DNA of 64,000 bases from a virus: the IMG/VR virus record IMGVR_UViG_3300045988_050969. One strand, 5' to 3'. Shown here one piece after another: positions 1 through 64,000 of the stretch (the stretch's first letter is position 1; every line of letters starts with the position of its first letter). Below the pieces are notes generated by a model. That model did not search any database. It had not been told where the DNA came from and was given only the letters and a program-made list of their open reading frames with translations. The position numbers and the translations under genes were made by a program.

Positions 1-1716
1 CTGAGCCCATTGACTTAACTGACTTAAACCAGTCCTACGTATATTTCTAGCAGTAGCTCTATTCTGAGCATTAGCTTCATTAGCCATATTCGTAGCATTA
101 ACCCATTGCTGTCCTAAACTATTCATAGTATTAGCATAATCACCTAAGTACTGATTGTTAACATTACTTTCTTGAGATCTTAAACTAGCTATAGCTCTGT
201 CAGTATTAACAGCTGACTGTAATCTATAAGCTAAATTAGCTCCAGTACTAGTATTAATCTGACTAGCATTATAATTACTAGTAGCTCTATTACGGTTTAA
301 ATCTTCAATAGCAGGACTAATATCATATCTACGTCTACGCATCGTATTACTAATACTAGTAGCATAAGGATTATATACTGCATCAACTGTTTCAGGTCTA
401 CCAGTAAATAGATTAGACATAACAGGAGTTAAAGAAGCTATCCCTGACAAAGCAGAACCCCAATTAAATTTATTATTATCAGGCTCAGGTTTACTATAAG
501 CATTACTTTTAGGTAAAGTAGTAACCTTATCTGCTTGAGAAGTAAGGGCGTCTCCTAAACCTACCATTTCACTATTAGTAGCAGTTAGTAACTCTGGATG
601 TTTTGGTTTCAGCGGATTAACTGTACCATACCAAGTAAACGGTAATTCTGGTTTACCTTCATCAATTAATCCTGTATTCGTAGAAGTAGAAGTTGCTTTA
701 CGTCTACGTGTTGGAGTACTAGTACTTGCTGTAGCTGTATTTGATGCAGTTGGCACATGATACCATTGATTATTACCAGTTCCCCACTGTACACTAGCTC
801 CCCATTTACGATTAGGGTTATAGATAGCATCTACTATTCTATCTCCTAAACCAGGTTTAATCTCATCACCTAAAGCAGCTGCTTGTATCTACTTAGTCTT
901 AGGTTTAATACCTTTACTTTGTTTAACAGATTCCTACATAGCAAATAACTAATCATGAATCATATTATTATTCATTTCATTTAGTTTTGCTGCATTCTCT
1001 GCAAATCTGTCATTATATTTACTTTTCTTCTTTGCCATCATTTTCTCACCAAGTTGTGCAAATGTTTCTTTTCTACCAGGTACTTTAAGCTTATCACTTA
1101 ATACTCTACTACCTTCAGGTAAACTAACTAAATTACTGTCAGTAGGTTTATTATTCTCTGGTACTTTACTTATACTTCCATCGGGAGTCTATATTAATTC
1201 ACCATCATCTACATACGCTAGAGAAGAGGACATTCCTCCATTAGCCATAGTATCTGTATTCATCCCTATCATATCTTCATATGCTTCACTTTGTAGGTAA
1301 TTAGTACCTTGTACAGCGGCTCTATTACCATAAGCATTCTTCTTAATTGCTGCTCTTTTCCTACGAAGTTTTCTATTACTAAATGCTCCAATTAGACCAC
1401 TACCAAGACTACCTTCATCATAATCAGTAAAAGAAGTCATTCTAGCCTCTTCACCGGATCTACCTATTAGCCCTATACCTGCTCCTACTGCAGCACCAAT
1501 TGGACCAGCAACTTGGAAACCAGTAGCTGCACCACTGGCTATGTCACTTACAGATTGTGCAGCAGCTTGCCCTCCTGTAGTAGCGTTAGATTTCTAAAAA
1601 GGAGTAGTTAAAGTATTTAATATATCAGGAGCATTTTCAAGCATGTTATTCCCAATTTCTTTGAATTGAGTTCCAAATGCATATGCTGGTACTTTTGTTT
1701 TCTTTTTACTTTTCAT
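1..1716 (-). CDS. virion/tail-associated protein; its 3' end is cut by the window edge; TAG-recoded
   Basis: ATG at 1716..1714. One frame runs to position 1 (1716 nt = 572 codons) if minus-strand TAG is sense. ORF-track fragment 1189..1440 is in this frame. Confidence 0.55.
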
Positions 1717-1717
1717 A

Positions 1718-4700
1718 TTAAATTAATGAATTTCTGTATGTTGTTGTAATCTATGGTATTTCAAAAGTATGATCTATATCAGAATCTAACTCATAATCGC
1801 ATATCATATACTTACCTCTTAACCTAGCAGGTAACGATAACGCATCTTCATTCTTATCTGCTCTAGGTATAGGGAATCTAAATGTATCTTCTCTATAATC
1901 AGTTATTATATGTTGTTCAGGAGTAATAACATTACCTTCTTCATCAAGTTCTTCTTCAGTATGCTCTCTAATAGCTTCTTGATGTTTGGTACTGAATTTC
2001 ATATAATCTATGATATCGTCCTTAATAGACTCTTGATTACCATCTCTAAACTCTCCTTGTAATCTAACATTATCAAATACTTTAGTATAAGGAGCATTCT
2101 TATTAATAACTATTTCTAATTTAGCTTTTCTATCTAAAGGAGTTAACCCTATTACTCCAGTATCATGTATAGTATGCAATTCATTGTCTTTTATTGCTAC
2201 TACTCTATCAGAAATAGGTAACGACCATTTAGGATTAAATGTATAGAAAGATGTAAATCTACCTAACTACTCATTAAATACTAGTGGTTTATTTAGTACA
2301 TTAAACCATACCTCATTATACTTCTTATCAAATAAAGACATAGCTTTAGCTCTATCTTCTTTAATGTTTTTATTAAAGTAAGATTGTACCTGCTTTTCTT
2401 TAGATAACTAACTTACTTGACCTGTATAAGAACATATTTCGTTCTTATCATAATCGTACCAATAAAGCACATTATCTGAATTAATTATACTCTTGTCATT
2501 CTTAATAGACGAACCATTAGTAGTAGTTACGTAGTCGAATCTACTTAATATACCACCAGTACCTAATACTAGTTGATTTACATTATCGTCAGTAATAAGT
2601 GATCTTTCATTGACAGAAGCTACTCCTACTCCAGTATCTTGGAAATAGAATAGTCTATCTTTGAATACTTTTAGATTGGTTATGTCTCCCCACTGATTAT
2701 CTACATCTAAGTAATCAGCTACTTTGAATTTAGACCACTAATCTATTACTTCATTATTAGTCTTAGCCTATGAAGTTAATATTCTATTAGTATACCTTAC
2801 GTCTTTATCAGCATACATAGAATTAGGTACATACAATTTACCAGTATTCTATACTGAGTAAACAGAATTATATACAAAGTAAGGAAGATCCTGTACGTGT
2901 ATATCTTGCATCTGTGTAGGTTCTAACTATAACCAAGAGTCTGCAAAGTTTGAACTAGTTACGGTTCTATGAATCTAATCACCGTGGAATAAATTCATAT
3001 TAACAGTACTCTCAAATGGTATATAAGATCCTATGTAGTTTTTCATACCATCCCATTCCTTAGCATCAGGCAATTGGAACAACATAGTATTAGGATAATC
3101 TAACAGGCTTAGATAAGTATCCCCTCCGAATACATATTTACTATCGTGTGCAGATATACTTATATATACTGAATTCTATCTAGATGAAAACGTATTACCA
3201 CCATATATGGAATTACCATCACGTTTAATATTAAATACAGGAATAGCATTAGTAGCATCAAAAGGATGAAGTTCAGAATACTTATTAGTAGGTACACTAT
3301 TAAAACCTGTAAATGTATTACTTAATTCAGGCACATGAGCTATGATACATGGACCAGCTGGACCTTGTAATGACTGATTGTCGTTATGAATAAAGTCAGA
3401 CATAGAATAATTAGTATAAGTTCTATTACCAACATTTATTCTTTTAGCTACAACATCAGGAGCTCCATACATATTATAATCTATATTAGGCGGATATTTA
3501 GCGTCTTCTATATATGATATATCTTGAGACTGACCAAAGGTTGGAATAAAATATTTAGCTATAGATGCTCCGCGATATACCTTCTTGCCTCTACTATCCT
3601 AATAAGGAAATCCTACTGCTAATACGTTAAGATCCCATCTTCTACCATAACCTACGTATGGTACAGTATCTTGTTGTAATACTTCTCCGTTTACCTAGGT
3701 AACATAATCTGCTGCAGCGAATATACTACGGCTTACACTATTACCTATAGTATTACCATTAGTGTAGTTGTCTTTAAAATCATCAAATTTGCTATCGTTT
3801 ACTTTTCCACCAACGAATGGGGAATAGTATGAACCAATTCCATCTAAGTACACACTACCTTCAAATAGTCTAGTTGCATCATCTCCTTGTACACATATCT
3901 CTGGAGATACTAGGCGTATATAATCATTTGCCCTCATATTAAGAGAAAAGTTACCAACGTCTTCAGCTGTACCTGTCGATATTGCTAACTGTTCACCAAT
4001 TAGACTACAGAAAAAAGGAGTAGGTCTCATCTCAACGCTGCTATCCAATTCAGTACCTTGTCCTACATACTTATCCTACTCTTGAATTCTATACTCGTAC
4101 ACGTAACTACCTACAGTTTGCATAAGTACAGTTCTATCACGTTCAGTTCTATCACAACGAACTATTTCATAACTTACTGCGCCAACCGGCATTTTCTTTA
4201 CTTTAAATTCTATACCTAAAGCATTACCTATAAGAGTATTGTTCTCATATCTAAATGGAGGCATTTGAGAAGCATGAGGCATTCTAATGTCGCCTATCCA
4301 GAGTACAGGAGAAGCTACAGATTTATCATTATAGAATATTATACCAAATCTATATACTTCATCTCTCTAGTATCCTCTATAATTAGCAGCTATATACGGA
4401 TCAGCGTAATTAGGTATATATGGATTATTCTTCTGCTCTTCAGTAGGCTGTACTATTTCAGGCATTTTATTATCACCCCTGTTTATATACCTAGTATTAT
4501 TTCTAACAGTAGGTACATCCATACTACAGGATTGATCCAATCTAAACTTATCTTGTTTACTACTTAGATTTATATCTGTAGTTACAAAGGAATACTCTAT
4601 ATTAATACCGTAACCACCTAATTCACCATCTTTATTGTATATATATGTATTCTAAGAATTAGATGCATCTTTTGTATACTTTACATTATTAAATGGATTT

Positions 4701-5890
4701 ATACAATCGTGAGTAGTAGGAACACGTTTAATAGCTTCATCATCTGTTATAGACAGACGAATATTATTACTATCTAAACTAGATAACAGCTATACACTTC
4801 CTTCTGAGTTAGCTCTATATGCTCTAGCATCATAGTCATTACCATCTTCATCTTCTGGTATCCAAGTATTCTCTGTTACGTTAGCAGCGAATAATCTATT
4901 TTGCATTTTAGCAAGAGTCTACGCTATAAACTAATAACCAGTCATAGCATTAAACTCATCTATAGATATATCGCTTAATGTAGAACCATAATCTACATAC
5001 TGAATATCTGTTTGACCATCTGGAATATCTATTTCATCTACTATACTAATAACAGGAGTAGAGTTATTCTGTTCATAAAATAGGCGTATTACTCTTAACT
5101 TATTGAAGTCCTAAAGAGATAGCTCAGTAGATAACATTACTGATTTGTTAGATGATTTATTCAAGCCAGTACCTTTATATTCAGAACTACCTTGGCTAGT
5201 TACACTATTTGTTAAGTGAATTAACTCACTCATTGGAGAAGTAACAGTTTCAGTACCATGCACATTAAATAATTGATAACAATATGTTACCATTCCAGCT
5301 TTAAGATTACCTTCAGATAACCAACGGAATTTAAACGGCAATAAACTTACTACTGGAGTTATTTCTAATGAACCAGGATTGATTATATTCCCATTCTCAT
5401 CTATAAGATTAGAATTGTCTATATACTCATTACTCATTATGTTAACAATCTTAATAGGACTGTTTCCATCAGTAAAGTATATCTTTATGTTAGTATCTGA
5501 TTCATAGTTACCTACAATACTTAGTGTGGGATTCTTAGATAAATCTTCACACAACCCTAGAGCTCCTTTACATACTAATTTGATTTGAGGCATATTACTA
5601 TCAAACCCCATTAATCTGTATATCTTATTAATGTTATCAGATGTTTTAGTTATTACTACTGCAATATCATTTATAGTAGTAGTACCTATTATAGTCTCAT
5701 CTTTAGGTATAATAGTATCGTATCTTCTAGGGTTCTCTATACTTTGTAATACTCCTGTAGTTCCTCCATCATTAGTGATAACACGAACATCCTCAGCATA
5801 TCTATACTGAGTATCCGGTATCAAATTTACGTCCTAGTCCATATTAAGACCACCCGTAAATGTATTAACTTGTGCAGTATTACTTATCAT
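1718..5890 (-). CDS. very large (1390 aa) virion/tail protein, TAG-recoded
   Basis: ATG 5890..5888, TAA 1718..1720, 4173 nt = 1391 codons. ORF fragments 5111.., 4076.., 3695.., 3176.. and 1751.. are all in phase and separated only by plus-strand 'cta'. About 19 in-frame TAGs by hand count. Confidence 0.75.
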
Positions 5891-6801
5891 AATCTATTCT
5901 AATTATAAATATTTTGTTCATCTCCACTAGTAGAAAAGAACATACTATGATCATTAATTTCAGGGTATAATTTAGTATAGATATTACTAATAGTTTCTAA
6001 ATCGTCTACAGTGGGCATCATCGCTTCTGCATATGCCTACTTACGATAGAAGTTATAAGAGTTACGTATATCATAGTAATCTCCTTGACTTATCTGACCT
6101 TTTAACTTTTTAGGATACATTAACTTCATAGTAACATACCAGTATATAGCTTCTTTATAAGATTCTAAATCTGGTATCATTGGCATACTATCTTCATCAG
6201 TATATATAGCATAGTAGGATATTTTAACAAATCCTCTAGGCATGCATGTATTAATATAACCAGGTTTAGTAGTATATTGTAATTCATTACTAAACATGGT
6301 GCCATCTCTATGATCTACTACTCCAGGAACAAATTTACCATTTACTGTACCTACTGTCCATTGATTAAGTAATATACTTAATGTTTGCCGTAAGTTAGTG
6401 TCTTCATTTAACTTTTCTAATGCTTCTCTATCAGTATTTAAATTGAACATATTCTTTACTAATGGAAACATTGCAGTATCTGGAATTAACATACAAGGTT
6501 CATTACTGCATTCACGGTCATGGAATACACCAAAACTAGAAGTAGCTTTCCTCATAGGTAACCATCCTCCTCCATTACAGAATGAAAATGCTACTTGACC
6601 TAATTTATATAAATCACAAGGTAAAGCAACCTAATGGCATTCTATTGGTAGTATAGCTACCTTATGCTCATACTATTGTATAGCTCCTATCTTAAGAATG
6701 GCTTCCATGCACCACTCGCGCATATCTGTAATTCGTATATCAGATTCTTGTAATTGCAAATCCGCGATCACTTTAGCAATAACTGTGTTTGAGGATATCA
6801 T
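5887..6801 (-). CDS. hypothetical structural protein (304 aa), TAG-recoded
   Basis: ATG 6801, TGA 5887..5889, 915 nt = 305 codons. Contains fragment 6037..6555 in phase. ATGA-type overlap with the next gene. Confidence 0.65.
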
Positions 6802-6812
6802 TCTATTATTTA

Positions 6813-7274
6813 TCATTTCTCAGGATAATCTCTTAATCGGTTAAAAATCACTTGTGCCAACTCTCTTTTGCAATCTCTACATGCTATAAATTGATATTTA
6901 CCTTTATTAGTTAGTAAGCATCCTTGTTTAGACCAGAAGAATCTGTACTTATAATAATTACTGTGTTCATTAAGTAAGTACACGGGCTTACCAGTTTCTC
7001 TTGTGGCTTTCCAATCCCATCTAAGACTCTTATTATCAAATGATTTAGGTAAATGTTTAATTATACTCAAAGTACCTAACCTACATGGTAACTTTACTTC
7101 TTTACATTCATACATTATTTCGTTTTTAATGTATTTAAAGTAATCAGTAACTATAGCTTTAAAAGTCTTTAAATCTACATCGTACTAAGTATTAGGTTCT
7201 ATGTACTCCTTATAGCTTATATAATAATCGGCAATAGTATAGCACTTTCTCTAATATTTTAATCTCTCTCTCAT
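6813..7274 (-). CDS. hypothetical protein (153 aa), TAG-recoded
   Basis: ATG 7274, TGA 6813..6815, 462 nt. Extends fragment 6813..7115 upstream through two TAGs. ATGA overlap with the upstream gene's stop. Confidence 0.55.
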
Positions 7275-7915
7275 TTATTATTAACTCTATTCTGCGTATC
7301 ATCATGTGCATCATTACTATCATCACTAGGCATAGTAATCATAACAGATAATTCTCTTTGCATTATCATTTGTGTTATTACTGGTATCATTGCAGATGGT
7401 ATAGGAAATTCACTATCTGGATCAAAACAAGCGTTGAGTTCTGTGGGGTCTTCGGCTATTACATCTACGCTGATATACTCTAGCTGATTAGAATCTCCAT
7501 CTACATATATTCTATTGTTTTTAACCCATGCGATGTAATCTTTACATGTAGCCTTTCTATACTTCTATAATTTAGCTTTAGTACGACTACCTATCTAAAT
7601 TATATTACCAAACATATCACGTACATTTATTACTCCAGGTCTATAGTTAAAGTCTATTAACTTAGGGAGTTCTTTATCTCCTACATAAGTAAAGTAACCT
7701 GGTACAGTTTCTTCACGATCTAAGTGGATAGGTTCTATAGTAGTAAGATACATATCATTTATATCTCTGTCTTTATCTATGTCTTGCTTTATTAACATAG
7801 CTCTGTAACCTATAATCCACTTTTCAATTTGTGCTCTACTTAAATGCTCAGACTCTGCAATATTATTATTGCGAGCAATAAGTAGAATATTATCAATTAA
7901 CTAGTTAAGTGTCAT
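7271..7915 (-). CDS. hypothetical structural protein (214 aa), TAG-recoded
   Basis: ATG 7915, TGA 7271..7273, 645 nt. Fragment 7595..7798 is in phase. Confidence 0.6.
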
Positions 7916-8036
7916 ATCTTATTTCTAATAATGTTATAAAGCTTAAAACGCATTTTAAGGCCTTTAGAGACACTTTACGTATTGTAGCTTACAATCCCTT
8001 ACCTTAACTAATAGCGTTTCTTACACGAGCTTAAAA

Positions 8037-8067
8037 CAAAAAAAGGTTGATCTTATTGACCAACCTT
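8037..8067 (-). terminator. rho-independent terminator overlapping the stop of 8053..8616
   Basis: Minus strand reads AAGGTTG-gtcaataagat-CAACCTT followed by TTTTTTTG. Confidence 0.6.
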
Positions 8068-8616
8068 ATCCATTGCATTCTTCATATCCTAAGGAAGCAT
8101 TTCCTTCATAGGTGGTGGCACCATCTAATTAGCTTTCCTTATTATATTTTTTAATTCGTTAACTTCTTTCTATAACTCTATTATCTTATCATTCTCTTTA
8201 GCTGGTTCATTATCTACTCCAAGCTTATCTAACAGAGTCTAACACTTAGCCATTTCTTCATCGCATTTAGCAATGGCTTCTTTTCTTTGTTTGTAAGTAT
8301 TATATTGATTACGTACTATACTTATAATTTCCTATTTATCTGTAGCTATAGTAAGTCCTATAGCATTGTCTGTTATAACTGATTTGTTCTCAGGTATAGT
8401 AAATTTCTTAGTTTCTCCATTACACTAGATAGTTATATCTACTACTTTCTTTCTAGGTTGATTAGGCATAGGAAATTGCCCAGGTGGTAGTGGCTCATCA
8501 TATACTGCACTTACTTGAGTAACAGAACCTTCATTATACTCAGTAGTCTTTTTGAATGTCCCAACCACTTCTATTATATATACTTTATCACCTATATTTA
8601 ATTGATTGAATAACAT
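8053..8616 (-). CDS. hypothetical protein (187 aa), TAG-recoded
   Basis: ATG 8616, TAA 8053..8055, 564 nt. Fragment 8425..8616 continues in phase through TAGs. Confidence 0.55.
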
Positions 8617-8632
8617 AATAAGTTAGTTTTAA

Positions 8633-8651
8633 GGGGCTCATTTAGAGCCCC
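8633..8651 (-). terminator. GC-rich hairpin downstream of 8660..9100
   Basis: GGGGCTC-attta-GAGCCCC, a 7-bp stem. The flanking U-run is weak. Confidence 0.4.
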
Positions 8652-8659
8652 AATTTGTA

Positions 8660-9100
8660 TTAAGCTGCCGGTGTAGCCGGTACTACTATATGATTAATTA
8701 CTTGGAAGATTCCGTCACATTTGTTATAGTATATAAGATATCTGTTACCAGTTGTAATTTCATTATTTGTCATTTGAGCTCCGGAACCATTTAATAGAGC
8801 TTTTGCTCCAGTAGATGTAATAACTGTAGTTGTATTATCAATCTATCTATTAGTAAAGCTAGTAGGATCTAAGAATACTAAATCCGTAGGAGTAGCTGCA
8901 CTAGCAGGAGTAGATGTTACATGCAGTATAAATAAACCTTGGCATGGGAGTTGTCTCCACAGTTTAGGACATATACCATAAGTAACTGAAGTAGTCGTAG
9001 TATCGGTAGTAACATAGTTAGTTCTCAATACTGGAATACCAAAATTATCTACAGTTCTTACTCTACCTCTATTAAAGTAGTTTAAAAAAGGATAAAACAT
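8660..9100 (-). CDS. hypothetical protein (146 aa), one in-frame TAG
   Basis: ATG 9100 is preceded by AGGAGG. TAA 8660..8662, 441 nt. The TAG at 8843 joins the two halves in phase. Confidence 0.5.
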
Positions 9101-9117
9101 AGCTGCCTCCTTTCTTA

Positions 9118-10035
9118 TTAGCAACCGCATCCGCAACCGTTATTATAACCGTAGCCGTAGCCGTAGCCATAATCATTCAAGCCACCCTGACAACCAAAAG
9201 GATTGCAAGTTAAGTAAGCAGGAACAGGACACGGACGAATTTGATTAACGATGTTTGCAGTTTGAGCTTGCTGAGAAGCAGACAATTGTAAAGCTTGTTT
9301 ATCTTCACGCAAAGCATCGATCTTATTCTGCATTTCTCTCATTTCGAGTTGACAGAACTTATCATTGATAATTTGAGTCTGTGCATCTATCTTAGCACCT
9401 ACAATATTAAACTTAGATGCATTATCAGCCATTAAAGAATTGAATCCATTAGTAATAGCGTTCTGCAGTGTGTTAGTCTGATTGCATACAGACAGCTGAT
9501 TTTCATAACCCATCTTAGTGATGTTGTTATTTACACCGCTAATAGATTCTCTAACATTGCAGCAGCAGCTAGCTAACTGAGAAGCCAAGCTTGCATTACC
9601 AGAAGTAATAGCATTAATTACTTCACAGCTAGACAATTTAGTATCGCAAGAAATCTGGCTTACTCCAGAATTGATAGTGTTAAGAGCTGTCTGAACAGAG
9701 TTAATATCACAATTCAAAGTATTAGCCAAGTTATTGATGGCATCTTTATTACCATTAATAGCCTGCATCAACAGATTAGTGTTAGCGTCACTGTTCAGTT
9801 CAGAAGCAAGAGCACCAGCGTTACGTCCGCCGAAACCATTACCACCGAAACCACCCCAGCAGAAGAAGATCAAAATGATCCAAATCCACCACCAACCGCC
9901 GTTTCCACCGAAACCACCGTTGTTCATCATAGCCATCAAAGCAGCCGGATCCATACCTTTATTAGCGTTTTGCATTAGAGCAGCAAGACCAGCGTCAATA
10001 CCGCGATCCTGCACAATAATTCTATCTTCTAACAT
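9118..10035 (-). CDS. Gly/Trp/Cys-rich membrane protein (305 aa)
   Basis: Intact ORF with no TAG. N-terminal GGFGGNGGWWWIWIILIFFCWGGFGGNGFGG segment, a Q/N/S-rich helical middle with many Cys (including CCC), and a C-terminal YGYGYGYGYNNGCGCGC. Visibly higher GC than its neighbours. Confidence 0.7.
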   Translation of the reverse strand: MLEDRIIVQDRGIDAGLAALMQNANKGMDPAALMAMMNNGGFGGNGGWWWIWIILIFFCWGGFGGNGFGGRNAGALASELNSDANTNLLMQAINGNKDAINNLANTLNCDINSVQTALNTINSGVSQISCDTKLSSCEVINAITSGNASLASQLASCCCNVRESISGVNNNITKMGYENQLSVCNQTNTLQNAITNGFNSLMADNASKFNIVGAKIDAQTQIINDKFCQLEMREMQNKIDALREDKQALQLSASQQAQTANIVNQIRPCPVPAYLTCNPFGCQGGLNDYGYGYGYGYNNGCGCGC

Positions 10036-10064
10036 AATTGATTTAATTTAAAAATTGATTTTTA

Positions 10065-10700
10065 TTAATATCTAACGTAGCGAACTGCTTTGCCACGTCC
10101 ATATTCTGAATAAGGTTCGTACTCTTTTTCTCTTTCGAGCATACGTTCATAATCGTCTTCATAGTCTCTAGCTCTGCTAGTAGAATATACTCTACGACCA
10201 CCACGCATCATACCACCTCTTCTACCACCTCTACGGAATAAGCCTATGCGTTCAAATTCGTCGTCATCATCATCTTCGTATTTTTCACGCTTTTCAACTT
10301 CTTCCTCATAGCATTCCATTTCAGCTTGTCTGATCTTATCACACATAACGTAAATATAGTAATACCACATCTTACCTTCATCAATGTCTTTGTCATTGAT
10401 CCAAGCTTTTGCCAATTCAACAAAATGTTTAGTGCTATTAGAATTAGTCATACTTATAATTACCTTATAGTAATCAGAATAAACCATGTTAAGTGCTACG
10501 AACCAATCATAACGATTAAATCTGCTACCCAGATTTATTCCGTATTGACTAGCTAATGCGGTAGTTTCTTCTACAGACCAATGTGGTCCACGAGTACCAT
10601 CCTCATTTTCCATTTTACTTACAGCTTTACGGGCATGTTCCTCATTGAAGTGAGGACCGTGTTCTGCTTCGTAAGCCTTTACACGAAATATTCTATGCAT
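10065..10700 (-). CDS. hypothetical protein with an acidic tract and an RGG-type C-terminus (211 aa)
   Basis: Intact ORF with no TAG. Contains DDDDDEF followed by RRGGRRGGMMRGGRR. Higher GC than neighbours. Confidence 0.7.
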   Translation of the reverse strand: MHRIFRVKAYEAEHGPHFNEEHARKAVSKMENEDGTRGPHWSVEETTALASQYGINLGSRFNRYDWFVALNMVYSDYYKVIISMTNSNSTKHFVELAKAWINDKDIDEGKMWYYYIYVMCDKIRQAEMECYEEEVEKREKYEDDDDDEFERIGLFRRGGRRGGMMRGGRRVYSTSRARDYEDDYERMLEREKEYEPYSEYGRGKAVRYVRY

Positions 10701-10733
10701 ATTATTATTGATTAATATTATTGAATATATTGA

Positions 10734-11375
10734 TTATTGTTTAGGTAACTCGATTACACGAGTATCAGTTACCTTGATTATTGGGTTACTGTTAACTATC
10801 TGATATTTTTTGGTACGTATACGTTTCCAATCAAAGTGCCAGAACCTAACCCAGCCATTCTTATACTTATTACGATATTCTTTCTTTTCTTCTACAAACA
10901 GAATCTGTTGATTCTTAATATCTAATGTGGCTTTAAGGATTGAGTCCTTCCTACTAACTATGATAGTTGTTAATGGATTAATTTTAAGTTCTTCGTCAAA
11001 ATCTATTAACTTGTGTTTTATAATAGTTCTGACTGAATCTTTAATCTCAGTATTGATTACATTTATATTAGTTAGGTTCTTGTCTTTGATTTTGAGCTTT
11101 TTCTAAGCATCCTTGGTTTCTTTTAATAAACTATCATTACTAGTATTTAGTTCTTCTATAGTAAGCTATAACACTCTGTTTAACTATTCTTTCTAGGATG
11201 CTAATTGCTCGTAAGCTCTAACATTGTTAGTTATTCTGTCAATCTCTTTATTCTTCTTTTGTAGCTAATGGTTCTAAACAAAAACAGTCGCAATAAGTAA
11301 ACTAACTAAACCTACTGCGACTGCTCTGAAATTCCTTGTAAACCAATTAACTAACTAATTCAGTATTGGAATCAT
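10734..11375 (-). CDS. spanin-like protein: N-terminal TM anchor plus long coiled coil (213 aa), TAG-recoded
   Basis: ATG 11375 lies inside the 3' end of the holin-like gene. TAA 10734..10736, 642 nt. TM segment AVAVGLVSLLIATVFV is followed by heptad-like K/E/Q/L-rich sequence. Confidence 0.4.
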
Positions 11376-11856
11376 CTGGTAATTCTTTATCTAATGATAT
11401 ATCTAAATATTTCTCTCCTTTTGCTTTTATAACCTTTTTGAGGATTTTCCATATTTTCCATTTAGGATATAAGTCGCTAAATGATTCTAGTAACGACCAA
11501 AACTCAACTAAGGCTATCATTCCTGCTACTATTTCTACAGCGTGCAAGTTAATAGAGGTTACTACCAGCTAATCTATTATTGATGCACTAGTTATTGCTA
11601 CTGCTGCATCTCTAGTCTTCCATATAGTTTTCCATGCTTTATGTGATTCAATCTTAGGATGCCCATATTTTTTAGAGACTTTATAACCATAGATAGCATC
11701 AAGTAGTATCAATATACCGACAGCAGTGATAGGAACCCATACAGGTGCGAATATAGAAAGTAGCCCAGTTATAACAGAAGCTACGCATTTATTCGCACTA
11801 CTGAACATGTTCTTAAATATTGACATAGTATGTTCTCCTAATTGTTGGTAATTCAT
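11347..11856 (-). CDS. holin-like membrane protein (169 aa), one in-frame TAG
   Basis: Fragments 11569..11856 and 11347..11547 are in phase (offset 222 nt) across a TAG. Several hydrophobic helices. The LLDAIYGYKVSKK segment resembles the phage holin-4 family. Confidence 0.5.
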
Positions 11857-11871
11857 AGATAGTAGCTGATA

Positions 11872-11925
11872 ATAAAAATCAAATAAGCCCTGACAGATTA
11901 AAAGGGGAGTAAAATCTGAGAGGGC
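11872..11925 (-). terminator. terminator-like hairpin after the RT gene
   Basis: GCCCT..CAGATT / AATCTG..AGGGC imperfect hairpin, followed on the minus strand by TTATTTGATTTTTATT. Confidence 0.5.
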
Positions 11926-11970
11926 TCGAAATTCCGTTTGAGATTATAATTATATAACGATAAGGTTTAT

Positions 11971-12993
11971 TTAAGGTTTCCGTTTTGAAAATCTTCTTGC
12001 ATAAACTAATAGCTCTTTATAGCGTAATATTTTCTTTAGTAAGTTGATGCCATTACAATGTTTAAGCCAACCTATATGACTACACATTTCTTGTTTGTAA
12101 TCTTCTACTGTAATGTTTTTCTTTCTGCCTAATCTAGCAGCTTTCCTACACATGCTACGCTTAATATTTTTTCTTACTAAAGTATAGTCATGCCTTATTA
12201 CATAACCTACAAAAGATATACCTCTGTCTTCTACTTTAAATATCTAATAGTTATCTTTGAAAGTTAATTTTAAAGTATCTAAATACTATTTCATTTCTTC
12301 AAACAGTTCTCGTAAATACTCTTTATCCTTATGTAGTATTACTATATCATCTGCATATCTGAAGTAATATTTAACCTATTTATCTTCTTTAAGCCAGTGG
12401 TCAAAGTAAGTAAGATACAGATTAGCAAAGAACTAAGATAAGTAATTACCAATAGGTACACCTTCTGCTGAATCTATTATCTCATCTAATAGCTATAATA
12501 ACTTCTAATCCTTTATCTTCTTTCTTATTATGCTCTTTAATACTTCATGGTCTATACTAGGATAGAACTTTCTGATATCTAACTTAAGACAATAAGTAGT
12601 ATTATCTACATCTTTTAAAGCTTCTTTAACATTATGTAATGCTTCGTGAATACCTCTGTGTTTAATGCAACTATAAGTATCTTTAATAAAGATAGATACC
12701 CATATAGGTTCCATTATATTCATTACAGCATGATGTACTATTCTATCTGGATAATAAGGTAATCTAAATATTAATCTTTCTTTAGGTTCTCTAATTATAA
12801 ATGTATTATATTCAGAAGTTTTATACGTACCGTTAATTAAATTCTGCTATAGTTTTTTAAGTAATTCTTCTTTATTCTAGTCAAACTCTTTGATATCTTT
12901 TCTACTAGATTTATTTCTTCTAGCTTTCTTATCTGCTAAATATAAATTGTCTAAGCTAACAATCTTATCGAATAAATTATTATATCTCTTCAT
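11971..12993 (-). CDS. DGR reverse transcriptase (340 aa) with 8 in-frame TAG codons
   Basis: ATG 12993, TAA 11971..11973, 1023 nt = 341 codons. Fragments 12505..12723 and 11971..12153 are in phase. Motifs: KLDIRKFYPSIDH, IGNYLS[TAG] (the I/LGxxxSQ DGR hallmark, TAG at 12433..12435) and YADD at 12346..12357. Confidence 0.9.
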
Positions 12994-13132
12994 AAATAAT
13001 ATTTTCTGAAATACCTTCACGCATCTTCACTTTCGTTACCAATGCGTTCAAGAAGCATGTCATATTTTACCAAGAGGTAAGGTTCAGCCCTTGATTTTTT
13101 GTCAGTTTATAATTTTTTTTACGTATTTCAGT

Positions 13133-13226
13133 GTCCTGACATTAGCATTGGAATTGTCTAACTCATTGTTAGAATTCAAATTGAACAAACCTGCATTAGA
13201 CTCATTGTCTGAGTTACTGCTGATTT
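13133..13226 (-). repeat. DGR template repeat (TR)
   Basis: 94 nt, 70/94 identical to 13371..13464. All 24 mismatches are plus-strand T, which is A on the coding strand, in this copy. Read in the VR frame it is rich in AAT/AAC codons. It lies 30 nt after the target stop and 139 nt before the RT start. Confidence 0.88.
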
Positions 13227-13255
13227 ACTCACGACTGCAACCTTTTATTGGTTAA

Positions 13256-15817
13256 TTAAAACCAGTTTTCTTCAGATTCTATAGAATCCAATTGTTCATA
13301 ATCCTCATCATTTAACTCTAATGTAGCTGGAGCAGCTGGCAATGCCGGTTCACCATAGAAGGTAATTCGAGTCCCGACACCAGCATCGGAATGGCCCAAC
13401 CCAGAGTTAGAATCCAAAGAGAACAAACCCGCAGTAGACCCATTGCCCGAGCAACCGCCGATCAGAAGCGTCCTAGGTGTAGCTGTAGCACTAGTCCAGT
13501 GATAATCACAATAATAAGTTGTAGCACTAGCTCCATTTCCTACTACAGTTGGGAATAGATCTGCCTAATTATTATTAACGAGTTTTTTTACATATTGACC
13601 AGTAATTGTACTTTCTTTAAAGTCTTGTAATTCATAACCTGCTGCAATTAATTGCTCTGCAGTAGGATTAGTTCCTCCTTCAAATGTACCAAACTTAGTA
13701 TAATCTTTGCAGATGTATACACTATTATCAGTACCAGCAACTACTACATCAATTACATTCTTCCACACATGACCAAATGGATTCTCAATACCACGGTATC
13801 TAGGAACATTAACTACCTTAGTACCAGTAGACGTACCCTCTGCATTAGTATTAGTATGTGTATATTCGATTATACCAGTACCATTACCTAATGAATTAGT
13901 AGTACCGCAAGGTACAAATGAATAAGTAGTAGCTCCATTTACAGTTACAGTTCCTGAAGTTACTCCATCACCCAAACCACCTTGATGATAACCTTCTGCA
14001 GTTAAATTAGCATTAAATGCTTTCTGACTATTCAATGTAGCATATTCTACTACGAATAACCAAGTAAGGTCTCTGTGAGCATCATAAGTATAAATATTCC
14101 AGTTGTTAGTTCTATTGTTATTTCTAGCCATAGTCTGGAATTCTGTTCTAGTTTTGCTTATTATAGGAGCAGTATTACGAACTTGAGTTCTTAATGAATT
14201 ATTATGACTTGAACTATCTAGATTTACACTTCCCTCGTATGCACCGATATATTTCTTCTCTACTTTAGTGTAACCAGGAAGATTGTATTCACTCATACGG
14301 ATTTCAACTGTATTATCTGGAGTAGCTATAAGTAATCTATAATGTTCTGGAATTTCTACAAAAGCTTCTACACCAACCCCACTACTATCTTGAGATGAGG
14401 TAGTACCGTCTTCCCACTTAGTCCAGTCGTTTGCTTTTAAGTATTTCTTAGTATTATCCGTATTGCTGATAGTACACCCTCTCATCTTACTCTGGATAGG
14501 AAGTGTTTTATGCATTTCCATATTACCAGTACGTACACCATCAGGACTAGAGCTATTAGCTAAGTCAAACTTAACTCCATACCACAGTTCATTTTCATTT
14601 CTACTAAGCTTACCAATCTCTTCATCAAGAGTAACAGCTGCACTTATAGCACTAGGACTATCAGCTAAGTAATTAGTACTTGATAAGTCAGGCATTTCAT
14701 TAGCTTCAGTTAAACCTACCTTATCATTTACTTTAAGTATAGTACTTCTAAGCTCTGTAATATCTTGATTTAAAGCTGTCTCTAAACTGTCAATATTGCC
14801 TTGAAGTTCTGTATCCTTAGCTTTGAGTTCTTTCACTGCATTCTCTCTTGCAACCTTTTCATCATTAATTGCATCAGGAAGAGTTTCATTAATGGCTAAC
14901 TTTTCAGCACCAGTCATTAAACCAGCAACAGTATTAGTAGCAGGAGTAATAGTAATATTAGATAAAGTAGACTGTACATATTTACCGCCGCTCTTTTCTA
15001 CTCCAGTAAGACTGATAGTAATGTTATTAACATCTGTCTGATCTAACTGGAATGTACTTAATAAATTATCTGGCATAGAGTTAACTACATTCTCCATAGC
15101 TTTACCCTTACCGCCATCATAAGCAGTACCAGTAATATCGCCAATGATAATGGCATTAGAATCAATGTGTACCCATTGTGAACCAGACCATCTAAATTGA
15201 TAGCTTACTTCACCAGGAGTTACATTAACATATATTTTATCTCTTTCACCTACTATAGGAGTTTCGTGTTCAGCATCTGCATATAACTGTATATTCTAAA
15301 GTACTCCAGTAGGAGATACAGTATAAGTAGCATATGCATCCATCACATCATCAACATATGAAGGCAATTGACTAGCAGGTACTTTACCATTACCATCAAG
15401 TTCAGCAAGACCATTAGGTTGACCTTTTAATGCTTTGAAGTCCTGTAAGTCTTCATTCACATCATCAATCTTAGTATCCAGTCTATCTACTTGAGCTTTT
15501 ACAGCAGCATCACCTTTATTAATAGCATCTACTATACTAGTACCTTTAAAGTAGTTATTACTACTATTATCAGGTAAAGATATAATATCACTATTCTTAT
15601 CATAGTTTAAACCAACAGATTGTACAATCTCTTTAATATGAGTCCATTGGTCTACATTAGCATCTCTGTTTAACGGTATCCACTTCTTAAGATCAGGACT
15701 ATATGACTTAATAACATTACCAGTACTATCTGTTGCTAAGTCAATCCAGTAAGAAACCTCTTTAGGATTTGGAGCATACTTAGATGCTATGAAATTAGGA
15801 TTTTCTTGTTTAACCAT
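13256..15817 (-). CDS. DGR target: tail-fibre protein (853 aa) with a C-type-lectin-like variable tip, TAG-recoded
   Basis: ATG 15817, TAA 13256..13258, 2562 nt = 854 codons. Joins fragments 15296..15817 and 13565..15097 with the VR-containing tail across TAGs at 15296 and 13565. C-terminal sequence: YYCDYHW...LLIGGCSGNGSTAGLFSLDSNSGLGHSDAGVGTRITF. Confidence 0.85.
13371..13464 (-). repeat. DGR variable repeat (VR) inside the target gene
   Basis: Partner of the TR. Differs only where the TR has A on the coding strand (24 of the 34 TR adenines are substituted). Confidence 0.88.
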
Positions 15818-15915
15818 ATTTGCAAATATTTAATAATTAAATAATCTCCTGTTCTGGAGTATCGTATTCTTTCTATCTCGTATATTCATCATTGAAATAT
15901 ACAATATTGTTTTCA

Positions 15916-17010
15916 TTATGTTATTGGATTTAATGCTACAACTTGACCAGCTTCAGTCTTATCAAAGTAATTAACTACAGCAAATTCCTCATCTGCTGCC
16001 TAACCGTCTCTACTGCTTACATAACTCCTAATAAACTGCTGACCTCTCTTTTCACTATTACCTGCTACGTATCCGTATCGAAATGCAGTATCTATAGTAG
16101 GATGATATATGGTTCCGTCTTCATTCATAGCGATTACTTTAATCTATCCTTCTTCAGCCATAGTATTAGTATTAAGACACCTAACAGAACCTGTTATTAT
16201 ATTCCCATCTATGTTTGTCTAATTATTCCATGTCTTATACTACTTACCGTTGAATGTAACATAACCATTAACCGAAGTACTTAAAGTGCCTTTAAACGTA
16301 AAATCTCTTTGTATAGTTAGATTGGGCATACCTTCCACACTATCGTCTACAGGATTAATTTTATAATATCTATTAGTATTTGTTCCATCCACGTGTATGA
16401 CCGTTTCTCCAACCCATATTTTATTAGGCATACCTTCTTCATACACCCAACCATCTTTATCAGCGAATACAAATGATTGACCTGTTACTCCCATATCACT
16501 ACCCTTCATTTGATACGCTTTTACTATAACTCCTCCTTTATAAGCAGTACATTCAACAGTCACAATACCGTCATTTTTATTTCCAAACCAGTTTCCTCTA
16601 AGCTATACAATTAACTATTCCGGCATAGTTAAACTAGGATCATTAGTATATACATCTTGTATGGATTTAATGTCTACCATTACACACTCTGCTCCAGATT
16701 GAGTGTTATCGCCTCCCCAGTATAAAAACGGTTGAGTTCTATTTTCAGACGAACCCCAATTCCATCCTACTATTTCACTAGGGATACTAGGAGCGTTAGT
16801 GATGTTAGTACCGGTATCAAAATCTCTACCGTTAGAATCAGTCCATATGAATCTCAACTATATACTATTGAAATCATAGAAGTAAGCTACATCATCCCTA
16901 GTAGGCCATATGTGACTCTAACCATCAAATACATCAGATATATTAGTATTGCCTACGGTTCTCTTTTGTAGGGGAACTGCTCGTCCCCCTGCTATACCTA
17001 ACTCTAACAT
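15916..17010 (-). CDS. hypothetical tail-associated protein (364 aa), TAG-recoded
   Basis: ATG 17010 (TAATG overlap), TAA 15916..15918, 1095 nt. Fragments 16615.. and 16240.. are in phase. Confidence 0.6.
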
Positions 17011-17630
17011 TATTCACTCTCCTCATCAATAATATTATAAGTCATACCTGCTACTTTAGTAAGCTGATTATATTCAGCTTCAGTACCAGTCCATATAGGT
17101 AATGATATCTTACCATTATTAGCACTAGGTAACGCTAAAACAACGCCAGTACCTTTGTTCATTGCCTGTTGTACTGGATCTAATACAGATATCTTATTCT
17201 CACGAATCAGTTTATTTATTAACTGAGTAATGTACTCTTCATCAAGCAGCTCACCAACATTACCAAGATTATTTTCAATACTAGTAATCTTATTGTTAAT
17301 GCTAGTTATGTTCTGCTCAATATCATTTATACTAGATTCAAGATTAGTAATTCTATTATTAACAGTAGTTATCTTACTATCTAAGTTATTTATCTTATTA
17401 GTAAGTTCTGATATACTTTGGTTAACTTCATTCTTGAAATCCCCTACTGAAGATTCTATAGTAGCATCTATATAGTCTTTAATTCTATCATCATTAATTA
17501 CTAAATCAACAATCTAGTTTATAGGAGCTTTATAGTTATGTTCCTTTTCAGCTACAACCATGTATTCACTACCTTCAAGATTGCGCTTAGGATCTAGCTC
17601 CAATATCTTTATGCCATCACATTTATTCAT
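17010..17630 (-). CDS. fibre-associated coiled-coil protein (206 aa), TAG-recoded
   Basis: ATG 17630, TAA 17010..17012, 621 nt. N-terminus MNKCDGIKILELD...GSEYMVVAEKEHNYKAP is paralogous to the N-terminus of 25385..28669. Confidence 0.6.
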
Positions 17631-17635
17631 AACTA

Positions 17636-18541
17636 TTACTCTTTAAAGAATCCACTAGGAGCACTTACTTTATTAAATACTACACTATCAGTAGTAGCTA
17701 ATGATAATTGAGCTCTAGTAACTACATGAGGATTATCTCTTCTAGCTGCATGGGTATCAATAGCATTTTGTGCATTAGTAATCAATTGTTTAAGCTCATT
17801 AATTTGGGATTGCAGATTATTATCTGCATTAGTTCTATTTTCAATCTCTTGATTAATTAACTCAGTAAGATCGGTAACTTTACTATCTACGTAAGTCTTA
17901 AGTTCATTCTTAGCCTTAGTAATCTCACTATTTATATAGCTTCTTAAATCACCAATCTATTGGTCTATTTTACTATCTAACTCTTGTATATTCTGAGTTA
18001 ATTCAGTAATCTTTTGTTGAATAGAACTTAAATCCCCACCTATTACTTCAGTTATATCTTGACGTATCTCTTCAATATTAGAATTGATATTAGTAATATC
18101 TTGATTTATATCATCAATGTTATTATTGATATCTGTAATATCCTACTTGATATTATTAACATCACCTTTGATGTCATTAATCTCATTTCTAATATTACTA
18201 ATCTAAGTAGTTAACTCTTCTACTTTCTGATTAATATACTACCACAGTTTATTAACTTCCTCTTTCAGTTCATCTTTAAATTCAGCTAATTCATTTCTGA
18301 TTTCAGTTATAGCTTCATTAATAAACTGTTCTATCTAATCAAGAGCTCTATTAATATAATCAATGATAGCATCTACTTGCTTATCATTCAGATCTAGCAT
18401 CTCCCATGTATTAGTATCATTACGATAATACCTAATACAACCACCATAGTAATTAGATGTAACGTCAATCCAATAATCTACTTCTAGAGGATTAGGCTAC
18501 GTATCTGATGCTCTAAATCTAACTATCTCTCTCTGTAACAT
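17636..18541 (-). CDS. coiled-coil tail-fibre protein (301 aa), TAG-recoded
   Basis: ATG 18541, TAA 17636..17638, 906 nt. N-terminus ...PNPLEVDYWIDV... is paralogous to the N-terminus of the DGR target. Long N/I/D/E heptad region. Confidence 0.6.
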
Positions 18542-18544
18542 ATA

Positions 18545-18988
18545 TTATGCTTTAAATGTTGTTATTTTGTCTTCTGTACCATCATCATATACATCGATAT
18601 GAACCCAGTTACACTATTCCTCTAAACGTACTTTACATGGCAACAATAAAGGTTTAGCCTTTATTATCTCTCTTATTTCTTCTGCAGTCTTATCGTCACA
18701 AGTAAAATCAATGGCGTTACCTGTAATGTGAGCACTAACATATACTCCTTTCTTACTCTTTACTAAAGGGCACAGGTTACAACGCATACCTCTTTGATGC
18801 ATATTACCAATATTAATATGCATTGGCATTCGTAAAATATCAGTACGTAGACATAGTAATACATGTAGTAACTAAGTACTTAAGAACATCCACGACTATT
18901 CTCCAAATCTACTATATATGTGATTACATACTAATTCCTTTACGTTAAAGTAAGGCTTAAGCTGTTTAATTATTTCTTCTCTCGGCAT
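18545..18988 (-). CDS. endolysin, peptidase M15 (VanY / D-Ala-D-Ala carboxypeptidase-like) family (147 aa), TAG-recoded
   Basis: ATG 18988, TAA 18545..18547, 444 nt. Zn-ligand-type motifs SAHITGNAIDF and WVHIDV. Fragment 18614..18829 is in phase. Confidence 0.7.
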
Positions 18989-19157
18989 CATTGTTATTTG
19001 CAATTAGAGCCTCACCAACTAGATTGGCTGCTACGTTCATACCAAATTGTTTAGTATCGTTATCTATCTCACTTACCTTCACGTTGATTTGAAGGAGCAG
19101 AAGATATATCTGCTCCAACAATTCTCTATCTGTCATATGTGCTAAGTATGGATTCAT
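18966..19157 (-). CDS. small hypothetical protein (63 aa)
   Basis: Intact ORF. TAATG overlap with the upstream gene's stop. Ends TAA. Confidence 0.4.
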   Translation of the reverse strand: MNPYLAHMTDRELLEQIYLLLLQINVKVSEIDNDTKQFGMNVAANLVGEALIANNNDAERRNN

Positions 19158-21427
19158 TATCTTACAAATATTACTGTAGCTGTTATTTCTTTGTATGAAG
19201 GGAATGTTCTAGTTATAGTAGCCTATACTTCCTGATACGAAGAGGTAGTGTCACTTATTGTTATAGTAGTCTGACCTGCACTTCCGCTAGTTGGAGATAC
19301 AGTACTATAGTTAGTACCTTGTCCAATACGTGCTGTCCACGGTGAGGAACTATTTACTACTGCAGTAGCACTATTGCCACTGACCGTCTAACTAGAAGGT
19401 GTTACTGTAAATGTATCAGTTACCCCCCCCTAGCCCGCCGCTTGAGTTACTGTAACAATACCTTTACTTTTTCCTCCTACTTGTGTAAGAGTAAATGTAG
19501 CACTTCTCTATGAAGTTGTTATATTAGAAGTTATAACTATGCCAGTAGTATTAGTAGTATTACCATAACAAGTAAACCATTTAGAGTCGGTAGAGAATGT
19601 ATAATCTACAGATTCTTCAGTTTCACTACCATCGGAGTGTAGTACTGTTTTGTAAGAATCAACGCTAAAATTAACATTCTATGCTGAACTAGATACATGT
19701 ATAGAAGAAGGAGAAATTCTCATTCCATGTGTAGGAATATATTCCTGTTGATATATATTAATATAACATTTTAAACCAGATTCGCCCTAGGTCAATGTAA
19801 TAGTACCCTGTCTAGGTAAACCACTTGTATTATGCGCTACAGTGTAACCACCATTACTATCAACTGTTATCCAGCTTACGTTAGCCGAGAAGCTCACATT
19901 ATCAAAAAATACTCCATTCTTCCTACTTACATAAGTATAATCTCCTGACCAGTTAGTAGTCTTTGCTGGTACGTTATTAAACGTAATGCTCTCATATGAG
20001 GATGTTTCACCAGATTTTCTGACTCCTAAATAGTATTCATCTGTAGCTTTAGCATCCTGACTAACATTAACAGTAAGCGTTTTACCAGAACCGCTCTGAG
20101 TTAATACTACTTCTCCACTTCTTGCAGATCCGCTATTATCAGATGCACTGATAGTCACTTTACTACTAGTAGTAGAAGTAGTTATCCAGCTAGGTTTACT
20201 AGACACACTCCAAGATTGACTACTACCATTCTTAGTAGATATTACAGGTATATTAGCAGCAGTTCCATTAGCAGAAAAATCCCACGGGAAGCTTGCGCTA
20301 ACATCTGAGGTACTACCATCTTCCCAAGTAAATACATAATTATCTGCAGGTGGTACGTAACCACTTTGTGATATTGTAGCATAATCTCTCTTACCAGATT
20401 CTTCCTATGTAAAGTATACATTTGCAGATCTAGAAGATGTAGATGAGTTAGAACTTATAGTAAATCTACCATTACTATATGTTGCCCACGAAGGTAATGT
20501 ACTACTATCTATACTATATCCTAAACTGATCTGATTACCATTTACCAACTTATATGAAGTAAAGCCTATATCTCCTGTACCACCACTAGCTCCAACATTA
20601 ACTTGCCATGGACTAATTGTAAATACATACTCAATAGTAGGTTCAGCACCAGCTTGAGTAACTGTACAAGTAGCTGACTTACCACTATAAGATGCAGTAA
20701 TAGTTGCAGTTCTACTAGATGTAGATGTATTCTCTCCCAATGTTAAAGTACTAGGTGAAGAAGTACTGCTAAGACTACCTAAGTTAGTAGACAGTGTAGG
20801 ATTGCCTGTTTCTTCAGTAACATCTCCACTAACCCAATATACAGTTCTCTTAGCACTAGCTGTAATACGTGAAGTACCACCATCACTAGATACACTGGTA
20901 GGATTAGCTGATACAGATATAGTCCATTCTCCATATGAGCTAATAGTATCTCCACTCTGTGATAGACTAATAGTAGCTGTCTTATTAGACTCATTCTGAG
21001 TTATAGTAACTGTACCTGTTCTATTTGAAGTGATTTCATTAGCAGAAGCACTTACTGTAGTTCCACTTAAAGAGAACCCACTACCAGATATAGTAGTAGA
21101 CTTTAGAGATACATTAGTATTACCGCTCTATTCTACTCCATCTAATACCTTTCTCTTATAAGAACTAACAGTGAAAGATTTACTACCACCACCAGCTCCA
21201 AATGACATGCTAGTAGGAGATACTGTCAAATAGTAATTCCAAGTCTCTACCTTCTTACGTATATCATCTATCTTTACACATTCGTTAGCTCCATAAGTAG
21301 AAGCATTATCAATAACGATTAATGAATTAATAGCTAAAATCTAGGTCTTAGTAGGACATTCTGTCCCACTCTTACCTAGACTAAGCTTACTTAATATCAT
21401 AGAATATGTTGCTATTTCATTACTCAT
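19157..21427 (-). CDS. BACON/Ig-like repeat protein (756 aa), TAG-recoded
   Basis: ATG 21427, TAA 19157..19159, 2271 nt. About 6 repeats of roughly 90 aa, each ending in the pattern ...R[ST]A.[IV]T.....G.....V.[VI].Q.G (for example SRTATITASYSGKSATCTVTQAG and ARSGEVVLTQSGSGKTLTVNVSQ). Confidence 0.7.
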
Positions 21428-24400
21428 GTTGCTTATTCTTTAAAGTTTCTATTTCAGCTTTAAGCTTTTCAATCTCATCTTTAAGCATCTTAACTCCTTC
21501 AATAGCTAATACACCTAACATCTCATACTCTACCTTCTTGACCTTAACATACTCTTCACCATCTTTAGTGAATGATTCAAACTGTTCAGGATTCTTTACT
21601 TCAGATTTAAGAGTATCACCTTCAGTTACTATATCTTCAAAACCTAATTCCTCTAAGTTCTATGCTATAGTACCTATTTGCTTCTAATCATTCATTATAA
21701 ATGATACAGTAGGTATAGAGCATATCTAGTCTAAAGTATAATCTAATGGTTTAATATCTGATTTTAAACGAGCATCAGATTCTTTGAAGAAACCACCGGC
21801 TGCGTATATTTTTTCAGTAGATGAAATACCACCTAACACATGTAGTTTTTGAGGTGGTGTAGTAGTACCACCTATTACAACTCCTCCGCCATTACCACAC
21901 ATTATAATATTTTTGGTTCCATCCATATTTCTATGGTTTAAATATAGATGACCAGAGTATGAATTTATTTCATTTGTATGTTCTATATTTATACTACCTG
22001 CAGCCTTAATAATATCATCTCCAGCATATATAGCCTATTTAGGAGTTATAGTTACTTCTCTAGTTACTCCAGAAGTAGGCATAGCAGCATTGGTTATACT
22101 TTGAACTAGATTATCTTTTGAAGCACTGGTATACGCATGAACATGGAATGTCTAACATGTTCTTGTCTATTTAAACCACAAATGAACATACCCTTGATGT
22201 ATAAATGCTTTTATATCACCGAAGCTAGTTCCGTTGTTGACTCCAGTAGGTTGTAAAATCTCATTATTGTCGTCATAGTTATAAAACTATATTACTGTAT
22301 CAAATGGAGGTTTACTATCATAAGAATTACCAAAAATTCTTACTGTTACCATTGTGTTACCATTAGATGATATTCTTAGTTTTACTAAACAACCCTTATC
22401 GTAATTATATGCAGTATATGGGGAGTATCTTTTATCTAACTCATTAGCATAATTACCTTTATGGAGTAATTTATAATGAGTACCTCCATAATAGAAAGTT
22501 GCTCCTTCATCTAAACTATCTACTCTACCTAATGATATACATGGATGAGTTGTCAGTTTATCATTGTATAAATATGCTCCTAATGAATTTGTATACCCTA
22601 CTTCTGCAGTTTCTACTTCGTTATTAACAAACTAGATAAGACCCGTAGTATTAGTACCGCGCAAAGTTAAAGGCTAGCCAGATGAAGTTTGATTTATTGA
22701 TAATACTCCCGTCATAGTATCCCCAGCTTTTTTTACAAAAGCAGATGGACTAATACCACCAACTGTGTCAGCATTGCCAGCATTAGCTGGCTTACCAACG
22801 CTTACAGTCTATGCACTACCTCCAGATGGAGTTACTGTGAAATTACCAGCAGAACCATTAGCAAATGTATAAGTAGTATTAGTATTCTATGCAGGTATAC
22901 CTAAAGCAGTTATATCAGCTTTAGTTACAGCAGTAACACTAGCTACATGACTAGTAGAGTCAGTAGAGAACTTATAGAATCCAGATGATTTACTAGGTGC
23001 AGAACCAGCAGGATGTACATAGTTATTATATGTAGCTCCTTTAGTTAGAGTAAGAGTATCGCCACTAATAGATGCAGTAGTAACAGCATTACCAGAACCA
23101 GCTACAGTTACTTTACCAACCTTCTTAGCTAATTCTGTATTCATAGTAGACTACAGATTGTTGATGTTAGTCTGTAACTGATTATCACCATCTTTTCTAG
23201 CTTGAATCTCTACATTCAAATCATTGATAATATCGTTTGAACTATTCTCAATAAGCTCTTCTATCCTATTTACCTCAGTAGTTACTCTATTATCTAGATT
23301 AGTAATTCTATTAGGTATATTAACGTCTAAGTTCTATTTATCAGTAGCAGTCATTACACCGGCTGCAGATTGTGTAGCAGCAGGTATAGTCTATGACTTA
23401 GTAATAGGATTCGCATATGAATTACTAGCTGCAGATAAATCAGATTGCTTATAGTTAATAGTTACACTAGTTGCATTTCTAGACGTTGCATCTACACCAG
23501 TAACTAGGTTATTAGGTAGTGAATCAAGCTTATCACCAGGATTCTGTATACTACCAAATTCATTATATAAGTCATCTAATCTGCCTTTATCTATTGCAGA
23601 CATAGCACCTGCATTAGTAGTTGTAGCTGATGGTATATCTATATTATCATCCTGTAATGGACCATAATTTAAACCATCTTTAGCTGCATACTTATAGTTA
23701 ATCTTAACTAATTCACCAGTACTAGTAGTAGGAGTAAGGTATGAAGTAATCTTAGTAGGCATACTATTTAAAGCATCTCTATTGGCTTTACCTTTATCTC
23801 CAGGATATGCAGTACTAGGAGTTTCACCTAATGCCAAACTCTAACTAATCTCTAAGTATTGAGTACCAGTCCATCTATATGTTAAGTTAGTATCCTTAGA
23901 TACATATATCTTACCAGTTTCACCAATCTGAGGGAATTGAGCTTTAGTAGAGAACTCTAATACATCATCTACATAAGATGGTAATTGAGCTGCAGGAACC
24001 TTACCAGTTGAGTCTAACTCAGCTAATCCACCAGGCTGACCTTTAGTACTAATAAAAGCATTTAAACTATTAGTAATAGTAGTATCGCCTGCTTTCCTAT
24101 CTTCAATTTCTTTCTGTAAAGCATCTTCTAGTTTATCAGTAACTCCATCAAACTTATTCTCTATACGGTCTATCTCTGCTTCTCTATCTGCAATCTCCTT
24201 ATCAATCTTATCATCAAGATTATCTATTCTATCACTTAGATTAGAGTCAGCTTCCTTTAGGTCTTCAATCTACCCAGGAATAGTAGTATTAAGTTCTACA
24301 TAATCTTCCTTACTCATAAGACCGTCCATAGAAGCAGTAGCATTAGCTATACGTATATCCATATAGATATTGTTACCACTCTTAATAGTATTCCAAGATA

Positions 24401-24986
24401 CACAAGGAGTAGCATTCTATCTGAAAGTGATGCCATTAGTTACTAAGTCATAAGTAGATGTATTAGTACCATCTTTAAACTTAATATTAGTTAATGCTAA
24501 ATTACCTATATATACGTACTGTCCATTGTCTGTAAGTACTTTAGTACCATCTCCAGTAGTCTTAATTACTGTAGTAGTATATTGTTCTTTACTATAGTTT
24601 AATGAACCATCTACAGTAATAGTATCAAATACTACTTGAGATATATTATCTGTACCTTCTTCTTTAATAAAATCAGGAGATTCAATGTATATAGTACCAC
24701 CAACTATAGCTACTTCAGTTGCTAAGTCTAATCCATTTCTACTAGAATTAATAGTATAGATAAGCTTACCTTCCTCTATAGCTTGCTTTAATGCGTCATA
24801 ATCTTCTTGACTTACTTTACCATCAACGATAGTAGGATCAAAGATATACATAGTCATATCTTTAAACTCTATCATTCGAATCTTACCATTTCTTTCACCA
24901 TCTTGGAATGGAATCATTTCCTATCCTGTGACAGCAGTACGTTCTGAAGCTTGACTAATCTTTAAACCTTTAATTCTTGCTATCAT
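21420..24986 (-). CDS. tail fibre (1188 aa) with a C-terminal intramolecular-chaperone (peptidase S74) domain, TAG-recoded
   Basis: ATG 24986, TAA 21420..21422, 3567 nt = 1189 codons. Four ORF fragments are in phase. C-terminus SDARLKSDIKPL...IGTIA[TAG]NLEELGFEDIV... followed by a coiled coil. Also contains the GQPGGLAELDSTGKVPAAQLPSYVDDV fibre motif. Confidence 0.8.
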
Positions 24987-25374
24987 TGTCAATCAAATTA
25001 TTTTCTTTCTACTATTCTAACAGTACTACACCGTTATCTTCCCATAACCAAGGATCTGCATCCTCTGTTAACAATGCTAATACATAAGGATCATACAATC
25101 CTCTAAAGTATCCATTACCACAACCACACTTAATACAATACGGTTTGAGTTTCATAGGTATACCGCTATATAATTGTGGTTTAACCTAATGTAAGTATCT
25201 CTTTAGTATTTCAGAATCTATAGGAGTAGTAACACTAGATGTATTACTAAACTCCAATAAATCTGTTAACTCATTGTATACTATGGTTGCTACAACATCT
25301 CTATTGTTCCTAAGTATATTAGTTTTAAGTATAGAGTTTGTTTTACTGTTTATATATTCTTTTGCTTTATCCAT
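24970..25374 (-). CDS. hypothetical protein (134 aa), TAG-recoded, contains a TAG-TAG tandem
   Basis: ATG 25374, TAA 24970..24972, 405 nt. TAGs at 25186 and at 25012..25014 plus 25009..25011. Overlaps the next gene's start by 17 nt. Confidence 0.45.
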
Positions 25375-25384
25375 AGTAGTTTAA

Positions 25385-28300
25385 TTAAGCTTCACCAACA
25401 CAAATACCTCCTACAAAACGCAAACCATTTTTAGTACCAGTCCATCCTGTATAAGTACCACTAAGATTAGTTACTGTAATCATACTTCTCATAATATCTA
25501 TATGAGTATTTACACCGTCAGATACAGTCACTCCTAACGGAGATATATATGCCTTATTACCCTAAGAATCATAAGCGGTTACTGAAATAGCGTCTGATGC
25601 ATCATCGTCTAAAGCTTTTATCTCTATTCTAGATGAATCTATGCCAGTAGGATTCTTTAATACTATGGAAGAAGTATTATTATCATAAGTAATGACGATA
25701 TTATCAAGAGTGCTATTCTTTAATGAGAAGCTGCCACTATTAATAATAGCATGCTCATCGCTTGTATTTCCTATAGTTATACTATCATTTAATTTCAAGT
25801 TACCACTAGTATCTACGCTGAACCATTCAGTAAACGGAGACTGAGCCTAACCTAGATGCATACCAGTTGAATCTAGTTTAAACTAATAATCACCTGTAAG
25901 CTAGGATATATTATTTTTCTTTATATATGTACCTACAGTAGACAGCCCACTAGTATTATTAATCATACTCAATCCGCTACCGTCTAACGTAAGCTTAGTG
26001 TCTGCCGTAGTTAACTGTAACTAACTGTTCTCAGAATCAGCAGCTAAGTGTATACCTCCAGCTCCAAAGTAAGCTTCACCATTCTCAAAGTCTAACAAGA
26101 AATTAGGTCTAAATGAGTTAGAAGTGTTCATAGGATCTGAAGTATTAATCAAATGATATTCAGAACTATCACCACCACTAGAGTTCTTACCTCTTTGTGA
26201 GAACATCAAGTTATTGTTAAATACAGCTCCACCTACTAATGAGTTAGGTGCAATAAGTAAGTCGGTATATATTGCTTCATAATTCTCTAATACAGTCCAT
26301 GCACCAGATGTATCTGTAGCAGGTGATACATTATTCTATTGTGTACCAATCCAAGTCATAACTGACTTGAGGAAGTAATAATTACCATCACTGGTATCAT
26401 ATACATATGGAGCTTTCTCACCATCATTAATATACGGAGTACTAACACTATATATACCCATAGGATAAGCTATTGGCTATTTACCTACTGGATCAGGAGT
26501 AATAATACCACCCATAGGATTAGGTTTAGACCATGCTGACTCTAATTCGTCATCTATTATTCTGGCTTGAGTAAACCATATATAGTTATATTCATCTCCA
26601 TTAGTAAGCTCAGGTACATCCATAGACCAACCTAAACTAGTAATATCTCTAGTCCATTTCATACTGTCATTATATGTACCAGTATAAGTAGTTTCTGTAC
26701 CTTTACAGTATCTAACTTCATAACCTACTCCAGGAACACCTGAACCACCATTATCACCAGTCATACCAGTCATATAGTATGGATCGCACCAGTCTTCTAT
26801 CATAGTATTATCACTACCATTGATATAAGCAAAAGTAGCCCATAAGACTTTACCATCACTTAAAGCAGGAGCTGAAGAACTCCAACCAGAAGGATAACGA
26901 GTATCTTGGTCTAACGAAGGAGCTGAACTCCAACTATTGTTTCTAGCAAATCTGTATTCGTAGTAGTTACCATCCGTGCCTTGAACCTTACCTACATTTA
27001 CCCAGTCACTACCATTCCATACCCACAAGAAACCATCAATAACCCAACCGTCTCCTATTTCATTACCACTAGTTGGAAGATCATCTGTAGAATCTAAAGT
27101 GCCTTTAATGATAACCCCCTGCCCGGTTACTTTTACTACAGCTCCCCATTCTATTACTGTACCTGTTTCACCTTGAACTAACGCTATACATTTCCACCAT
27201 ATACCAGTAGACATATCAGGAGTAAGTACCCAACCATCACCAGGATTATATGGGTCATTGCTAGTAGGCTTTTCAGGTTGAGTCTGACTCTGTTTAAATG
27301 CTTCTACTTGATAATTAAAGTTATTACCATCAAGACCAGGTACACCTGTAATCAAATAAGGACCTTGCCAACCTCTTTCGTCTTCAGGTAAAGATTCATC
27401 AATTACTAATTGATTATCAAAAGTAACCAAAGCTTGAATACCCCATATTGCTTCTTTACCAGTTGCAGTAGGCATACCTACACCCCAGATACTACCAGGA
27501 TTAATATTCAATCTATCTGGATCTCTAGGTTTAACATCACTACCAGATGTCTTAGTATACATTACTCTAAGATGATTACCGTCTTGACCATTATCTCCAT
27601 ATTTAGCCCATAATGCTGGAGAACTAAAGTTACCCCATTTATGTGTGTTACCTTTATACTTTCTTTGACTAACCCATTCGTATTGGAATTCTTGTGTTAC
27701 TCCCTTAGGATCATCTGTCCAAGGTTGTTTACCAGGAGCTGATTGAGGTATATATTCATCCTGATCTGGATTATTATCTGTAATCTCTGCAGGAGAAGCA
27801 GGTAATTTAGTACGCTGATATATATACTCTACGCCATCTCCATCTTTACCATTCACTCCCCATTTGGACCAAATAGTAGGGTCACTCCATTCACTCCAAC
27901 TGCCATCAGTTTGCAAGTTATGTGAACAAACCCATTCACATTGATACGATTCACTGATGCCTGTAGGATGATCAGTCCAACCTTGTCTAATGGCTTCGGT
28001 TTGGCTATTACCTGTAGGTTTAGTAGGAGTAACTAAACTAGTTACAGTGAGTTTATATACAAACTCAATATTACTACCGTCTGCACCATCATGTCCATCT
28101 GCTCCTGTAAGACGTACAGGTGTACTCCAAGGTACTACTATTGTGCCTTTACTAGAGAAAGTAGCAGTAGACATCCATACATAGCCATTAGGATTACTAT
28201 CACTACCAGACCAACCTTCAGGATATGTAATAGTATTAGTATCGTAATCCCAACTACCACCTACAGGAGTATCGGGTCTTTCTATACTCTTAGTAGACTT

Positions 28301-28669
28301 ATATGCTATTACTACTCTAGTAGTATCCCCATCTATACCTGGTACACCGTCAATACCGTCCTTGCCATCTTTACCATCTTTACCATCTTTACCGTCCTTA
28401 CCTGCATCTCCTGTTCTACCTGCTGGTATGCCAAATGAGAATAAGAACTTATCTTTATCTAAAGATACAGATGCTGTAGGAGTACTTGATTCGTATACAT
28501 CCTTAATTGCAGCCTTAAACTTAGAATTACCTATAACTATATCAGCTACTGATTCAAGTGGTAATTTATAGTTATTGTCTTTTTCTGCAGTAACAATGTA
28601 TTCACTACCTGTAGCTTCAAGCTTCTCTTCTAAGTCCAATATCTTTACACCATCACATTTTTGTATCAT
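25385..28669 (-). CDS. collagen-repeat tail fibre / receptor-binding protein (1094 aa), TAG-recoded
   Basis: ATG 28669, TAA 25385..25387, 3285 nt = 1095 codons. Fragments 26477.., 26021.. and 25562.. are in phase. G-X-Y run GDAGKDGKDGKDGKDGKDGIDGVPGIDGD and repeated W-rich roughly 80-aa modules. Confidence 0.8.
28325..28412 (-). repeat. collagen-like G-X-Y coding repeat (9-bp tandem units)
   Basis: Plus strand ...ccatctttaccatctttaccatctttaccgtccttacc... encodes (GKD)n. Confidence 0.8.
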
Positions 28670-28680
28670 ATCTATTTATT

Positions 28681-29379
28681 TTATAATTTACAATAACCAT
28701 TACTGCAATTTCCTGTACTGCAAGTATTATTAGAACAAGAGTAACAAATACCACTAAATAAAGTAGCAGAGTTACGCTCTTTCTCTAAGTGAAGACATTT
28801 ATCGTTTTCTGTATTGAAACAATCACCTTTCTGAGTAAGAATAGCATTGTTACAGCAAGTACTAGCTGCACATTTTGGTTTAATAGATATCTCAAGTAAT
28901 CTACAGATATCTACATATAATTGTAAAGCATCGCGATAGTAATCGGATGCTAAAGCATACTCAAGCAGCTATCTCTTAAAGACTACTAACATTATGTTCT
29001 GCATAGTCTGATCATCTAAACAAGTTGAGCAGTGAGTATGTAATTTCCTAATCTCTGCCATATATACAATTGAAGGATTGTAGTATATGCCATGAAAATG
29101 TATTTCTTCCTATTCCGTAAAACATCTCAAAGTAACATACTTCATATTCCAATCTAATTCTAGAATGTCGTCATTAGTTACAGTTACATTATTATCGGAA
29201 TCTACTGTAATATTCTCAGAAAAGCTAATGTTATGTATAGGACTGTCTTCAAGTATGTTCTTTAAATTCCATACTTCATCTATATAAACCTCCTTACTGT
29301 AGCTACTAAGATCTACTTCAGTCTCTATCTTAAAGGTCAGTTTATCACCATCTATTTGTATATTTGTTAATTTGTCCAT
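28681..29379 (-). CDS. hypothetical protein with a Cys-rich C-terminal half (232 aa), TAG-recoded
   Basis: ATG 29379, TAA 28681..28683, 699 nt. Fragment 29110..29379 reads through its TAG into a Cys-rich tail (CSTC...CAASTCCNN...CYSCSNNTCSTGNCSNGYC). Confidence 0.5.
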
Positions 29380-29389
29380 ATATCAACAA

Positions 29390-29425
29390 TAAAAAAAGTG
29401 GAGAGTGGAATATTCCACAACTCCA
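29390..29425 (-). terminator. strong rho-independent terminator after 29481..30455
   Basis: Minus strand GTGGAGTTGTGGAATATTCCACTCTCCAC followed by TTTTTTT. Confidence 0.75.
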
Positions 29426-29480
29426 CTTCTGTAGTTTGTAAAAGGAATGTTTATCCCAAATTCAATCTCTCTAACGTGGA

Positions 29481-30455
29481 TTAGGCAATTGTCTTACCAG
29501 CAATAAATGACTGAATACCTTTATCTACGATAGAATCAACTAAACTAGGACAATAAACTTCCGTAGTCAACGGAGTAGTCTTGATATACTGATTATCATT
29601 GCTCAAGTACAGGTTATCATTTTCAATAATAGCGTAGTCATATTCTGTACCTTCAACAGTCTTACGAATCTGTTCTACTTCAGGATATGCGCCAGTAAAT
29701 ACATGACCTTTATAACCCATGTTACGTACTTCTGCGTCACGTACCTGTTTCCAATAACCCTTACCAGGATTACCTGCAGTCTTTTCAATCTTAGCACCAA
29801 CAACGGCTTTAGGCTGATTAGCGAGTAATGCACCAGGAATAGTTTCGTACAGAGAAGCTTCCATAGATACAACGCTGTATTCATTTAAAGAATAAACGCC
29901 TTCATTATCATCCTTCGGCATAGCAGTCAAAGTCAGAACTGCAGCAGAAGCAGAAGCCTGTACTCTACGGTTCTTGTGTGCGTTAATCTTCTTCAAGAAA
30001 GCGTCTACTAAGTCTTTAGCAGTAGTAGTTTCAGCATATACTTCATAAGTATGAGTAAACTGGAAGTTGTTTACTTCAAAATCCTTATAAACAATACGCA
30101 AAACGTAACGATTACCAGCAATGATAGTAGCGTTAGTTAAAGTGATTACAATCTTTTCTTCAACAGGAGCTACATATTCGCCAATTACTGCAGACGGTTT
30201 AGAAGCTTTCTGAATTTCAGTAGAGAAATCAATATTAGCTTTCTGTGCTACTGTACCATCAGGCATAGTAACATTCATCTTTTCACCTGCTACACCTACA
30301 TACAGAGAGTTAGCATTTACTGCATCAGCAGCAGTCTTAATAAGAGCCTTATTCTCATCGAACAAAGCAACATCACCAACAGCCAAAGCATCTACTGTAG
30401 TGTAAGAAGCCGGAGCTTGTTTTCCGATTAATACGGAGTGTACTGATTGTAACAT
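29481..30455 (-). CDS. abundant-looking structural protein (324 aa), TAG-free
   Basis: Intact ORF with no TAG, higher GC, followed by a strong terminator. Function not recognised. Confidence 0.75.
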   Translation of the reverse strand: MLQSVHSVLIGKQAPASYTTVDALAVGDVALFDENKALIKTAADAVNANSLYVGVAGEKMNVTMPDGTVAQKANIDFSTEIQKASKPSAVIGEYVAPVEEKIVITLTNATIIAGNRYVLRIVYKDFEVNNFQFTHTYEVYAETTTAKDLVDAFLKKINAHKNRRVQASASAAVLTLTAMPKDDNEGVYSLNEYSVVSMEASLYETIPGALLANQPKAVVGAKIEKTAGNPGKGYWKQVRDAEVRNMGYKGHVFTGAYPEVEQIRKTVEGTEYDYAIIENDNLYLSNDNQYIKTTPLTTEVYCPSLVDSIVDKGIQSFIAGKTIA

Positions 30456-30552
30456 ATTAAAATATTAAAATTAAATTAGACATTAGCGCTTAGTCTATTC
30501 GCTTACTTTCTACTTTCATTATTTCAGATTTCCACGGCCGTAAGCGCCTTAA

Positions 30553-31221
30553 TTATTCGTCCTAAGATTTCTTAGAACTAGTATTAGGTATAGTTTGCAC
30601 TATCATTTGAACTGCTAGATCAACTATATCCTAATGTGTATTTTCTGGAAGATCTGTATATTCTTTAGTAAGATCACTTACATTACCCAGATCTTTTGCT
30701 TTTCTTAAATAGGTAAGCTAATATGAACTTATATCATAATTACCATCAGTATATAATACAATTTTATTGTCAGTATATACTCTAATAGGTTTTGCTTGAT
30801 TATAACGCAATTTATGATCTGATAGACTATTACTTAGTCTAGAGCTTACTGTCTCTATTGTAGCCTCTATTACATCAGATTCACGAGTAATTAAGTTATT
30901 GCATTTATTATCCTTTATACTTATGTATACATTTTCACCAAGTGCAAACATATAATCTTCAGGATAATCAGTTTCCCATTTATTACCTAATTTACTAAAG
31001 CTATAAGTAGTATAGCTCTTAGTATTTACTAAAGTACGTATGTTATCAGTAATCTCTTGATTTCTCTAGAATACTCTAAAGTTCTGTTTAACATATTCGT
31101 CTTTAGCTTTGTTTATGAAATGAAACAAAGTATCTGAAGGAAACTTAATAGTATCATTATAGTTTGTTATAATGTTATTCAGTTGCCTTTCTACATTTAT
31201 TTGAAAATCTCTTTCGCGCAT
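30553..31221 (-). CDS. hypothetical structural protein (222 aa), TAG-recoded
   Basis: ATG 31221, TAA 30553..30555, 669 nt. Fragment 30718..30951 is in phase. Confidence 0.55.
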
Positions 31222-31223
31222 AA

Positions 31224-31934
31224 TTATTCAGATACTTGGTTTAACTAAAATTTAGAAGATTGTCTTTGAGATTCTATATTCTCTAAAGCAATTACTACAG
31301 CTCTATTAATAATCTCATACATGACATCTTCAGGAAAATCTAATTCTTGTTCAGGTTTAGTATAATCAAACTTAGTTGGTTTCTTAACATAAGTGAGATC
31401 TACTCTATAGAACTCTGTATTATCTTCTACTCTTGGAGCATACATAGGATCCTGCATTAAAACAGGATCTACATATACTAAGAGTTTATCATTTTCTAAA
31501 GTAGCTACTGGATTCTCTACCCAAGGTATATTATTATAAGTCTGCTTAAAAGGCTTTACTAACTCATGGCTAGTAAGTACACAGTTAGTCTAGAATTGTC
31601 CATACTTAAGTAATACACTAAGTATAGTCATTCTATTATCTTCATCATGAACATCTTCTAATGCATACTCATTGTAGTCTGTATGTACAGCATGAAGGTT
31701 AACATCTGTAGCTATTAACTTCTCTATTTCAGATAAGTTAGATACAGAACCTTCTAAACCTACTCTTAAAGCATTGTTACCAGTAATCTTATTACTTAAG
31801 ATTTCCAACTATGCTTGATTAAGAAATAAGTCTACTTCTTCATCTAAGAATGCTGGGCATCCACCATAAGCAATACCTTCTGCATTCTTATCCAGAACTA
31901 CCTTGAAAATTATATGAGAATCTTTATTAGTCAT
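31224..31934 (-). CDS. hypothetical structural protein (236 aa), TAG-recoded
   Basis: ATG 31934 (TAATG overlap). TAA 31224..31226, 711 nt. The TAG at 31245 is 7 codons before the TAA. Confidence 0.55.
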
Positions 31935-32686
31935 TACTTAGATTTAATTTCATTGAGTATCGCTAATTTAATATCTTGATTCTTTTTATCTTGTAAATAA
32001 GCAATAACATCATCGATACCATTACCAATCAAATCTGTACCAAAGAAATATTGAGTACGATTCTTTCTAATAATGTTTTTAGCAATAGCTTCTTCAATAA
32101 CAAAGTTAATTTCTTTATTTGGGTTTTCTACCCATTTCAGCATAAACTTTTCAGGAGAAGTCTCAACTTGTTCTGTAAGTTTAGCTTCAACTAATTCATT
32201 TGACATTGTATCTGATTTCATACCATACAGACGTAAGCACTTACGCATATCTTCAATGGACATTTTATCGAGCTCACGATAAGCTTCACGTTTAACTTTA
32301 TTAACACGATTAGCTTGTTCAGCTTCTGCATCTTTATTAATCAGTACATAATCTTTAGAAGGATTCATATTACTTAACCCATCTGCTACTCTTTTATGAC
32401 CTTTAAGGAATAAGTATTGCAATTCATCTAAAGGTTTCTCAGTATCAAGAATCAAATCTCTCTTACCGATTTTAACTGCAAAGGTAGTCCAAAAATCACT
32501 ATTAGGAGCTAATTCACCTTCTTCTTTATTTAAGGCTTTTTCTAATCTACGAGCATCTTCTGAGCTCAAGCCAGTGTAGATATTACCAGATCTAGTCCAG
32601 TACGGGCCTACATAATCAAAAGTAGTAGGCCATTTAGTAAGTCCTGTCCAAGGATTTACTTTCATTATTCTAACGATTACTTCCAT
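31934..32686 (-). CDS. hypothetical protein (250 aa), TAG-free
   Basis: Intact ORF ending in TAA. Confidence 0.7.
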   Translation of the reverse strand: MEVIVRIMKVNPWTGLTKWPTTFDYVGPYWTRSGNIYTGLSSEDARRLEKALNKEEGELAPNSDFWTTFAVKIGKRDLILDTEKPLDELQYLFLKGHKRVADGLSNMNPSKDYVLINKDAEAEQANRVNKVKREAYRELDKMSIEDMRKCLRLYGMKSDTMSNELVEAKLTEQVETSPEKFMLKWVENPNKEINFVIEEAIAKNIIRKNRTQYFFGTDLIGNGIDDVIAYLQDKKNQDIKLAILNEIKSK

Positions 32687-32714
32687 AATACTTTGTATTA
32701 GATTTATCCTGTTA

Positions 32715-33386
32715 TTAAGCGGCGAAATTCAAAGAATGATTGTTATACTCTTCTAATGTTATCTTTCTTATATAAACATTTTGTTTCTTCCATAATTTCG
32801 GAATATCTGGTTCACTGTATGTCCTAACTAAAGTTATAGTAGTATTATAAAACCTAGCACAATCTGCTTTAGATCTAAACACATTGATAACGTTGTTATC
32901 TACATCTAGTATGGCTACAGGTTGTTGACATTTTTCAACTAAATTCATTATATGATTATGCAACTTATCTGTAGTCTTACCTTTTCGTGTTTCCGACATC
33001 TTCTTTTTAGTTTCTTCAGATGCTTTTCTTCCAATAGCTTTTTGACGAATTTTATCTTTAGTTTCTTCAGAGTGCATTCTACCAAATGTTCTGTCTCCGC
33101 CTTCTGTTAAGTTATAACCTTTTTCTCTATTCATAGAGTCGTATTGCTTAATCCAATACTTTTCTTTTTCTTTTAACTCTTCATACGTATCAGCAAAATC
33201 AATTATTTCTAATGTAAAATTTTCTTCTCCGTATTTAGCCATTGAACGATGAATAGGAGCAGGTTCGCCAATGCGAGCTTCATACCAATGATGGCGATAC
33301 CTCGCACCAGCGCCCTGATTAGTTATTCCTATATAAACTTTTCCAGTAATCTTGTTAGTAATTTTATATACGTCGTTGCTTTTCAT
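32715..33386 (-). CDS. GIY-YIG homing endonuclease with NUMOD3 repeats (free-standing)
   Basis: VYKITNKITGKVYIGIT...R..HH...KYWIKQY...GYNLTEGG, then HSEETKDKIRQK and ASEETKKKMSETRKGK. Intact in the standard code. Confidence 0.85.
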   Translation of the reverse strand: MKSNDVYKITNKITGKVYIGITNQGAGARYRHHWYEARIGEPAPIHRSMAKYGEENFTLEIIDFADTYEELKEKEKYWIKQYDSMNREKGYNLTEGGDRTFGRMHSEETKDKIRQKAIGRKASEETKKKMSETRKGKTTDKLHNHIMNLVEKCQQPVAILDVDNNVINVFRSKADCARFYNTTITLVRTYSEPDIPKLWKKQNVYIRKITLEEYNNHSLNFAA

Positions 33387-33480
33387 ACAATATATCTTTG
33401 TTTGGTATATTATATATAACGTACAAAATACAAAAAAGTTACTCGAAAATTAGTTAAATTTTATTTAATTGATGCTCGAC

Positions 33481-34944
33481 TTACTCTAAAATGAGCTCTC
33501 CGCAAGCTCTAGGATCTCGTAACATTATACCCATTTCACCAAGGAAGAATACGGTGTAGCCGTCCTTACCATTAGATCTCAAGGTATCCTTAGACTTAGC
33601 ATAACCAGACGGAGCAACAGCACCACCAGTGTACCAAGTTACGAATTCACGATCCTTACGAACTACTTTAACGATATTAGCTTCACCATCACGACGACCA
33701 AGATCCAAGAAAGTCATACGATATGATTCCTTCGGCTTCAAGGTTACAGGATGCAACTCACGATTATAAGTAGGATCGTCATACAACGGGAAATATTTCA
33801 AAGTCAACTCGATGCCATTAGTCATCTTGTAAGTCTTGAACTAACCGCCAAAAGTCAAGTTATCACCAGAACCAGTTACAAATACTGTATCCATTAAGTT
33901 CATAGTAGCTACTTTTTCTTTCAAGATACGGTCAAATTCACGCATACCCATTTCACCAGTCAAGGCAACAAACTTACGTTCATTAGTACCCAGGCAGTTA
34001 TAAGACAGGTCAAACAAGAAGTCTTCCAACATCTCACCAGTCAAGTGAGTGTAGTAACGTCTATTAGACGGAGCAATCTGTTCCAACAGACCAGCACCGA
34101 TAAATACCGGACGACCGTTAGTACCCTTCAGATTACAAGAACCATCTTTGTTAACATTAGTCTTCATATAAACGAGCATACGTTCACATCTCTTGTACCA
34201 TTCACGTAAAGCTTTCCATTCCTGATAATCAGCCCACAGATAAGAAGTCTTGCCAGTAGCAGGATCTTTCAAAGCTATTGCCATTACTGTAGAATAAGCT
34301 GAACCAGTAATATCATAGTTAACACGAATAGTAGTAAGATAGTTACGCATCTTGAAGTGAGTGTTGTAGTTCAAGATATCACCCTCTTCACTGTATTCTT
34401 CATATGCAGAAGCAAGACGAGATACCTGTTTTCCAGCTTCAAGATATTCAGAAGGAATATAGGAAGTAGGCTGACCATCTGCTACAAAGCAGGTATATAC
34501 CCACAGATTACCATCTTGATAGGGAGCACCTGATACACGTACTTGGAACTCTCTGTTATCAAATTCGAGAATAGCACCAGGACCAAACCAATTATCTTCT
34601 AACCATAACATGATAGGAGTGTTACCCAAACCTGCAGTAGAAGTAGCAGTAATAGCTGCGCCATTCCATTTAGCGTCTCTAATTGTTACGGCTCTGTCAT
34701 TATCAACCATTACAGACCATTCAAAAGAAGGCTGATCAATTGTCATTACATTGCCAAGACCACCTGTCAACATATCCAAAGAAGTGCTATAACCACTATC
34801 TTTTGTACCAAATACGTAAGACAAGATAGTAGACACCTGATACGGATTCTGCTGAGAAGCTACTGAAATCTTAGCAGTATCAATCAAGTCGGAAAACCAC
34901 TTACCTTTGTAGAGTTGAAGGTTATTAAGAATATTGTTATCCAT
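33481..34944 (-). CDS. major capsid protein (487 aa) with a single in-frame TAG
   Basis: ATG 34944, TAA 33481..33483, 1464 nt = 488 codons. Fragments 33841..34944 and 33481..33825 join across the TAG at 33841..33843. Called from its size, its position after the scaffold-like gene and the TerL-portal-...-MCP order. Identity was not checked by search. Confidence 0.7.
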
Positions 34945-34984
34945 AAAAATACTAGTAATTTAATTTTTTAATTATTTAATTTTA

Positions 34985-36208
34985 TTATGCGACACGTAGT
35001 TGTCGTGCGAAAGCATCCCAGATAGATGAGTTGCTATCGTTATTTATCACTTGCCTTTTAGATTTCTTAGATACTCCACTATTTCTAGATAGTGTATTCT
35101 TGAAATTATCAATAGCATCTTTTTTACCTTTCTTCTTAGCTATATCAATTAAGGCATCACCTTTCATTGTAAAGTAAGCAGAAGTGATTAAATTCTTAAG
35201 GCTTTTAGCATAATCTTTCTAGTATCTAGTAATGCCATCTGCATCCGGTTTGAATATGTATTCCAACAGGGCTTTCTTATCCTTTTCAGGAATATCAATT
35301 CCATAGATACTATCCATGCCTTTTATTTCTGTGACAACGTTATTAAAGAAGTCACGTTGTTGCTTTTCAGCCTCTCTAGCCTATTTTTCCTGGTTGGCTA
35401 ATAGCTCTTCTTTACGTGCAACTTTGATGTCTCTAAGAGCCTCTAAAGCGTCTGTAGCCTCGTCCTCTAATAGGCCTGCTTCTTCATATTTGTTAAGTTT
35501 CTTTTCAATTTGTTTTGAAGTAAAGCCTTTTTCTTTTAAAAATTCTTTAATGACCAGTTTTTGATTTACTTCATCATCTTCTATCTCGATATTATCAATA
35601 TCAAGATCAGCATCGATACTAAAATAATCTTTAAGCTTACCTCCATTATGAACAAATTTATCAAGCTTTTCTACTTCCTCGCTAGCATACTGAGGAGTAG
35701 AATTTTCTTCTATTACCTCTTTAAAGTAATCAATTAGATCTTCAGCAGTTCTAGGCTTTTCGTCATCTTCTACGTCATCCCATCCTAATTGTGTTGCTAA
35801 CGAATCGAAGAATCCTACAATTATTTCTTCATCACTTGTATCATTTCCACCATCGGTATTATCACTATTAGATTCTTGTTCCCTATCCTCATCCTCATCT
35901 TCATTAGTTTCTGTATTTTCAGATTTGGATTTCTTTTGAGTTTTAGTAGTTTTTTTAGGTTTAGATGTAACATCTTCATCTTCATCTTCCTCTTCAGGAT
36001 CTTCGTCTTCAAGCTCATCGTCTTCTACTTTAGTTGTTTTCTTAGGTTTAGGATTACGTAACGCCTCTAACTCTTCATCAGTTAGTTCTTCTGCTGCTGC
36101 ATCAATTACGTCAGTATCGTTGTCTTCTGTTTTAGTCTTAGTACCTACATGAGGGTTTAAGGTATCTAATATAGCCTCAAAACCATTCAATGTGTTCTTT
36201 GCTTCCAT
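34985..36208 (-). CDS. acidic scaffold-like protein (407 aa), TAG-recoded
   Basis: ATG 36208, TAA 34985..34987, 1224 nt. TAGs at 35381 and near 35220. Long D/E-rich low-complexity region. Lies immediately upstream of the MCP. Confidence 0.55.
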
Positions 36209-36226
36209 AATTATATATAATTAGAT

Positions 36227-36436
36227 TTATTTTTTTCTTCCTTTATGTTTCCATTTTTTCGCATTCTAAGCGAAGATAGCTCGCTTACGAGTCAATGGAT
36301 TCTTACTATGAGTAAGTTCTTCTGTACTTTTACCTGTTCTCTTCTTCAAAGCATTAAACTTACCTCTATTCTTCTTCTTTATATGTATCCCTCCATCTTT
36401 ATAACTTGGTATTGGATACTGCGGTATTATTGTCAT
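36227..36436 (-). CDS. small basic protein (69 aa), one in-frame TAG
   Basis: ATG 36436, TAA 36227..36229, 210 nt. Sequence ...GGIHIKKKNRGKF...RKRAIFA[TAG]NAKKWKHKGRKK. Confidence 0.45.
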
Positions 36437-36523
36437 AACTGTTAAACAATCTCTTGATTCTTGTTTTTATTTACCTTATTTACTAAAGGTCTAGTTAGAA
36501 AATCTTTATATAATACACTTGGT

Positions 36524-37537
36524 TTAGGGAGCTGATTCTATAACCTATCTAAACTATTTAGTATTAGTAGGATAAGTACTAGGAGTTAATGTATTCATCA
36601 AGTACTCATCAAACTAATTCATAATACTTTTCTTTTCTGTAGGCTTACGCAAATATTCATATACACTTTTAGCTCTGTCTTTATCTGGAAACATATGCTC
36701 CACTTCAGAGAATGGTCTGTACTTACTTGGTTTACCTAACTATCTTAAGTATGCATTATTTGGTACTCCTCCGGGATAAGCTTTCTCATCTACATAATGA
36801 CCTATTTCATGTCTTATTAATCCTTTAGGATAGTCTTCTGCAGTTCTAATATTATCTGTAGACAGATTTATAGTTTTACCTTCAGATGGATTAATGTTAG
36901 CATAATCTTTTTTATTTGATACAAAATTAGGTTCAGGCAAGTTAACATAACTATTTATATCTTCATATTCTTTAGTTAAGTCATCGTATACTTTATTATA
37001 TTCAGTACCGTACTTTCTATCAATAGTCTATGCCCTTCTTCTAGCTTCTGGAGTATTTAATAATTCATATGCTCTATTACGCTGATCAGAATATTCTTCT
37101 AATACTCGTCTTCTATTGTTGTTTTCTAAATCTCTTCTAAGATCATTAGCATCAACCTATCTTTGAAAACTTCTAGTAACAGTAGGAATCTCCCTTGAAA
37201 TTTTGCTTTTAAGAGATTTATATATATTAGGTATAAAAGGAATCATAGCTGAAGCAGCCAAACCAGCACCTAACCAATCTCTATTCTTTACTGCATTATA
37301 AGTATCTCTAGCTGATATAGCATCACCAATAGGAGTCATATTAGCAGCATCTTCAAGACTAAATACAGGCTTTAAACCTTCTTCTAAAGGTCTACCACTA
37401 CTACTTCTACCTGTAGCTTGATAAAATCTCTCCTTCTCAGGATCACCTGTCTGACCACCATCTGCAAATGCTTCTACCTTCCAATCCCAATAGCCTTTAC
37501 CGGGATTATTCTCCCGGTAAGACTTTAGGTTCTGCAT
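36524..37537 (-). CDS. HExxH-motif protein (337 aa), TAG-recoded
   Basis: ATG 37537, TAA 36524..36526, 1014 nt. Fragments 37157.. and 36740.. are in phase. Contains the motif GLIRHEIGHYVD. Confidence 0.55.
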
Positions 37538-37556
37538 TCTCTATTTAAATGCTTGT

Positions 37557-37814
37557 TTATCCATATATAAAATCTGTAAAATTTCTTTTACCTAAGAATT
37601 GTTGTCCATTCATGTAAATCTCAGCTTCTTGAGAAGATTCAGATATGCAAATAGTAATTATATCTTTTTTAAATATTCTAGTATCCAAAGGAGTACCTAT
37701 AAAGAACATTATATACTATTGTACTTCATCTTCATCCTACTCTACGAATCCGTTATCTAATAGTCTCTATATAAACAATTCAATTCTTTCTTTAACAGTA
37801 GGTTCTCGTTCCAT
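37557..37814 (-). CDS. small hypothetical protein (85 aa), three in-frame TAGs
   Basis: ATG 37814, TAA 37557..37559, 258 nt. Confidence 0.4.
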
Positions 37815-37894
37815 AACTATTATTTCTTTCCGCCTTTACCCTTCTTAGAGCTACCGGATTTCTTACCTCCACATGCCATAATTAATTCCTCCTA

Positions 37895-38359
37895 TTATTT
37901 AATTGTTTTAAGATATTGTCTCCAATTTTTCTTATTAGCCTTATAAGTCTTCTTTCTATCCTTAATCTTATATTTATCAAGATCTTCAGGCTTACGTGTT
38001 TTCAGATAATCAAAGTTATCATCATTAGCATAAGCTTCCATTTCATAAGGAATAGTATAGTAAGCACTAGATGCAGGATAGATAATCGGATTACCTTTAA
38101 TCCATTCCCATGCATAAGACCAATAATAACTTATCCATCTCTTTTTATCTTTAGCTTCATAGAGATGAATATTTTCATGATTCCAAGTAGTAGGCTTAAT
38201 CTGAGATTCAGGTTTTCTACTTAACAAGTAACCACACCAGCTCATTGCAGAATAACCACTAAATGGATAATGGTCCATATGCTTATACTCTACTTTGTCT
38301 GCTTCTACTTTAGTGAATAACTATTTGATTATCCACCACGTTTCTTTAAACCAATTCAT
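37895..38359 (-). CDS. HExxH-motif protein (154 aa), one in-frame TAG
   Basis: ATG 38359, 465 nt, ends TAA. Contains the motif WNHENIHLYE. Confidence 0.55.
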
Positions 38360-38361
38360 AA

Positions 38362-40872
38362 TTATTTCTCTCCTGTTACTTTATTCTTAATCGCAGTTTT
38401 GGCTTTTAATCTTTCTCTTTCCATTGCTGCCTTGTCTTTAGCTGCTTGCAACTTCATTTCATGATCCATTCTTTCTCTTTCAAGCTAATTCTTCTTATCT
38501 TCTATCTCTTTTTTCATTTTCTGCTCTCTAATCTTAGCATTGAATTCAAATTGTTTAGAAGCTTCATCAGATGCTTGCTTACGTTCAGCTAAAGCTTGCT
38601 GGGCTATTTCCATGACATCAGGTACACCATTCTCATTCTAATCCATATTTTCAGCACCTCTATAAGCATTAAGTTGAGCTACAGTAATCTTAGTAGCATT
38701 ATCTTGGTCTATTTTATATTTCTCAAGATCCATCTCTGCCTCTTTAATCATAAGCTCTTCTTCCTTAACCTCATTTTGCATTTGAATAGCTTGCTGTTCA
38801 CGTTCTGCTTGAGCTTGCTCCATAGCTTGTTGTTGCTCCATACGTTTCTACTCAATCTCCTCTAATCTAGACTTAATCATACTAATATTATCCATAGTAA
38901 TGATTTCGGCTATATCGAGTAAGCTAGCTCCATTCTGCATAGCAGGTTGCATAAGTTGTTTAAGAGCTTCTACTTGTTGTTGATTCTTAGTAGTATCATC
39001 AATGAATATATCCATGTCTTCATAGAAGAACTCATCAGAAAGAGTTATAAATGCTCTAGTAGCATCATCAAGGATATAATGTAAGCATCTTTTATTATCT
39101 TTCCATGCTACTTTAGAAGTATCTAATAACATAGTAAGAGCTTCTTTCTTTACTTGATTATGAACCCAGAACCAAGGTTCAGTAATATGAGCTGACTATA
39201 CTATAGATCTCTCTACATTACCTACTAATTCATTAGATGCAACAGAACCTTCACGCTATTTACTTACTCCTGATATTTCTGATACCATAGCTTCAATCTT
39301 ATCCATAAGATTAATATACTAATCAATAGTATTAGCCATAGTAAGATCCAATGAAGTAAATTGATTGAACTGAGATGGCTTACCACCTTCTCTACCGGGT
39401 ATATCCCATCCTTCTTCGTATGGATTAATAAATACTACACCAAGAGCACCTAAGTAATGCATCCATTTATTCACATCTATGCCCATAGATTTAGGTATCT
39501 AAGTAACGTCAATAACAGGTACTTTACCTTTATCTCTAGCCATAGCGAGTTCTAGTCTGTACCATAGTACAATATACATATACTGCAATGGTTTCATCAT
39601 ACTTACCAAAGATCTAGGAGCACTATTAGTATTATTGTATACAACTCCTGTATAAGGTAATTTTTGAGAATTAAGATTATCAGCAGATATGTGTTGGTAT
39701 TCTAGTGGTTGTATACCTATATATAAGTCTTCTCCAACTCTATAACCTTCCCATACCTCTATAATCCAAGTCCATTCAACGTTCAACTCCATACCAGTAA
39801 CCTTGTAGGACTCGTCTACTTGTAACTCATCAATTTCTCCAGTATTAGGATCTTGATAAGTAACGAAACCTATTTTCTTAAATGACTTCCAACAGCAATG
39901 CCAAACATTAATGTTATCAGACCCTTCAAACGGATTTGAAGTTAACCCATTAATAGTTCTTGTTTTTAAGTGAGGATAATCCATAGATGTCTTACGTACT
40001 TCAGGATTAATGCCTCCCCTGCTTACATCATCTACCATTTCAAGCAATTCATTTAATTGCTTTTCTGTCATTTTATCATAGAATCTATCATAAATTTCTG
40101 TAGCTGACATAATCATCTTACGGCAACACCAATCAGAGTCATGAATGAATTCTAAGTCTGCGCTCTAGTCATAACTAAAGTAAAGAGGATTAACTCGTTC
40201 TAAATAAGGATTACCATTTATAATACCAATATAGTATATTTCTTCTCCAGCTATCAACGCGTCCTTCCAACCTTTATAAAACTCATGAACTACATTAAGT
40301 TTATTCTTAAGATAATTAAGGCTATGATATGCTGTTACTTCTGCTATATCCTTATAATCCTTACTTAGATATTTCTATATCTTTTCTGGAGGTAATATTT
40401 CACCATTCTGTAATGCTTGTTGATATCTCTAAGCCTCTTCAGGGCCTAACTGACTCATAATAGTAGCCATTACATAATCTTCAAGCATTTGTTTAGCAGT
40501 ATCCTGTACTTCACTAGTAGCTATATCACTAGTACGTACTACTCTAAAATTAAATGGTCTTTTTGTTTCTTCACCTAATAATAAGTCTATTTTAGGCTTA
40601 ATTATATTATAATCCTATGCTGTGGCAGGGAATCCATCTTTCTATTTAAAAGGATTTGTAACATACAAAAGATCTTTCTCATTATAGATACTATTGTATA
40701 AATCATAGTAAGTCTACATCTCCTCATATCTAGTACGCCCATTTCTACCGCCTCCACTATTAAAGCCTGACTTACCTATTATATAGTCAACACAGGCTTC
40801 TTTCCAATCTTTAGTCTTTTTAGACATAGGAAGTTTTTGCACAGGAAATGAACCAATATTTCTACTTATCAT
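38362..40872 (-). CDS. portal protein (836 aa) with a C-terminal coiled-coil extension, TAG-recoded
   Basis: ATG 40872, TAA 38362..38364, 2511 nt = 837 codons. Fragments 39499.., 38848.. and 38638.. are all in phase. Lies directly after TerL. More than 10 in-frame TAGs. Confidence 0.75.
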
Positions 40873-40878
40873 ATTCTG

Positions 40879-42924
40879 TTAATTAAATGTATATACATCG
40901 TCATCGACTTGACTGAAGCTATCGTCATAACTCCAGTTACCATAAGTAAAGAGAGGACCGTCGAATAATAATCTCTCTCTGTTAGTTTTTTTCTTCTCTT
41001 TTACAACTACATTATATAGCTGTTCACGATAAATCATTACCTGCATCAACGCCATCACACGGTCAAAGTTACCTATATCATTATAACCTATAAGCTCTTC
41101 TAATAGCGGTTCTGATAATATATCGTGTAGGTTTTTATGCCCTGGAGATTTCTCATCATTTAACCAATCTTTGATGAGTCCTTCACCCCATTGTTTAATC
41201 TGTTTATTCATGTGACAACCTTTCTTTCGTTGCACCTTAGAATTGCTGATGATATCAGATATAATATCTGGCTAATCAGCCAAAAGATAGTCACAATGCT
41301 TAGCAGTAAAGTATGGAAACAAACCTTTACGCTCATTTTCATACATAATTCTGCCATTATAATAAACTGCGAGTTTACGTAAGTTTTCATAATATTCCTC
41401 TGCTGTAGCAGGCCTTCCTGTATACTCAGCTACTATTATATCATAGTAGTTTTCAAAGTTCTAAAATCTCTTATATACAAAAGTAGATCCTAATGAGTTA
41501 GTACCCGATTGATCATGATCATAAGGGTCTACTCCAAGTATATATAAACCGATAGGAGCATCCTTTACAGGGTGTTCCCATATAACTATAGAACCAGTAG
41601 GATCATCCTCTTTAGATAAAGGATAATGAGTAATATCACCTTGTTTTTTTATTACCCATTTAAGACTACCATCTGATTCCCATACTAAATCACCTATCTA
41701 TTTGTGATTTGATAATTTCTTATTCGTACGTATTTTAGCTAGTTGTTCTTGTAATTCTTTTTTAGGGAATATATTACCATTAAATTCTAGACATGCTTCA
41801 GCTGGAGTAATACAACGTTCCGCTACATAACGGTCTACTGCTACAGAACTAGTAGCATTCTCTATTACGTCTTTACGCTGTTGTAATACGTATTCTAAAG
41901 CTTTATGTCTTATAGTATTACCGTCATTATCCATATACATACGATTTCCCTACTCATCTCGTATGTCCATGTTTGTATACTAAGGTATGAAGAATCCACA
42001 TTTAGTATCTCCTACATTCTCATCCCATATGTTATCAAGCTCTAAACAATTATAACCTTTAGGCTTATAAAACATATCTTTAAGAGTAAAGAAGTTAGAA
42101 TCTTCATCACCACCAGTACCAAATGCAATCATAGTAGCAAATGCTCTACCATCATTCTCTACAGAAGGTCTAGCGATTTGCCATGCTGCGCCTAATTCTT
42201 TAAATGAACCAGCTTCTTCAAATAGAATAAGGTTAGCTTTCTTACCACGTACTACATCAGGATTGTCTTTCAAAGTAACCCCAATAATTTCAGATTTATA
42301 ACCTACTTCTATTTGATTACCATACTCATCCTTCATACTTACTGCAGCGCGTTTACGTAATTGAGTATTTACAGCTCTTTTCTTACCCCACGCAGTATGT
42401 TCATCTATAAAGTCTAAGTAGTCCCAAGCTTTAGTAAGAATACCATCATCTGTTAAATATTGCTTATTTGAAGCATATACATATGATTTAGAGTTAGGTA
42501 TAAGATAGTAATTACGACATAACATAGCAGCTCCTTTATAGGAGTAACCTTTACGTCTAGACTTAAGTACACATAAATGTTTACCCTATTTATGAGCTTC
42601 ATTTACTGCATTAAAATAGTAATAATCATAGTCCCAAAAATCAGGAAATGTAACCAACTACTCTGATACTACTTCCCCATTTACTATACTATTGACAGTA
42701 CGGTTAATAGGACAATAATTTAAATAAAAATAGTTATACCCACTAATGAAATCACCATCATCAGCTGTATAACCATTAATACAACGTTCCTTTTCCTCTG
42801 TCCAGAAACGCATATATTCTGCCGTACCTTTGGGGTGTGGACAGTATTGACCTGTTCTAATATATGTAAGAGCAGGCTATCTAAACTTATTACTATTTAC
42901 TATCTTCTTATTAAAGTCGACCAT
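40879..42924 (-). CDS. terL: terminase large subunit (681 aa), TAG-recoded
   Basis: ATG 42924, TAA 40879..40881, 2046 nt = 682 codons. Fragments 41980.., 41698.. and 40879.. are in phase. ATPase Walker-B-like LILFEEAGSF, followed by a nuclease-like C-terminal half. About 8 in-frame TAGs. Confidence 0.85.
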
Positions 42925-43129
42925 TTCTCTTCTTTGTTCTAGTGAGACTGATTAAAGCTTCTTTTATAGTCTTTTCTGTAATCTTACTGTACACAGTACT
43001 GTTGGCGATATCGAATTGACAAATAATACCATTACCGGCAGCCTTCCATATCTCCGGAGTAATTTGGTATCCATCAAGCTCATCCTGCATAGCAAGGAAA
43101 GTTACATTCTTACCTCTAAGTTTATCCAT
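42911..43129 (-). CDS. small protein upstream of TerL (72 aa)
   Basis: Intact ORF. Overlaps the TerL start by 14 nt. First gene of the late block. Confidence 0.5.
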   Translation of the reverse strand: MDKLRGKNVTFLAMQDELDGYQITPEIWKAAGNGIICQFDIANSTVYSKITEKTIKEALISLTRTKKRNGRL

Positions 43130-43150
43130 GTTCGTGCGTTTTATAATTGA

Positions 43151-43178
43151 AAGGGGCGCGTTTCACAACGAACCCCTT
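43151..43178 (-). terminator. terminator-like or attenuator-like hairpin just upstream of the late block
   Basis: AAGGGG-N16-CCCCTT. On the minus strand it is followed by TTTCAATTATAAAA and ends about 20 nt before the ATG at 43129. Confidence 0.4.
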
Positions 43179-43407
43179 CTATTGAGATAATAATTTATAA
43201 CTTAAAATTCTTTAATTATGAAAAATATATGTTGGGGAGATTTCCAGTGACTGCAACCTAGTTTCTTAAGCTAGGGATTTATACGCCTTATGTTTAGTAC
43301 TCCCCACCTGGGCTAACGTTTACCCCAGACTACCTGTTCGTGATAACTACCTATCCAACAAGTTTCCTTCTGCTATTGTAATTTCAAAGGACTAGTGTTT
43401 TAATTTG

Positions 43408-43479
43408 TCCTCCTACCATAGAATCGAACTCGGACTTACGGGGCTAGAATCCGTCGTGCTGCCACTACACCATAGGAGA
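43408..43479 (-). tRNA. suppressor tRNA, anticodon CUA (decodes UAG)
   Basis: Minus strand: TCTCCTA-TG-GTGT-AGTGGCA-GCAC-G-ACGGA-[TT CTA GC]-CCCGT-AAGT(C)-..G-TTCGATT-C..-TAGGAGG-A. Anticodon loop is U33-CUA-G37, and the D-loop GG and T-loop TTCGA are present. The T-stem is weak and the acceptor/T register is ambiguous. Confidence 0.75.
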
Positions 43480-43547
43480 GGGTTGCGTGGATATTCTTAC
43501 CCTCCACGTAAGGGTCCCTTCAGGGTTAAATTAATGATATCTTAAAA

Positions 43548-43700
43548 TTAAAACCAGCTCTTGATACGCTTAGCTATTCTTTTATACCAAGGTTTTACTT
43601 GCAATCTAGCTGCTTCACATTCAGCAATTGCTTCCTCAACAGTCTTGGTATCATCAGTCAAATCTACGATAATTGTAGGCATTTTTGTATTTTTATCCAT
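43548..43700 (-). CDS. small hypothetical protein (50 aa)
   Basis: ATG 43700, TAA 43548..43550, 153 nt. Below the ORF-track size cutoff. Confidence 0.3.
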   Translation of the reverse strand: MDKNTKMPTIIVDLTDDTKTVEEAIAECEAARLQVKPWYKRIAKRIKSWF

Positions 43701-43755
43701 AATCTCAATTTTGTATTATTAAACGTTGTTGTTATTTTTTAGTGTTTATCAAATG

Positions 43756-44301
43756 TTATACTCTAACATTTTGATTAGGAAGTTCAAATAAATTAATCTT
43801 AGCGTCACCTTTTACTTTGCTAGTTTCAAGCTCACCAGATTTAACAGCTTTCTCTAAGTAATCTAGAGTAACAAATGTATCTTTTACTTTAGCAAACCCT
43901 GCATAATACTTCTCTATTTTTTTTTCATCAAGTTCTTCCAATAAAGAATCTTTATAGTATTTATTGAAAGTATCCAGCTTTAATCTGATGCTATCTAGCA
44001 TATCTAAAGTACGAGTATGTTGTAATCTAATAAAGCTATCTTCTGCTTTCTGCTCATCCTCAGAAAGCTCATAATCTGTGCTTCCTAAGAATTCTTCTTT
44101 TAGTTTACTTTCTATTTGATCGTATGGAATACTCAGTACATAAGGACTATCCCATTTATTCTTAAATACTATATAACTAAGTATTGCAGTAGCATGTTGT
44201 TTATCAGCTTTATCTGATTCCCATATTTTCTTAAAAGCAGGTATAGCTAAAGCATTTTCATGTATTACTACTTTTCCTCCTATTATATCAAATAGTTTCA
44301 T
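43756..44301 (-). CDS. hypothetical protein (181 aa)
   Basis: Intact ORF ending in TAA. Confidence 0.65.
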   Translation of the reverse strand: MKLFDIIGGKVVIHENALAIPAFKKIWESDKADKQHATAILSYIVFKNKWDSPYVLSIPYDQIESKLKEEFLGSTDYELSEDEQKAEDSFIRLQHTRTLDMLDSIRLKLDTFNKYYKDSLLEELDEKKIEKYYAGFAKVKDTFVTLDYLEKAVKSGELETSKVKGDAKINLFELPNQNVRV

Positions 44302-44313
44302 AATTATTATGTA

Positions 44314-44658
44314 TTAGTTATTTGATACGTTTGAGGCACATTCACATTTAGAGAATGTACTACTTATTTTCTGTTTTTCATCTTGCATCTTTGCAATATG
44401 CTCTTTAATAGCTTTATCACTAATTACAGCATAAACGAAAGTTTTATCATCAAGTTTATATGTTTTTGCTATCAAATCACCTTTAGACACTTTTACATTT
44501 TCAGTAGTTCCATCTTTTTTTGTGATACTGTATTCCCCATCTTCAGGAACAATCCATATATAATCGAAATAGAAACTATCTAAAACAGTTACCTCATTTG
44601 TATCCGGATTATAACCTGCCATGCAACTACTATTATTGCTATTTACGTATTTATTCAT
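44314..44658 (-). CDS. hypothetical protein (114 aa)
   Basis: Intact ORF. First ATG at 44658 (the track start at 44664 is TTG). Confidence 0.6.
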   Translation of the reverse strand: MNKYVNSNNSSCMAGYNPDTNEVTVLDSFYFDYIWIVPEDGEYSITKKDGTTENVKVSKGDLIAKTYKLDDKTFVYAVISDKAIKEHIAKMQDEKQKISSTFSKCECASNVSNN

Positions 44659-44757
44659 AATCAATCTATTCTATAATCAGTATAATATTCTTTTTGTAAT
44701 CTTGCTAATATTACTCTAGCTTGTTTCTCTGAACAATTAGGATTTGTGTATTCGGGA

Positions 44758-45501
44758 TTATTCTGATACTTGTTTATCACTGTCTGATAATACGCTATCT
44801 CCTGTTCTAGACTTTCCTTTGTTATATTCATAAATAGTTTCTTCTACTAAGTCTTTTAATCTATCTTTATAGGAACACAGTTTTGCTATAACCTCTTCAT
44901 TAGAACCATATAAATTACGATCTGTAAATATTCCTTTAACTACATTTTTGTTATTATCTTCTATAATGGCTCCAGTTTCATCTTCGCTTAACCAATAATT
45001 AAAGTTTGTTCTTTTAGCCAGCTCTTTAGATAGTTCTATAATCGAACGATGTATTTCTTTCTTTAAATCACTGATAGTGTCAAATTCAGCTCTTCTATCT
45101 AACTCTTCTTTGGAAGAAAGTTGTATCTTATCGAGTATGTCATTACAACTGTTTATTTTTTCTTCAATACGTTCATCTAGAGCTTTAGATAAATCTTCAA
45201 TAGTTGCTTTTCTAATAGTGTGTTTACTTATCCACAGCATTGCTATTGCATTCCAAGCTACTTGAGCTAAGTGATGACAACCAGTATCTTTGTCAATAGT
45301 ATTACCTTTTTCATACTCAAGTAAGTGCCTTAGCATGGCAGCTTTATAACGTTGATAACCATTCTCTAAGTTCTGCCAATTATTATCGCCATACTTAATA
45401 GAACCAGCTGTGTATACTTTTACGATGTCTTCAATTTCTTCTAAAGGTAATAAATCCCATCTTAATTTCTTGTCTAAGAAATCATTCTTCTTTCCTTCCA
45501 T
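44758..45501 (-). CDS. protein with a dATP/dGTP-diphosphohydrolase-like (DUF5664-type) N-terminal domain
   Basis: KLRWDLLPLEEIEDIVKVYTAGSIKYGDNNWQN...YKAAMLRHLLEY...GCHHLAQVAWNAIAML matches the pattern of that family as I remember it. Confidence 0.55.
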   Translation of the reverse strand: MEGKKNDFLDKKLRWDLLPLEEIEDIVKVYTAGSIKYGDNNWQNLENGYQRYKAAMLRHLLEYEKGNTIDKDTGCHHLAQVAWNAIAMLWISKHTIRKATIEDLSKALDERIEEKINSCNDILDKIQLSSKEELDRRAEFDTISDLKKEIHRSIIELSKELAKRTNFNYWLSEDETGAIIEDNNKNVVKGIFTDRNLYGSNEEVIAKLCSYKDRLKDLVEETIYEYNKGKSRTGDSVLSDSDKQVSE

Positions 45502-45922
45502 TTTCTTTATCTCTTAAATAATCTATCATAAATTGACCTACTTTGCCTGCTATCCAACCTAGTAAATAAGCATAAGGTTCATTACCTTGATCGTATCCTT
45601 GTCCTACTCCTCCTATTATATCCCATATTACATCGGTAGCATGCGTAGATTCATGAGCAGCTACTTCTATAGCTGTACCATCTAATTTATCTGGAGCTTC
45701 TATAAGAATAAGCACTCCTTTGTCTCCAGTTCTCTTATCTCTTACTATAAATGTAACTCCATCTGCACTGACTGGACTAATAGGGGAGCCGTTATTCTCA
45801 TTATTCAATAAATCTTTAATAGTAGGATAGAACAAGAACTTTTTCTTCATATCTTCAAAACAATCTATAGTAGAAATATAGAGATCTACGGGATATATAT
45901 CAAGACAGTATTTCCTAATCAT
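45482..45922 (-). CDS. HExxH-motif protein (146 aa)
   Basis: Intact ORF. Contains the motif EVAAHESTHATD. Confidence 0.55.
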   Translation of the reverse strand: MIRKYCLDIYPVDLYISTIDCFEDMKKKFLFYPTIKDLLNNENNGSPISPVSADGVTFIVRDKRTGDKGVLILIEAPDKLDGTAIEVAAHESTHATDVIWDIIGGVGQGYDQGNEPYAYLLGWIAGKVGQFMIDYLRDKENGRKEE

Positions 45923-46175
45923 CTTTTATTATTTTATATATATTAGCAATTGCTCTATTACTAAGTAAGTACACATACAAAAATACTTCATCTGACAATC
46001 TATAAGTTGAATCAGGGGTAATGATTTCATTACTACTTTCTTTAATTTGTATTGTGCATTCATCTTTCTGACCTGTTGGATAAGACATTTTGTAATATAT
46101 CATGAGCTCTACTAATTCTGTTAGAATGTCATTTTGTGGTATCTTTGTTATCCGTATCTTCTTTCTTTCGCTCAT
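45900..46175 (-). CDS. small protein (86 aa to the TAG at 45915; 91 aa to the TGA at 45900)
   Basis: The ORF ends at a TAG, and an in-frame TGA follows 5 codons later. Confidence 0.5.
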
Positions 46176-46321
46176 ATACCTTCTTAATTTTGATTTTACC
46201 TAAGTAAGTGAATAGCATTGGTCTTTCATCACCTTCTGTTATTCTTCTATTAGCGAACATAAAAGGATGATTACATATAACCTTTATTACCTAACTAGGA
46301 AGTTGATATTTATTACTTAGT

Positions 46322-46750
46322 TCAGAATATATACTCATTCCAGTTTTTTTCATTTGATAACCATCTAGTATTATAATATTTATTATTTAAGAAAGCCTGT
46401 AAATCATTAGTATTATCTGAAAATGTGTTAGTTCTAATAACATTAATTGCTGCAAATAAATCTTCAATCTTTATACCTTCTTCTGAACTTGTAGCAATAT
46501 CACCTTTAAATTCTAGAATCTTCTCTAATGTATTAATCTCTTTCTTACTATAGTTCTTTTTAGGTTCAGCAATAATAACGTCTGTATTTTTACTATATGC
46601 GTTTACTAAATCACACGAATCTTTAAAGATAACAAAATGATTATAAGGTAATACTTTCTTGCTTAGCTTAGCCCAAAATCTTTTAAACCAATTATACTTT
46701 TTACATAATAAAACACAACCTGGTTTAAGTGTTACATATTGTATATTCAT
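46322..46750 (-). CDS. hypothetical protein (142 aa)
   Basis: Intact ORF ending in TGA. Confidence 0.6.
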   Translation of the reverse strand: MNIQYVTLKPGCVLLCKKYNWFKRFWAKLSKKVLPYNHFVIFKDSCDLVNAYSKNTDVIIAEPKKNYSKKEINTLEKILEFKGDIATSSEEGIKIEDLFAAINVIRTNTFSDNTNDLQAFLNNKYYNTRWLSNEKNWNEYIF

Positions 46751-46751
46751 A

Positions 46752-47123
46752 TTATTCTTTCTCCAATCTAAGTACGATAGTTAGCTGAACTCTATCTCCT
46801 ATTACTTCAGGTATTAATGCTGGATTAACCATCCATTCATCATCAGCTTTACCTTTTATTATCAGACCTTTATCTCTTAATTTCCCTATGTATCTACTTA
46901 AGTTATCACTAGTAATGCCTGTTGCAGCTTTTAGATAACGTCTGTTTTCGGTACTTATCACATTCTTGCTGTACCCAGGGAGCTTAGGTGTATTAATATC
47001 TATATCAATTAATAAAACCATCAAGTCTTGCTCCCTAGTGGTCAGCTAAAGTACACCATCAAGTGATTTGAGGAATTCTCTGTAAAGATCTGTTTTTTTA
47101 ACCGTCTTTACAAGTTTATTCAT
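46752..47123 (-). CDS. winged-helix-like DNA-binding protein; the long form needs read-through of the TAG at 47046..47048
   Basis: The short form starts at ATG 47021. An upstream in-frame extension, MNKLVKTVKKTDLYREFLKSLDGVL[TAG]LTTREQDLMVLL..., starts at ATG 47123. C-terminal ITSDNLSRYIGKLRDKGLI looks HTH-like. Confidence 0.45.
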
Positions 47124-47523
47124 TAATGATTTCCTTTACCTTTTTAAGAATTTGATTCATATTGAAATATACCGTGTCTGCTTCAACCTTAACACAAGTA
47201 GGAATTTCTTGATTGTTATAGGCTTCTACTAAATCGTCATGGTCTTTCTTATATTGAGCTTCTAATGTATCTACTAAATCAGATAATGCACACAATTTAT
47301 CAATTGCAGAGATTTCCTTATCCTCATCTTCAACAACTAACAGATTACCTGATTCTACAAACTCTTCTGCTGTTTCCTCATCCATACACATATAACGTGA
47401 ACACTTCTTATTATCGTTTTCAGTTATCATACTGAATTCATATAAATTAGTATCCTCATTATAAGTAAGCATATCACCTTTTTGTGCAGATGCAAATTCT
47501 TTAATTACTTTATAGTTCTTCAT
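47116..47523 (-). CDS. acidic hypothetical protein (135 aa)
   Basis: Intact ORF. Confidence 0.6.
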   Translation of the reverse strand: MKNYKVIKEFASAQKGDMLTYNEDTNLYEFSMITENDNKKCSRYMCMDEETAEEFVESGNLLVVEDEDKEISAIDKLCALSDLVDTLEAQYKKDHDDLVEAYNNQEIPTCVKVEADTVYFNMNQILKKVKEIINE

Positions 47524-47632
47524 AATAATTATTATTTAGTTGTTTAATAGTTGTTACATATACCTAAACGGTAAATGTTAAAATAGTATTTATTCTTTAA
47601 CATTTGTTAACTTATATTTAAGTAAAGACATG

Positions 47633-47660
47633 AAAAAAGGCTAGATCCGCAGACCTAGCC
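47633..47660 (-). terminator. rho-independent terminator
   Basis: Minus strand GGCTAG-gtctgcggat-CTAGCC followed by TTTTTT. Confidence 0.65.
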
Positions 47661-47689
47661 CCACAACAACTATTAATACGCATTAATAT

Positions 47690-48043
47690 TTAGTCTTTTC
47701 TTGCTATAATATCATAAGGTTTAACTAACTGACTATCCTTGAATAAGTCAAAGTCTTTAGCAAACTTCTTATTAAATACTATTGTATCTCCTACTTTAAA
47801 GTCTGTTATATTTAGACTTTCTGGAATAGCAAGTACAATTCCTAATCTCCACTCTGACTCTACTTCTTTTACTTCAGTCTTAGTCTCAAACTTCTCATAA
47901 CCATCAACATCTTTTTCACCTGTACCAACTGCTTCAGTTATTTCTTTCTTCAGCTTAATAGGTTCAAGAGGTTTAACTAACACATCTTTCAGAGGAGTAT
48001 AACCAATTCCATTAATTACTGTTTCTAGTACTTTATCTTCCAT
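47690..48043 (-). CDS. GroES/gp31-like co-chaperonin candidate (117 aa)
   Basis: PLKDVLVKP...GIVLAIPES...FKVGDTIVFNK...YDIIA fits the GroES pattern with an extended loop. Confidence 0.4.
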   Translation of the reverse strand: MEDKVLETVINGIGYTPLKDVLVKPLEPIKLKKEITEAVGTGEKDVDGYEKFETKTEVKEVESEWRLGIVLAIPESLNITDFKVGDTIVFNKKFAKDFDLFKDSQLVKPYDIIARKD

Positions 48044-48216
48044 AATATTCTTATTTATATTCTATAACGTATTATTTGTTGTTTTGTTTCTTTAATCTCA
48101 ATATATTTCCGCCATTAGAACAGCAGTATCTCCTAGCTAAAGTAGGACAATTTTTATCTAAGTAATAGCATCCATCACAACTACCTATAGGATTAGACTC
48201 TACTATAAACTATTTG

Positions 48217-48495
48217 TTATCTATTATTACTGGTATTCTATTCTTTACTATCTTTGCTAATTCCTAGTCGTTCAAAGTCATTACCTTCAATTTTATATAT
48301 CCATATAAAGTAGTCTACTATATACTTAGCCATTTCACTAGTTTCACCATCTTCTATGTAGCTATTCACAACCGCATTATAAGTAGACTTATCAAAAGAT
48401 AAGCTATTATTATCTATAATAGCTCCGTTATCTAATAGCTTTTGATTTATTCTTTCTAATCCCTTTATAGAAGGATTATATTCTACTATATTCAT
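48217..48495 (-). CDS. small protein (85 aa to the TAG at 48238; 92 aa to the TAA at 48217)
   Basis: The ORF ends at a TAG, and an in-frame TAA follows 7 codons later. Confidence 0.5.
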
Positions 48496-48692
48496 TATTG
48501 TTTTCTTTCTCTTTTAAGTATAAAGCCTTGAGTGCATAGTGAAGTAATCCTAGAAGGACAATAGCAATTGTATAAATCACAACCTTGACACATACCCTTT
48601 ACTTCGTTCTCTACTAAAGTATAAGGTTTATTACCAAAATATACTTTCTTACCTAAGTAAGCTACTTCTTTAACTTGTTGTTGTTTATTCAT
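48495..48692 (-). CDS. small Cys-containing protein (65 aa)
   Basis: Intact ORF. Contains the motif CQGCDLYNCYC. Confidence 0.5.
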   Translation of the reverse strand: MNKQQQVKEVAYLGKKVYFGNKPYTLVENEVKGMCQGCDLYNCYCPSRITSLCTQGFILKRERKQ

Positions 48693-48858
48693 AATATAAA
48701 TATCTAAAGTAGGAGACTATAATCAGTCTATACTGTCTTAGACTGTCTTTAACTGTTATAGACAGTAACGTATAAACTCTTATAAAAGTTTCTTTTATGA
48801 TAAACTTTTTAACATTTGTTAAGAACAATTATAGCTATTTAATAGCTAATTTTTAACA

Positions 48859-49719
48859 TTATTTATGAATTAATTTATATAATTCATCGGCTAACTTCTT
48901 AGCATCTGGATGAGCTGCACCACTACAACGTAACTTAAAGAAACCTTCCCAATCACTTTCAAAGCCTGTCATTACTAATTCTGTCTTAGTTGCATTAGGT
49001 AGTACTCCACGAGCTTCTTGAGGCTTTAAACCTTTGTTTATTAGCAGTCTGTATTGCATTCCTGCATTGTTCAAACACCATAAAAAGTTATCTGCTACAC
49101 CATTATCTGAAGGTAATTGGATTTTCATATTATCAATATCACACCAATCTCCATCCCAGTAAGTATAATCACCTGTAGGTATATCTAACCAAGTAGGTTT
49201 AATAAAAGTAAGCTCGTTATTAAATTTATCCTTATTGTAGTTACAATATCTCTGTGACTCCTGTGCAAAGCTGAATACTCTGTGTCTAACAAATTCATGG
49301 CTTACTCCTCTATCGCATATAAATTTAGCTGTGATGCGCTTTTCATGATGTTCTGTAGGTTCTACTTGATATTGCAAGTCATCTAATCTATTATTCTCTA
49401 CTATTACTCGTAGATTGGTTGTCACGTATATTGAATTTCCATGTATACGCACTTTTGTATATTTCTTGTGATTACCATCTGACCAATATAGTCTAGCTGG
49501 TGGAAGATGTCCGTCTTCTGTTTTATCTATCTTTAAATAAATAGTACCATGCTCTAACATAGCCCCATGACCAAGCTTAATCATACGGTCTACAAACTCT
49601 TTAGCGCTATCCTCTGTTATCTTATCTTCACTCTTATAGCAAGTTCTACCTGCTAATTCTATCATCTTGTAAGGGTCTTTTTCCTCAATAATCTGTACGC
49701 TGGATTCTATTAGTTTCAT
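48859..49719 (-). CDS. thyX: flavin-dependent thymidylate synthase ThyX
   Basis: ThyX signature RHRVFSFAQESQRY (RHRxxSxxxxSxR), with an appropriate length of 286 aa. Confidence 0.9.
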   Translation of the reverse strand: MKLIESSVQIIEEKDPYKMIELAGRTCYKSEDKITEDSAKEFVDRMIKLGHGAMLEHGTIYLKIDKTEDGHLPPARLYWSDGNHKKYTKVRIHGNSIYVTTNLRVIVENNRLDDLQYQVEPTEHHEKRITAKFICDRGVSHEFVRHRVFSFAQESQRYCNYNKDKFNNELTFIKPTWLDIPTGDYTYWDGDWCDIDNMKIQLPSDNGVADNFLWCLNNAGMQYRLLINKGLKPQEARGVLPNATKTELVMTGFESDWEGFFKLRCSGAAHPDAKKLADELYKLIHK

Positions 49720-50007
49720 ATTATATAGTTATTTGTTATATACTCTATAACGCAGATATTAAGAATAATTACAGATATTTAACATAAATTAAACATATTT
49801 TAAAAATAAAATATAAAAAATTTTATAAAAATTTTTTGAGAGAGGTGGTGCGTGTGTAGAATTAAAAAAATATAAAATACCCCCGCGTGTGCGAAACAGC
49901 AAAGATTCACTCCCCTCTATTAAGTATTGGCAGGGAACACCCCGTACTGTTTCGGTATTGGCGTTCCCTTTTATTGTGTATTGTGTAATTCTTAAAATTG
50001 TGTAGTT
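49720..50007. promoter_or_regulatory. divergent intergenic control region
   Basis: Lies between oppositely oriented modules. It has a long A/T tract (about 49790..49850), then a GC-rich part with direct repeats GCGTGTG x2 and GTATTGGC x2, the inverted repeat GGGAAC/GTTCCC plus TTTTATT, and ATTGTGT x3 just before the ATG at 50008. Confidence 0.5.
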
Positions 50008-50592
50008 ATGAAATGTAATGTAACAAGTTTTGTTAAAGTTGAAAGAGAGAATGAAATGCCGTACTTTATTATTAAAGCAACGGGTGTCGAAGGTGATGAA
50101 GGTGCAAACGTAGTGGACGAAGACGGATGTATTAATCCGTTCGCTATGATGTCAAGGCGTTTTAACTTTACAAAAACACTTTTTCCGTCAACGGACAAAC
50201 AAGTAGAGCAATTAGAAAAACTTTATGAGGTGGATGAGAATGGGAAAGTAGTTAAGGGTGCGCCAATACGGTTGATGTCGGTATCTTGGGCAACGGGTAC
50301 GGAGTTTTACATTCGCAAAGAAGGCTCTGTTACGGGAGTCTATGAAACGGAGGAGGAAGTAACGGAAAAGGTTGTTCGTAATGGCAAAACCATTGAAGTG
50401 ACTAAAACAAAGTACATACCGAAAGTGTTTAAAAGTGTTAATTTAACACTCTTTGAAAATGCTGATGGTACATGCGCCGAAAACGGTGGAAATGCTGATG
50501 CCTTATGCAAAAGGACTTTTGAAAGGGGACTTGAATCCGGTGCTTATATTCTATGCGAAACAGCTACAGACATTACCGAGGTAATCGCTTAA
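50008..50592 (+). CDS. hypothetical early protein (194 aa)
   Basis: Intact ORF, higher GC, ends TAA. Confidence 0.7.
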   Translation: MKCNVTSFVKVERENEMPYFIIKATGVEGDEGANVVDEDGCINPFAMMSRRFNFTKTLFPSTDKQVEQLEKLYEVDENGKVVKGAPIRLMSVSWATGTEFYIRKEGSVTGVYETEEEVTEKVVRNGKTIEVTKTKYIPKVFKSVNLTLFENADGTCAENGGNADALCKRTFERGLESGAYILCETATDITEVIA

Positions 50593-50620
50593 TATATGGC
50601 GGTTCTATCCGACAAGCACG

Positions 50621-50646
50621 GTCTACAGATTATGTAGACTTTGCTT
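50621..50646 (+). terminator. terminator-like hairpin
   Basis: GTCTACA-gatta-TGTAGAC followed by TTTGCTTGCTTTG. Confidence 0.5.
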
Positions 50647-50689
50647 GCTTTGCAAATCAACATTTATTATTAACATAACAACTTTGCCT

Positions 50690-50836
50690 ATGTATTCATT
50701 AATACACGGACTATTGAACATTGTATCTTTCCTATTTTGTTATTTTGCTATAGGAGAGATTAATGGTTTAATCTTTTATCTCGTCTTTAATGTGTTTCAC
50801 ATTCTATATCTTACTTTAAGATTAGATGATGAGTAA
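50690..50836 (+). CDS. small two-TM membrane protein (48 aa)
   Basis: The ATG at 50690 lies inside track ORF 50645..50836. The sequence is hydrophobic. Confidence 0.35.
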   Translation: MYSLIHGLLNIVSFLFCYFAIGEINGLIFYLVFNVFHILYLTLRLDDE

Positions 50837-51117
50837 GAGAACAAAAACAGTAAGTACTCTATCACACCTACCTGACTAGAATTCAGGAGTGGACGGCCTC
50901 TGATAAGTAACTTACTAAAAAACTCAATAACATCCCAAGACATTGAGGGCACCAGTTTCTTATATTAGCGTAAGGCTTACGGAAGAAGTTATAGTTCCTA
51001 CATGGATGAAAAGACGTACTTAGAGTTAATAACTCAGCGCTATAACAGTATGCAGCTATAAAGATATAAGTTTTAGGTGTAAAATGCAATTTAACTATTA
51101 ACTAAATAAATAATCAT

Positions 51118-51201
51118 ATGGATAGAGACACAGAATTAGGTATATTATCAGTAATAATCACAATGATAGTACTATATCTATCTATATGGTTATTTAACTA
51201 A
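51118..51201 (+). CDS. mini-ORF encoding a 27-aa TM peptide
   Basis: MDRDTELGILSVIITMIVLYLSIWLFN. Preceded by the same aactaaataaata-type leader seen before 51899 and 52150. Confidence 0.3.
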   Translation: MDRDTELGILSVIITMIVLYLSIWLFN

Positions 51202-51898
51202 GATATACAGATTTATTCGCAAAGTAATTATTCTATGAAATGCAAATTATCCTCATATGTTGTGAAACATAATTTAACCACGTTAAAGTATAATAATATA
51301 AGTTAGGTATGCCCTTATAAAGACTTAGGTAGCGCTAAGGACTATATTATTATACTTCTCTTCTTAATGCAGCCGAGTGCCGGTGACAAGCCCGACAGAA
51401 TGCAGAGTCAAGAAAAATAATTTATTATCATTATTACGCATTCTATGCACAAGAAATGTAGTAGTTGAGAAGATGATAGATTATAATCCACGTGGTAGAT
51501 GCAGTTGTAGGTTCCAACTGGTGCACATCTTTTAGAGACAGTAACCAAGCTCGAAGTAAGCAGAGCGAAGATAGAAGCTATACCTTGATAGGCTTAATGA
51601 GGTGCTTAACAGTCTGACACTAACTGAACAATAAGTGTCCTCAGTTCCGGGTGAGTAAAGTGAATGTGGAATATATCGGACTACAGCCTCGAAGAAAGGT
51701 TCCACCAAGTATGTCAAAACTTGAGTAGAAAGTTGTACTATAACCAAAAGTATAACAGACTTAATAGAGTAAGAGAATAGAAATGTGTATATCTACGTAG
51801 TTCATAGCATAGCTTATAATCGTATAATGCAACATCGATTATATTAATGCGCTTACTCTATTATTTTTATTGCATTAACTAACAAATAAATCAATTAT

Positions 51899-52129
51899 AT
51901 GGAAACAAAAGTAATACTGTTTATTATTCATCTAACATTAGGTATAATTAGTGGTATAATCTATCTAATATACTGTTATAAAAAATACGAGGTATTGACA
52001 TTAGCAGATGCAATAGCATCTTTATTAATGTTATTTGGATGGCCAATTGTTCTATTAGCTTTATCTAGTCATTACTTTTTACTTTTTATGAGTAATCTTG
52101 AAGAGATTAGAATATTAGAGAAAAAATAA
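51899..52129 (+). CDS. small membrane protein (76 aa)
   Basis: Intact ORF with two hydrophobic helices. Confidence 0.6.
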   Translation: METKVILFIIHLTLGIISGIIYLIYCYKKYEVLTLADAIASLLMLFGWPIVLLALSSHYFLLFMSNLEEIRILEKK

Positions 52130-52149
52130 CTAATAAATAATATCAAATT

Positions 52150-52578
52150 ATGAAGAAAATAACTTGTATTCAGAATTATGTAATAGATAAGCTTATTGAA
52201 GACGAGAAATTATCTACAAATAGTCTATTAGATGCAATATCCAAAGTATGTTCAAAGGAACAATTTGATAATATACTATCTATTCTTATAGAAACACCTA
52301 TTCCTTGTACAAATATGCCTGAATTAGAAAGTAAAACAAGCTTAGTAGGAATAAGCATGTTTATACCTGAAGAAGTTAGTGGTTCTACTAAAATAGAGAT
52401 AATAAAAATAATAAAAGACCAATTTGGTCTTCGTCTTGGACAAGCTAAAGAATATGTAGATAGTTGCATAGGGAAATACGGTATGGTTCCTAAGGTTGTT
52501 GCACAAGAAGAAGTAGATATTATTACCGAAAAATTAAAACCTTACCATGTAAGTGTATCTATAGTAGGATTTTATTAA
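52150..52578 (+). CDS. protein with a ribosomal L7/L12 C-terminal-domain-like region (142 aa)
   Basis: KIEIIKIIKDQFGLRLGQAKEYVDS...VVAQEEVDIITEKLKPYHVSVSI parallels the L7/L12 CTD sequence [25 protein letters not shown]...[22 protein letters not shown]. Confidence 0.45.
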   Translation: MKKITCIQNYVIDKLIEDEKLSTNSLLDAISKVCSKEQFDNILSILIETPIPCTNMPELESKTSLVGISMFIPEEVSGSTKIEIIKIIKDQFGLRLGQAKEYVDSCIGKYGMVPKVVAQEEVDIITEKLKPYHVSVSIVGFY

Positions 52579-52609
52579 AAGTTAATGCAGTAAATATTAC
52601 TGCATCTAT

Positions 52610-52712
52610 ACTGTGAGAATCAGTATCAACTTTGTGGGGCTTATATTTAGACAATGTATGATAATAGTTGCAAATGTTATTATATAATCTAATATTAGTG
52701 CAGATGAAATCA
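52610..52712 (+). ncRNA. structured RNA-like element, copy A1
   Basis: Hairpin ACTG-tgagaat-CAGT (52610..52624), TGTGGGGCTTATAT (52633..52646) and ATTAGTGCAGATGAAATCA (52694..52712). Confidence 0.4.
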
Positions 52713-52791
52713 AAGATAGTTCGTATTTGCGGTATTGCGGGATACGAACAAGTCAAGTCATTATAAGACTGGGTAGCGTAATACAAAAAAT

Positions 52792-52812
52792 CCTAGCTGA
52801 CCTGTAGCTAGG
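52792..52812 (+). terminator. terminator-like hairpin between copies A1 and A2
   Basis: CCTAGCT-gacctgt-AGCTAGG followed by TATCTTT. Confidence 0.4.
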
Positions 52813-52819
52813 TATCTTT

Positions 52820-52934
52820 AAGGTGAGAATCCTTGACAATCCTGTGGGGCTTATATCTATCAAAAGAACTTACAGCAGCTTTTATATTAGCTTAGCTGGA
52901 CTTTATGATAGTATTAGTGCAGACGTTAAAATCA
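52820..52934 (+). ncRNA. structured RNA-like element, copy A2
   Basis: Hairpin AAGG-tgagaat-CCTT (52820..52834), TGTGGGGCTTATAT (52843..52856) and ATTAGTGCAGACGTTAAAATCA (52913..52934). Confidence 0.4.
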
Positions 52935-53263
52935 GGAACAACTACATCATTACTAACAATATTATCGGTCACAAGTCTAACGACAATATGATGTAGCCAA
53001 GTTTGTTCGTCCTTAGATTTACAGTATCAGCCATTTGTTTATTTAATCATTGTTCGTTCTTAATTATACAGATTGATTAATTAAGCATAACAGTAAGCGT
53101 ACTGTTGTCAGTATATTTATATGTGAATATAGATATACTGATTGCACTCAAAAGCTGGCCTTCACGTGGCGAGTGTGTTAAGTAATAGGTCTAAAAAATC
53201 TTCCAGTTTTACCTATGAAAACTAACAGCTACCTTTTTATTAACTTTAATAACTATCAAAAAT

Positions 53264-53449
53264 ATGTATAAAAAACTATCAAATTTAAATGTTGGAGATA
53301 TATTCCAATATGGAGACACTATATATGAAATAGTAGAAAAAGGAGTATGGCATGCAAAATGCAAGTATATTAATGAAACTCCTAAATCGGAATATTCACC
53401 TGAATATTTATTTATAAATTTTAGTCTTTATACTCGAGTTAAAGTTTAA
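53264..53449 (+). CDS. small hypothetical protein (61 aa)
   Basis: Intact ORF. Confidence 0.5.
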   Translation: MYKKLSNLNVGDIFQYGDTIYEIVEKGVWHAKCKYINETPKSEYSPEYLFINFSLYTRVKV

Positions 53450-53460
53450 TAATTTTAAAT

Positions 53461-53544
53461 GCCCAGATGTTGAAATAGGTAGACAATCCACACTTAAACT
53501 GTGGTGACCATTTGGTCGTGCGGGTTCGACTCCCGCTCTGGGTA
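53461..53544 (+). tRNA. tRNA-Leu (anticodon UAA), class II
   Basis: Acceptor GCCCAGA/TCTGGGT, D-loop AATAGGTA, anticodon arm CCACA-[CT TAA AC]-TGTGG, long variable arm GACC-ATTT-GGTC, T-arm GCGGG-TTCGACT-CCCGC. Closely parallels E. coli tRNA-Leu(UAA). Confidence 0.9.
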
Positions 53545-53576
53545 CAATTAGTAATTAACATTAAAATCAATTTAAT

Positions 53577-53876
53577 ATGAAAGAAGAAAAACTTACAAGA
53601 TTAAAAATTCTAAGAGTAATGTCATATGATCTCTTACACTTCCTTATGAGGGAAAAAATACTTAGTGTATTTCTAACTGAATGCTTAAACAATAGCTATT
53701 CCTGGGTTCTTAAAAACAGAATAGAACAAGGAATATTTCAAAATCGAAGTATTACATTACATGATATGTATGAATTTGAAAATTATTTCACATTTAGTGT
53801 GTCTACTACTTTTACTGAAAGTGCTTGGTGGAGATATGCATTTAAATATAGGGAGGAGTATTCATGGAAAGTCTAA
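53577..53876 (+). CDS. hypothetical early protein (99 aa)
   Basis: Intact ORF. Confidence 0.55.
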   Translation: MKEEKLTRLKILRVMSYDLLHFLMREKILSVFLTECLNNSYSWVLKNRIEQGIFQNRSITLHDMYEFENYFTFSVSTTFTESAWWRYAFKYREEYSWKV

Positions 53877-54175
53877 ATAGTATTACTAAATATATAGTAG
53901 GTGCTATAATATTTGTATTTATACTTATGTGGATAGCTGACAAGCTATTTATTGCGCATGTTAATACTGCTACAGAGTTTTTAGATAATTATAAGAATTA
54001 TATAATAATAAGAAAAGATAAAGGTATAAATGATTATATACTTACTATTAAAAATCCTTATACTCAAGATATTAGGTATCGAATTACTAATGTAACTGTT
54101 CCTTCTGGATTATGGTATAATTATTCTATAGGAGATACTATTGGTAAGAAAAAGCAGATATATTTTAATCAATAA
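53864..54175 (+). CDS. membrane-anchored early protein (103 aa)
   Basis: Intact ORF. N-terminal TM segment. GGGAGGAG lies upstream of the ATG. Confidence 0.55.
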   Translation: MESLNSITKYIVGAIIFVFILMWIADKLFIAHVNTATEFLDNYKNYIIIRKDKGINDYILTIKNPYTQDIRYRITNVTVPSGLWYNYSIGDTIGKKKQIYFNQ

Positions 54176-54187
54176 AAGTAAGTAGTT

Positions 54188-54556
54188 ATGAAAAGAGAAG
54201 AAATTAAATCTTACAAAGATGCCTGCAAAGTAATAGGTAGAAAACCTAGAACTTATAAAGATAAGCATCTAAATCTGTATGAACAGCTTAGTACAATTAC
54301 AGCTGCTCTGAACTTTATTAGTAATAATAACAAACCTTGGAAACCTAAGTTTGATTATTATTATATCTATTCTTGGTTATACAGAAAAGATGGATATAAT
54401 AAATCTGCGGGTTTGTTCTCTTTGGCTTCTCGCAATGGGTTGGACGATTCCCTTGCTCATGTCGGGACTTCTCTGAAGATAAAAGAAAGAGAGGATGGAA
54501 ATTACATAATAGAAAACTTTAAAGAACTACTCCAAGATTGGTTTTGGGGAAATTAA
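54188..54556 (+). CDS. hypothetical early protein (122 aa)
   Basis: Intact ORF. Confidence 0.55.
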   Translation: MKREEIKSYKDACKVIGRKPRTYKDKHLNLYEQLSTITAALNFISNNNKPWKPKFDYYYIYSWLYRKDGYNKSAGLFSLASRNGLDDSLAHVGTSLKIKEREDGNYIIENFKELLQDWFWGN

Positions 54557-54582
54557 TTACTAATTTTAAAAACATTATCAAA

Positions 54583-55041
54583 ATGGAAAATGAAATGATG
54601 GCGAGACCCGAACCGCCAAGAAGAACTGTTTGGGTAATAGTAGCAATCATTGCCTTAATAGGCATGTTTGGAGCAATGATTTATGCAGAGCGTGAAAACA
54701 TTGCTAATTTCTTAAATGGTGTGAACCAAGAAGAAGTACAAGAAGATCCTCAAGTTATCATTGAGGAACCTGTAACAACAATACAGGATATTCTCGATAT
54801 GAGAGAGCAAATGAGAGAAGATAGAAGAGTTGACAGTGTATTTTTAGCTATGCCAAAGGTAGTATTAATTGATATTTTGATGCAGCATGGTACATCATTG
54901 TCTATAAAAGACATGATTTACATATATGAATCAAACACATCAACGTACAACACAGTATTATCTGGAGCAAGAGCTCAAAAATATCTTGATGATTCTATAA
55001 AAACTAGTCCCTTACCAACGGTTGTAAACGACTCTATTTGA
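54583..55041 (+). CDS. membrane-anchored early protein (152 aa)
   Basis: First ATG at 54583, within track ORF 54538..55041. TM segment VWVIVAIIALIGMFGAMIY. Confidence 0.55.
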   Translation: MENEMMARPEPPRRTVWVIVAIIALIGMFGAMIYAERENIANFLNGVNQEEVQEDPQVIIEEPVTTIQDILDMREQMREDRRVDSVFLAMPKVVLIDILMQHGTSLSIKDMIYIYESNTSTYNTVLSGARAQKYLDDSIKTSPLPTVVNDSI

Positions 55042-55088
55042 AATTAAAACTAAACCTTCTTTCTGTTTTAAATGAATATTAGAGTCTA

Positions 55089-55263
55089 GTATACTCAGTC
55101 TGTGAAGATAGAGTATACGTCCTCAGAAAATGACAAGCATGTGGGGCGTAAGTATATACAGTAGGTTATCGTTTATCCTCATTTATACAGGTTAATTGCG
55201 CAACTGTAAAAAACGGGATTGATAGAATAGATGGTATATATGATCGTGCGGACGTTAAAATCA
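55089..55263 (+). ncRNA. structured RNA-like element, copy B
   Basis: Hairpin GTATACTC-agtctgtgaagata-GAGTATAC (55089..55118), TGTGGGGC (55140..55147), stem GTATATAC/GTATATAT and GTGCGGACGTTAAAATCA (55246..55263). Confidence 0.4.
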
Positions 55264-55457
55264 TGTACTCCAATAAGATTTAGTTTGACAGCTACTTCTG
55301 CTTATGAGTTAAAACTATAGTGAGAGTCATAGTAAGTAACGATTGTGGTCGTTTATCTTTGTCTTATAACAAATGCTATAAACCCAGTAGTTGGCACTAA
55401 CTTAATTAAATCCTGAGTGCCCAGGCGTCATTATTAATCAATTTAAACGTTTAGATT

Positions 55458-55721
55458 ATGGGAATATTATCAAAATTAACCAGAACAATGCGTATTAGAA
55501 AAATACGCAGAGAAGCTAGGCAAAAAGCTTATGAAGCATTGTGCCTGTCACCATTAAAATACTCTAGAGCAATTGCTGAAATAGATTGTATTATTGATGG
55601 TCACAAATGGAGTAGTGAATTTGATCCTAAAAAGGAAATAGCTAAAGGCACTACTAAGAGAGCATATTGCAAACATTGTGGAGTATACTATCATACTCAC
55701 ACTTATAAAGAAGATATATGA
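55458..55721 (+). CDS. hypothetical early protein (87 aa)
   Basis: Intact ORF ending in TGA. Confidence 0.55.
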   Translation: MGILSKLTRTMRIRKIRREARQKAYEALCLSPLKYSRAIAEIDCIIDGHKWSSEFDPKKEIAKGTTKRAYCKHCGVYYHTHTYKEDI

Positions 55722-55945
55722 AAAAATTAAGTAATGGATACCTAGAGACAAAATTTAAAGTATTCCGTCGTAGTGATGATACTATGGTAGACGAAACAGA
55801 AGCTTATATTAAAATAGACTCTATAGTAGGAATATGTAGAAGTATTAAAAGTAATACTACAGATATAATACTTGCAAGTGGAGATAGGTATACAACTACA
55901 GAGAATTTTGAGGATTTCTGCATAGATTTTTTTAAAGAAAATTAA
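55718..55945 (+). CDS. hypothetical early protein (75 aa)
   Basis: Intact ORF. ATGA overlap with the previous gene. Confidence 0.55.
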   Translation: MKKLSNGYLETKFKVFRRSDDTMVDETEAYIKIDSIVGICRSIKSNTTDIILASGDRYTTTENFEDFCIDFFKEN

Positions 55946-55969
55946 TTTTAATCAATAAAACTTAAACAA

Positions 55970-56368
55970 ATGAAACTTTTAATTATTGGATTTAAAGATG
56001 GAGTTAATGATGAACTCATCGAAAATGGTGTACTTGCTCTTCAAGGTATAATGGGAATAGATGTTAAAGCTACTATCTATACTGAAGATGAATTTCTACC
56101 TACTAACAAAAATAAGAAATCTATTCGTAAGAGCGATTTTATGATTGCTATAGAAAAGATTATTGAGGTATGTGGAGAAGAATCAGATAGTATAGCTTTC
56201 CGTAGTTCTTTTTATACTCTTGTCTTGAAAGGAGTAATAGAGAGACCTATTCTTGAAGTACTATCATATGGTCCTAAAACTAACAGAGATCTTGAATTCC
56301 TTTCTAAAAGAAAAGAAATGGAAAATATTGTAGAATATGCTCGCGTAGCTTTATCAATGATTTCATAA
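55970..56368 (+). CDS. hypothetical early protein (132 aa)
   Basis: Intact ORF. Confidence 0.6.
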   Translation: MKLLIIGFKDGVNDELIENGVLALQGIMGIDVKATIYTEDEFLPTNKNKKSIRKSDFMIAIEKIIEVCGEESDSIAFRSSFYTLVLKGVIERPILEVLSYGPKTNRDLEFLSKRKEMENIVEYARVALSMIS

Positions 56369-56493
56369 TGGGAAAGACATTCAAAGATAGTAATTATACC
56401 ATGAAATATGGTAATACTAAAAAAACAAGATCACGTAGAGCTAAGTTACAGCCTTATGATCGTAAAGCTAGAGACTATGAGACTGATAAGTAA
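56368..56493 (+). CDS. small basic peptide (41 aa)
   Basis: TAATG overlap with the previous stop. Sequence MGKTFKDSNYTMKYGNTKKTRSRRAKLQPYDRKARDYETDK. Confidence 0.3.
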   Translation: MGKTFKDSNYTMKYGNTKKTRSRRAKLQPYDRKARDYETDK

Positions 56494-56665
56494 TCAAAAA
56501 CTTAAAGCAACAGTAAATAATCGTTTAAAGAACGATTGTCCGTTACAATGTAATAAAAAACATTGTGATGTATGTCAATTCAGAAATGACAAATCTGAAT
56601 CGATTCCAACAGTAACTACTAATACTCCTTCGCCAGAGGTATACGGTAGAGATATGTATTATTAA
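56477..56665 (+). CDS. small Cys-containing protein (62 aa)
   Basis: Internal ATG of track ORF 56408..56665. Contains CPLQCNKKHCDVC. Confidence 0.35.
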   Translation: MRLISNQKLKATVNNRLKNDCPLQCNKKHCDVCQFRNDKSESIPTVTTNTPSPEVYGRDMYY

Positions 56666-56885
56666 CCCTAAACAAGTTAGTATGGTGCAGTCAACCCAGA
56701 ACTATTATTATCAACCAGACCCCTAATGGAAGCTTAGTAACAACTAAGCTTACTAAGCAAGAGTACAATGGACTATACAACGGTCAACCAGTATCTAATA
56801 TTGGTTTAAGATGAAGGAAAAGGGTTGCCTATGAATAAGAGATACGAATAAGTAGGATAGTAGTTCTTTTAAAGAAATTAAAGAA

Positions 56886-56945
56886 ATTGACTGTTAGGTC
56901 TATTGAATCGTCGTTTGGACGAGGGTTCGACTCCCTCATGCTCCA
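56886..56945 (+). tRNA. tRNA-like element: class-II variable arm, T-arm and 3' acceptor strand; no convincing 5' half
   Basis: GTC-gtttg-GAC, then GAGGG-TTCGACT-CCCTC, then ATGCTCC-A. No complementary GGAGCAT lies upstream. The only local stem is AATTGAC-tgttag-GTCTATT, which has a 6-nt loop. Confidence 0.3.
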
Positions 56946-56960
56946 CTAATAATAAACTGT

Positions 56961-57065
56961 ATGAAAAATAAAGAAAGAACTTGGCTTGAAGCTATTTTCT
57001 ATGCTATGTTTGCTGTAGGTATCACAGGTACTATAATACTTATAATTGGGGCATTATGGTTTTGA
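56961..57065 (+). CDS. mini-ORF encoding a 34-aa TM peptide
   Basis: MKNKERTWLEAIFYAMFAVGITGTIILIIGALWF. Confidence 0.3.
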   Translation: MKNKERTWLEAIFYAMFAVGITGTIILIIGALWF

Positions 57066-57190
57066 CAGCGATATAAGAAGAAATAGAATAGGTCAATAAG
57101 CAGATAACTGGCAATACAAGTTATGTTATGAACTATAGCCGTATTGCGGCGTAAGTTCAAAACGGCTAAGCTAATGTCGTAGAAAGCTGG

Positions 57191-57270
57191 AGTAAGGATA
57201 GTACTCAGATGGTAGAGCGGTGAGATAATATCAAAAGCTGGTATCGGAGGTTCGAGTCCTCCCCTTACTA
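57191..57270 (+). tRNA. tRNA-like gene with a good acceptor, D-arm and T-arm but an unfoldable anticodon arm
   Basis: AGTAAGG...CCTTACT-A acceptor (7 bp), ACTC-AGATGGTA-GAGC D-arm, GGAGG-TTCGAGT-CCTCC T-arm. Total 80 nt. The central GTGAGATAATATCAAAA does not pair. There are 5 nt rather than 2 between the acceptor and D stems. Confidence 0.4.
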
Positions 57271-57287
57271 CAAAAAAGTAAAATAAT

Positions 57288-57458
57288 ATGAAAAAATGTA
57301 TTGTTAATTTCGACGGAAAGCAATATATAGGAGAAATAATTAGAGAAGGTTCTAATGAATACAGAAATGGAACTCTAGTAGACATTAAAATAATTCCTGA
57401 TTACCTGTATAAAAGTACAATATGGTTTAGTAAAGAAGAAGTAAAATTACTTGACTAA
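57288..57458 (+). CDS. small hypothetical protein (56 aa)
   Basis: ATG 57288, TAA 57456..57458. Below the track size cutoff. Confidence 0.4.
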   Translation: MKKCIVNFDGKQYIGEIIREGSNEYRNGTLVDIKIIPDYLYKSTIWFSKEEVKLLD

Positions 57459-57469
57459 TTATCAAAATT

Positions 57470-57715
57470 ATGAGAACAATAAAACAAATCAAAGCAACAA
57501 AAAGAAATTTTTCTATTTTGTATCTTACTAGTGTTTTAAAAATGTTAGATCGTATAGAGTCTTGGACTAGAAATTATTCTATAAAACAAGCTATAAACAT
57601 GACTAGAAACGCTGCTAAATATGCTATATTAGAGATAAAAGATACAAATTATGAACATTCTTTTTATGGACCTCAAACAGATGTAAAGTATGAGTGTAAA
57701 GAAAGCAATCAATGA
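57470..57715 (+). CDS. hypothetical early protein (81 aa)
   Basis: Intact ORF with a tatcaaaattATG leader. Confidence 0.55.
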   Translation: MRTIKQIKATKRNFSILYLTSVLKMLDRIESWTRNYSIKQAINMTRNAAKYAILEIKDTNYEHSFYGPQTDVKYECKESNQ

Positions 57716-57971
57716 TTTAATTCCACCTGAGTGGGATTATGTTCTTAGAAAGAACAAAGTTCTAACAAAGTTCATAGATTATATGTATGAATTTTGCGTA
57801 CCAACTTACTGGAGAAATAACAAGTATCATAGAAAAGCAGTTGAAAGAATTCGATTTAAATTCAGTCGAGGAATTCTAGATTGCATTGATGCTATAAATA
57901 CTCCAGAAGGATATTATTTTTGGAAGAAAATTGAATTAGAAATAGAAACATATAAAGAGCAAATACGATGA
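57690..57971 (+). CDS. hypothetical early protein (93 aa)
   Basis: Intact ORF that overlaps its neighbours. Confidence 0.55.
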   Translation: MSVKKAINDLIPPEWDYVLRKNKVLTKFIDYMYEFCVPTYWRNNKYHRKAVERIRFKFSRGILDCIDAINTPEGYYFWKKIELEIETYKEQIR

Positions 57972-58153
57972 ATAAAATTGAAATCATTCCTTGGGTTAAG
58001 TTTAATGATCCAGGAGTAAAACAAGAAATCGAAAAACTTGCAGAAAAGTCTACATCTAAAATGGATTTTCTTTCAAGAGTAAAAGATCAGTATAATTTAT
58101 CATTATCTGATGCTAAAATTGTTGCAGATAAATTCTTTAAAAAGGAGGTATAA
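57968..58153 (+). CDS. small early protein (61 aa)
   Basis: Intact ORF. VKDQYNLSLSDAKIVADKF echoes the IKDQFGLRLGQAKEYVDS segment of 52150..52578. Confidence 0.5.
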   Translation: MNKIEIIPWVKFNDPGVKQEIEKLAEKSTSKMDFLSRVKDQYNLSLSDAKIVADKFFKKEV

Positions 58154-58612
58154 ATGTTAGAACTTAAAAGAGCTGGCTTGTATATAGCCAATGGAAAGAA
58201 CACAAGTGTTTTAGTAAGAGTTGCTGGTGAATATCCTTATTTACGAGTAATTAGTGGCGTTCTATTGAACGATATGGAGAAAGATGGTACAGTTACTGTC
58301 TTAAAAGAAGATGATCCTGAATTGCAGGATATAGTATGTAATCCAAAGAACTATATCTTTGATCTTCCATCTGTAAGTAGTTCTATTAAGAATGAAAACG
58401 GATTAAAGACTACTGAGAAAAAGTCTATTGAGTTTACAAATGAGCAATTTGATGAATGGGTTAATAAATATATTAGCTTCACTAAAATGTATCCAGAACA
58501 GTACAATGTCAAAGCTCAAGTAATGATTATTAGTGCAGGATTTAGCATATCTCAAGCTGATCTTATCATTCAACAAATTCAAACAAGACTTCGTTTACGT
58601 GGTATTATGTAA
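58154..58612 (+). CDS. hypothetical early protein (152 aa)
   Basis: Intact ORF. AAGGAGG lies 7 nt upstream. Confidence 0.6.
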   Translation: MLELKRAGLYIANGKNTSVLVRVAGEYPYLRVISGVLLNDMEKDGTVTVLKEDDPELQDIVCNPKNYIFDLPSVSSSIKNENGLKTTEKKSIEFTNEQFDEWVNKYISFTKMYPEQYNVKAQVMIISAGFSISQADLIIQQIQTRLRLRGIM

Positions 58613-58618
58613 AGTATT

Positions 58619-59101
58619 ATGAAAGCATTTGAGTATTTACAAAAAAATATTAAGAAAGAATATTCTTTCTATCCTGGTACAATCATATCTTTAACTACTA
58701 AAGACGCAGTTACTCCATTTAAACTTAACGAAAAGGAATATTGTACTGGAAGAACTAAAATAGGTAATCAGTATTATAACTTTCTAAAAGATGAATCTAG
58801 CGATGGTGCAATCTTTAGTGGATTACCTGATAGTATATATAAAAGAATAGAATATCCTATGCTTAATACAATAGCACAAAGAATCCAAGACAAAGTTATG
58901 ATATTTGCTGTCAGCCATGCAGAAATGCAACAAACTAAAACTGAGTTAGTTCAGTTAAGAATAGCAAATAGTATGATTATGAATCTCAAATGTCTTAGTT
59001 CAGATGATAGAATTCTCTGGGCTAATTGGATAAAAGAACTTTACTGGGAAAGAAAAAAGATACTACACAGATGGTATCTAGAGTATGTATTACCATTTTA
59101 A
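58619..59101 (+). CDS. hypothetical early protein (160 aa)
   Basis: Intact ORF. Confidence 0.6.
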   Translation: MKAFEYLQKNIKKEYSFYPGTIISLTTKDAVTPFKLNEKEYCTGRTKIGNQYYNFLKDESSDGAIFSGLPDSIYKRIEYPMLNTIAQRIQDKVMIFAVSHAEMQQTKTELVQLRIANSMIMNLKCLSSDDRILWANWIKELYWERKKILHRWYLEYVLPF

Positions 59102-59113
59102 ATTATCAAAATT

Positions 59114-59524
59114 ATGCAATGGGAAGAAAATAAAAGTAATAATACCTCTATTTGGGGTATAGTATTATTAGTATTAATAATATTAATATTAACACTAGGT
59201 TTTATGTTCGGTTGGCCAAAATATCAAGTATGGCAACAAGAAATGTCCGGTAAAGCAGAATTTGCTAAAGCCGAACAAAATCGTAGGATTAAAATAGAAG
59301 AAGCTAAAGCTAACCTTGAAGCTGAAAAACTAAATGCACAAGCAGAAGTAGAAAGAGCTAAAGGAGCAGCAGAAGCAATTAAGATTGAAAATGGAAGTTT
59401 AACTAAAGAATACATACAATATCTTTGGGTAAGACAACAAGGAAATCTTAATGATAAAACAGTAATCTATATTCCTACTGAGGGTAATTTGCCTCTAACT
59501 GAGGCTATGCGCTTACCACAATAA
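59114..59524 (+). CDS. membrane-anchored coiled-coil protein, possibly SPFH/Band-7-related (136 aa)
   Basis: N-terminal TM segment followed by AEQNRRIKIEEAKANLEAEKLNAQAEVERAKGAAEA. Confidence 0.4.
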   Translation: MQWEENKSNNTSIWGIVLLVLIILILTLGFMFGWPKYQVWQQEMSGKAEFAKAEQNRRIKIEEAKANLEAEKLNAQAEVERAKGAAEAIKIENGSLTKEYIQYLWVRQQGNLNDKTVIYIPTEGNLPLTEAMRLPQ

Positions 59525-59579
59525 TAAATAAGGATTAAAGTCATTGGGTTGGCTTTAGTCCACTAAAATCTAGCGAACT

Positions 59580-60128
59580 ATGAAAGAAGAAGAAAAGCTT
59601 CTTGTAGAGCAAGCTAGAGACGGTTCCGAGAGAGCTTTTAGTACACTCTATAATACTTACAAAAAGACTGTTTGGTATACTGCTTTTAAAGTGGTAAACA
59701 ACGCAGATGCAGCAGATGATATAACATCCCAAGTATTTACTAAAGTATATTTAAAGCTTAAATCTTATACACATCACTTATCATTCGAGATGTGGTTAAA
59801 AACTATTACAGTTAATACTGCAATAGATTATATAAGAAGGAACAAAAAAGAGCAATTAAATAACTATATTGATGAAGAAGACTCTACAATTCAATTAAGT
59901 GGATTAGAACATAGTCCAGAAGATAATCTTATATTTCAACAGAATATAAATATTGTTATGGATTGTATTCCTCGTCTTAAGAAAAAATATAGAGATTTAA
60001 TTTATGCTCGGTTGGATGGAAAATCCTACCAACAAATTTCAGAAGAGCTTGCTATTCCAGAAGCGACTGTAAAGACGTGTTTGAATAAAGCAAGACAAAG
60101 ACTGAGAGAGATGTTTAACAAATATTAA
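59580..60128 (+). CDS. ECF-type (sigma-70 family) RNA polymerase sigma factor
   Basis: Region-2-like FSTLYNTYKKTVWYTAFKVVNNADAADDITSQVFTKVY and region-4 HTH SYQQISEELAIPEATVKTCLNKARQRLRE. 182 aa. Confidence 0.85.
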   Translation: MKEEEKLLVEQARDGSERAFSTLYNTYKKTVWYTAFKVVNNADAADDITSQVFTKVYLKLKSYTHHLSFEMWLKTITVNTAIDYIRRNKKEQLNNYIDEEDSTIQLSGLEHSPEDNLIFQQNINIVMDCIPRLKKKYRDLIYARLDGKSYQQISEELAIPEATVKTCLNKARQRLREMFNKY

Positions 60129-60144
60129 CCAATACTTACAAATT

Positions 60145-60510
60145 ATGGCAAATTCATTTGGTCTACTGTGTCTTGCAGTAGTAATTGGATTCATTGCTTC
60201 TATAGTAATGAAGGATGCCAAAGCTTTCGGCAAATTGATGGCCATCATGCTGATAAGCTTACTTGTAGGTGCAGGAGTAAAGGAGTTAGTAGATATTACT
60301 AATGATGATATTACTTCTGAGAAAACTGCAGTGGTTTCTACAGAATCTACTCCCATGCACAGTAGTATTTCTCCTTTTGTATTGGAGGATACTGTTGCTA
60401 TTCCAGATTGTGCAAGTAAGGAAATAGTAGAGCGTGACAGTGTAGAAATTGAAGCAGAAGGAATACCTACAAAGCAGAGAGTGAAAAGTAGTTATATAGA
60501 TGATTCATGA
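60145..60510 (+). CDS. two-TM membrane protein directly after the sigma factor (121 aa)
   Basis: Intact ORF with a hydrophobic N-terminal half. An anti-sigma role would be inferred from position only. Confidence 0.55.
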   Translation: MANSFGLLCLAVVIGFIASIVMKDAKAFGKLMAIMLISLLVGAGVKELVDITNDDITSEKTAVVSTESTPMHSSISPFVLEDTVAIPDCASKEIVERDSVEIEAEGIPTKQRVKSSYIDDS

Positions 60511-60592
60511 GAGTATATTACTCTCAATATTATTTATATATATCTACAAGTATTTAATCTAATTTACGCGTAAGGAGCGCATCATTATCAAA

Positions 60593-61975
60593 ATGGCAAA
60601 AAGTAATAAAAATGCAATTAAAACTGCAAAGAAACAAACTAAGACTGTAGAGGAAAAAGTAAAGACTCAAGCAGCAGAAGCTGCGGTTGAAGCGCCGAAA
60701 GCAGAGGAAACTAAGGTTGAAGAAACCAAAGTTGAAGAACCTACTCCTGCTCCTGTAGAAGAGAAGAAGGAAGAGATTACTAGCCCAAATGGAGAGGTAA
60801 TCGATCCAGAAGTAGTTGAAGAGACTAGTACTGAAGAACCTAAGCATACTACTCCAGTAGTAAATGCACCAAAAGTGACATCTTTAGGTGCTGCACTTTC
60901 TTCAGCTGGAGGTTCTACAGACCGTATTGACAAGAATCATGCAATTGACCTTGCAAAGATGGTATATCAAGAGTATGTAAATAATCCGGATACTCCTAGT
61001 AGTGTTCGACAGACTGCCAAAAAGCAATTCGATGTAATGACTGGAGTTGCTTTGCTTCAGTATTTTACTCAGCTAGAGGAAGACTTTGAGAATCTAGGAG
61101 TACGCATTAAACCGCATATGCGTGAACAAGCAGAAAACGTTCTTACGAATTATCTTGGAGTTAAAGTAAAGACTACTGCCCAAGATGATGGTCAGTTATT
61201 ACTTCAATTTGAAGAAATTCCAACTGAAACTCGTAAGACCGCTGCACAGGACAATAAAGCTAAGGAAAAGCCTATACCAGAACCAAGTCCTGAACTTCCT
61301 GAGAAAGAGAAGTTAGAAGCATTACGTACGATTTTCGCTCAAACTAATAAAGGTGGAATTGGAGGTAATCTCTTGAGTGGTATTGAATGGGCACGTAAAG
61401 CATTCTCATTTGCTGCTGAAGAGAAGAAGTCTGTTATCTTTGCAAATATCCTTCACAAGGGTACTGAAGCTACCATGATTAACTGCCTACGTGGTATGGT
61501 TAACGGAAAGATGGGAGCCGAGCATAGTATTCTTGGAGCTCATGCATTATTGAAAGCTTGGTGTCCTACATTGAGTGAACAAGAAGTTGCAGAATTGACT
61601 GCAGTACTCATGTCTGCTGCTTCTAAGAAGAAAGTTGATGATTGGAACGAGAAGGGCGGTTCGTCTCATGGAAAGCCAACTTATGACGGAGAACTTACTG
61701 TAGTAAATCGTCAGATTTTAGCAGCAAATGCAGGAAATGTAATCGATGCTATCCTGAAGGGTAATATTGAAGACGTTGCTGTAAAGGTTCCAGACAGTCA
61801 GCTTGATATGATTGTTCATCCAAATTCTATCCGTAAAACGCTTATAGCAGCATATGGAGATTCTGAAAATATTCTAAAAGACAAGTTAAAAGAACTTGTT
61901 CAGTATTATGCTAAGCCTATTATGCGTTTGTCTTCATATGTGGACAAGTCAGCATACGCTGAAGCTAAAAAGTAA
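60593..61975 (+). CDS. hypothetical early protein (460 aa) with a K/E/A/P-rich N-terminus
   Basis: Intact ORF with higher GC. Confidence 0.7.
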   Translation: MAKSNKNAIKTAKKQTKTVEEKVKTQAAEAAVEAPKAEETKVEETKVEEPTPAPVEEKKEEITSPNGEVIDPEVVEETSTEEPKHTTPVVNAPKVTSLGAALSSAGGSTDRIDKNHAIDLAKMVYQEYVNNPDTPSSVRQTAKKQFDVMTGVALLQYFTQLEEDFENLGVRIKPHMREQAENVLTNYLGVKVKTTAQDDGQLLLQFEEIPTETRKTAAQDNKAKEKPIPEPSPELPEKEKLEALRTIFAQTNKGGIGGNLLSGIEWARKAFSFAAEEKKSVIFANILHKGTEATMINCLRGMVNGKMGAEHSILGAHALLKAWCPTLSEQEVAELTAVLMSAASKKKVDDWNEKGGSSHGKPTYDGELTVVNRQILAANAGNVIDAILKGNIEDVAVKVPDSQLDMIVHPNSIRKTLIAAYGDSENILKDKLKELVQYYAKPIMRLSSYVDKSAYAEAKK

Positions 61976-61980
61976 TCAAT

Positions 61981-62364
61981 ATGAAGCGTTTTAATATATT
62001 AGTCACACTAGTAATGGTGTGCCTAGGAGGATTTATAGGATTTGATCCTAATTCTCCGTCTCAAACTGCAAATGCTGAAGAAACTCGAATTCGTTGGGTA
62101 GACGTACCTAAAATGCCAGTAGACGTACTAGGCTTGAATGAAGAGAAATCTATCAACATTGACTTGCAGGAAAAGACTGTATTATTTAATGGAGACGTTG
62201 ATAATACTACTGTGACAATTAAAACGGACGTTGAGACACGCCCAGAGTATATAACCAAGATAGTAGAAAAGGTAGTATATCTGCCTGAAGATATTGCCTA
62301 TAGAAGCAAATTTTTTAATCGCCTAAAACCGATTAATAAAGAACTACCAGTGAAGAATTGGTAA
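61981..62364 (+). CDS. signal-anchored or secreted small protein (127 aa)
   Basis: Intact ORF. N-terminal hydrophobic segment ILVTLVMVCLGGFIGF. Confidence 0.6.
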   Translation: MKRFNILVTLVMVCLGGFIGFDPNSPSQTANAEETRIRWVDVPKMPVDVLGLNEEKSINIDLQEKTVLFNGDVDNTTVTIKTDVETRPEYITKIVEKVVYLPEDIAYRSKFFNRLKPINKELPVKNW

Positions 62365-64000
62365 CTGCCGAAGAGAAACGCAGACCGCTACTAGAACTAT
62401 ACAAGCGGTATACAAGAGCTATAAGTATAAATATTCATTATTTGAGCCTAACTAAGCCGTGTAATGTGAGTAATACAGGATACTGAAATGTATTAAGTAA
62501 AAGCTAACACTATTTACTTATGCTATAGTATGATAACTTGTTGTGTTATAAAATTACTCTATAACTGAAGAAGCAACAGGAAAATGGGAGAGCGTGCATA
62601 ACCCATGAGCGAGAACCGTACTGGTGGCTAAAAGACGCAGATGTGGAAGGAGCAGCTATCGCATCTAAACAAAGCAAGGGGTATCGTTTACCTCTATACA
62701 CATTCGTTGACCAATATCACTGGTGAAATCACGAAGGAATGTGAACACGTGCTGTTTATACGTTGTCATCTTAACTGAGAATCGACTAGCATTCTAGGGT
62801 GTCTCCAAAACCCCCTTGGCCCACTACTTAAGTGTGTACGAGCCTAAAGAATATTGCCTTAGTGTTCTATATTATATCTAAAGATCTTCTGTTGTATAGA
62901 AGTGTAAAATTCAATTGGGAATCGGGAAAATCGATAGCAAGATTAGTACTTGGATATGATATATATGAAGGAGGAGGATAATATAATAATGAGCAGAAAT
63001 TAATTAAGACATGGCTGAGTGGCTATGATCCGTATAATATCTTTTTGTATGAGAGTTATATGACAGATTAACCGGATTGGGTGCAAAACCCTTACGCAAT
63101 ACAGTGAACGTTAGAGTTAGCTGTTTGGGAGAAATCCCTATGGAAAGTAAATTGCGTGTCTTACAGCTTAAGAGATTTCATAATATAGTTGCAATTACTA
63201 TAGTGTTTAGAAATAAGCATAATGAAGTTTAGGTTATTATATTATAAAGTGACTTGTTAGTAATGTCACTATAAAGCTTAGTGTGCTTTGCACCGAGTAA
63301 TAAACTAACTAGCGCTTGAAGTCCGCGAAAAGACTATTAGTAGTTGGATATATGATCAATATAAGTATATTCATGGGAAACAAAGGAAGGTGGAACTGAG
63401 ACCACCCATAAAACTCAGGCAAAGTAAGTAAGGTATCTTTAACCAAGATTCGCTAGAAATAATTAGGTAAGAGCTATGCACTCCAGCATAGAGCAGGATC
63501 TTACGATGCGTCTTAAGGGGCCGACACGAAGTAGAATGGAAGTAATCTACGTATTGCCTTGATTAGTTAATGTTATATAAGATGTTATATACTTTAGTAA
63601 GTCTAATCAATGAGTGCCTACGCTGAAACGAACAGCTAAAACAAATAAGGAGAGTGTAAACATGTTTAATTTTTTAAAACAATAGGGAAGTTCAATGGTA
63701 GTACCTTGACAAAGTATGAGCCACCCCGCTATTGAAGTAACTTGCTACATGAAATTCCGTAAACTAATATGCGCAACATATTAGCTAAGGAGATCGCTGA
63801 GACGGCTGGTATGCTTCTCATTAGAGTGTACTAAAACGTTGTTGAATGGTTGGAAATACCATGAGTAGAAAATAGTAACCTGAGATTTATCGCAATGTCA
63901 GAAGTGAAATGTCCAAAAGTGGGTGCTGCGAAACATCAGCAGCTTTTGTAAATCAGTAGTTTTAGTAACGTTTCTCAACAGAAACGACCCTCATTCGCCA
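62365..64000. other. 1.6 kb ORF-free, locally GC-rich region rich in short hairpins (candidate large structured RNA or RNAs); continues past the window edge
   Basis: The six-frame track shows no ORF of 60 aa or more here. TAA and TGA are dense in all frames, so TAG recoding does not rescue coding. There are many 4-7 bp stems with GAAA/GCAA-type loops. Confidence 0.45.

What the first reader, a model, noticed from the sequence alone, without database searches (positions are those of the whole stretch)
52580..55457. Three copies of a conserved structured RNA-like element with compensatory stem changes
Copies A1 (52610..52712), A2 (52820..52934) and B (55089..55263) share an ordered set of blocks:
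1. A hairpin whose loop is conserved but whose stem co-varies: ACTG-tgagaat-CAGT, AAGG-tgagaat-CCTT and GTATACTC-..gtgaagata-GAGTATAC.
2. An invariant TGTGGGGC. In A1 and A2 this sits exactly 11 nt after the GTGAGAATC block.
3. A stem whose 5' strand follows directly (TTATAT/ATATAA in A1, and GTATATAC/GTATATAT in B) and which encloses a variable insert.
4. A conserved GTGC(A/G)GA(C/T)G(TT)AAAATCA block.

No ORF covers these copies. A1 and A2 lie just upstream of tRNA-Leu. B lies in the next intergenic gap. A weaker relative may exist at about 51648..51680 (GTGAGtaaagtgaaTGTGGaaTATAT). Covarying stems argue for function at the RNA level, such as a ribozyme, riboswitch or processing signal, or for a protein-bound RNA, rather than a plain promoter.
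Basis: seen in the sequence. Interest (0 to 1): 0.75.

Follow-up and report, generated by a model that had tools for sequence, protein, structure and literature searches.

The report
Three Hatchet self-cleaving ribozymes

Summary
The three copies are real. They are full-length matches to the Hatchet self-cleaving ribozyme (Rfam RF02678): 85.5, 103.6 and 90.4 bits against a threshold of 51, E 1e-17 to 1e-22, all on the + strand.

A1 and A2 are the long form, with a 6-bp P1 and a UGAGAAU loop. B is the short form, with a 3-bp P1. B's catalytic core differs from the biochemically validated construct Ht-2 only by compensatory P2 changes and by A65G, which is known to be tolerated.

It is the accessory P0 hairpin, 5' of the cleavage site. 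Predicted cuts are U52607|A52608, U52817|U52818 and C55122|U55123.

The proposed fourth copy at 51648-51680 is not supported.

The window is a crAss-like phage of the family Suoliviridae. All 11 relatives examined carry Hatchets at the matching positions. P1-P3 pair in 252 of 252 cells, with compensatory changes in 8 of 15 pairs.

The most likely role, which is inferred and not shown, is host-independent cutting of a polycistronic early transcript. This would leave a hairpin-capped 3' end upstream and a 5'-OH end downstream.

The family is already known, so interest is low to moderate. Two apparently undescribed structured RNAs nearby are the more novel leads.

The parts
52585..52605 (+). P0 accessory hairpin of copy A1 (9 bp, ATGCAGTAA / TTACTGCAT). 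It starts 6 nt after the stop codon of ORF 52150-52578 and would stay on the 3' end of the upstream cleavage product.
   Evidence: The unconstrained MFE fold shows it. Li et al. 2015 report a P0 hairpin 5' of the cleavage site in about 90% of Hatchets.
52607..52608 (+). Predicted scissile bond of A1, between U52607 (-1) and A52608 (+1, the first nucleotide of P1).
   Evidence: The position is taken from the validated sites: dC1-U2 in Ht-2, and U1 pairing with A19 as the first P1 base pair in the crystal structure. It is mapped through the Rfam alignment. Cleavage itself was not tested.
52608..52715 (+). Hatchet ribozyme A1, long-P1 type.
- P1 52608-13/52621-26, loop UGAGAAU 52614-20
- CAA 52627-29
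- P2 52630-34/52711-15
- UGG 52635-37
- P3 52638-41 with 52697-99 and 52701 (G52700 bulged)
- L3 and P4 52642-96
- L2 3' strand 52702-10, 3 nt shorter than the consensus
   Evidence: RF02678 at 85.5 bits, threshold 51. The MFE fold reproduces P0-P4. An identical copy occurs in cr53_1.
52792..52812 (+). P0 hairpin of copy A2 (8 bp, CCTAGCTG / TAGCTAGG).
   Evidence: MFE fold. The terminator scan also picked it up as a stem-loop.
52817..52818 (+). Predicted scissile bond of A2, U52817|U52818.
   Evidence: Same mapping as for A1. Homology with the closest relative cr115_1 resumes at 52815, 3 nt before this site.
52818..52937 (+). Hatchet ribozyme A2, long-P1 type.
- P1 52818-23/52831-36, loop 52824-30
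- CAA 52837-39
- P2 52840-44/52933-37
- P3 52848-51 with 52916-18 and 52920
- L3 and P4 52852-52915
- L2 3' strand 52921-32 (AGACGUUAAAAU, the consensus)
   Evidence: RF02678 at 103.6 bits. The MFE and centroid folds equal the family structure.
52608..52817 (+). The 210-nt RNA that the two tandem cleavages would release: ribozyme A1, a spacer hairpin, and the P0 of A2. Predicted ends are 5'-OH and 2',3'-cyclic phosphate.
   Evidence: Inference from the two predicted sites. The tandem arrangement recurs: 26 adjacent pairs spaced 105-169 nt among 119 locus-strands with at least one Hatchet core.
55089..55118 (+). P0 hairpin of copy B: an 8-bp stem, an A-A mismatch, a 4-bp stem, and a GUGA tetraloop at 55102-05.
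   Evidence: Fold at -13.6 kcal/mol, z = -4.3. The stem covaries while the GUGA loop is kept in the matching P0 of all relatives.
55122..55123 (+). Predicted scissile bond of B, C55122|U55123. This is the same C|UCA context as the validated Ht-2 construct.
55123..55266 (+). Hatchet ribozyme B, short-P1 type.
- P1 55123-25/55131-33, loop GAAAA
- CAA 55134-36
- P2 55137-41/55262-66
- UGG 55142-44
- P3 55145-48 with 55245-47 and 55249
- L3 UAA (55149-51) / GAU (55242-44)
- P4 55152-55241
- L2 3' strand 55250-61, with G at position 65
   Evidence: RF02678 at 90.4 bits. The A65G mutant cleaves like wild type.

Best explanation
A1, A2 and B are three Hatchet self-cleaving ribozymes. They are encoded on the same strand as the surrounding small genes, in the early, ncRNA-rich region of a crAss-like phage of the family Suoliviridae.

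**Mechanism (established for the family).** Once transcribed, each RNA folds into P1-P4. The conserved CAA linker and the two strands of loop L2 build the active site. The 2'-OH of the nucleotide just 5' of P1 attacks its own phosphate, in a Mg2+-dependent reaction.

**Predicted cuts.** U52607|A52608, U52817|U52818 and C55122|U55123. Each cut should leave a 2',3'-cyclic phosphate upstream and a 5'-OH downstream.

**Inferred role (about 50% likely).** The ribozymes cut a long polycistronic transcript into separate units without host RNases and without stopping transcription.
- The upstream piece ends a few nucleotides after the P0 hairpin, which acts as a terminator-like protective 3' cap right behind a stop codon.
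- The downstream piece starts with a 5'-OH and a compact ribozyme fold.
- The A1-A2 tandem would also release a discrete 210-nt RNA.

**Shown here:** family membership, all conserved core nucleotides, covariation, and conserved position in relatives.
**Inferred:** that these copies cleave (most secure for B and A2, less so for A1), and what the cleavage is for.
For: **Family match**
- Rfam RF02678 matches are full length at 85.5, 103.6 and 90.4 bits, threshold 51.
- All core nucleotides reported as highly conserved are present: C20-A22, U28-G31, G63-G66 and A73-A75.
- B has G at position 65. The A65G mutant shows wild-type cleavage.

**Subtypes and experimental anchor**
- P1 is 6 bp in A1 and A2 and 3 bp in B. 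These are exactly the two lengths reported, 59% and 40% of the family.
- A P0 hairpin precedes each copy, as in about 90% of the family.
- The published Ht-2 construct is identical in its core to the syntenic (same-position) copy in phage cr4_1 (L004:4661). It differs from B only by compensatory P2 changes and by A65G.

**Covariation and strand**
- In 19 distinct copies from 12 Suoliviridae genomes, 252 of 252 P1-P3 cells pair, and 8 of 15 pairs change on both sides.
- Slid controls pair in 20-48% of cells, and 0 of 1000 shuffles reach the observed value.
- Unconstrained folds of A1 and A2 reproduce P0-P4. The minus strand folds 9-11 kcal/mol worse.

**Context**
- All 18 Hatchets found in the 11 relatives are on the gene strand. 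A copy at B's position occurs in all 11 relatives. Copies at A1/A2-like positions occur in five.
- In 47 of 48 short-P1 copies from public viral collections, a same-strand ORF ends within 120 nt upstream of the cut, median 75 nt.
Against: **Activity**
- No cleavage assay or transcript-end data exist for these copies.
- A1 lacks 3 nt of the L2 3' strand (GAUG---AAAUCA). This includes the equivalent of U71, which pairs with A65 in the crystal structure. Only the neighbouring A67-U70 segment has been shown to be dispensable, so A1's activity is less certain.
- A1 and A2 have U at -1, not the C of the tested constructs. However, U is the commonest -1 nucleotide in 121 natural copies: U 72, C 37.
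- B's minimum-energy fold does not form P2.

**Role**
- The biological role of Hatchet ribozymes is unknown in the literature I could read.
- The processing and 3'-end-formation role is inference from anatomy.
- The context statistics come largely from one syntenic locus, so they are not independent observations.
Confidence: 0.88

Rival explanations
1. The copies are Hatchet-derived but at least one, most plausibly A1, no longer cleaves. It would persist as a structural spacer or decoy, so the tandem pair is one active ribozyme plus a relic.
For: A1 has a 3-nt deletion in the L2 3' strand, and its score is the lowest of the three at 85.5 bits. The deletion removes the U71 equivalent, which pairs with A65 in the crystal structure.
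Against: - The short-L2 form is a recurrent, conserved subclass: GTGCAGAGAAAT occurs in 13 and GTGCAGATGAAAT in 3 distinct copies out of 121.
- Every strictly conserved nucleotide and all stems are intact.
- The adjacent L2 segment tolerates replacement, insertion and even strand scission.
Confidence: 0.12
2. The tandem Hatchets belong to a selfish or viroid-like unit. Cleavage at both sites yields a monomer that a host RtcB-type ligase circularises. The ribozymes would then serve that element and not phage gene expression.
For: - Hatchet ribozymes occur in 34 clusters of viroid-like covalently closed circular RNAs of 357-567 nt.
- The two cuts would give a 210-nt RNA with ligatable ends.
- The window segment 51202-52814 is absent from the closest relative, and the junction lies 3 nt from the A2 cleavage site.
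Against: - The spacer between A1 and A2 is not conserved outside one close relative.
- The 210-nt unit is smaller than any reported circle.
- Copy B, and most Hatchets in these phages, are single and sit at a fixed syntenic position behind an ORF.
- No reverse transcriptase or replicase lies nearby.
Confidence: 0.06
3. The elements are ligand- or protein-controlled switches (riboswitch-like or protein-bound), and their conserved blocks form a binding pocket rather than a catalytic site.
Against: - No riboswitch family matches, even at E<=10.
- The conserved blocks coincide nucleotide for nucleotide with the catalytic core of a ribozyme whose structure and mutants are published.
- Family members cleave with Mg2+ alone.
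Confidence: 0.02
4. The blocks are DNA-level signals (promoter or operator), and transcription starts downstream of them.
For: The copies are intergenic, AT-rich and repeated.
Against: - Sigma-70-like sites are not enriched: 36 found against 41 expected.
- Compensatory changes keep RNA pairing.
- The invariant G-U pair in P3 would be a C-A mismatch on the other strand.
- The + strand folds much better than the - strand.
Confidence: 0.01

Closest known systems
Hatchet ribozyme, Rfam RF02678 (Weinberg et al. 2015; Li et al. 2015, constructs Ht-1 and Ht-2; crystal structure Zheng et al. 2019)
   Same: - Same four-stem architecture and same conserved core.
- Same two P1 lengths, and the same P0 hairpin.
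- Cleavage site at the 5' base of P1.
- The core of Ht-2 is identical to the syntenic copy in the related phage cr4_1, and nearly identical to B.
   Different: Nothing in kind. Details:
- A1 has a shortened L2 3' strand.
- B has G65.
- A1 and A2 have U at -1.
- The published papers I could read place the family only in unassigned metagenomic DNA. Here the carrier is identifiable as a Suoliviridae crAss-like phage.
Theta (minimal HDV-like) ribozymes of gut phages (Kienbeck et al. 2024, PMC10879173)
   Same: - Small self-cleaving ribozymes in gut phage genomes, on the sense strand, in noncoding gaps.
- They cleave at their own 5' edge, so they define the 3' end of whatever lies upstream.
- They occur in phages that recode stop codons.
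   Different: - A different fold and a different family.
- Theta ribozymes abut tRNA 3' ends. Here the upstream partner is an mRNA stop codon plus the P0 hairpin. The tRNA-Leu lies more than 500 nt downstream of A2 and has no ribozyme at its 3' end.
Hatchet-bearing viroid-like circular RNAs (Lee et al., bioRxiv 10.1101/2022.07.19.500677)
   Same: The same ribozyme family and low GC content.
   Different: Those are 357-567-nt circular RNAs from mostly aquatic metatranscriptomes. The copies here are embedded in a roughly 100-kb dsDNA phage genome between genes.
Synthetic ribozyme insulators such as RiboJ (from my own knowledge, not checked here)
   Same: This is what the element may work like. 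A self-cleaving ribozyme followed by a hairpin removes the upstream RNA context and gives the downstream gene a defined 5' end.
   Different: RiboJ is an engineered hammerhead-type ribozyme that cleaves near its 3' side. This is a functional analogy only. There is no homology, and it is untested for the phage.

Membership tests
Hatchet ribozyme (RF02678) | Covariance-model score at or above Rfam's gathering threshold (51 bits) over the full model | tested here: met
   85.5 bits (A1), 103.6 (A2) and 90.4 (B). All match model positions 1-133 and none is truncated.
Hatchet ribozyme (RF02678) | Four stems P1-P4, with P1 of exactly 3 or 6 bp | tested here: met
   A1 and A2 have a 6-bp P1, B has a 3-bp P1, and P2 (5 bp), P3 and P4 are present.
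Hatchet ribozyme (RF02678) | Highly conserved nucleotides: the CAA linker (C20-A22), U28-G31, G63-G66 and A73-A75 | tested here: met
   All are present in all three copies. B has G at position 65, which is 'conserved as purine' and whose A65G mutant is fully active.
Hatchet ribozyme (RF02678) | Stems supported by compensatory changes among homologues | tested here: met
   19 distinct copies from 12 phages give 252 of 252 cells paired, with 8 of 15 pairs changed on both sides. Slid controls pair in 20-48% of cells, and 0 of 1000 shuffles reach the observed value.
Hatchet ribozyme (RF02678) | P0 hairpin a few nucleotides 5' of the cleavage site (present in about 90% of members; not required for catalysis) | tested here: met
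   52585-52605, 52792-52812 and 55089-55118. They end 2, 5 and 4 nt before the predicted cut.
Hatchet ribozyme (RF02678) | Mg2+-dependent self-cleavage at the 5' base of P1, giving 2',3'-cyclic phosphate and 5'-OH ends | not testable with these tools
   This needs an in-vitro cleavage assay. It has been shown for Ht-1 and Ht-2, and the Ht-2 core equals the copy in cr4_1 that is syntenic with B.
Hatchet ribozyme (RF02678), proposed fourth copy at 51648-51680 | Any match to the family model; presence of the CAA linker, GGGGC and the 3' GUGC..AAAUCA block | tested here: not met
   No Hatchet match at E<=5 in 7.2 kb or at E<=10 in 561 nt. No 3' block follows it. It has no homologue in relatives.
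Other self-cleaving ribozyme or riboswitch families of Rfam 15 (twister, pistol, hammerhead, HDV-like, riboswitches) | A model match overlapping the three copies | tested here: not met
   Only Hatchet matches these intervals, even at E<=10.

The most novel reading that the evidence does not exclude
In Suoliviridae crAss-like phages, Hatchet ribozymes (together with a twister-like ribozyme) act as a phage-encoded, host-independent punctuation system. They would cut a long early transcript carrying small ORFs and many ncRNAs: RAGATH-6, RAGATH-7, RAGATH-9, tRNA-Leu, a permuted tmRNA and two undescribed pseudoknotted RNAs.
- P0 would be a functional part, not an optional one. It would cap the new 3' end.
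- In the short-P1 subtype, P0's strictly conserved GNRA tetraloop, together with the subtype-specific L3 (UAA/GAU, a UAA/GAN-type loop), would replace the L1-L3 tertiary contact of the long subtype.
- The ribozyme's 5' edge would also mark a boundary where gene cassettes are exchanged between phages.
Probability: 0.3. Interest if true: 0.55.

Novelty: already known. Interest (0 to 1): 0.25.

Why it matters
This finding adds no new kind of RNA. The Hatchet class has a curated model, published biochemistry and a crystal structure.

**What the analysis adds is context.**
- The published work I could read places Hatchets only in unassigned metagenomic DNA and gives them no biological role.
- Here they can be placed in the early, ncRNA-dense region of Suoliviridae crAss-like phages. 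They sit at conserved positions, on the gene strand, directly behind stop codons, and sometimes in tandem.
- The RefSeq records of the related phages do not annotate them.

**This makes the open question of what Hatchet ribozymes are for directly testable.** Two experiments would address it:
- map RNA ends in gut metatranscriptomes;
- test P0 and the two subtypes at physiological Mg2+.

The neighbourhood also holds two covariation-supported or covariation-suggested RNA structures that match no Rfam family.

Tried and rejected
- **Fourth copy at 51648-51680.** Rejected: no model match and no conservation in relatives.
- **Promoter or terminator reading.** Sigma-70-like sites are not enriched. 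The only terminator-like hit on the gene strand within the copies is the P0 of A2. Bacteroidota-type promoters were not scanned.
- **Neighbouring ORFs.** PHROGs and Pfam give almost no function. The exceptions are one unknown-function PHROG and one marginal L7/L12 C-terminal domain hit. Gene content therefore gives no functional clue.
- **Discovery paper.** Weinberg et al. 2015 (PMC4509812) is not held. I could not check what was said there about P0 loops, 3' flanks or phage origin.
- **Literature link to crAss-like phages.** Searches for Hatchet or ribozymes together with crAss-like phages found no paper linking the two.
- **RNAalifold on the element 3' of B.** A MAFFT alignment gave no consensus structure. 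The support for that element rests on per-sequence folds and inspection, so it is weaker.
- **Scan of bacterial and archaeal genomes with the 18-nt 3' block.**
  - 34 hits were found, about what chance predicts (roughly 35 by my own estimate).
  - Only 10 carry a full Hatchet core.
  - All 10 are on low-GC contigs of metagenome-assembled genomes. Four of those contigs are 99-101 kb, phage-sized.
  - None is in an isolate genome.
- **Cleavage-site assignment.** My first assignment, after the conserved C at -2, was wrong. It was corrected from the Ht-2 and crystal-structure numbering.
- **Bias in the 121-copy set.** P1 pairing in that set is partly circular, because perfect P1 pairing was a selection criterion there. 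The covariation claim therefore rests on the 19 copies defined by Rfam.
Full report
**1. Observation**

I read 51400-55800 and ran Rfam over the whole window and, more permissively, over sub-regions.

The three elements are full-length matches to one family, the Hatchet self-cleaving ribozyme (RF02678):

| Copy | Coordinates | Score (threshold 51 bits) |
|---|---|---|
| A1 | 52604-52715 | 85.5 bits |
| A2 | 52814-52937 | 103.6 bits |
| B | 55119-55266 | 90.4 bits |

- All three are on the + strand, with E-values of 2e-16 to 5e-21 for the 64-kb window. No other Hatchet is in the window.
- Block 1 in A1 and A2 is stem-loop P1. Block 3 is P3 plus P4.
- Only mechanical non-ATG ORFs overlap A1 and A2.

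**2. What the literature defines**

- Li et al. 2015 (PMC4604424) describe P1-P4 and 13 highly conserved nucleotides.
  - P1 is "almost always" 3 bp (40%) or 6 bp (59%).
  - A functionally dispensable P0 hairpin lies 5' of the cleavage site in about 90% of members.
  - Cleavage is Mg2+-dependent, occurs at the base of P1, and gives 2',3'-cyclic phosphate and 5'-OH ends.
  - All 210 examples then known came from metagenomes.
- Zheng et al. 2019 (PMC6561176) give the structure.
  - U1 pairs with A19 as the first P1 base pair.
  - The conserved segments are C20-A22, U28-G31, G63-G66 and A73-A75.
  - A65G is fully active, while G63A and G66A are nearly dead.
  - The L2 segment A67-U70 can be replaced, extended or even split without loss of activity.
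- The SHAPE paper (PMC6101554) prints the Ht-2 sequence with the cleavage site marked, C|UCAGAAAAUGACAA.

**3. Anatomy of the three copies**

*Cleavage sites.* Mapping the published sites through the Rfam alignment gives U52607|A52608, U52817|U52818 and C55122|U55123. My first guess, one nucleotide further 5', was wrong and was corrected.

*Subtypes.*
- A1 and A2 are the long form, with a 6-bp P1 and loop UGAGAAU.
- B is the short form, UCA-GAAAA-UGA.

*P0 hairpins.*
- Each copy is preceded by a P0 hairpin: 52585-52605, 52792-52812 and 55089-55118.

*Conserved nucleotides and deviations.*
- All conserved nucleotides are present.
- B carries the tolerated G65.
- A1 lacks three nucleotides of the L2 3' strand, in or next to the segment shown to be dispensable. 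The deletion includes the U71 equivalent, so A1's activity is the least certain.
- This short-L2 form recurs in at least 16 of 121 distinct copies.

*Folding.*
- Unconstrained folding reproduces P0-P4 for A1 and A2 on the + strand.
- The - strand folds 9-11 kcal/mol worse.

**4. Relatives and covariation**

*Genome and relatives.*
- The window is a crAss-like phage (Crassvirales, Suoliviridae). It is about 96% identical in its structural genes to cr115_1.
- I fetched the homologous region of 11 Suoliviridae genomes. Rfam finds 18 more Hatchets there, all on the gene strand.
- One copy at B's position, behind the ORF annotated 'shock protein B' in several relatives, occurs in all 11.
- Copies at A-like positions occur in five.
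- None is annotated in the RefSeq records.

*Covariation.*
- With fixed-offset alignment of the 19 distinct sequences, P1, P2 and P3 pair in 252 of 252 cells, and 8 of 15 pairs change on both sides.
- With the partner slid by 1-3 nt, only 20-48% of cells pair.
- 0 of 1000 column shuffles reach the observed value.
- The P3 G-U pair is invariant, which fixes the functional strand.

*Experimental anchor.*
- The core of the tested Ht-2 construct is identical to the cr4_1 copy L004:4661.
- It differs from B only by compensatory P2 changes and by A65G.

**5. Wider distribution**

Most contigs listed are 50-103 kb and some are 120-253 kb.
- From these and the earlier loci I extracted 121 distinct Hatchets.
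  - P1 is exactly 3 bp with a 5-nt loop in 62, and 6 bp with a 7-nt loop in 59.
  - The -1 nucleotide is U in 72, C in 37, A in 10 and G in 2.
- Tandem pairs spaced 105-169 nt occur 26 times.
- The same pattern in 596 Gb of bacterial and archaeal genomes gave 34 hits, about the chance expectation (roughly 35 by my own estimate).
  - Only 10 have a full Hatchet core.
  - All 10 are on low-GC contigs of metagenome-assembled genomes, four of them phage-sized.
  - None is in an isolate.
- This agrees with the statement that no sequenced organism carries one, and points to lytic phages as the carriers.

**6. How it most likely works**

Catalysis is established for the family and inferred for these copies. 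The role is inferred from anatomy:

- The ribozymes are co-oriented with the genes.
- P0 and the cut lie directly behind a stop codon.
  - For A1, the stop codon ends at 52578 and P0 begins at 52585.
  - For B, the stop codon ends at 55041.
  - In 47 of 48 short-P1 copies, an ORF ends within 120 nt upstream of the cut.
- Because Hatchet cuts at its own 5' edge, P0 stays on the upstream product as a 3' hairpin. The downstream product begins with a 5'-OH and the folded ribozyme.
- I therefore read them as transcript-punctuation and 3'-end-forming elements that do not stop transcription. This is analogous to theta ribozymes at tRNA 3' ends.
- The A1-A2 pair would release a 210-nt RNA.
- Comparison with cr115_1 shows that window 51202-52814 is absent there. 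Homology resumes at 52815, 3 nt before the A2 cut. This fits ribozymes lying at cassette boundaries, but it is a single case.

**7. Rivals**

- A DNA-level motif is excluded by the covariation and the strand asymmetry.
- A riboswitch or protein-binding role has no support.
- A relic status for A1, and a viroid-like circular unit (Hatchets do occur in circular RNAs), remain possible at low probability.

**8. A detail that may be new**

- In the 121-copy set, the two subtypes differ in linked modules.
  - A 3-bp P1 goes with L3 = UAA/GAU or UAA/AAU, and with a GNRA-capped P0 in 61 of 61 copies (59 GUGA).
  - A 6-bp P1 goes with L3 = UAU/AUU, and with a GNRA P0 in only 12 of 58.
- Li et al. state that P0 lacks sequence conservation.
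- In the structure of the long form, the L1-L3 contact is crucial. The short form may use a different contact.
- The sample is phylogenetically narrow, and most short-form copies are orthologues at one locus. Common descent is therefore a sufficient alternative explanation.

**9. Verdict**

- The interpretation (an RNA-level ribozyme or processing signal) is supported.
- The family is already known.
- Interest is low to moderate. The value lies in the genomic context and in the neighbouring undescribed RNAs.

Noticed in passing
window 53084-53235: A conserved, pseudoknotted RNA of about 150 nt lies between Hatchet A2 and the 61-aa ORF/tRNA-Leu.
- Helices:
  - H0 53089-95/53100-06
  - H1 53108-22/53127-41, a 15-bp hairpin with a GUGA loop
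  - S2 53144-49/53171-76
  - S3 53158-70
  - S4 53185-90/53211-16
  - pseudoknot 53153-57 with 53226-30
- Homologues were found in 52 loci, 39 of them distinct sequences.
- On 25 distinct sequences, 95.8% of cells pair (26-50% when slid), 25 of 43 pairs change on both sides, and 0 of 500 shuffles reach the covariation score.
- No Rfam family matches at E<=10.
- It is possibly an undescribed RNA class. Its function is unknown.
   Followed up: partly
window 55267-55330: A conserved element lies directly 3' of Hatchet B, and 3' of nearly every short-P1 Hatchet.
- The closing stem covaries across lineages: ACUC/GAGU, ACAC/GUGU, GAGU/ACUC, CGUU/AACG, AGAU/AUCU.
- An inner hairpin has the loop UUUGACA (55284-90).
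- That loop may pair with GUCA at 55326-29. One lineage shows UGGC/GCCA, a change on both sides that would keep this pairing.
- The evidence comes from per-sequence folds and inspection.
- RNAalifold on a MAFFT alignment found nothing, so this is weaker than the item above.
   Followed up: partly
window 51210-51640 and 56687-57245: The neighbourhood is an ncRNA island:
- RAGATH-6 at 51210-51360
- a twister-P1-like element at 51361-51413 (37 bits, below the 67-bit threshold, E 2e-6, lacking the optional P3), lying between RAGATH-6 and RAGATH-7
- RAGATH-7 at 51417-51640
- RAGATH-9 at 56687-56867, abutting a permuted tmRNA at 56853-57245 (tag peptide GNTSYVMNYSRIAA)
   Followed up: partly
window 51202-52814 versus NC_055898 (L001 2792-2828): This 1.6-kb segment has no counterpart in the closest relative, cr115_1. 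It holds RAGATH-6, the twister-like element, RAGATH-7, two ORFs, Hatchet A1 and the P0 of A2. Homology resumes at 52815, 3 nt before the A2 cleavage site. The A1-A2 spacer is 100% identical to cr53_1, a phage of a different subfamily. The region is therefore mosaic.
   Followed up: partly
window 52150-52578 (+): The 142-aa ORF just upstream of Hatchet A1 has a marginal match to the ribosomal protein L7/L12 C-terminal domain (PF00542, 26.9 bits against a cutoff of 25.9). Relatives also carry a separate ORF annotated 'ribosomal protein-like protein' further downstream.
   Followed up: no
window 43407-43479 (-): A tRNA with anticodon CTA, labelled tRNA-Pyl by ARAGORN, is in effect an amber suppressor. 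This fits the TAG reassignment reported for Suoliviridae.
   Followed up: no
window 50916-50970 and 51063-51090: Short noncoding blocks at the start of the ncRNA island are 88-98% identical in eight of the eleven Suoliviridae relatives, and about 79% in cr115_1. In six of them the alignment starts exactly at the edge of the earlier blast match. No Rfam match was found, and their function is unknown.
   Followed up: no
L004:7705-7994, L010:6650-6909 (related phages): Group I introns (75-97 bits) and RAGATH-14, RAGATH-20 and RAGATH-7-assoc RNAs occur in the same region of relatives but not in the window. The ncRNA content of this island varies between close phages.
   Followed up: no

What the first reader, a model, noticed from the sequence alone, without database searches (positions are those of the whole stretch)
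62365..64000. More than 1.6 kb with no ORF in any frame or code: a candidate large structured RNA
After the stop at 62364 there is no ORF of 60 aa or more on either strand. TAA and TGA are dense in all six frames, so TAG recoding does not help. Local GC is clearly higher than in the coding sequence. For example, 62581..62640 is about 52% G+C by my count, against roughly 30% typical.

Many short stems have GNRA-like or similar loops:
- GGGA-gaaa-TCCC (about 63127)
- GGGT-gcaaa-ACCC (about 63079)
- GGTGG-aactgaga-CCACC (about 63389)
- AGTGAC-ttgttagtaat-GTCACT (about 63249)
- CGTTTC-tcaaca-GAAACG (about 63969)
- GCTGC-gaaacatca-GCAGC (about 63925)

There are also tRNA D-arm-like fragments: ATGGCTGAGTGGCTAT at about 63011 and AAGTTCAATGGTAGTAC at about 63679. 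Large ornate phage RNAs such as GOLLD and ROOL are known to sit beside tRNA genes, and this region may be something analogous. The region runs off the window, so its true size is unknown.
Basis: partly seen in the sequence, partly recalled or inferred. Interest (0 to 1): 0.7.

Follow-up and report, generated by a model that had tools for sequence, protein, structure and literature searches.

The report
Giant structured RNA locus, crAss-like phages
A stretch of about 2 kb in a family of very abundant human-gut phages (delta crAss-like, Suoliviridae) codes for no protein, is conserved better than the genes beside it, and folds into many RNA helices kept by compensatory mutations, so it is most likely a very large, undescribed non-coding RNA of unknown function.

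Summary
Window 62365-64000 has no ORF of 60 aa or more, and the ORF-free stretch runs about 560 nt past the window end. In the 98%-identical phage cr115_1 the gap is about 2.2 kb.

The same 2.0-2.5 kb gap lies between the same two small genes in every Suoliviridae lineage examined: 13 sequence clusters plus Boorivirinae and at least four further lineages. It shows no codon periodicity. Its nucleotide conservation equals or exceeds that of the flanking genes.

A consensus fold gives 387 pairs in 78 helices. Of these, 218 pairs show double (compensatory) changes, against 111 in shuffles and about 80 in slid controls. Flanking coding sequence put through the same pipeline folds 3-4 times more weakly.

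A covariance model of the 5' domain finds full-length matches in lineages it was not built from, and none in about 130 unrelated control loci. No Rfam 15 family matches (GOLLD, ROOL, introns, RNase P, ribozymes), and no tRNA or tmRNA is predicted inside the gap. The 'tRNA D-arm' fragments are not tRNAs.

It is best read as a new, family-wide, multi-domain structured RNA on the + strand. Whether it is one 2-kb RNA or a fixed array of smaller ones is unresolved, and its function is unknown.

The parts
62365..62467 (+). Variable spacer after the stop of the 127-aa gene. Probably not part of the conserved element.
   Evidence: These columns align poorly or are absent in the other lineages. In cr114_1 and cr125_1 the upstream gene is annotated as running further into this stretch.
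62468..62532 (+). Conserved 5' leader with two nested hairpins: 62480-62484/62527-62531 and 62500-62503/62510-62514.
   Evidence: Helices 4 and 5 are 97-100% paired across 13 lineages, and 3 of 5 pairs in each show double changes. Coordinates are. nhmmer finds this module (D0) in most lineages.
62533..62748 (+). Domain 1, the most widely conserved module. It contains helices 62537-62544/62573-62580, 62545-62550/62560-62565, 62585-62588/62602-62605 (GGG...CCC), 62616-62618/62622-62624, 62639-62648/62656-62666, 62676-62682/62690-62696 and 62699-62705/62737-62743. It also carries the near-invariant strings GGGAGAGCGTG, GAGAACCG and AAGACGCA.
   Evidence: RNAalifold predicts 46 pairs, 35 with double changes. 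Covariance model R1 scores the window at 191 bits (E 7e-63) and finds full-length matches in Boorivirinae and other lineages not used to build it. On that wider alignment 38 of 46 pairs show double changes, and 88.8% of cells are paired against 66% shuffled and about 40% slid.
62796..62816 (+). Hairpin AGGGGT...ACCCCT in the linker between domains 1 and 2.
   Evidence: Helix 19 is 95.8% paired, with 3 of 6 pairs showing double changes.
62856..62975 (+). Domain 2, a long irregular hairpin: 62856-62859/62972-62975, 62863-62873/62958-62971 and 62877-62883/62948-62954. It is built around the invariant strings TAGTGTTCTAT and ATATATGAAGG. Its tip is longer in the window's subfamily.
   Evidence: Helices 20-23 have 21 pairs, 14 with double changes, and are 88-100% paired. 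The single-sequence fold gives the same hairpin.
62979..63244 (+). Domain 3, a multi-branched domain of about 265 nt. It is closed by an A/U-rich 12-bp helix (62979-62991/63233-63244). Inside are GGGT-GCAAA-ACCC (63079-63091), 63094-63100/63151-63157, 63116-63122/63142-63148 and the tip hairpin GGGA-GAAA-TCCC (63127-63138).
   Evidence: The closing helix 24 has 10 of 12 pairs with double changes. Helices 26-28 are 92-100% paired. The single-sequence minimum-energy fold of 62855-63243 reproduces the closing helix and has z = -2.97, with 1 of 100 shuffles folding as well.
63248..63369 (+). Domain 4. It contains hairpin AGTGAC...GTCACT (63248-63270), the conserved hairpin around GTGCTTTGCAC (63277-63297), and a candidate H-type pseudoknot. 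Pseudoknot stem 1 is GCG 63312-63314 with CGC 63324-63326. Stem 2 is AGTC 63320-63323 with GACT 63332-63335. A further hairpin lies at 63345-63369.
   Evidence: Helices 34-40 were counted. Helix 39 (stem 2) is 100% paired, with 3 of 4 pairs showing double changes. Stem 1 is my reading of alignment A2: one lineage (L059) has GTG...CAC in place of GCG...CGC. The weak twister-P3 match here (E = 6.3, 16.7 bits against a threshold of 39.9) is not significant.
63389..63619 (+). Domain 5. It contains hairpin GGTGG...CCACC (63389-63406), 63429-63434/63442-63447 and 63471-63479/63486-63494. A sub-domain is closed by 63516-63521/63614-63619 and encloses 63531-63535/63546-63550 and 63559-63566/63603-63610.
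   Evidence: Helices 41-51 are 75-90% paired, and most pairs show double changes. The GGTGG/CCACC hairpin appears elsewhere as AGTGG/CCACT, CCAG/CTGG, CCCAG/CTGGG and CTCAG/CTGAG. The single-sequence z-score is only -0.14, so the support comes from comparison between lineages, not from thermodynamics.
63651..64000 (+). Domain 6, cut off by the window end. It has hairpin 63764-63771/63777-63784, hairpin GCTGC-GAAACATCA-GCAGC (63925-63943) with a conserved loop, and hairpin CGTTTC...GAAACG (63969-63986).
   Evidence: See helices 57, 61-63. In most lineages, though not in the window's own subfamily, the GGAAGTTCAATGG block finds its best duplex partner in the whole gap 450-510 nt downstream, at -18 to -27 kcal/mol. 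In cr115_1 the element continues for about 500 nt (L001 9634-10140). That stretch includes a three-way junction holding the 22-mer AGTAAAGTCCTACGGGGAATGC, and a terminal ~100-nt hairpin followed by a T-run.

Best explanation
The region is the first three quarters of a conserved non-coding RNA locus of about 2.0 kb. It starts near window 62468 and ends about 500 nt beyond the window end. It is read from the + strand, the same strand as the genes on both sides.

The RNA folds into a fixed series of at least nine local domains. The same series occurs, in the same order and spacing, in every lineage of the phage family Suoliviridae that I examined.

I think it most likely leaves the DNA as one long transcript together with the neighbouring early/middle genes, and that it acts as RNA, either whole or after cutting into pieces. 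My best guess at its role is a structural or scaffold RNA. On this guess it binds host or phage factors during take-over of the cell's gene expression, alongside the other RNA genes nearby (tmRNA, tRNAs, RAGATH motifs, hatchet ribozymes).

Shown: it is non-coding, conserved in sequence and position, has covarying secondary structure, favours the + strand, and matches no known RNA family.
Inferred: that it is a single transcript.
Guessed from context only: its role.
For: Same place in all relatives. An ORF-free gap of 2.0-2.5 kb lies between a gene of about 130 aa and a gene of about 190-225 aa in the following:
- cr115_1, cr114_1, cr125_1 (Uncouvirinae), cr6_1 (Bearivirinae) and cr1_1 (Boorivirinae);
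- 13 sequence clusters from IMG/VR;
- further lineages found with the covariance model.

Not coding. The period-3 signal is 0.002-1.5 times the median in the gap and 10.7-87 times in the flanking genes. No ORF is conserved in frame and extent.

Under selection.
- Mean pairwise nucleotide identity is 0.50-0.68 across most of the gap (two of the 100-nt bins fall to 0.44-0.47). It is 0.43-0.54 in the flanking genes.
- The neighbouring 460-aa protein is only 26.6% identical between cr115_1 and cr6_1. The gap still shares many identical blocks between those two phages.

RNA structure.
- The consensus fold has 387 pairs in 78 helices, with 88.7% of cells paired. Shuffled controls give 76.9% and slid controls about 40%.
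- 218 pairs show double changes, against 111 +/- 6 in shuffles and 69-86 in slid controls. None of 500 shuffles reaches the observed values.
- The same pipeline on flanking coding sequence gives -29 to -35 kcal/mol and 77-81% standard pairs. Each third of the gap gives -108 to -130 kcal/mol and 87-92%.
- The domain-1 model finds new lineages, and the structure holds in them.

Strand. The consensus energy is -363 kcal/mol on + and -326 on -. In the + strand helices G-U outnumbers A-C by 377 to 103.

One unit.
- The modules are collinear at the same offsets in all lineages.
- No conserved intrinsic terminator lies inside the gap, and sigma-70-like sites are not enriched.
- A 12-bp helix closes a 265-nt domain.
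- Two blocks about 450-510 nt apart are each other's best duplex partners in most lineages.

Phage only. In 185,579 bacterial and archaeal species genomes, true matches fall only on contigs of about 100 kb or on contigs of a few kb inside MAGs or draft assemblies.
Against: - There is no expression data of any kind, so transcription, ends and processing are unknown.
- Predicted helices spanning more than 400 nt show almost no double changes (helices 9, 11, 43, 52, 54). Nothing ties the 5' and 3' ends together.
- Modules are not all universal. The 3' junction domain and several middle modules are not detectable by sequence in Boorivirinae and in two other lineages.
- One lineage (L064) appears to have a hairpin module on the other side of its neighbouring block. 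That would fit separable units.
- Thermodynamic stability is unremarkable for two of the three domains tested: z = -1.22 and -0.14.
- The consensus structure was derived from the same MAFFT alignment on which the pairs were counted, which inflates the counts. The sequences were collected with an exact 22-mer, so the invariance of that motif is partly due to how the set was chosen.
- The proposed role rests on neighbourhood alone. The flanking proteins have no recognisable domains.
Confidence: 0.55

Rival explanations
1. The gap holds a fixed array of several independent small or medium RNA genes. It would resemble the island 6-11 kb upstream that carries RAGATH-6, RAGATH-7, three hatchet ribozymes, RAGATH-9 and a tmRNA. 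Each unit would have its own function, and some could be new self-cleaving ribozymes that cut a precursor into pieces.
For: - The same genome carries many separate structured RNAs, some in tandem with no ORF between them.
- All well-supported helices are local, spanning 270 nt or less.
- Modules differ in how widely they are conserved.
- One module appears to have moved in one lineage.
- Hatchet ribozymes in the same transcription direction show that RNA cutting occurs in this phage.
Against: - The order and spacing of modules are the same in all lineages.
- No internal terminators or promoter-like sites are conserved.
- No known ribozyme family matches, even at permissive thresholds.
- Two blocks about 450-510 nt apart are each other's best duplex partners in most lineages, which is longer than a typical small RNA.
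Confidence: 0.3
2. The RNA acts in cis. It could be a very long structured leader that controls the downstream genes (the ~190-aa gene and the replication genes that follow, including DNA polymerase). Alternatively it could be a structured transcript that primes DNA replication at an origin placed here, as RNA II does for ColE1 plasmids.
For: - The gap sits directly upstream of the gene block that includes DNA polymerase, helicase and an annealing protein.
- The last module is a hairpin directly before the ribosome-binding site of the next gene (helix 78).
- Weak partial matches to the last hairpin of domain 1 (22.5 bits) lie about 2.07 kb downstream of the domain-1 hit in two loci. By position this is near the 3' end of the gap; I did not map it.
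- cr6-type phages have a perfect 27-nt direct repeat inside the gap.
Against: - Two kilobases of strongly conserved, multi-domain structure is far more than known leaders or primer RNAs use.
- GC skew stays positive and the cumulative skew keeps rising across the gap, so there is no origin-like turning point.
- The 27-nt repeat is limited to one group of lineages.
- No A/T-rich unwinding region or iteron array is shared between lineages.
Confidence: 0.08
3. The region is a DNA-level element whose inverted repeats act in double-stranded or extruded DNA and are not transcribed into a functional RNA. Examples would be a packaging signal, a recombination site or a protein-binding array.
For: There are many inverted repeats. 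No expression data exist.
Against: - Pairs are kept through G-U intermediates, with a strong strand asymmetry: 377 G-U against 103 A-C on the + strand. That is expected for RNA, not for DNA hairpins.
- Conserved loops, bulges and multi-branch junctions are typical of folded RNA.
- The window and the related contigs do not begin or end here.
Confidence: 0.04
4. The region hides protein-coding sequence. Possibilities are a gene broken by frameshifts or assembly errors, a gene read in another genetic code, or exons separated by self-splicing introns, which are common in this phage family.
For: - Delta crAss-like phages carry group I introns in core genes and read TAG as sense in late genes (PMC7886860).
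- The window has a suppressor tRNA with anticodon CUA.
- With TAG as sense, the - strand opens to 105 codons.
Against: - The gap shows no codon periodicity, while both flanking genes show it strongly.
- No frame is conserved among 13 lineages under code 11, TAG-sense or TGA-sense.
- The gap is present in every lineage and in dozens of independent assemblies at about 50-98% identity, which rules out assembly error.
- There is no group I or group II intron match and no endonuclease ORF.
- The flanking genes have their own start and stop codons in all lineages.
Confidence: 0.03

Closest known systems
GOLLD and ROOL RNAs (Rfam RF01998, RF03087): large ornate non-coding RNAs of phages and prophages
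   Same: - A large, ORF-free, heavily structured RNA with many covarying helices and multi-branch junctions.
- Encoded in phage genomes near tRNA or tmRNA genes. Here a tmRNA lies about 5 kb upstream and a tRNA-Leu about 1.3 kb downstream of the gap.
- Function unknown.
   Different: - There is no sequence or structure match to either family at any threshold tried.
- The locus is about 2.0-2.5 kb, against roughly 800 nt for GOLLD and 580 nt for ROOL (sizes from my own knowledge).
- No helix closing the whole element is supported.
- GOLLD and ROOL form RNA-only multimers (PMC12286853, listed). Nothing is known about assembly here.
- The host range differs: crAss-like phages of human-gut Bacteroidota.
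RAGATH motifs and hatchet ribozymes (RF02686, RF03159, RF03146, RF03105, RF02678)
   Same: They occur in the same phage genomes, on the same strand, a few kb upstream. They are structured RNAs found by comparative genomics in metagenomic phage-like DNA. Apart from the self-cleavage of hatchet, their function is mostly unknown.
   Different: Each of those motifs is 110-225 nt and is a defined Rfam family. None of them matches inside the gap. The gap is ten times longer and its modules keep a fixed order.
Self-splicing group I introns of delta and zeta crAss-like phages
   Same: They are structured, ORF-poor RNA segments in the same phage family (PMC7886860).
   Different: - Those introns interrupt core genes, occur sporadically and usually carry a homing endonuclease gene.
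- This gap lies between complete genes, is present in every lineage, has no endonuclease ORF and gives no match to the intron models.
Twister ribozyme, type P3 (RF03154)
   Same: One conserved block (63306-63347) gives a weak match. It has a short hairpin whose loop pairs with downstream sequence, a topology also found in twister.
   Different: The match scores 16.7 bits against a threshold of 39.9, with E = 6.3. Only 5 nt stand where the model expects 34, so most of the ribozyme core is missing. It is not a member of the family.

Membership tests
GOLLD RNA (RF01998) | A match to the family covariance model at or above its gathering score | tested here: not met
   There is no match at gathering score in the window or in seven related loci. 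There is none at E up to 10 in the window part, nor at E up to 5 in the cr6_1 gap and in the rest of the cr115_1 gap.
ROOL RNA (RF03087) | A match to the family covariance model at or above its gathering score | tested here: not met
   The same searches gave no match.
Group I or group II self-splicing intron | A catalytic core recognised by the Rfam intron models | tested here: not met
   No intron family is listed at any threshold.
Group I or group II self-splicing intron | Interrupts a gene whose two halves form one protein, and occurs sporadically among relatives | tested here: not met
   The flanking ORFs each have their own start and stop codon in all lineages. The gap is present in every lineage examined.
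tRNA, tmRNA or tRNA-like gene | A cloverleaf detected by ARAGORN or by the Rfam tRNA and tmRNA models | tested here: not met
   No tRNA or tmRNA is called inside the gap of the window or of 12 related loci. The D-arm-like string at 63011-63026 lies in an insertion found only in Uncouvirinae.
Known self-cleaving ribozymes (twister, hatchet, hammerhead, pistol, HDV-like and others) | A match to the family model | tested here: not met
   The only match is twister-P3 at 16.7 bits, E = 6.3, with most of the core absent. Hatchet is detected elsewhere in the same window, so the search does work on this genome.
Known self-cleaving ribozymes (twister, hatchet, hammerhead, pistol, HDV-like and others) | Site-specific self-cleavage in vitro | not testable with these tools
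   This needs transcription and cleavage assays on the individual domains.
Large ornate structured ncRNA (a descriptive class, not a homology family) | A long ORF-free region that is non-coding by evolutionary pattern | tested here: met
   The gap shows no period-3 signal, while the flanking genes show it strongly. No frame is conserved.
Large ornate structured ncRNA (a descriptive class, not a homology family) | Many helices supported by compensatory changes, with conserved loops and junctions | tested here: met
   218 of 387 pairs show double changes, and none of 500 shuffles reaches this. In an alignment that includes lineages not used to build the domain-1 model, 38 of 46 pairs show double changes. 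The coding-sequence control folds far more weakly.
Large ornate structured ncRNA (a descriptive class, not a homology family) | Exists as one discrete, stable transcript | not testable with these tools
   No transcript data are available. Collinear modules and the lack of internal terminators are only indirect support.

The most novel reading that the evidence does not exclude
The whole 2.0-2.5 kb is one folded RNA molecule. That would make it the largest structured non-coding RNA known from a phage or bacterium apart from ribosomal RNA. It would be conserved across an entire family of the most abundant human-gut viruses. It would act as an RNA machine or RNA-only assembly during infection, and might contain catalytic modules of new classes.
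Probability: 0.3. Interest if true: 0.9.

Novelty: new variant of a known kind. Interest (0 to 1): 0.74.

Why it matters
Large, intricately folded RNAs are rare, and nearly every well-understood one does something fundamental: ribosome, RNase P, introns, tmRNA. GOLLD, ROOL and OLE have recently been shown to form striking RNA-only assemblies.

This locus is two to four times their size. It is kept in every examined lineage of a phage family that is widespread in human-gut metagenomes. It evolves more slowly than the proteins next to it. It is left unannotated in the reference genomes, except for two short hypothetical ORFs in two of them, and it is absent from Rfam 15.

The locus gives RNA biologists a new set of at least nine covarying domains to probe for structure, catalysis and binding partners. 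It also shows that crAss-like phages invest about 2% of their genome in one RNA locus, in addition to a tmRNA, tRNAs, RAGATH motifs and hatchet ribozymes.

It also places several 'orphan' RAGATH motifs in a named virus family.

Tried and rejected
- **Degenerate DNA pattern.** A pattern for the domain-1 core returned mostly chance matches in unrelated viral contigs. A tighter version run on bacterial genomes also gave mostly chance hits in high-G+C genomes. The covariance model was needed to pick out the few true ones. The chance hits then served as negative controls.
- **Permuted RNase P.** The block GAAGAACGGCTGACTCAT...ATGAGTAAAGTCC looks a little like RNase P conserved regions V and I in swapped order. 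Read by hand, only about 4 bp of P4-like pairing are possible. The block folds instead as a local three-way junction with its own covariation (helices 67-69). No RNase P model matches. I dropped the idea.
- **Twister-like ribozyme at 63306-63347.** Not significant.
- **Promoter motif AGTAT(N)ATAAC.** It occurs just upstream of domain 1 and upstream of a few genes in related loci. It is not enriched and not placed before genes in the window, and it forms one strand of a covarying helix.
- **SD-like string AATCAAGAAGGAG as a recurring signal.** Not enriched.
- **Sigma-70 promoters and intrinsic terminators.** Promoter-like sites are at chance level. The only + strand terminator-like site in the gap is the GCTGC/GCAGC hairpin, whose T-run is not conserved.
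- **Thermodynamic stability.** Only the domain 2+3 segment stands out.
- **Flanking proteins.** No Pfam or PHROG match, so they give no functional lead. The annotated 'ribosomal protein-like' gene upstream was not confirmed by Pfam.
- **Literature.** Searches for crAss, Crassvirales or Suoliviridae together with non-coding RNA, GOLLD, ROOL or RAGATH found no description of this region. The main comparative paper and a review do not mention non-coding regions.
- **Coordinates.** The window coordinates printed are 1-4 nt too low, because of indels between the window and cr115_1. One search gives the corrected ones.
Full report
**What the window is.** The region is 98.2% identical over its full length to uncultured crAss-like phage cr115_1 (NC_055898.1; Crassvirales, Suoliviridae, Uncouvirinae). 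It is 81% identical to cr114_1 and cr125_1. In cr115_1 nothing is annotated between the 127-aa gene that ends at window 62364 and a 188-aa gene. That gap is 2.2 kb (L001 8001-10196), so the finding covers its first 1,636 nt.

**Checking the observation.**
- ORFs. The longest start-to-stop ORFs in 62365-64000 are 51 aa. The longest stop-free run in six frames is 63 codons. Shuffles of the same sequence give 85 +/- 18.
- Recoding. Reading TAG as sense does not open the + strand (64 codons). It does open the - strand to 105 codons, so 'no ORF in any code' is slightly too strong.
- G+C. The content is 36.9% against 33.3% for the window. The quoted 60-nt stretch is 51.7%, but the neighbouring gene is 39.7%. 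The G+C argument is weak.
- Stems. The six quoted stems are all present and perfectly paired.

**Position in relatives.** The same gap lies between homologous small genes in several phages:
- cr114_1 and cr125_1, where two short 'hypothetical' ORFs are annotated inside it;
- cr6_1 (Bearivirinae), with 2.08 kb;
- cr1_1 (Boorivirinae), with 2.48 kb.

An exact 22-mer from the 3' part found 85 IMG/VR loci, all on contigs of crAss-like size. Of these and the loci already in hand, 57 held the whole region and fell into 13 clusters at 97% identity. Distant clusters are only about 50% identical. In all 13 clusters the + strand has no stop-free run of 80 codons under the standard code. Under TAG-sense or TGA-sense reading a few runs of 80-105 codons open, but no frame is shared between lineages. 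The 22-mer also occurs in 78 contigs of a public metagenome collection. Those whose record names state a source are human-gut assemblies, and many are about 100 kb long.

**Coding or not.**
- Variability along the alignment has a strong period of three in the flanking genes: 10.7, 21.8 and 87 times the median spectral power. It has none in the gap: 1.5, 0.13 and 0.002 times.
- The only recurrent small ORF starts at an ATG inside an invariant RNA motif and ends at different places in different lineages.
- Mean pairwise identity is 0.50-0.68 in most of the gap and 0.43-0.54 in the flanking genes.
- The upstream 460-aa protein is only 57% identical to its cr114_1 homologue and 26.6% to its cr6_1 homologue. 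The gap is 81% identical in DNA to cr114_1 and keeps many identical blocks with cr6_1.

This is strong purifying selection on something other than a protein.

**RNA structure.** I aligned the 13 gaps (A2) and computed an RNAalifold consensus. The energy is -363 kcal/mol on the + strand and -326 on the - strand.

| Measure (387 pairs, 78 helices) | Observed | Shuffled | Slid by 1-3 columns |
|---|---|---|---|
| Cells forming a standard pair | 88.7% | 76.9% | 37-43% |
| Pairs with changes on both sides | 218 | 111 +/- 6 | 69-86 |

No shuffle of 500 reached any observed measure. Because the structure came from the same alignment, I ran a control. The same pipeline on the flanking coding sequence gives -29 to -35 kcal/mol and 77-81% standard pairs. 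Each third of the gap gives -108 to -130 kcal/mol and 87-92%.

G-U pairs outnumber A-C mismatches by 377 to 103 in the + strand helices. This points to RNA read from the + strand, the strand of all neighbouring genes.

Thermodynamic z-scores of single domains are unremarkable, except for 62855-63243 (z = -2.97). That fold reproduces the consensus closing helix.

**An independent test.** I built a covariance model of the 5' domain (window 62533-62748; 46 pairs, 35 with double changes). I searched loci that had not contributed to it.
- It found full-length matches at E of 1e-19 to 1e-80 in Boorivirinae and in several further lineages that lack the 22-mer.
- It found nothing in about 75 unrelated viral loci. 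Among 61 bacterial loci it matched only six, all on contigs of about 100 kb or of a few kb inside MAGs or draft assemblies.
- On the widened alignment, 38 of 46 pairs show double changes, and 88.8% of cells are paired against 66% shuffled.
- Each new lineage again has a 2.0-2.45 kb ORF-free gap with the same flanking gene sizes.

The element is therefore general to the family as sampled here. It was found only on contigs of crAss-like size or on short unplaced contigs, and never within an ordinary bacterial chromosome.

**Architecture.** Corrected window coordinates are. The window part contains:
- a 5' leader with two hairpins (62468-62532);
- domain 1 (62533-62748);
- a linker hairpin (62796-62816);
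- a long hairpin, domain 2 (62856-62975);
- a 265-nt multi-branch domain 3, closed by a 12-bp helix in which 10 pairs covary (62979-63244);
- domain 4, with a candidate H-type pseudoknot (63248-63369);
- domain 5 (63389-63619);
- the start of domain 6 (63651 onward).

Beyond the window lie a further domain, a three-way junction that carries the 22-mer, and a terminal ~100-nt hairpin followed by a T-run and the ribosome-binding hairpin of the next gene.

Profile searches with each module show the same order and nearly the same offsets in all lineages. In the most distant ones only some modules are still recognisable by sequence.

**One RNA or several?**

For one unit:
- The modules are strictly collinear.
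- There are no conserved internal terminators or promoter-like sites.
- In most lineages, the GGAAGTTCAATGG block and a block 450-510 nt downstream are each other's best duplex partners, at -18 to -27 kcal/mol. One-sided changes there keep the pairing.

Against:
- All helices with double changes span 270 nt or less.
- The predicted helices spanning more than 400 nt do not covary.
- That 450-nt duplex is absent from the window's own subfamily.
- Modules differ in how widely they occur, and one appears to have moved in one lineage.

I put one long primary transcript ahead of an array of independent genes, but not by much.

**Comparison with known RNAs.**
- Rfam 15 at gathering scores finds RAGATH-6, RAGATH-7, three hatchet ribozymes, RAGATH-9, a permuted tmRNA and two tRNAs elsewhere in the window. 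It finds nothing in the gap.
- It finds nothing in the gap of seven related loci.
- Permissive scans of the window part, the cr6_1 gap and the rest of the cr115_1 gap list only chance-level hits, all with E of 0.7 or more.
- ARAGORN finds no tRNA or tmRNA in the gap of 12 lineages.

So the region is not GOLLD, ROOL, HEARO, an intron, RNase P or any known ribozyme. The intron reading deserves mention because this phage family is rich in group I introns (PMC7886860). It fails on four counts: the flanking genes are complete, the gap is universal, there is no endonuclease ORF and no intron core.

**Literature.** I found no description of this region. The main comparative genomics paper on crAss-like phages and a 2023 review do not mention non-coding regions. 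Searches pairing these phages with non-coding RNA, GOLLD/ROOL or RAGATH returned nothing relevant.

**Function.** Nothing computed here reveals it. The flanking proteins have no recognisable domains. The neighbourhood holds an ECF-type sigma factor, a tmRNA, tRNAs and several orphan structured RNAs upstream. Replication genes lie downstream.

My working model is a trans-acting scaffold or decoy RNA made early or in mid-infection as part of the take-over of host gene expression. A cis role in controlling or priming the replication genes is a minor alternative. GC skew shows no turning point at the gap.

**Verdict.** The locus is a new, family-wide, very large structured non-coding RNA region. 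It is not a member of any known family. Its molecular unity and its function remain open.

Noticed in passing
window 51210-57245 (+), and 43407-43479 (-): An island of RNA genes lies 5-11 kb upstream of the finding:
- RAGATH-6 (51210-51360)
- RAGATH-7 (51417-51640)
- three hatchet ribozymes (52604-52715, 52814-52937, 55119-55266)
- tRNA-Leu(UAA) (53461-53545)
- RAGATH-9 (56687-56867)
- a permuted tmRNA (56853-57245)

A suppressor tRNA with anticodon CUA lies at 43407-43479. RAGATH-9, hatchet, RAGATH-7-assoc and the tmRNA recur in related loci. Several 'orphan' RAGATH motifs therefore reside in Suoliviridae phages.
   Followed up: partly
window 60593-61975 (460-aa gene) compared with 62468-64000: The protein gene next to the RNA locus diverges much faster than the RNA. 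It is 57% identical in protein to cr114_1 and 26.6% to cr6_1. The RNA region is 81% identical in DNA to cr114_1.
   Followed up: yes
L002 7653-8324 and L003 7653-8324 (cr114_1 and cr125_1): RefSeq annotates a 53-aa hypothetical protein (8163-8324) inside the conserved RNA region. It also gives the upstream gene as 155 aa, against 127 aa for its homologue in cr115_1 and the window. The region shows no codon periodicity, and no such frame is shared between lineages. The short ORF is probably spurious.
   Followed up: partly
L004 9498-9524 and 9599-9625 (cr6_1): A perfect 27-nt direct repeat (AACTAGCATAGCATTCGATTTTCAGAT) flanks the conserved block GGGTATAAATCTCCTACCGTTGGAGTCCCG. Both copies are present in all cr6-type lineages and change together between them. 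The repeat is absent from the window's subfamily. I have no explanation for it.
   Followed up: no
L186 11754-11796 and L258 5831-5873: The domain-1 covariance model gives a weak second hit (22.5 bits, model positions 177-219) about 2.07 kb downstream of the main hit in two loci. By position this is near the 3' end of the gap; I did not map it. The last hairpin of domain 1 (ending ...AATCA.GAAGGA) may therefore recur there. The leader hairpin of the next gene carries a similar string.
   Followed up: partly
L001 8132-8146 and 10102-10116 (window 62496-62510 for the first copy): The 15-mer AATAAAAGNTAANAC occurs exactly twice in 17.6 kb of cr115_1, once near each edge of the gap. Two or more matches arose in 5 of 200 shuffles. 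In cr6-type phages the two edges instead share TATAGCT. This could be chance in A/T-rich sequence, or a signal that marks both boundaries.
   Followed up: partly
L253, L258, L260 (contigs of about 100 kb); L229, L246, L275 (contigs of 3.6-7.8 kb): Contigs that carry the RNA's 5' domain are filed in GTDB species genomes as Bacilli, Sphaerochaeta, Thauera, Clostridium and others. By size and content they look like crAss-like phage contigs that were mis-binned or are contaminants, not bacterial DNA.
   Followed up: partly
L064, alignment A2 columns 1770-1810 against 1905-1945: In one lineage the conserved hairpin GTGGGTG-stem-GAAACAT-stem lies 5' of the GGTGGAAATCC...AAGTCGTAAGTACACGC block. In all other lineages it lies 3' of it. 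This looks like a local rearrangement or permutation of a module.
   Followed up: no
window 59580-60128 (+): A phage-encoded sigma factor with ECF-like sigma-70 regions 2 and 4 lies 2.2 kb upstream of the RNA locus (Pfam E 1e-13 and 7e-12 on the cr115_1 homologue). Its promoters are unknown, and it could drive transcription of this region. Pfam did not confirm the nearby gene annotated as 'ribosomal protein-like'.
   Followed up: partly
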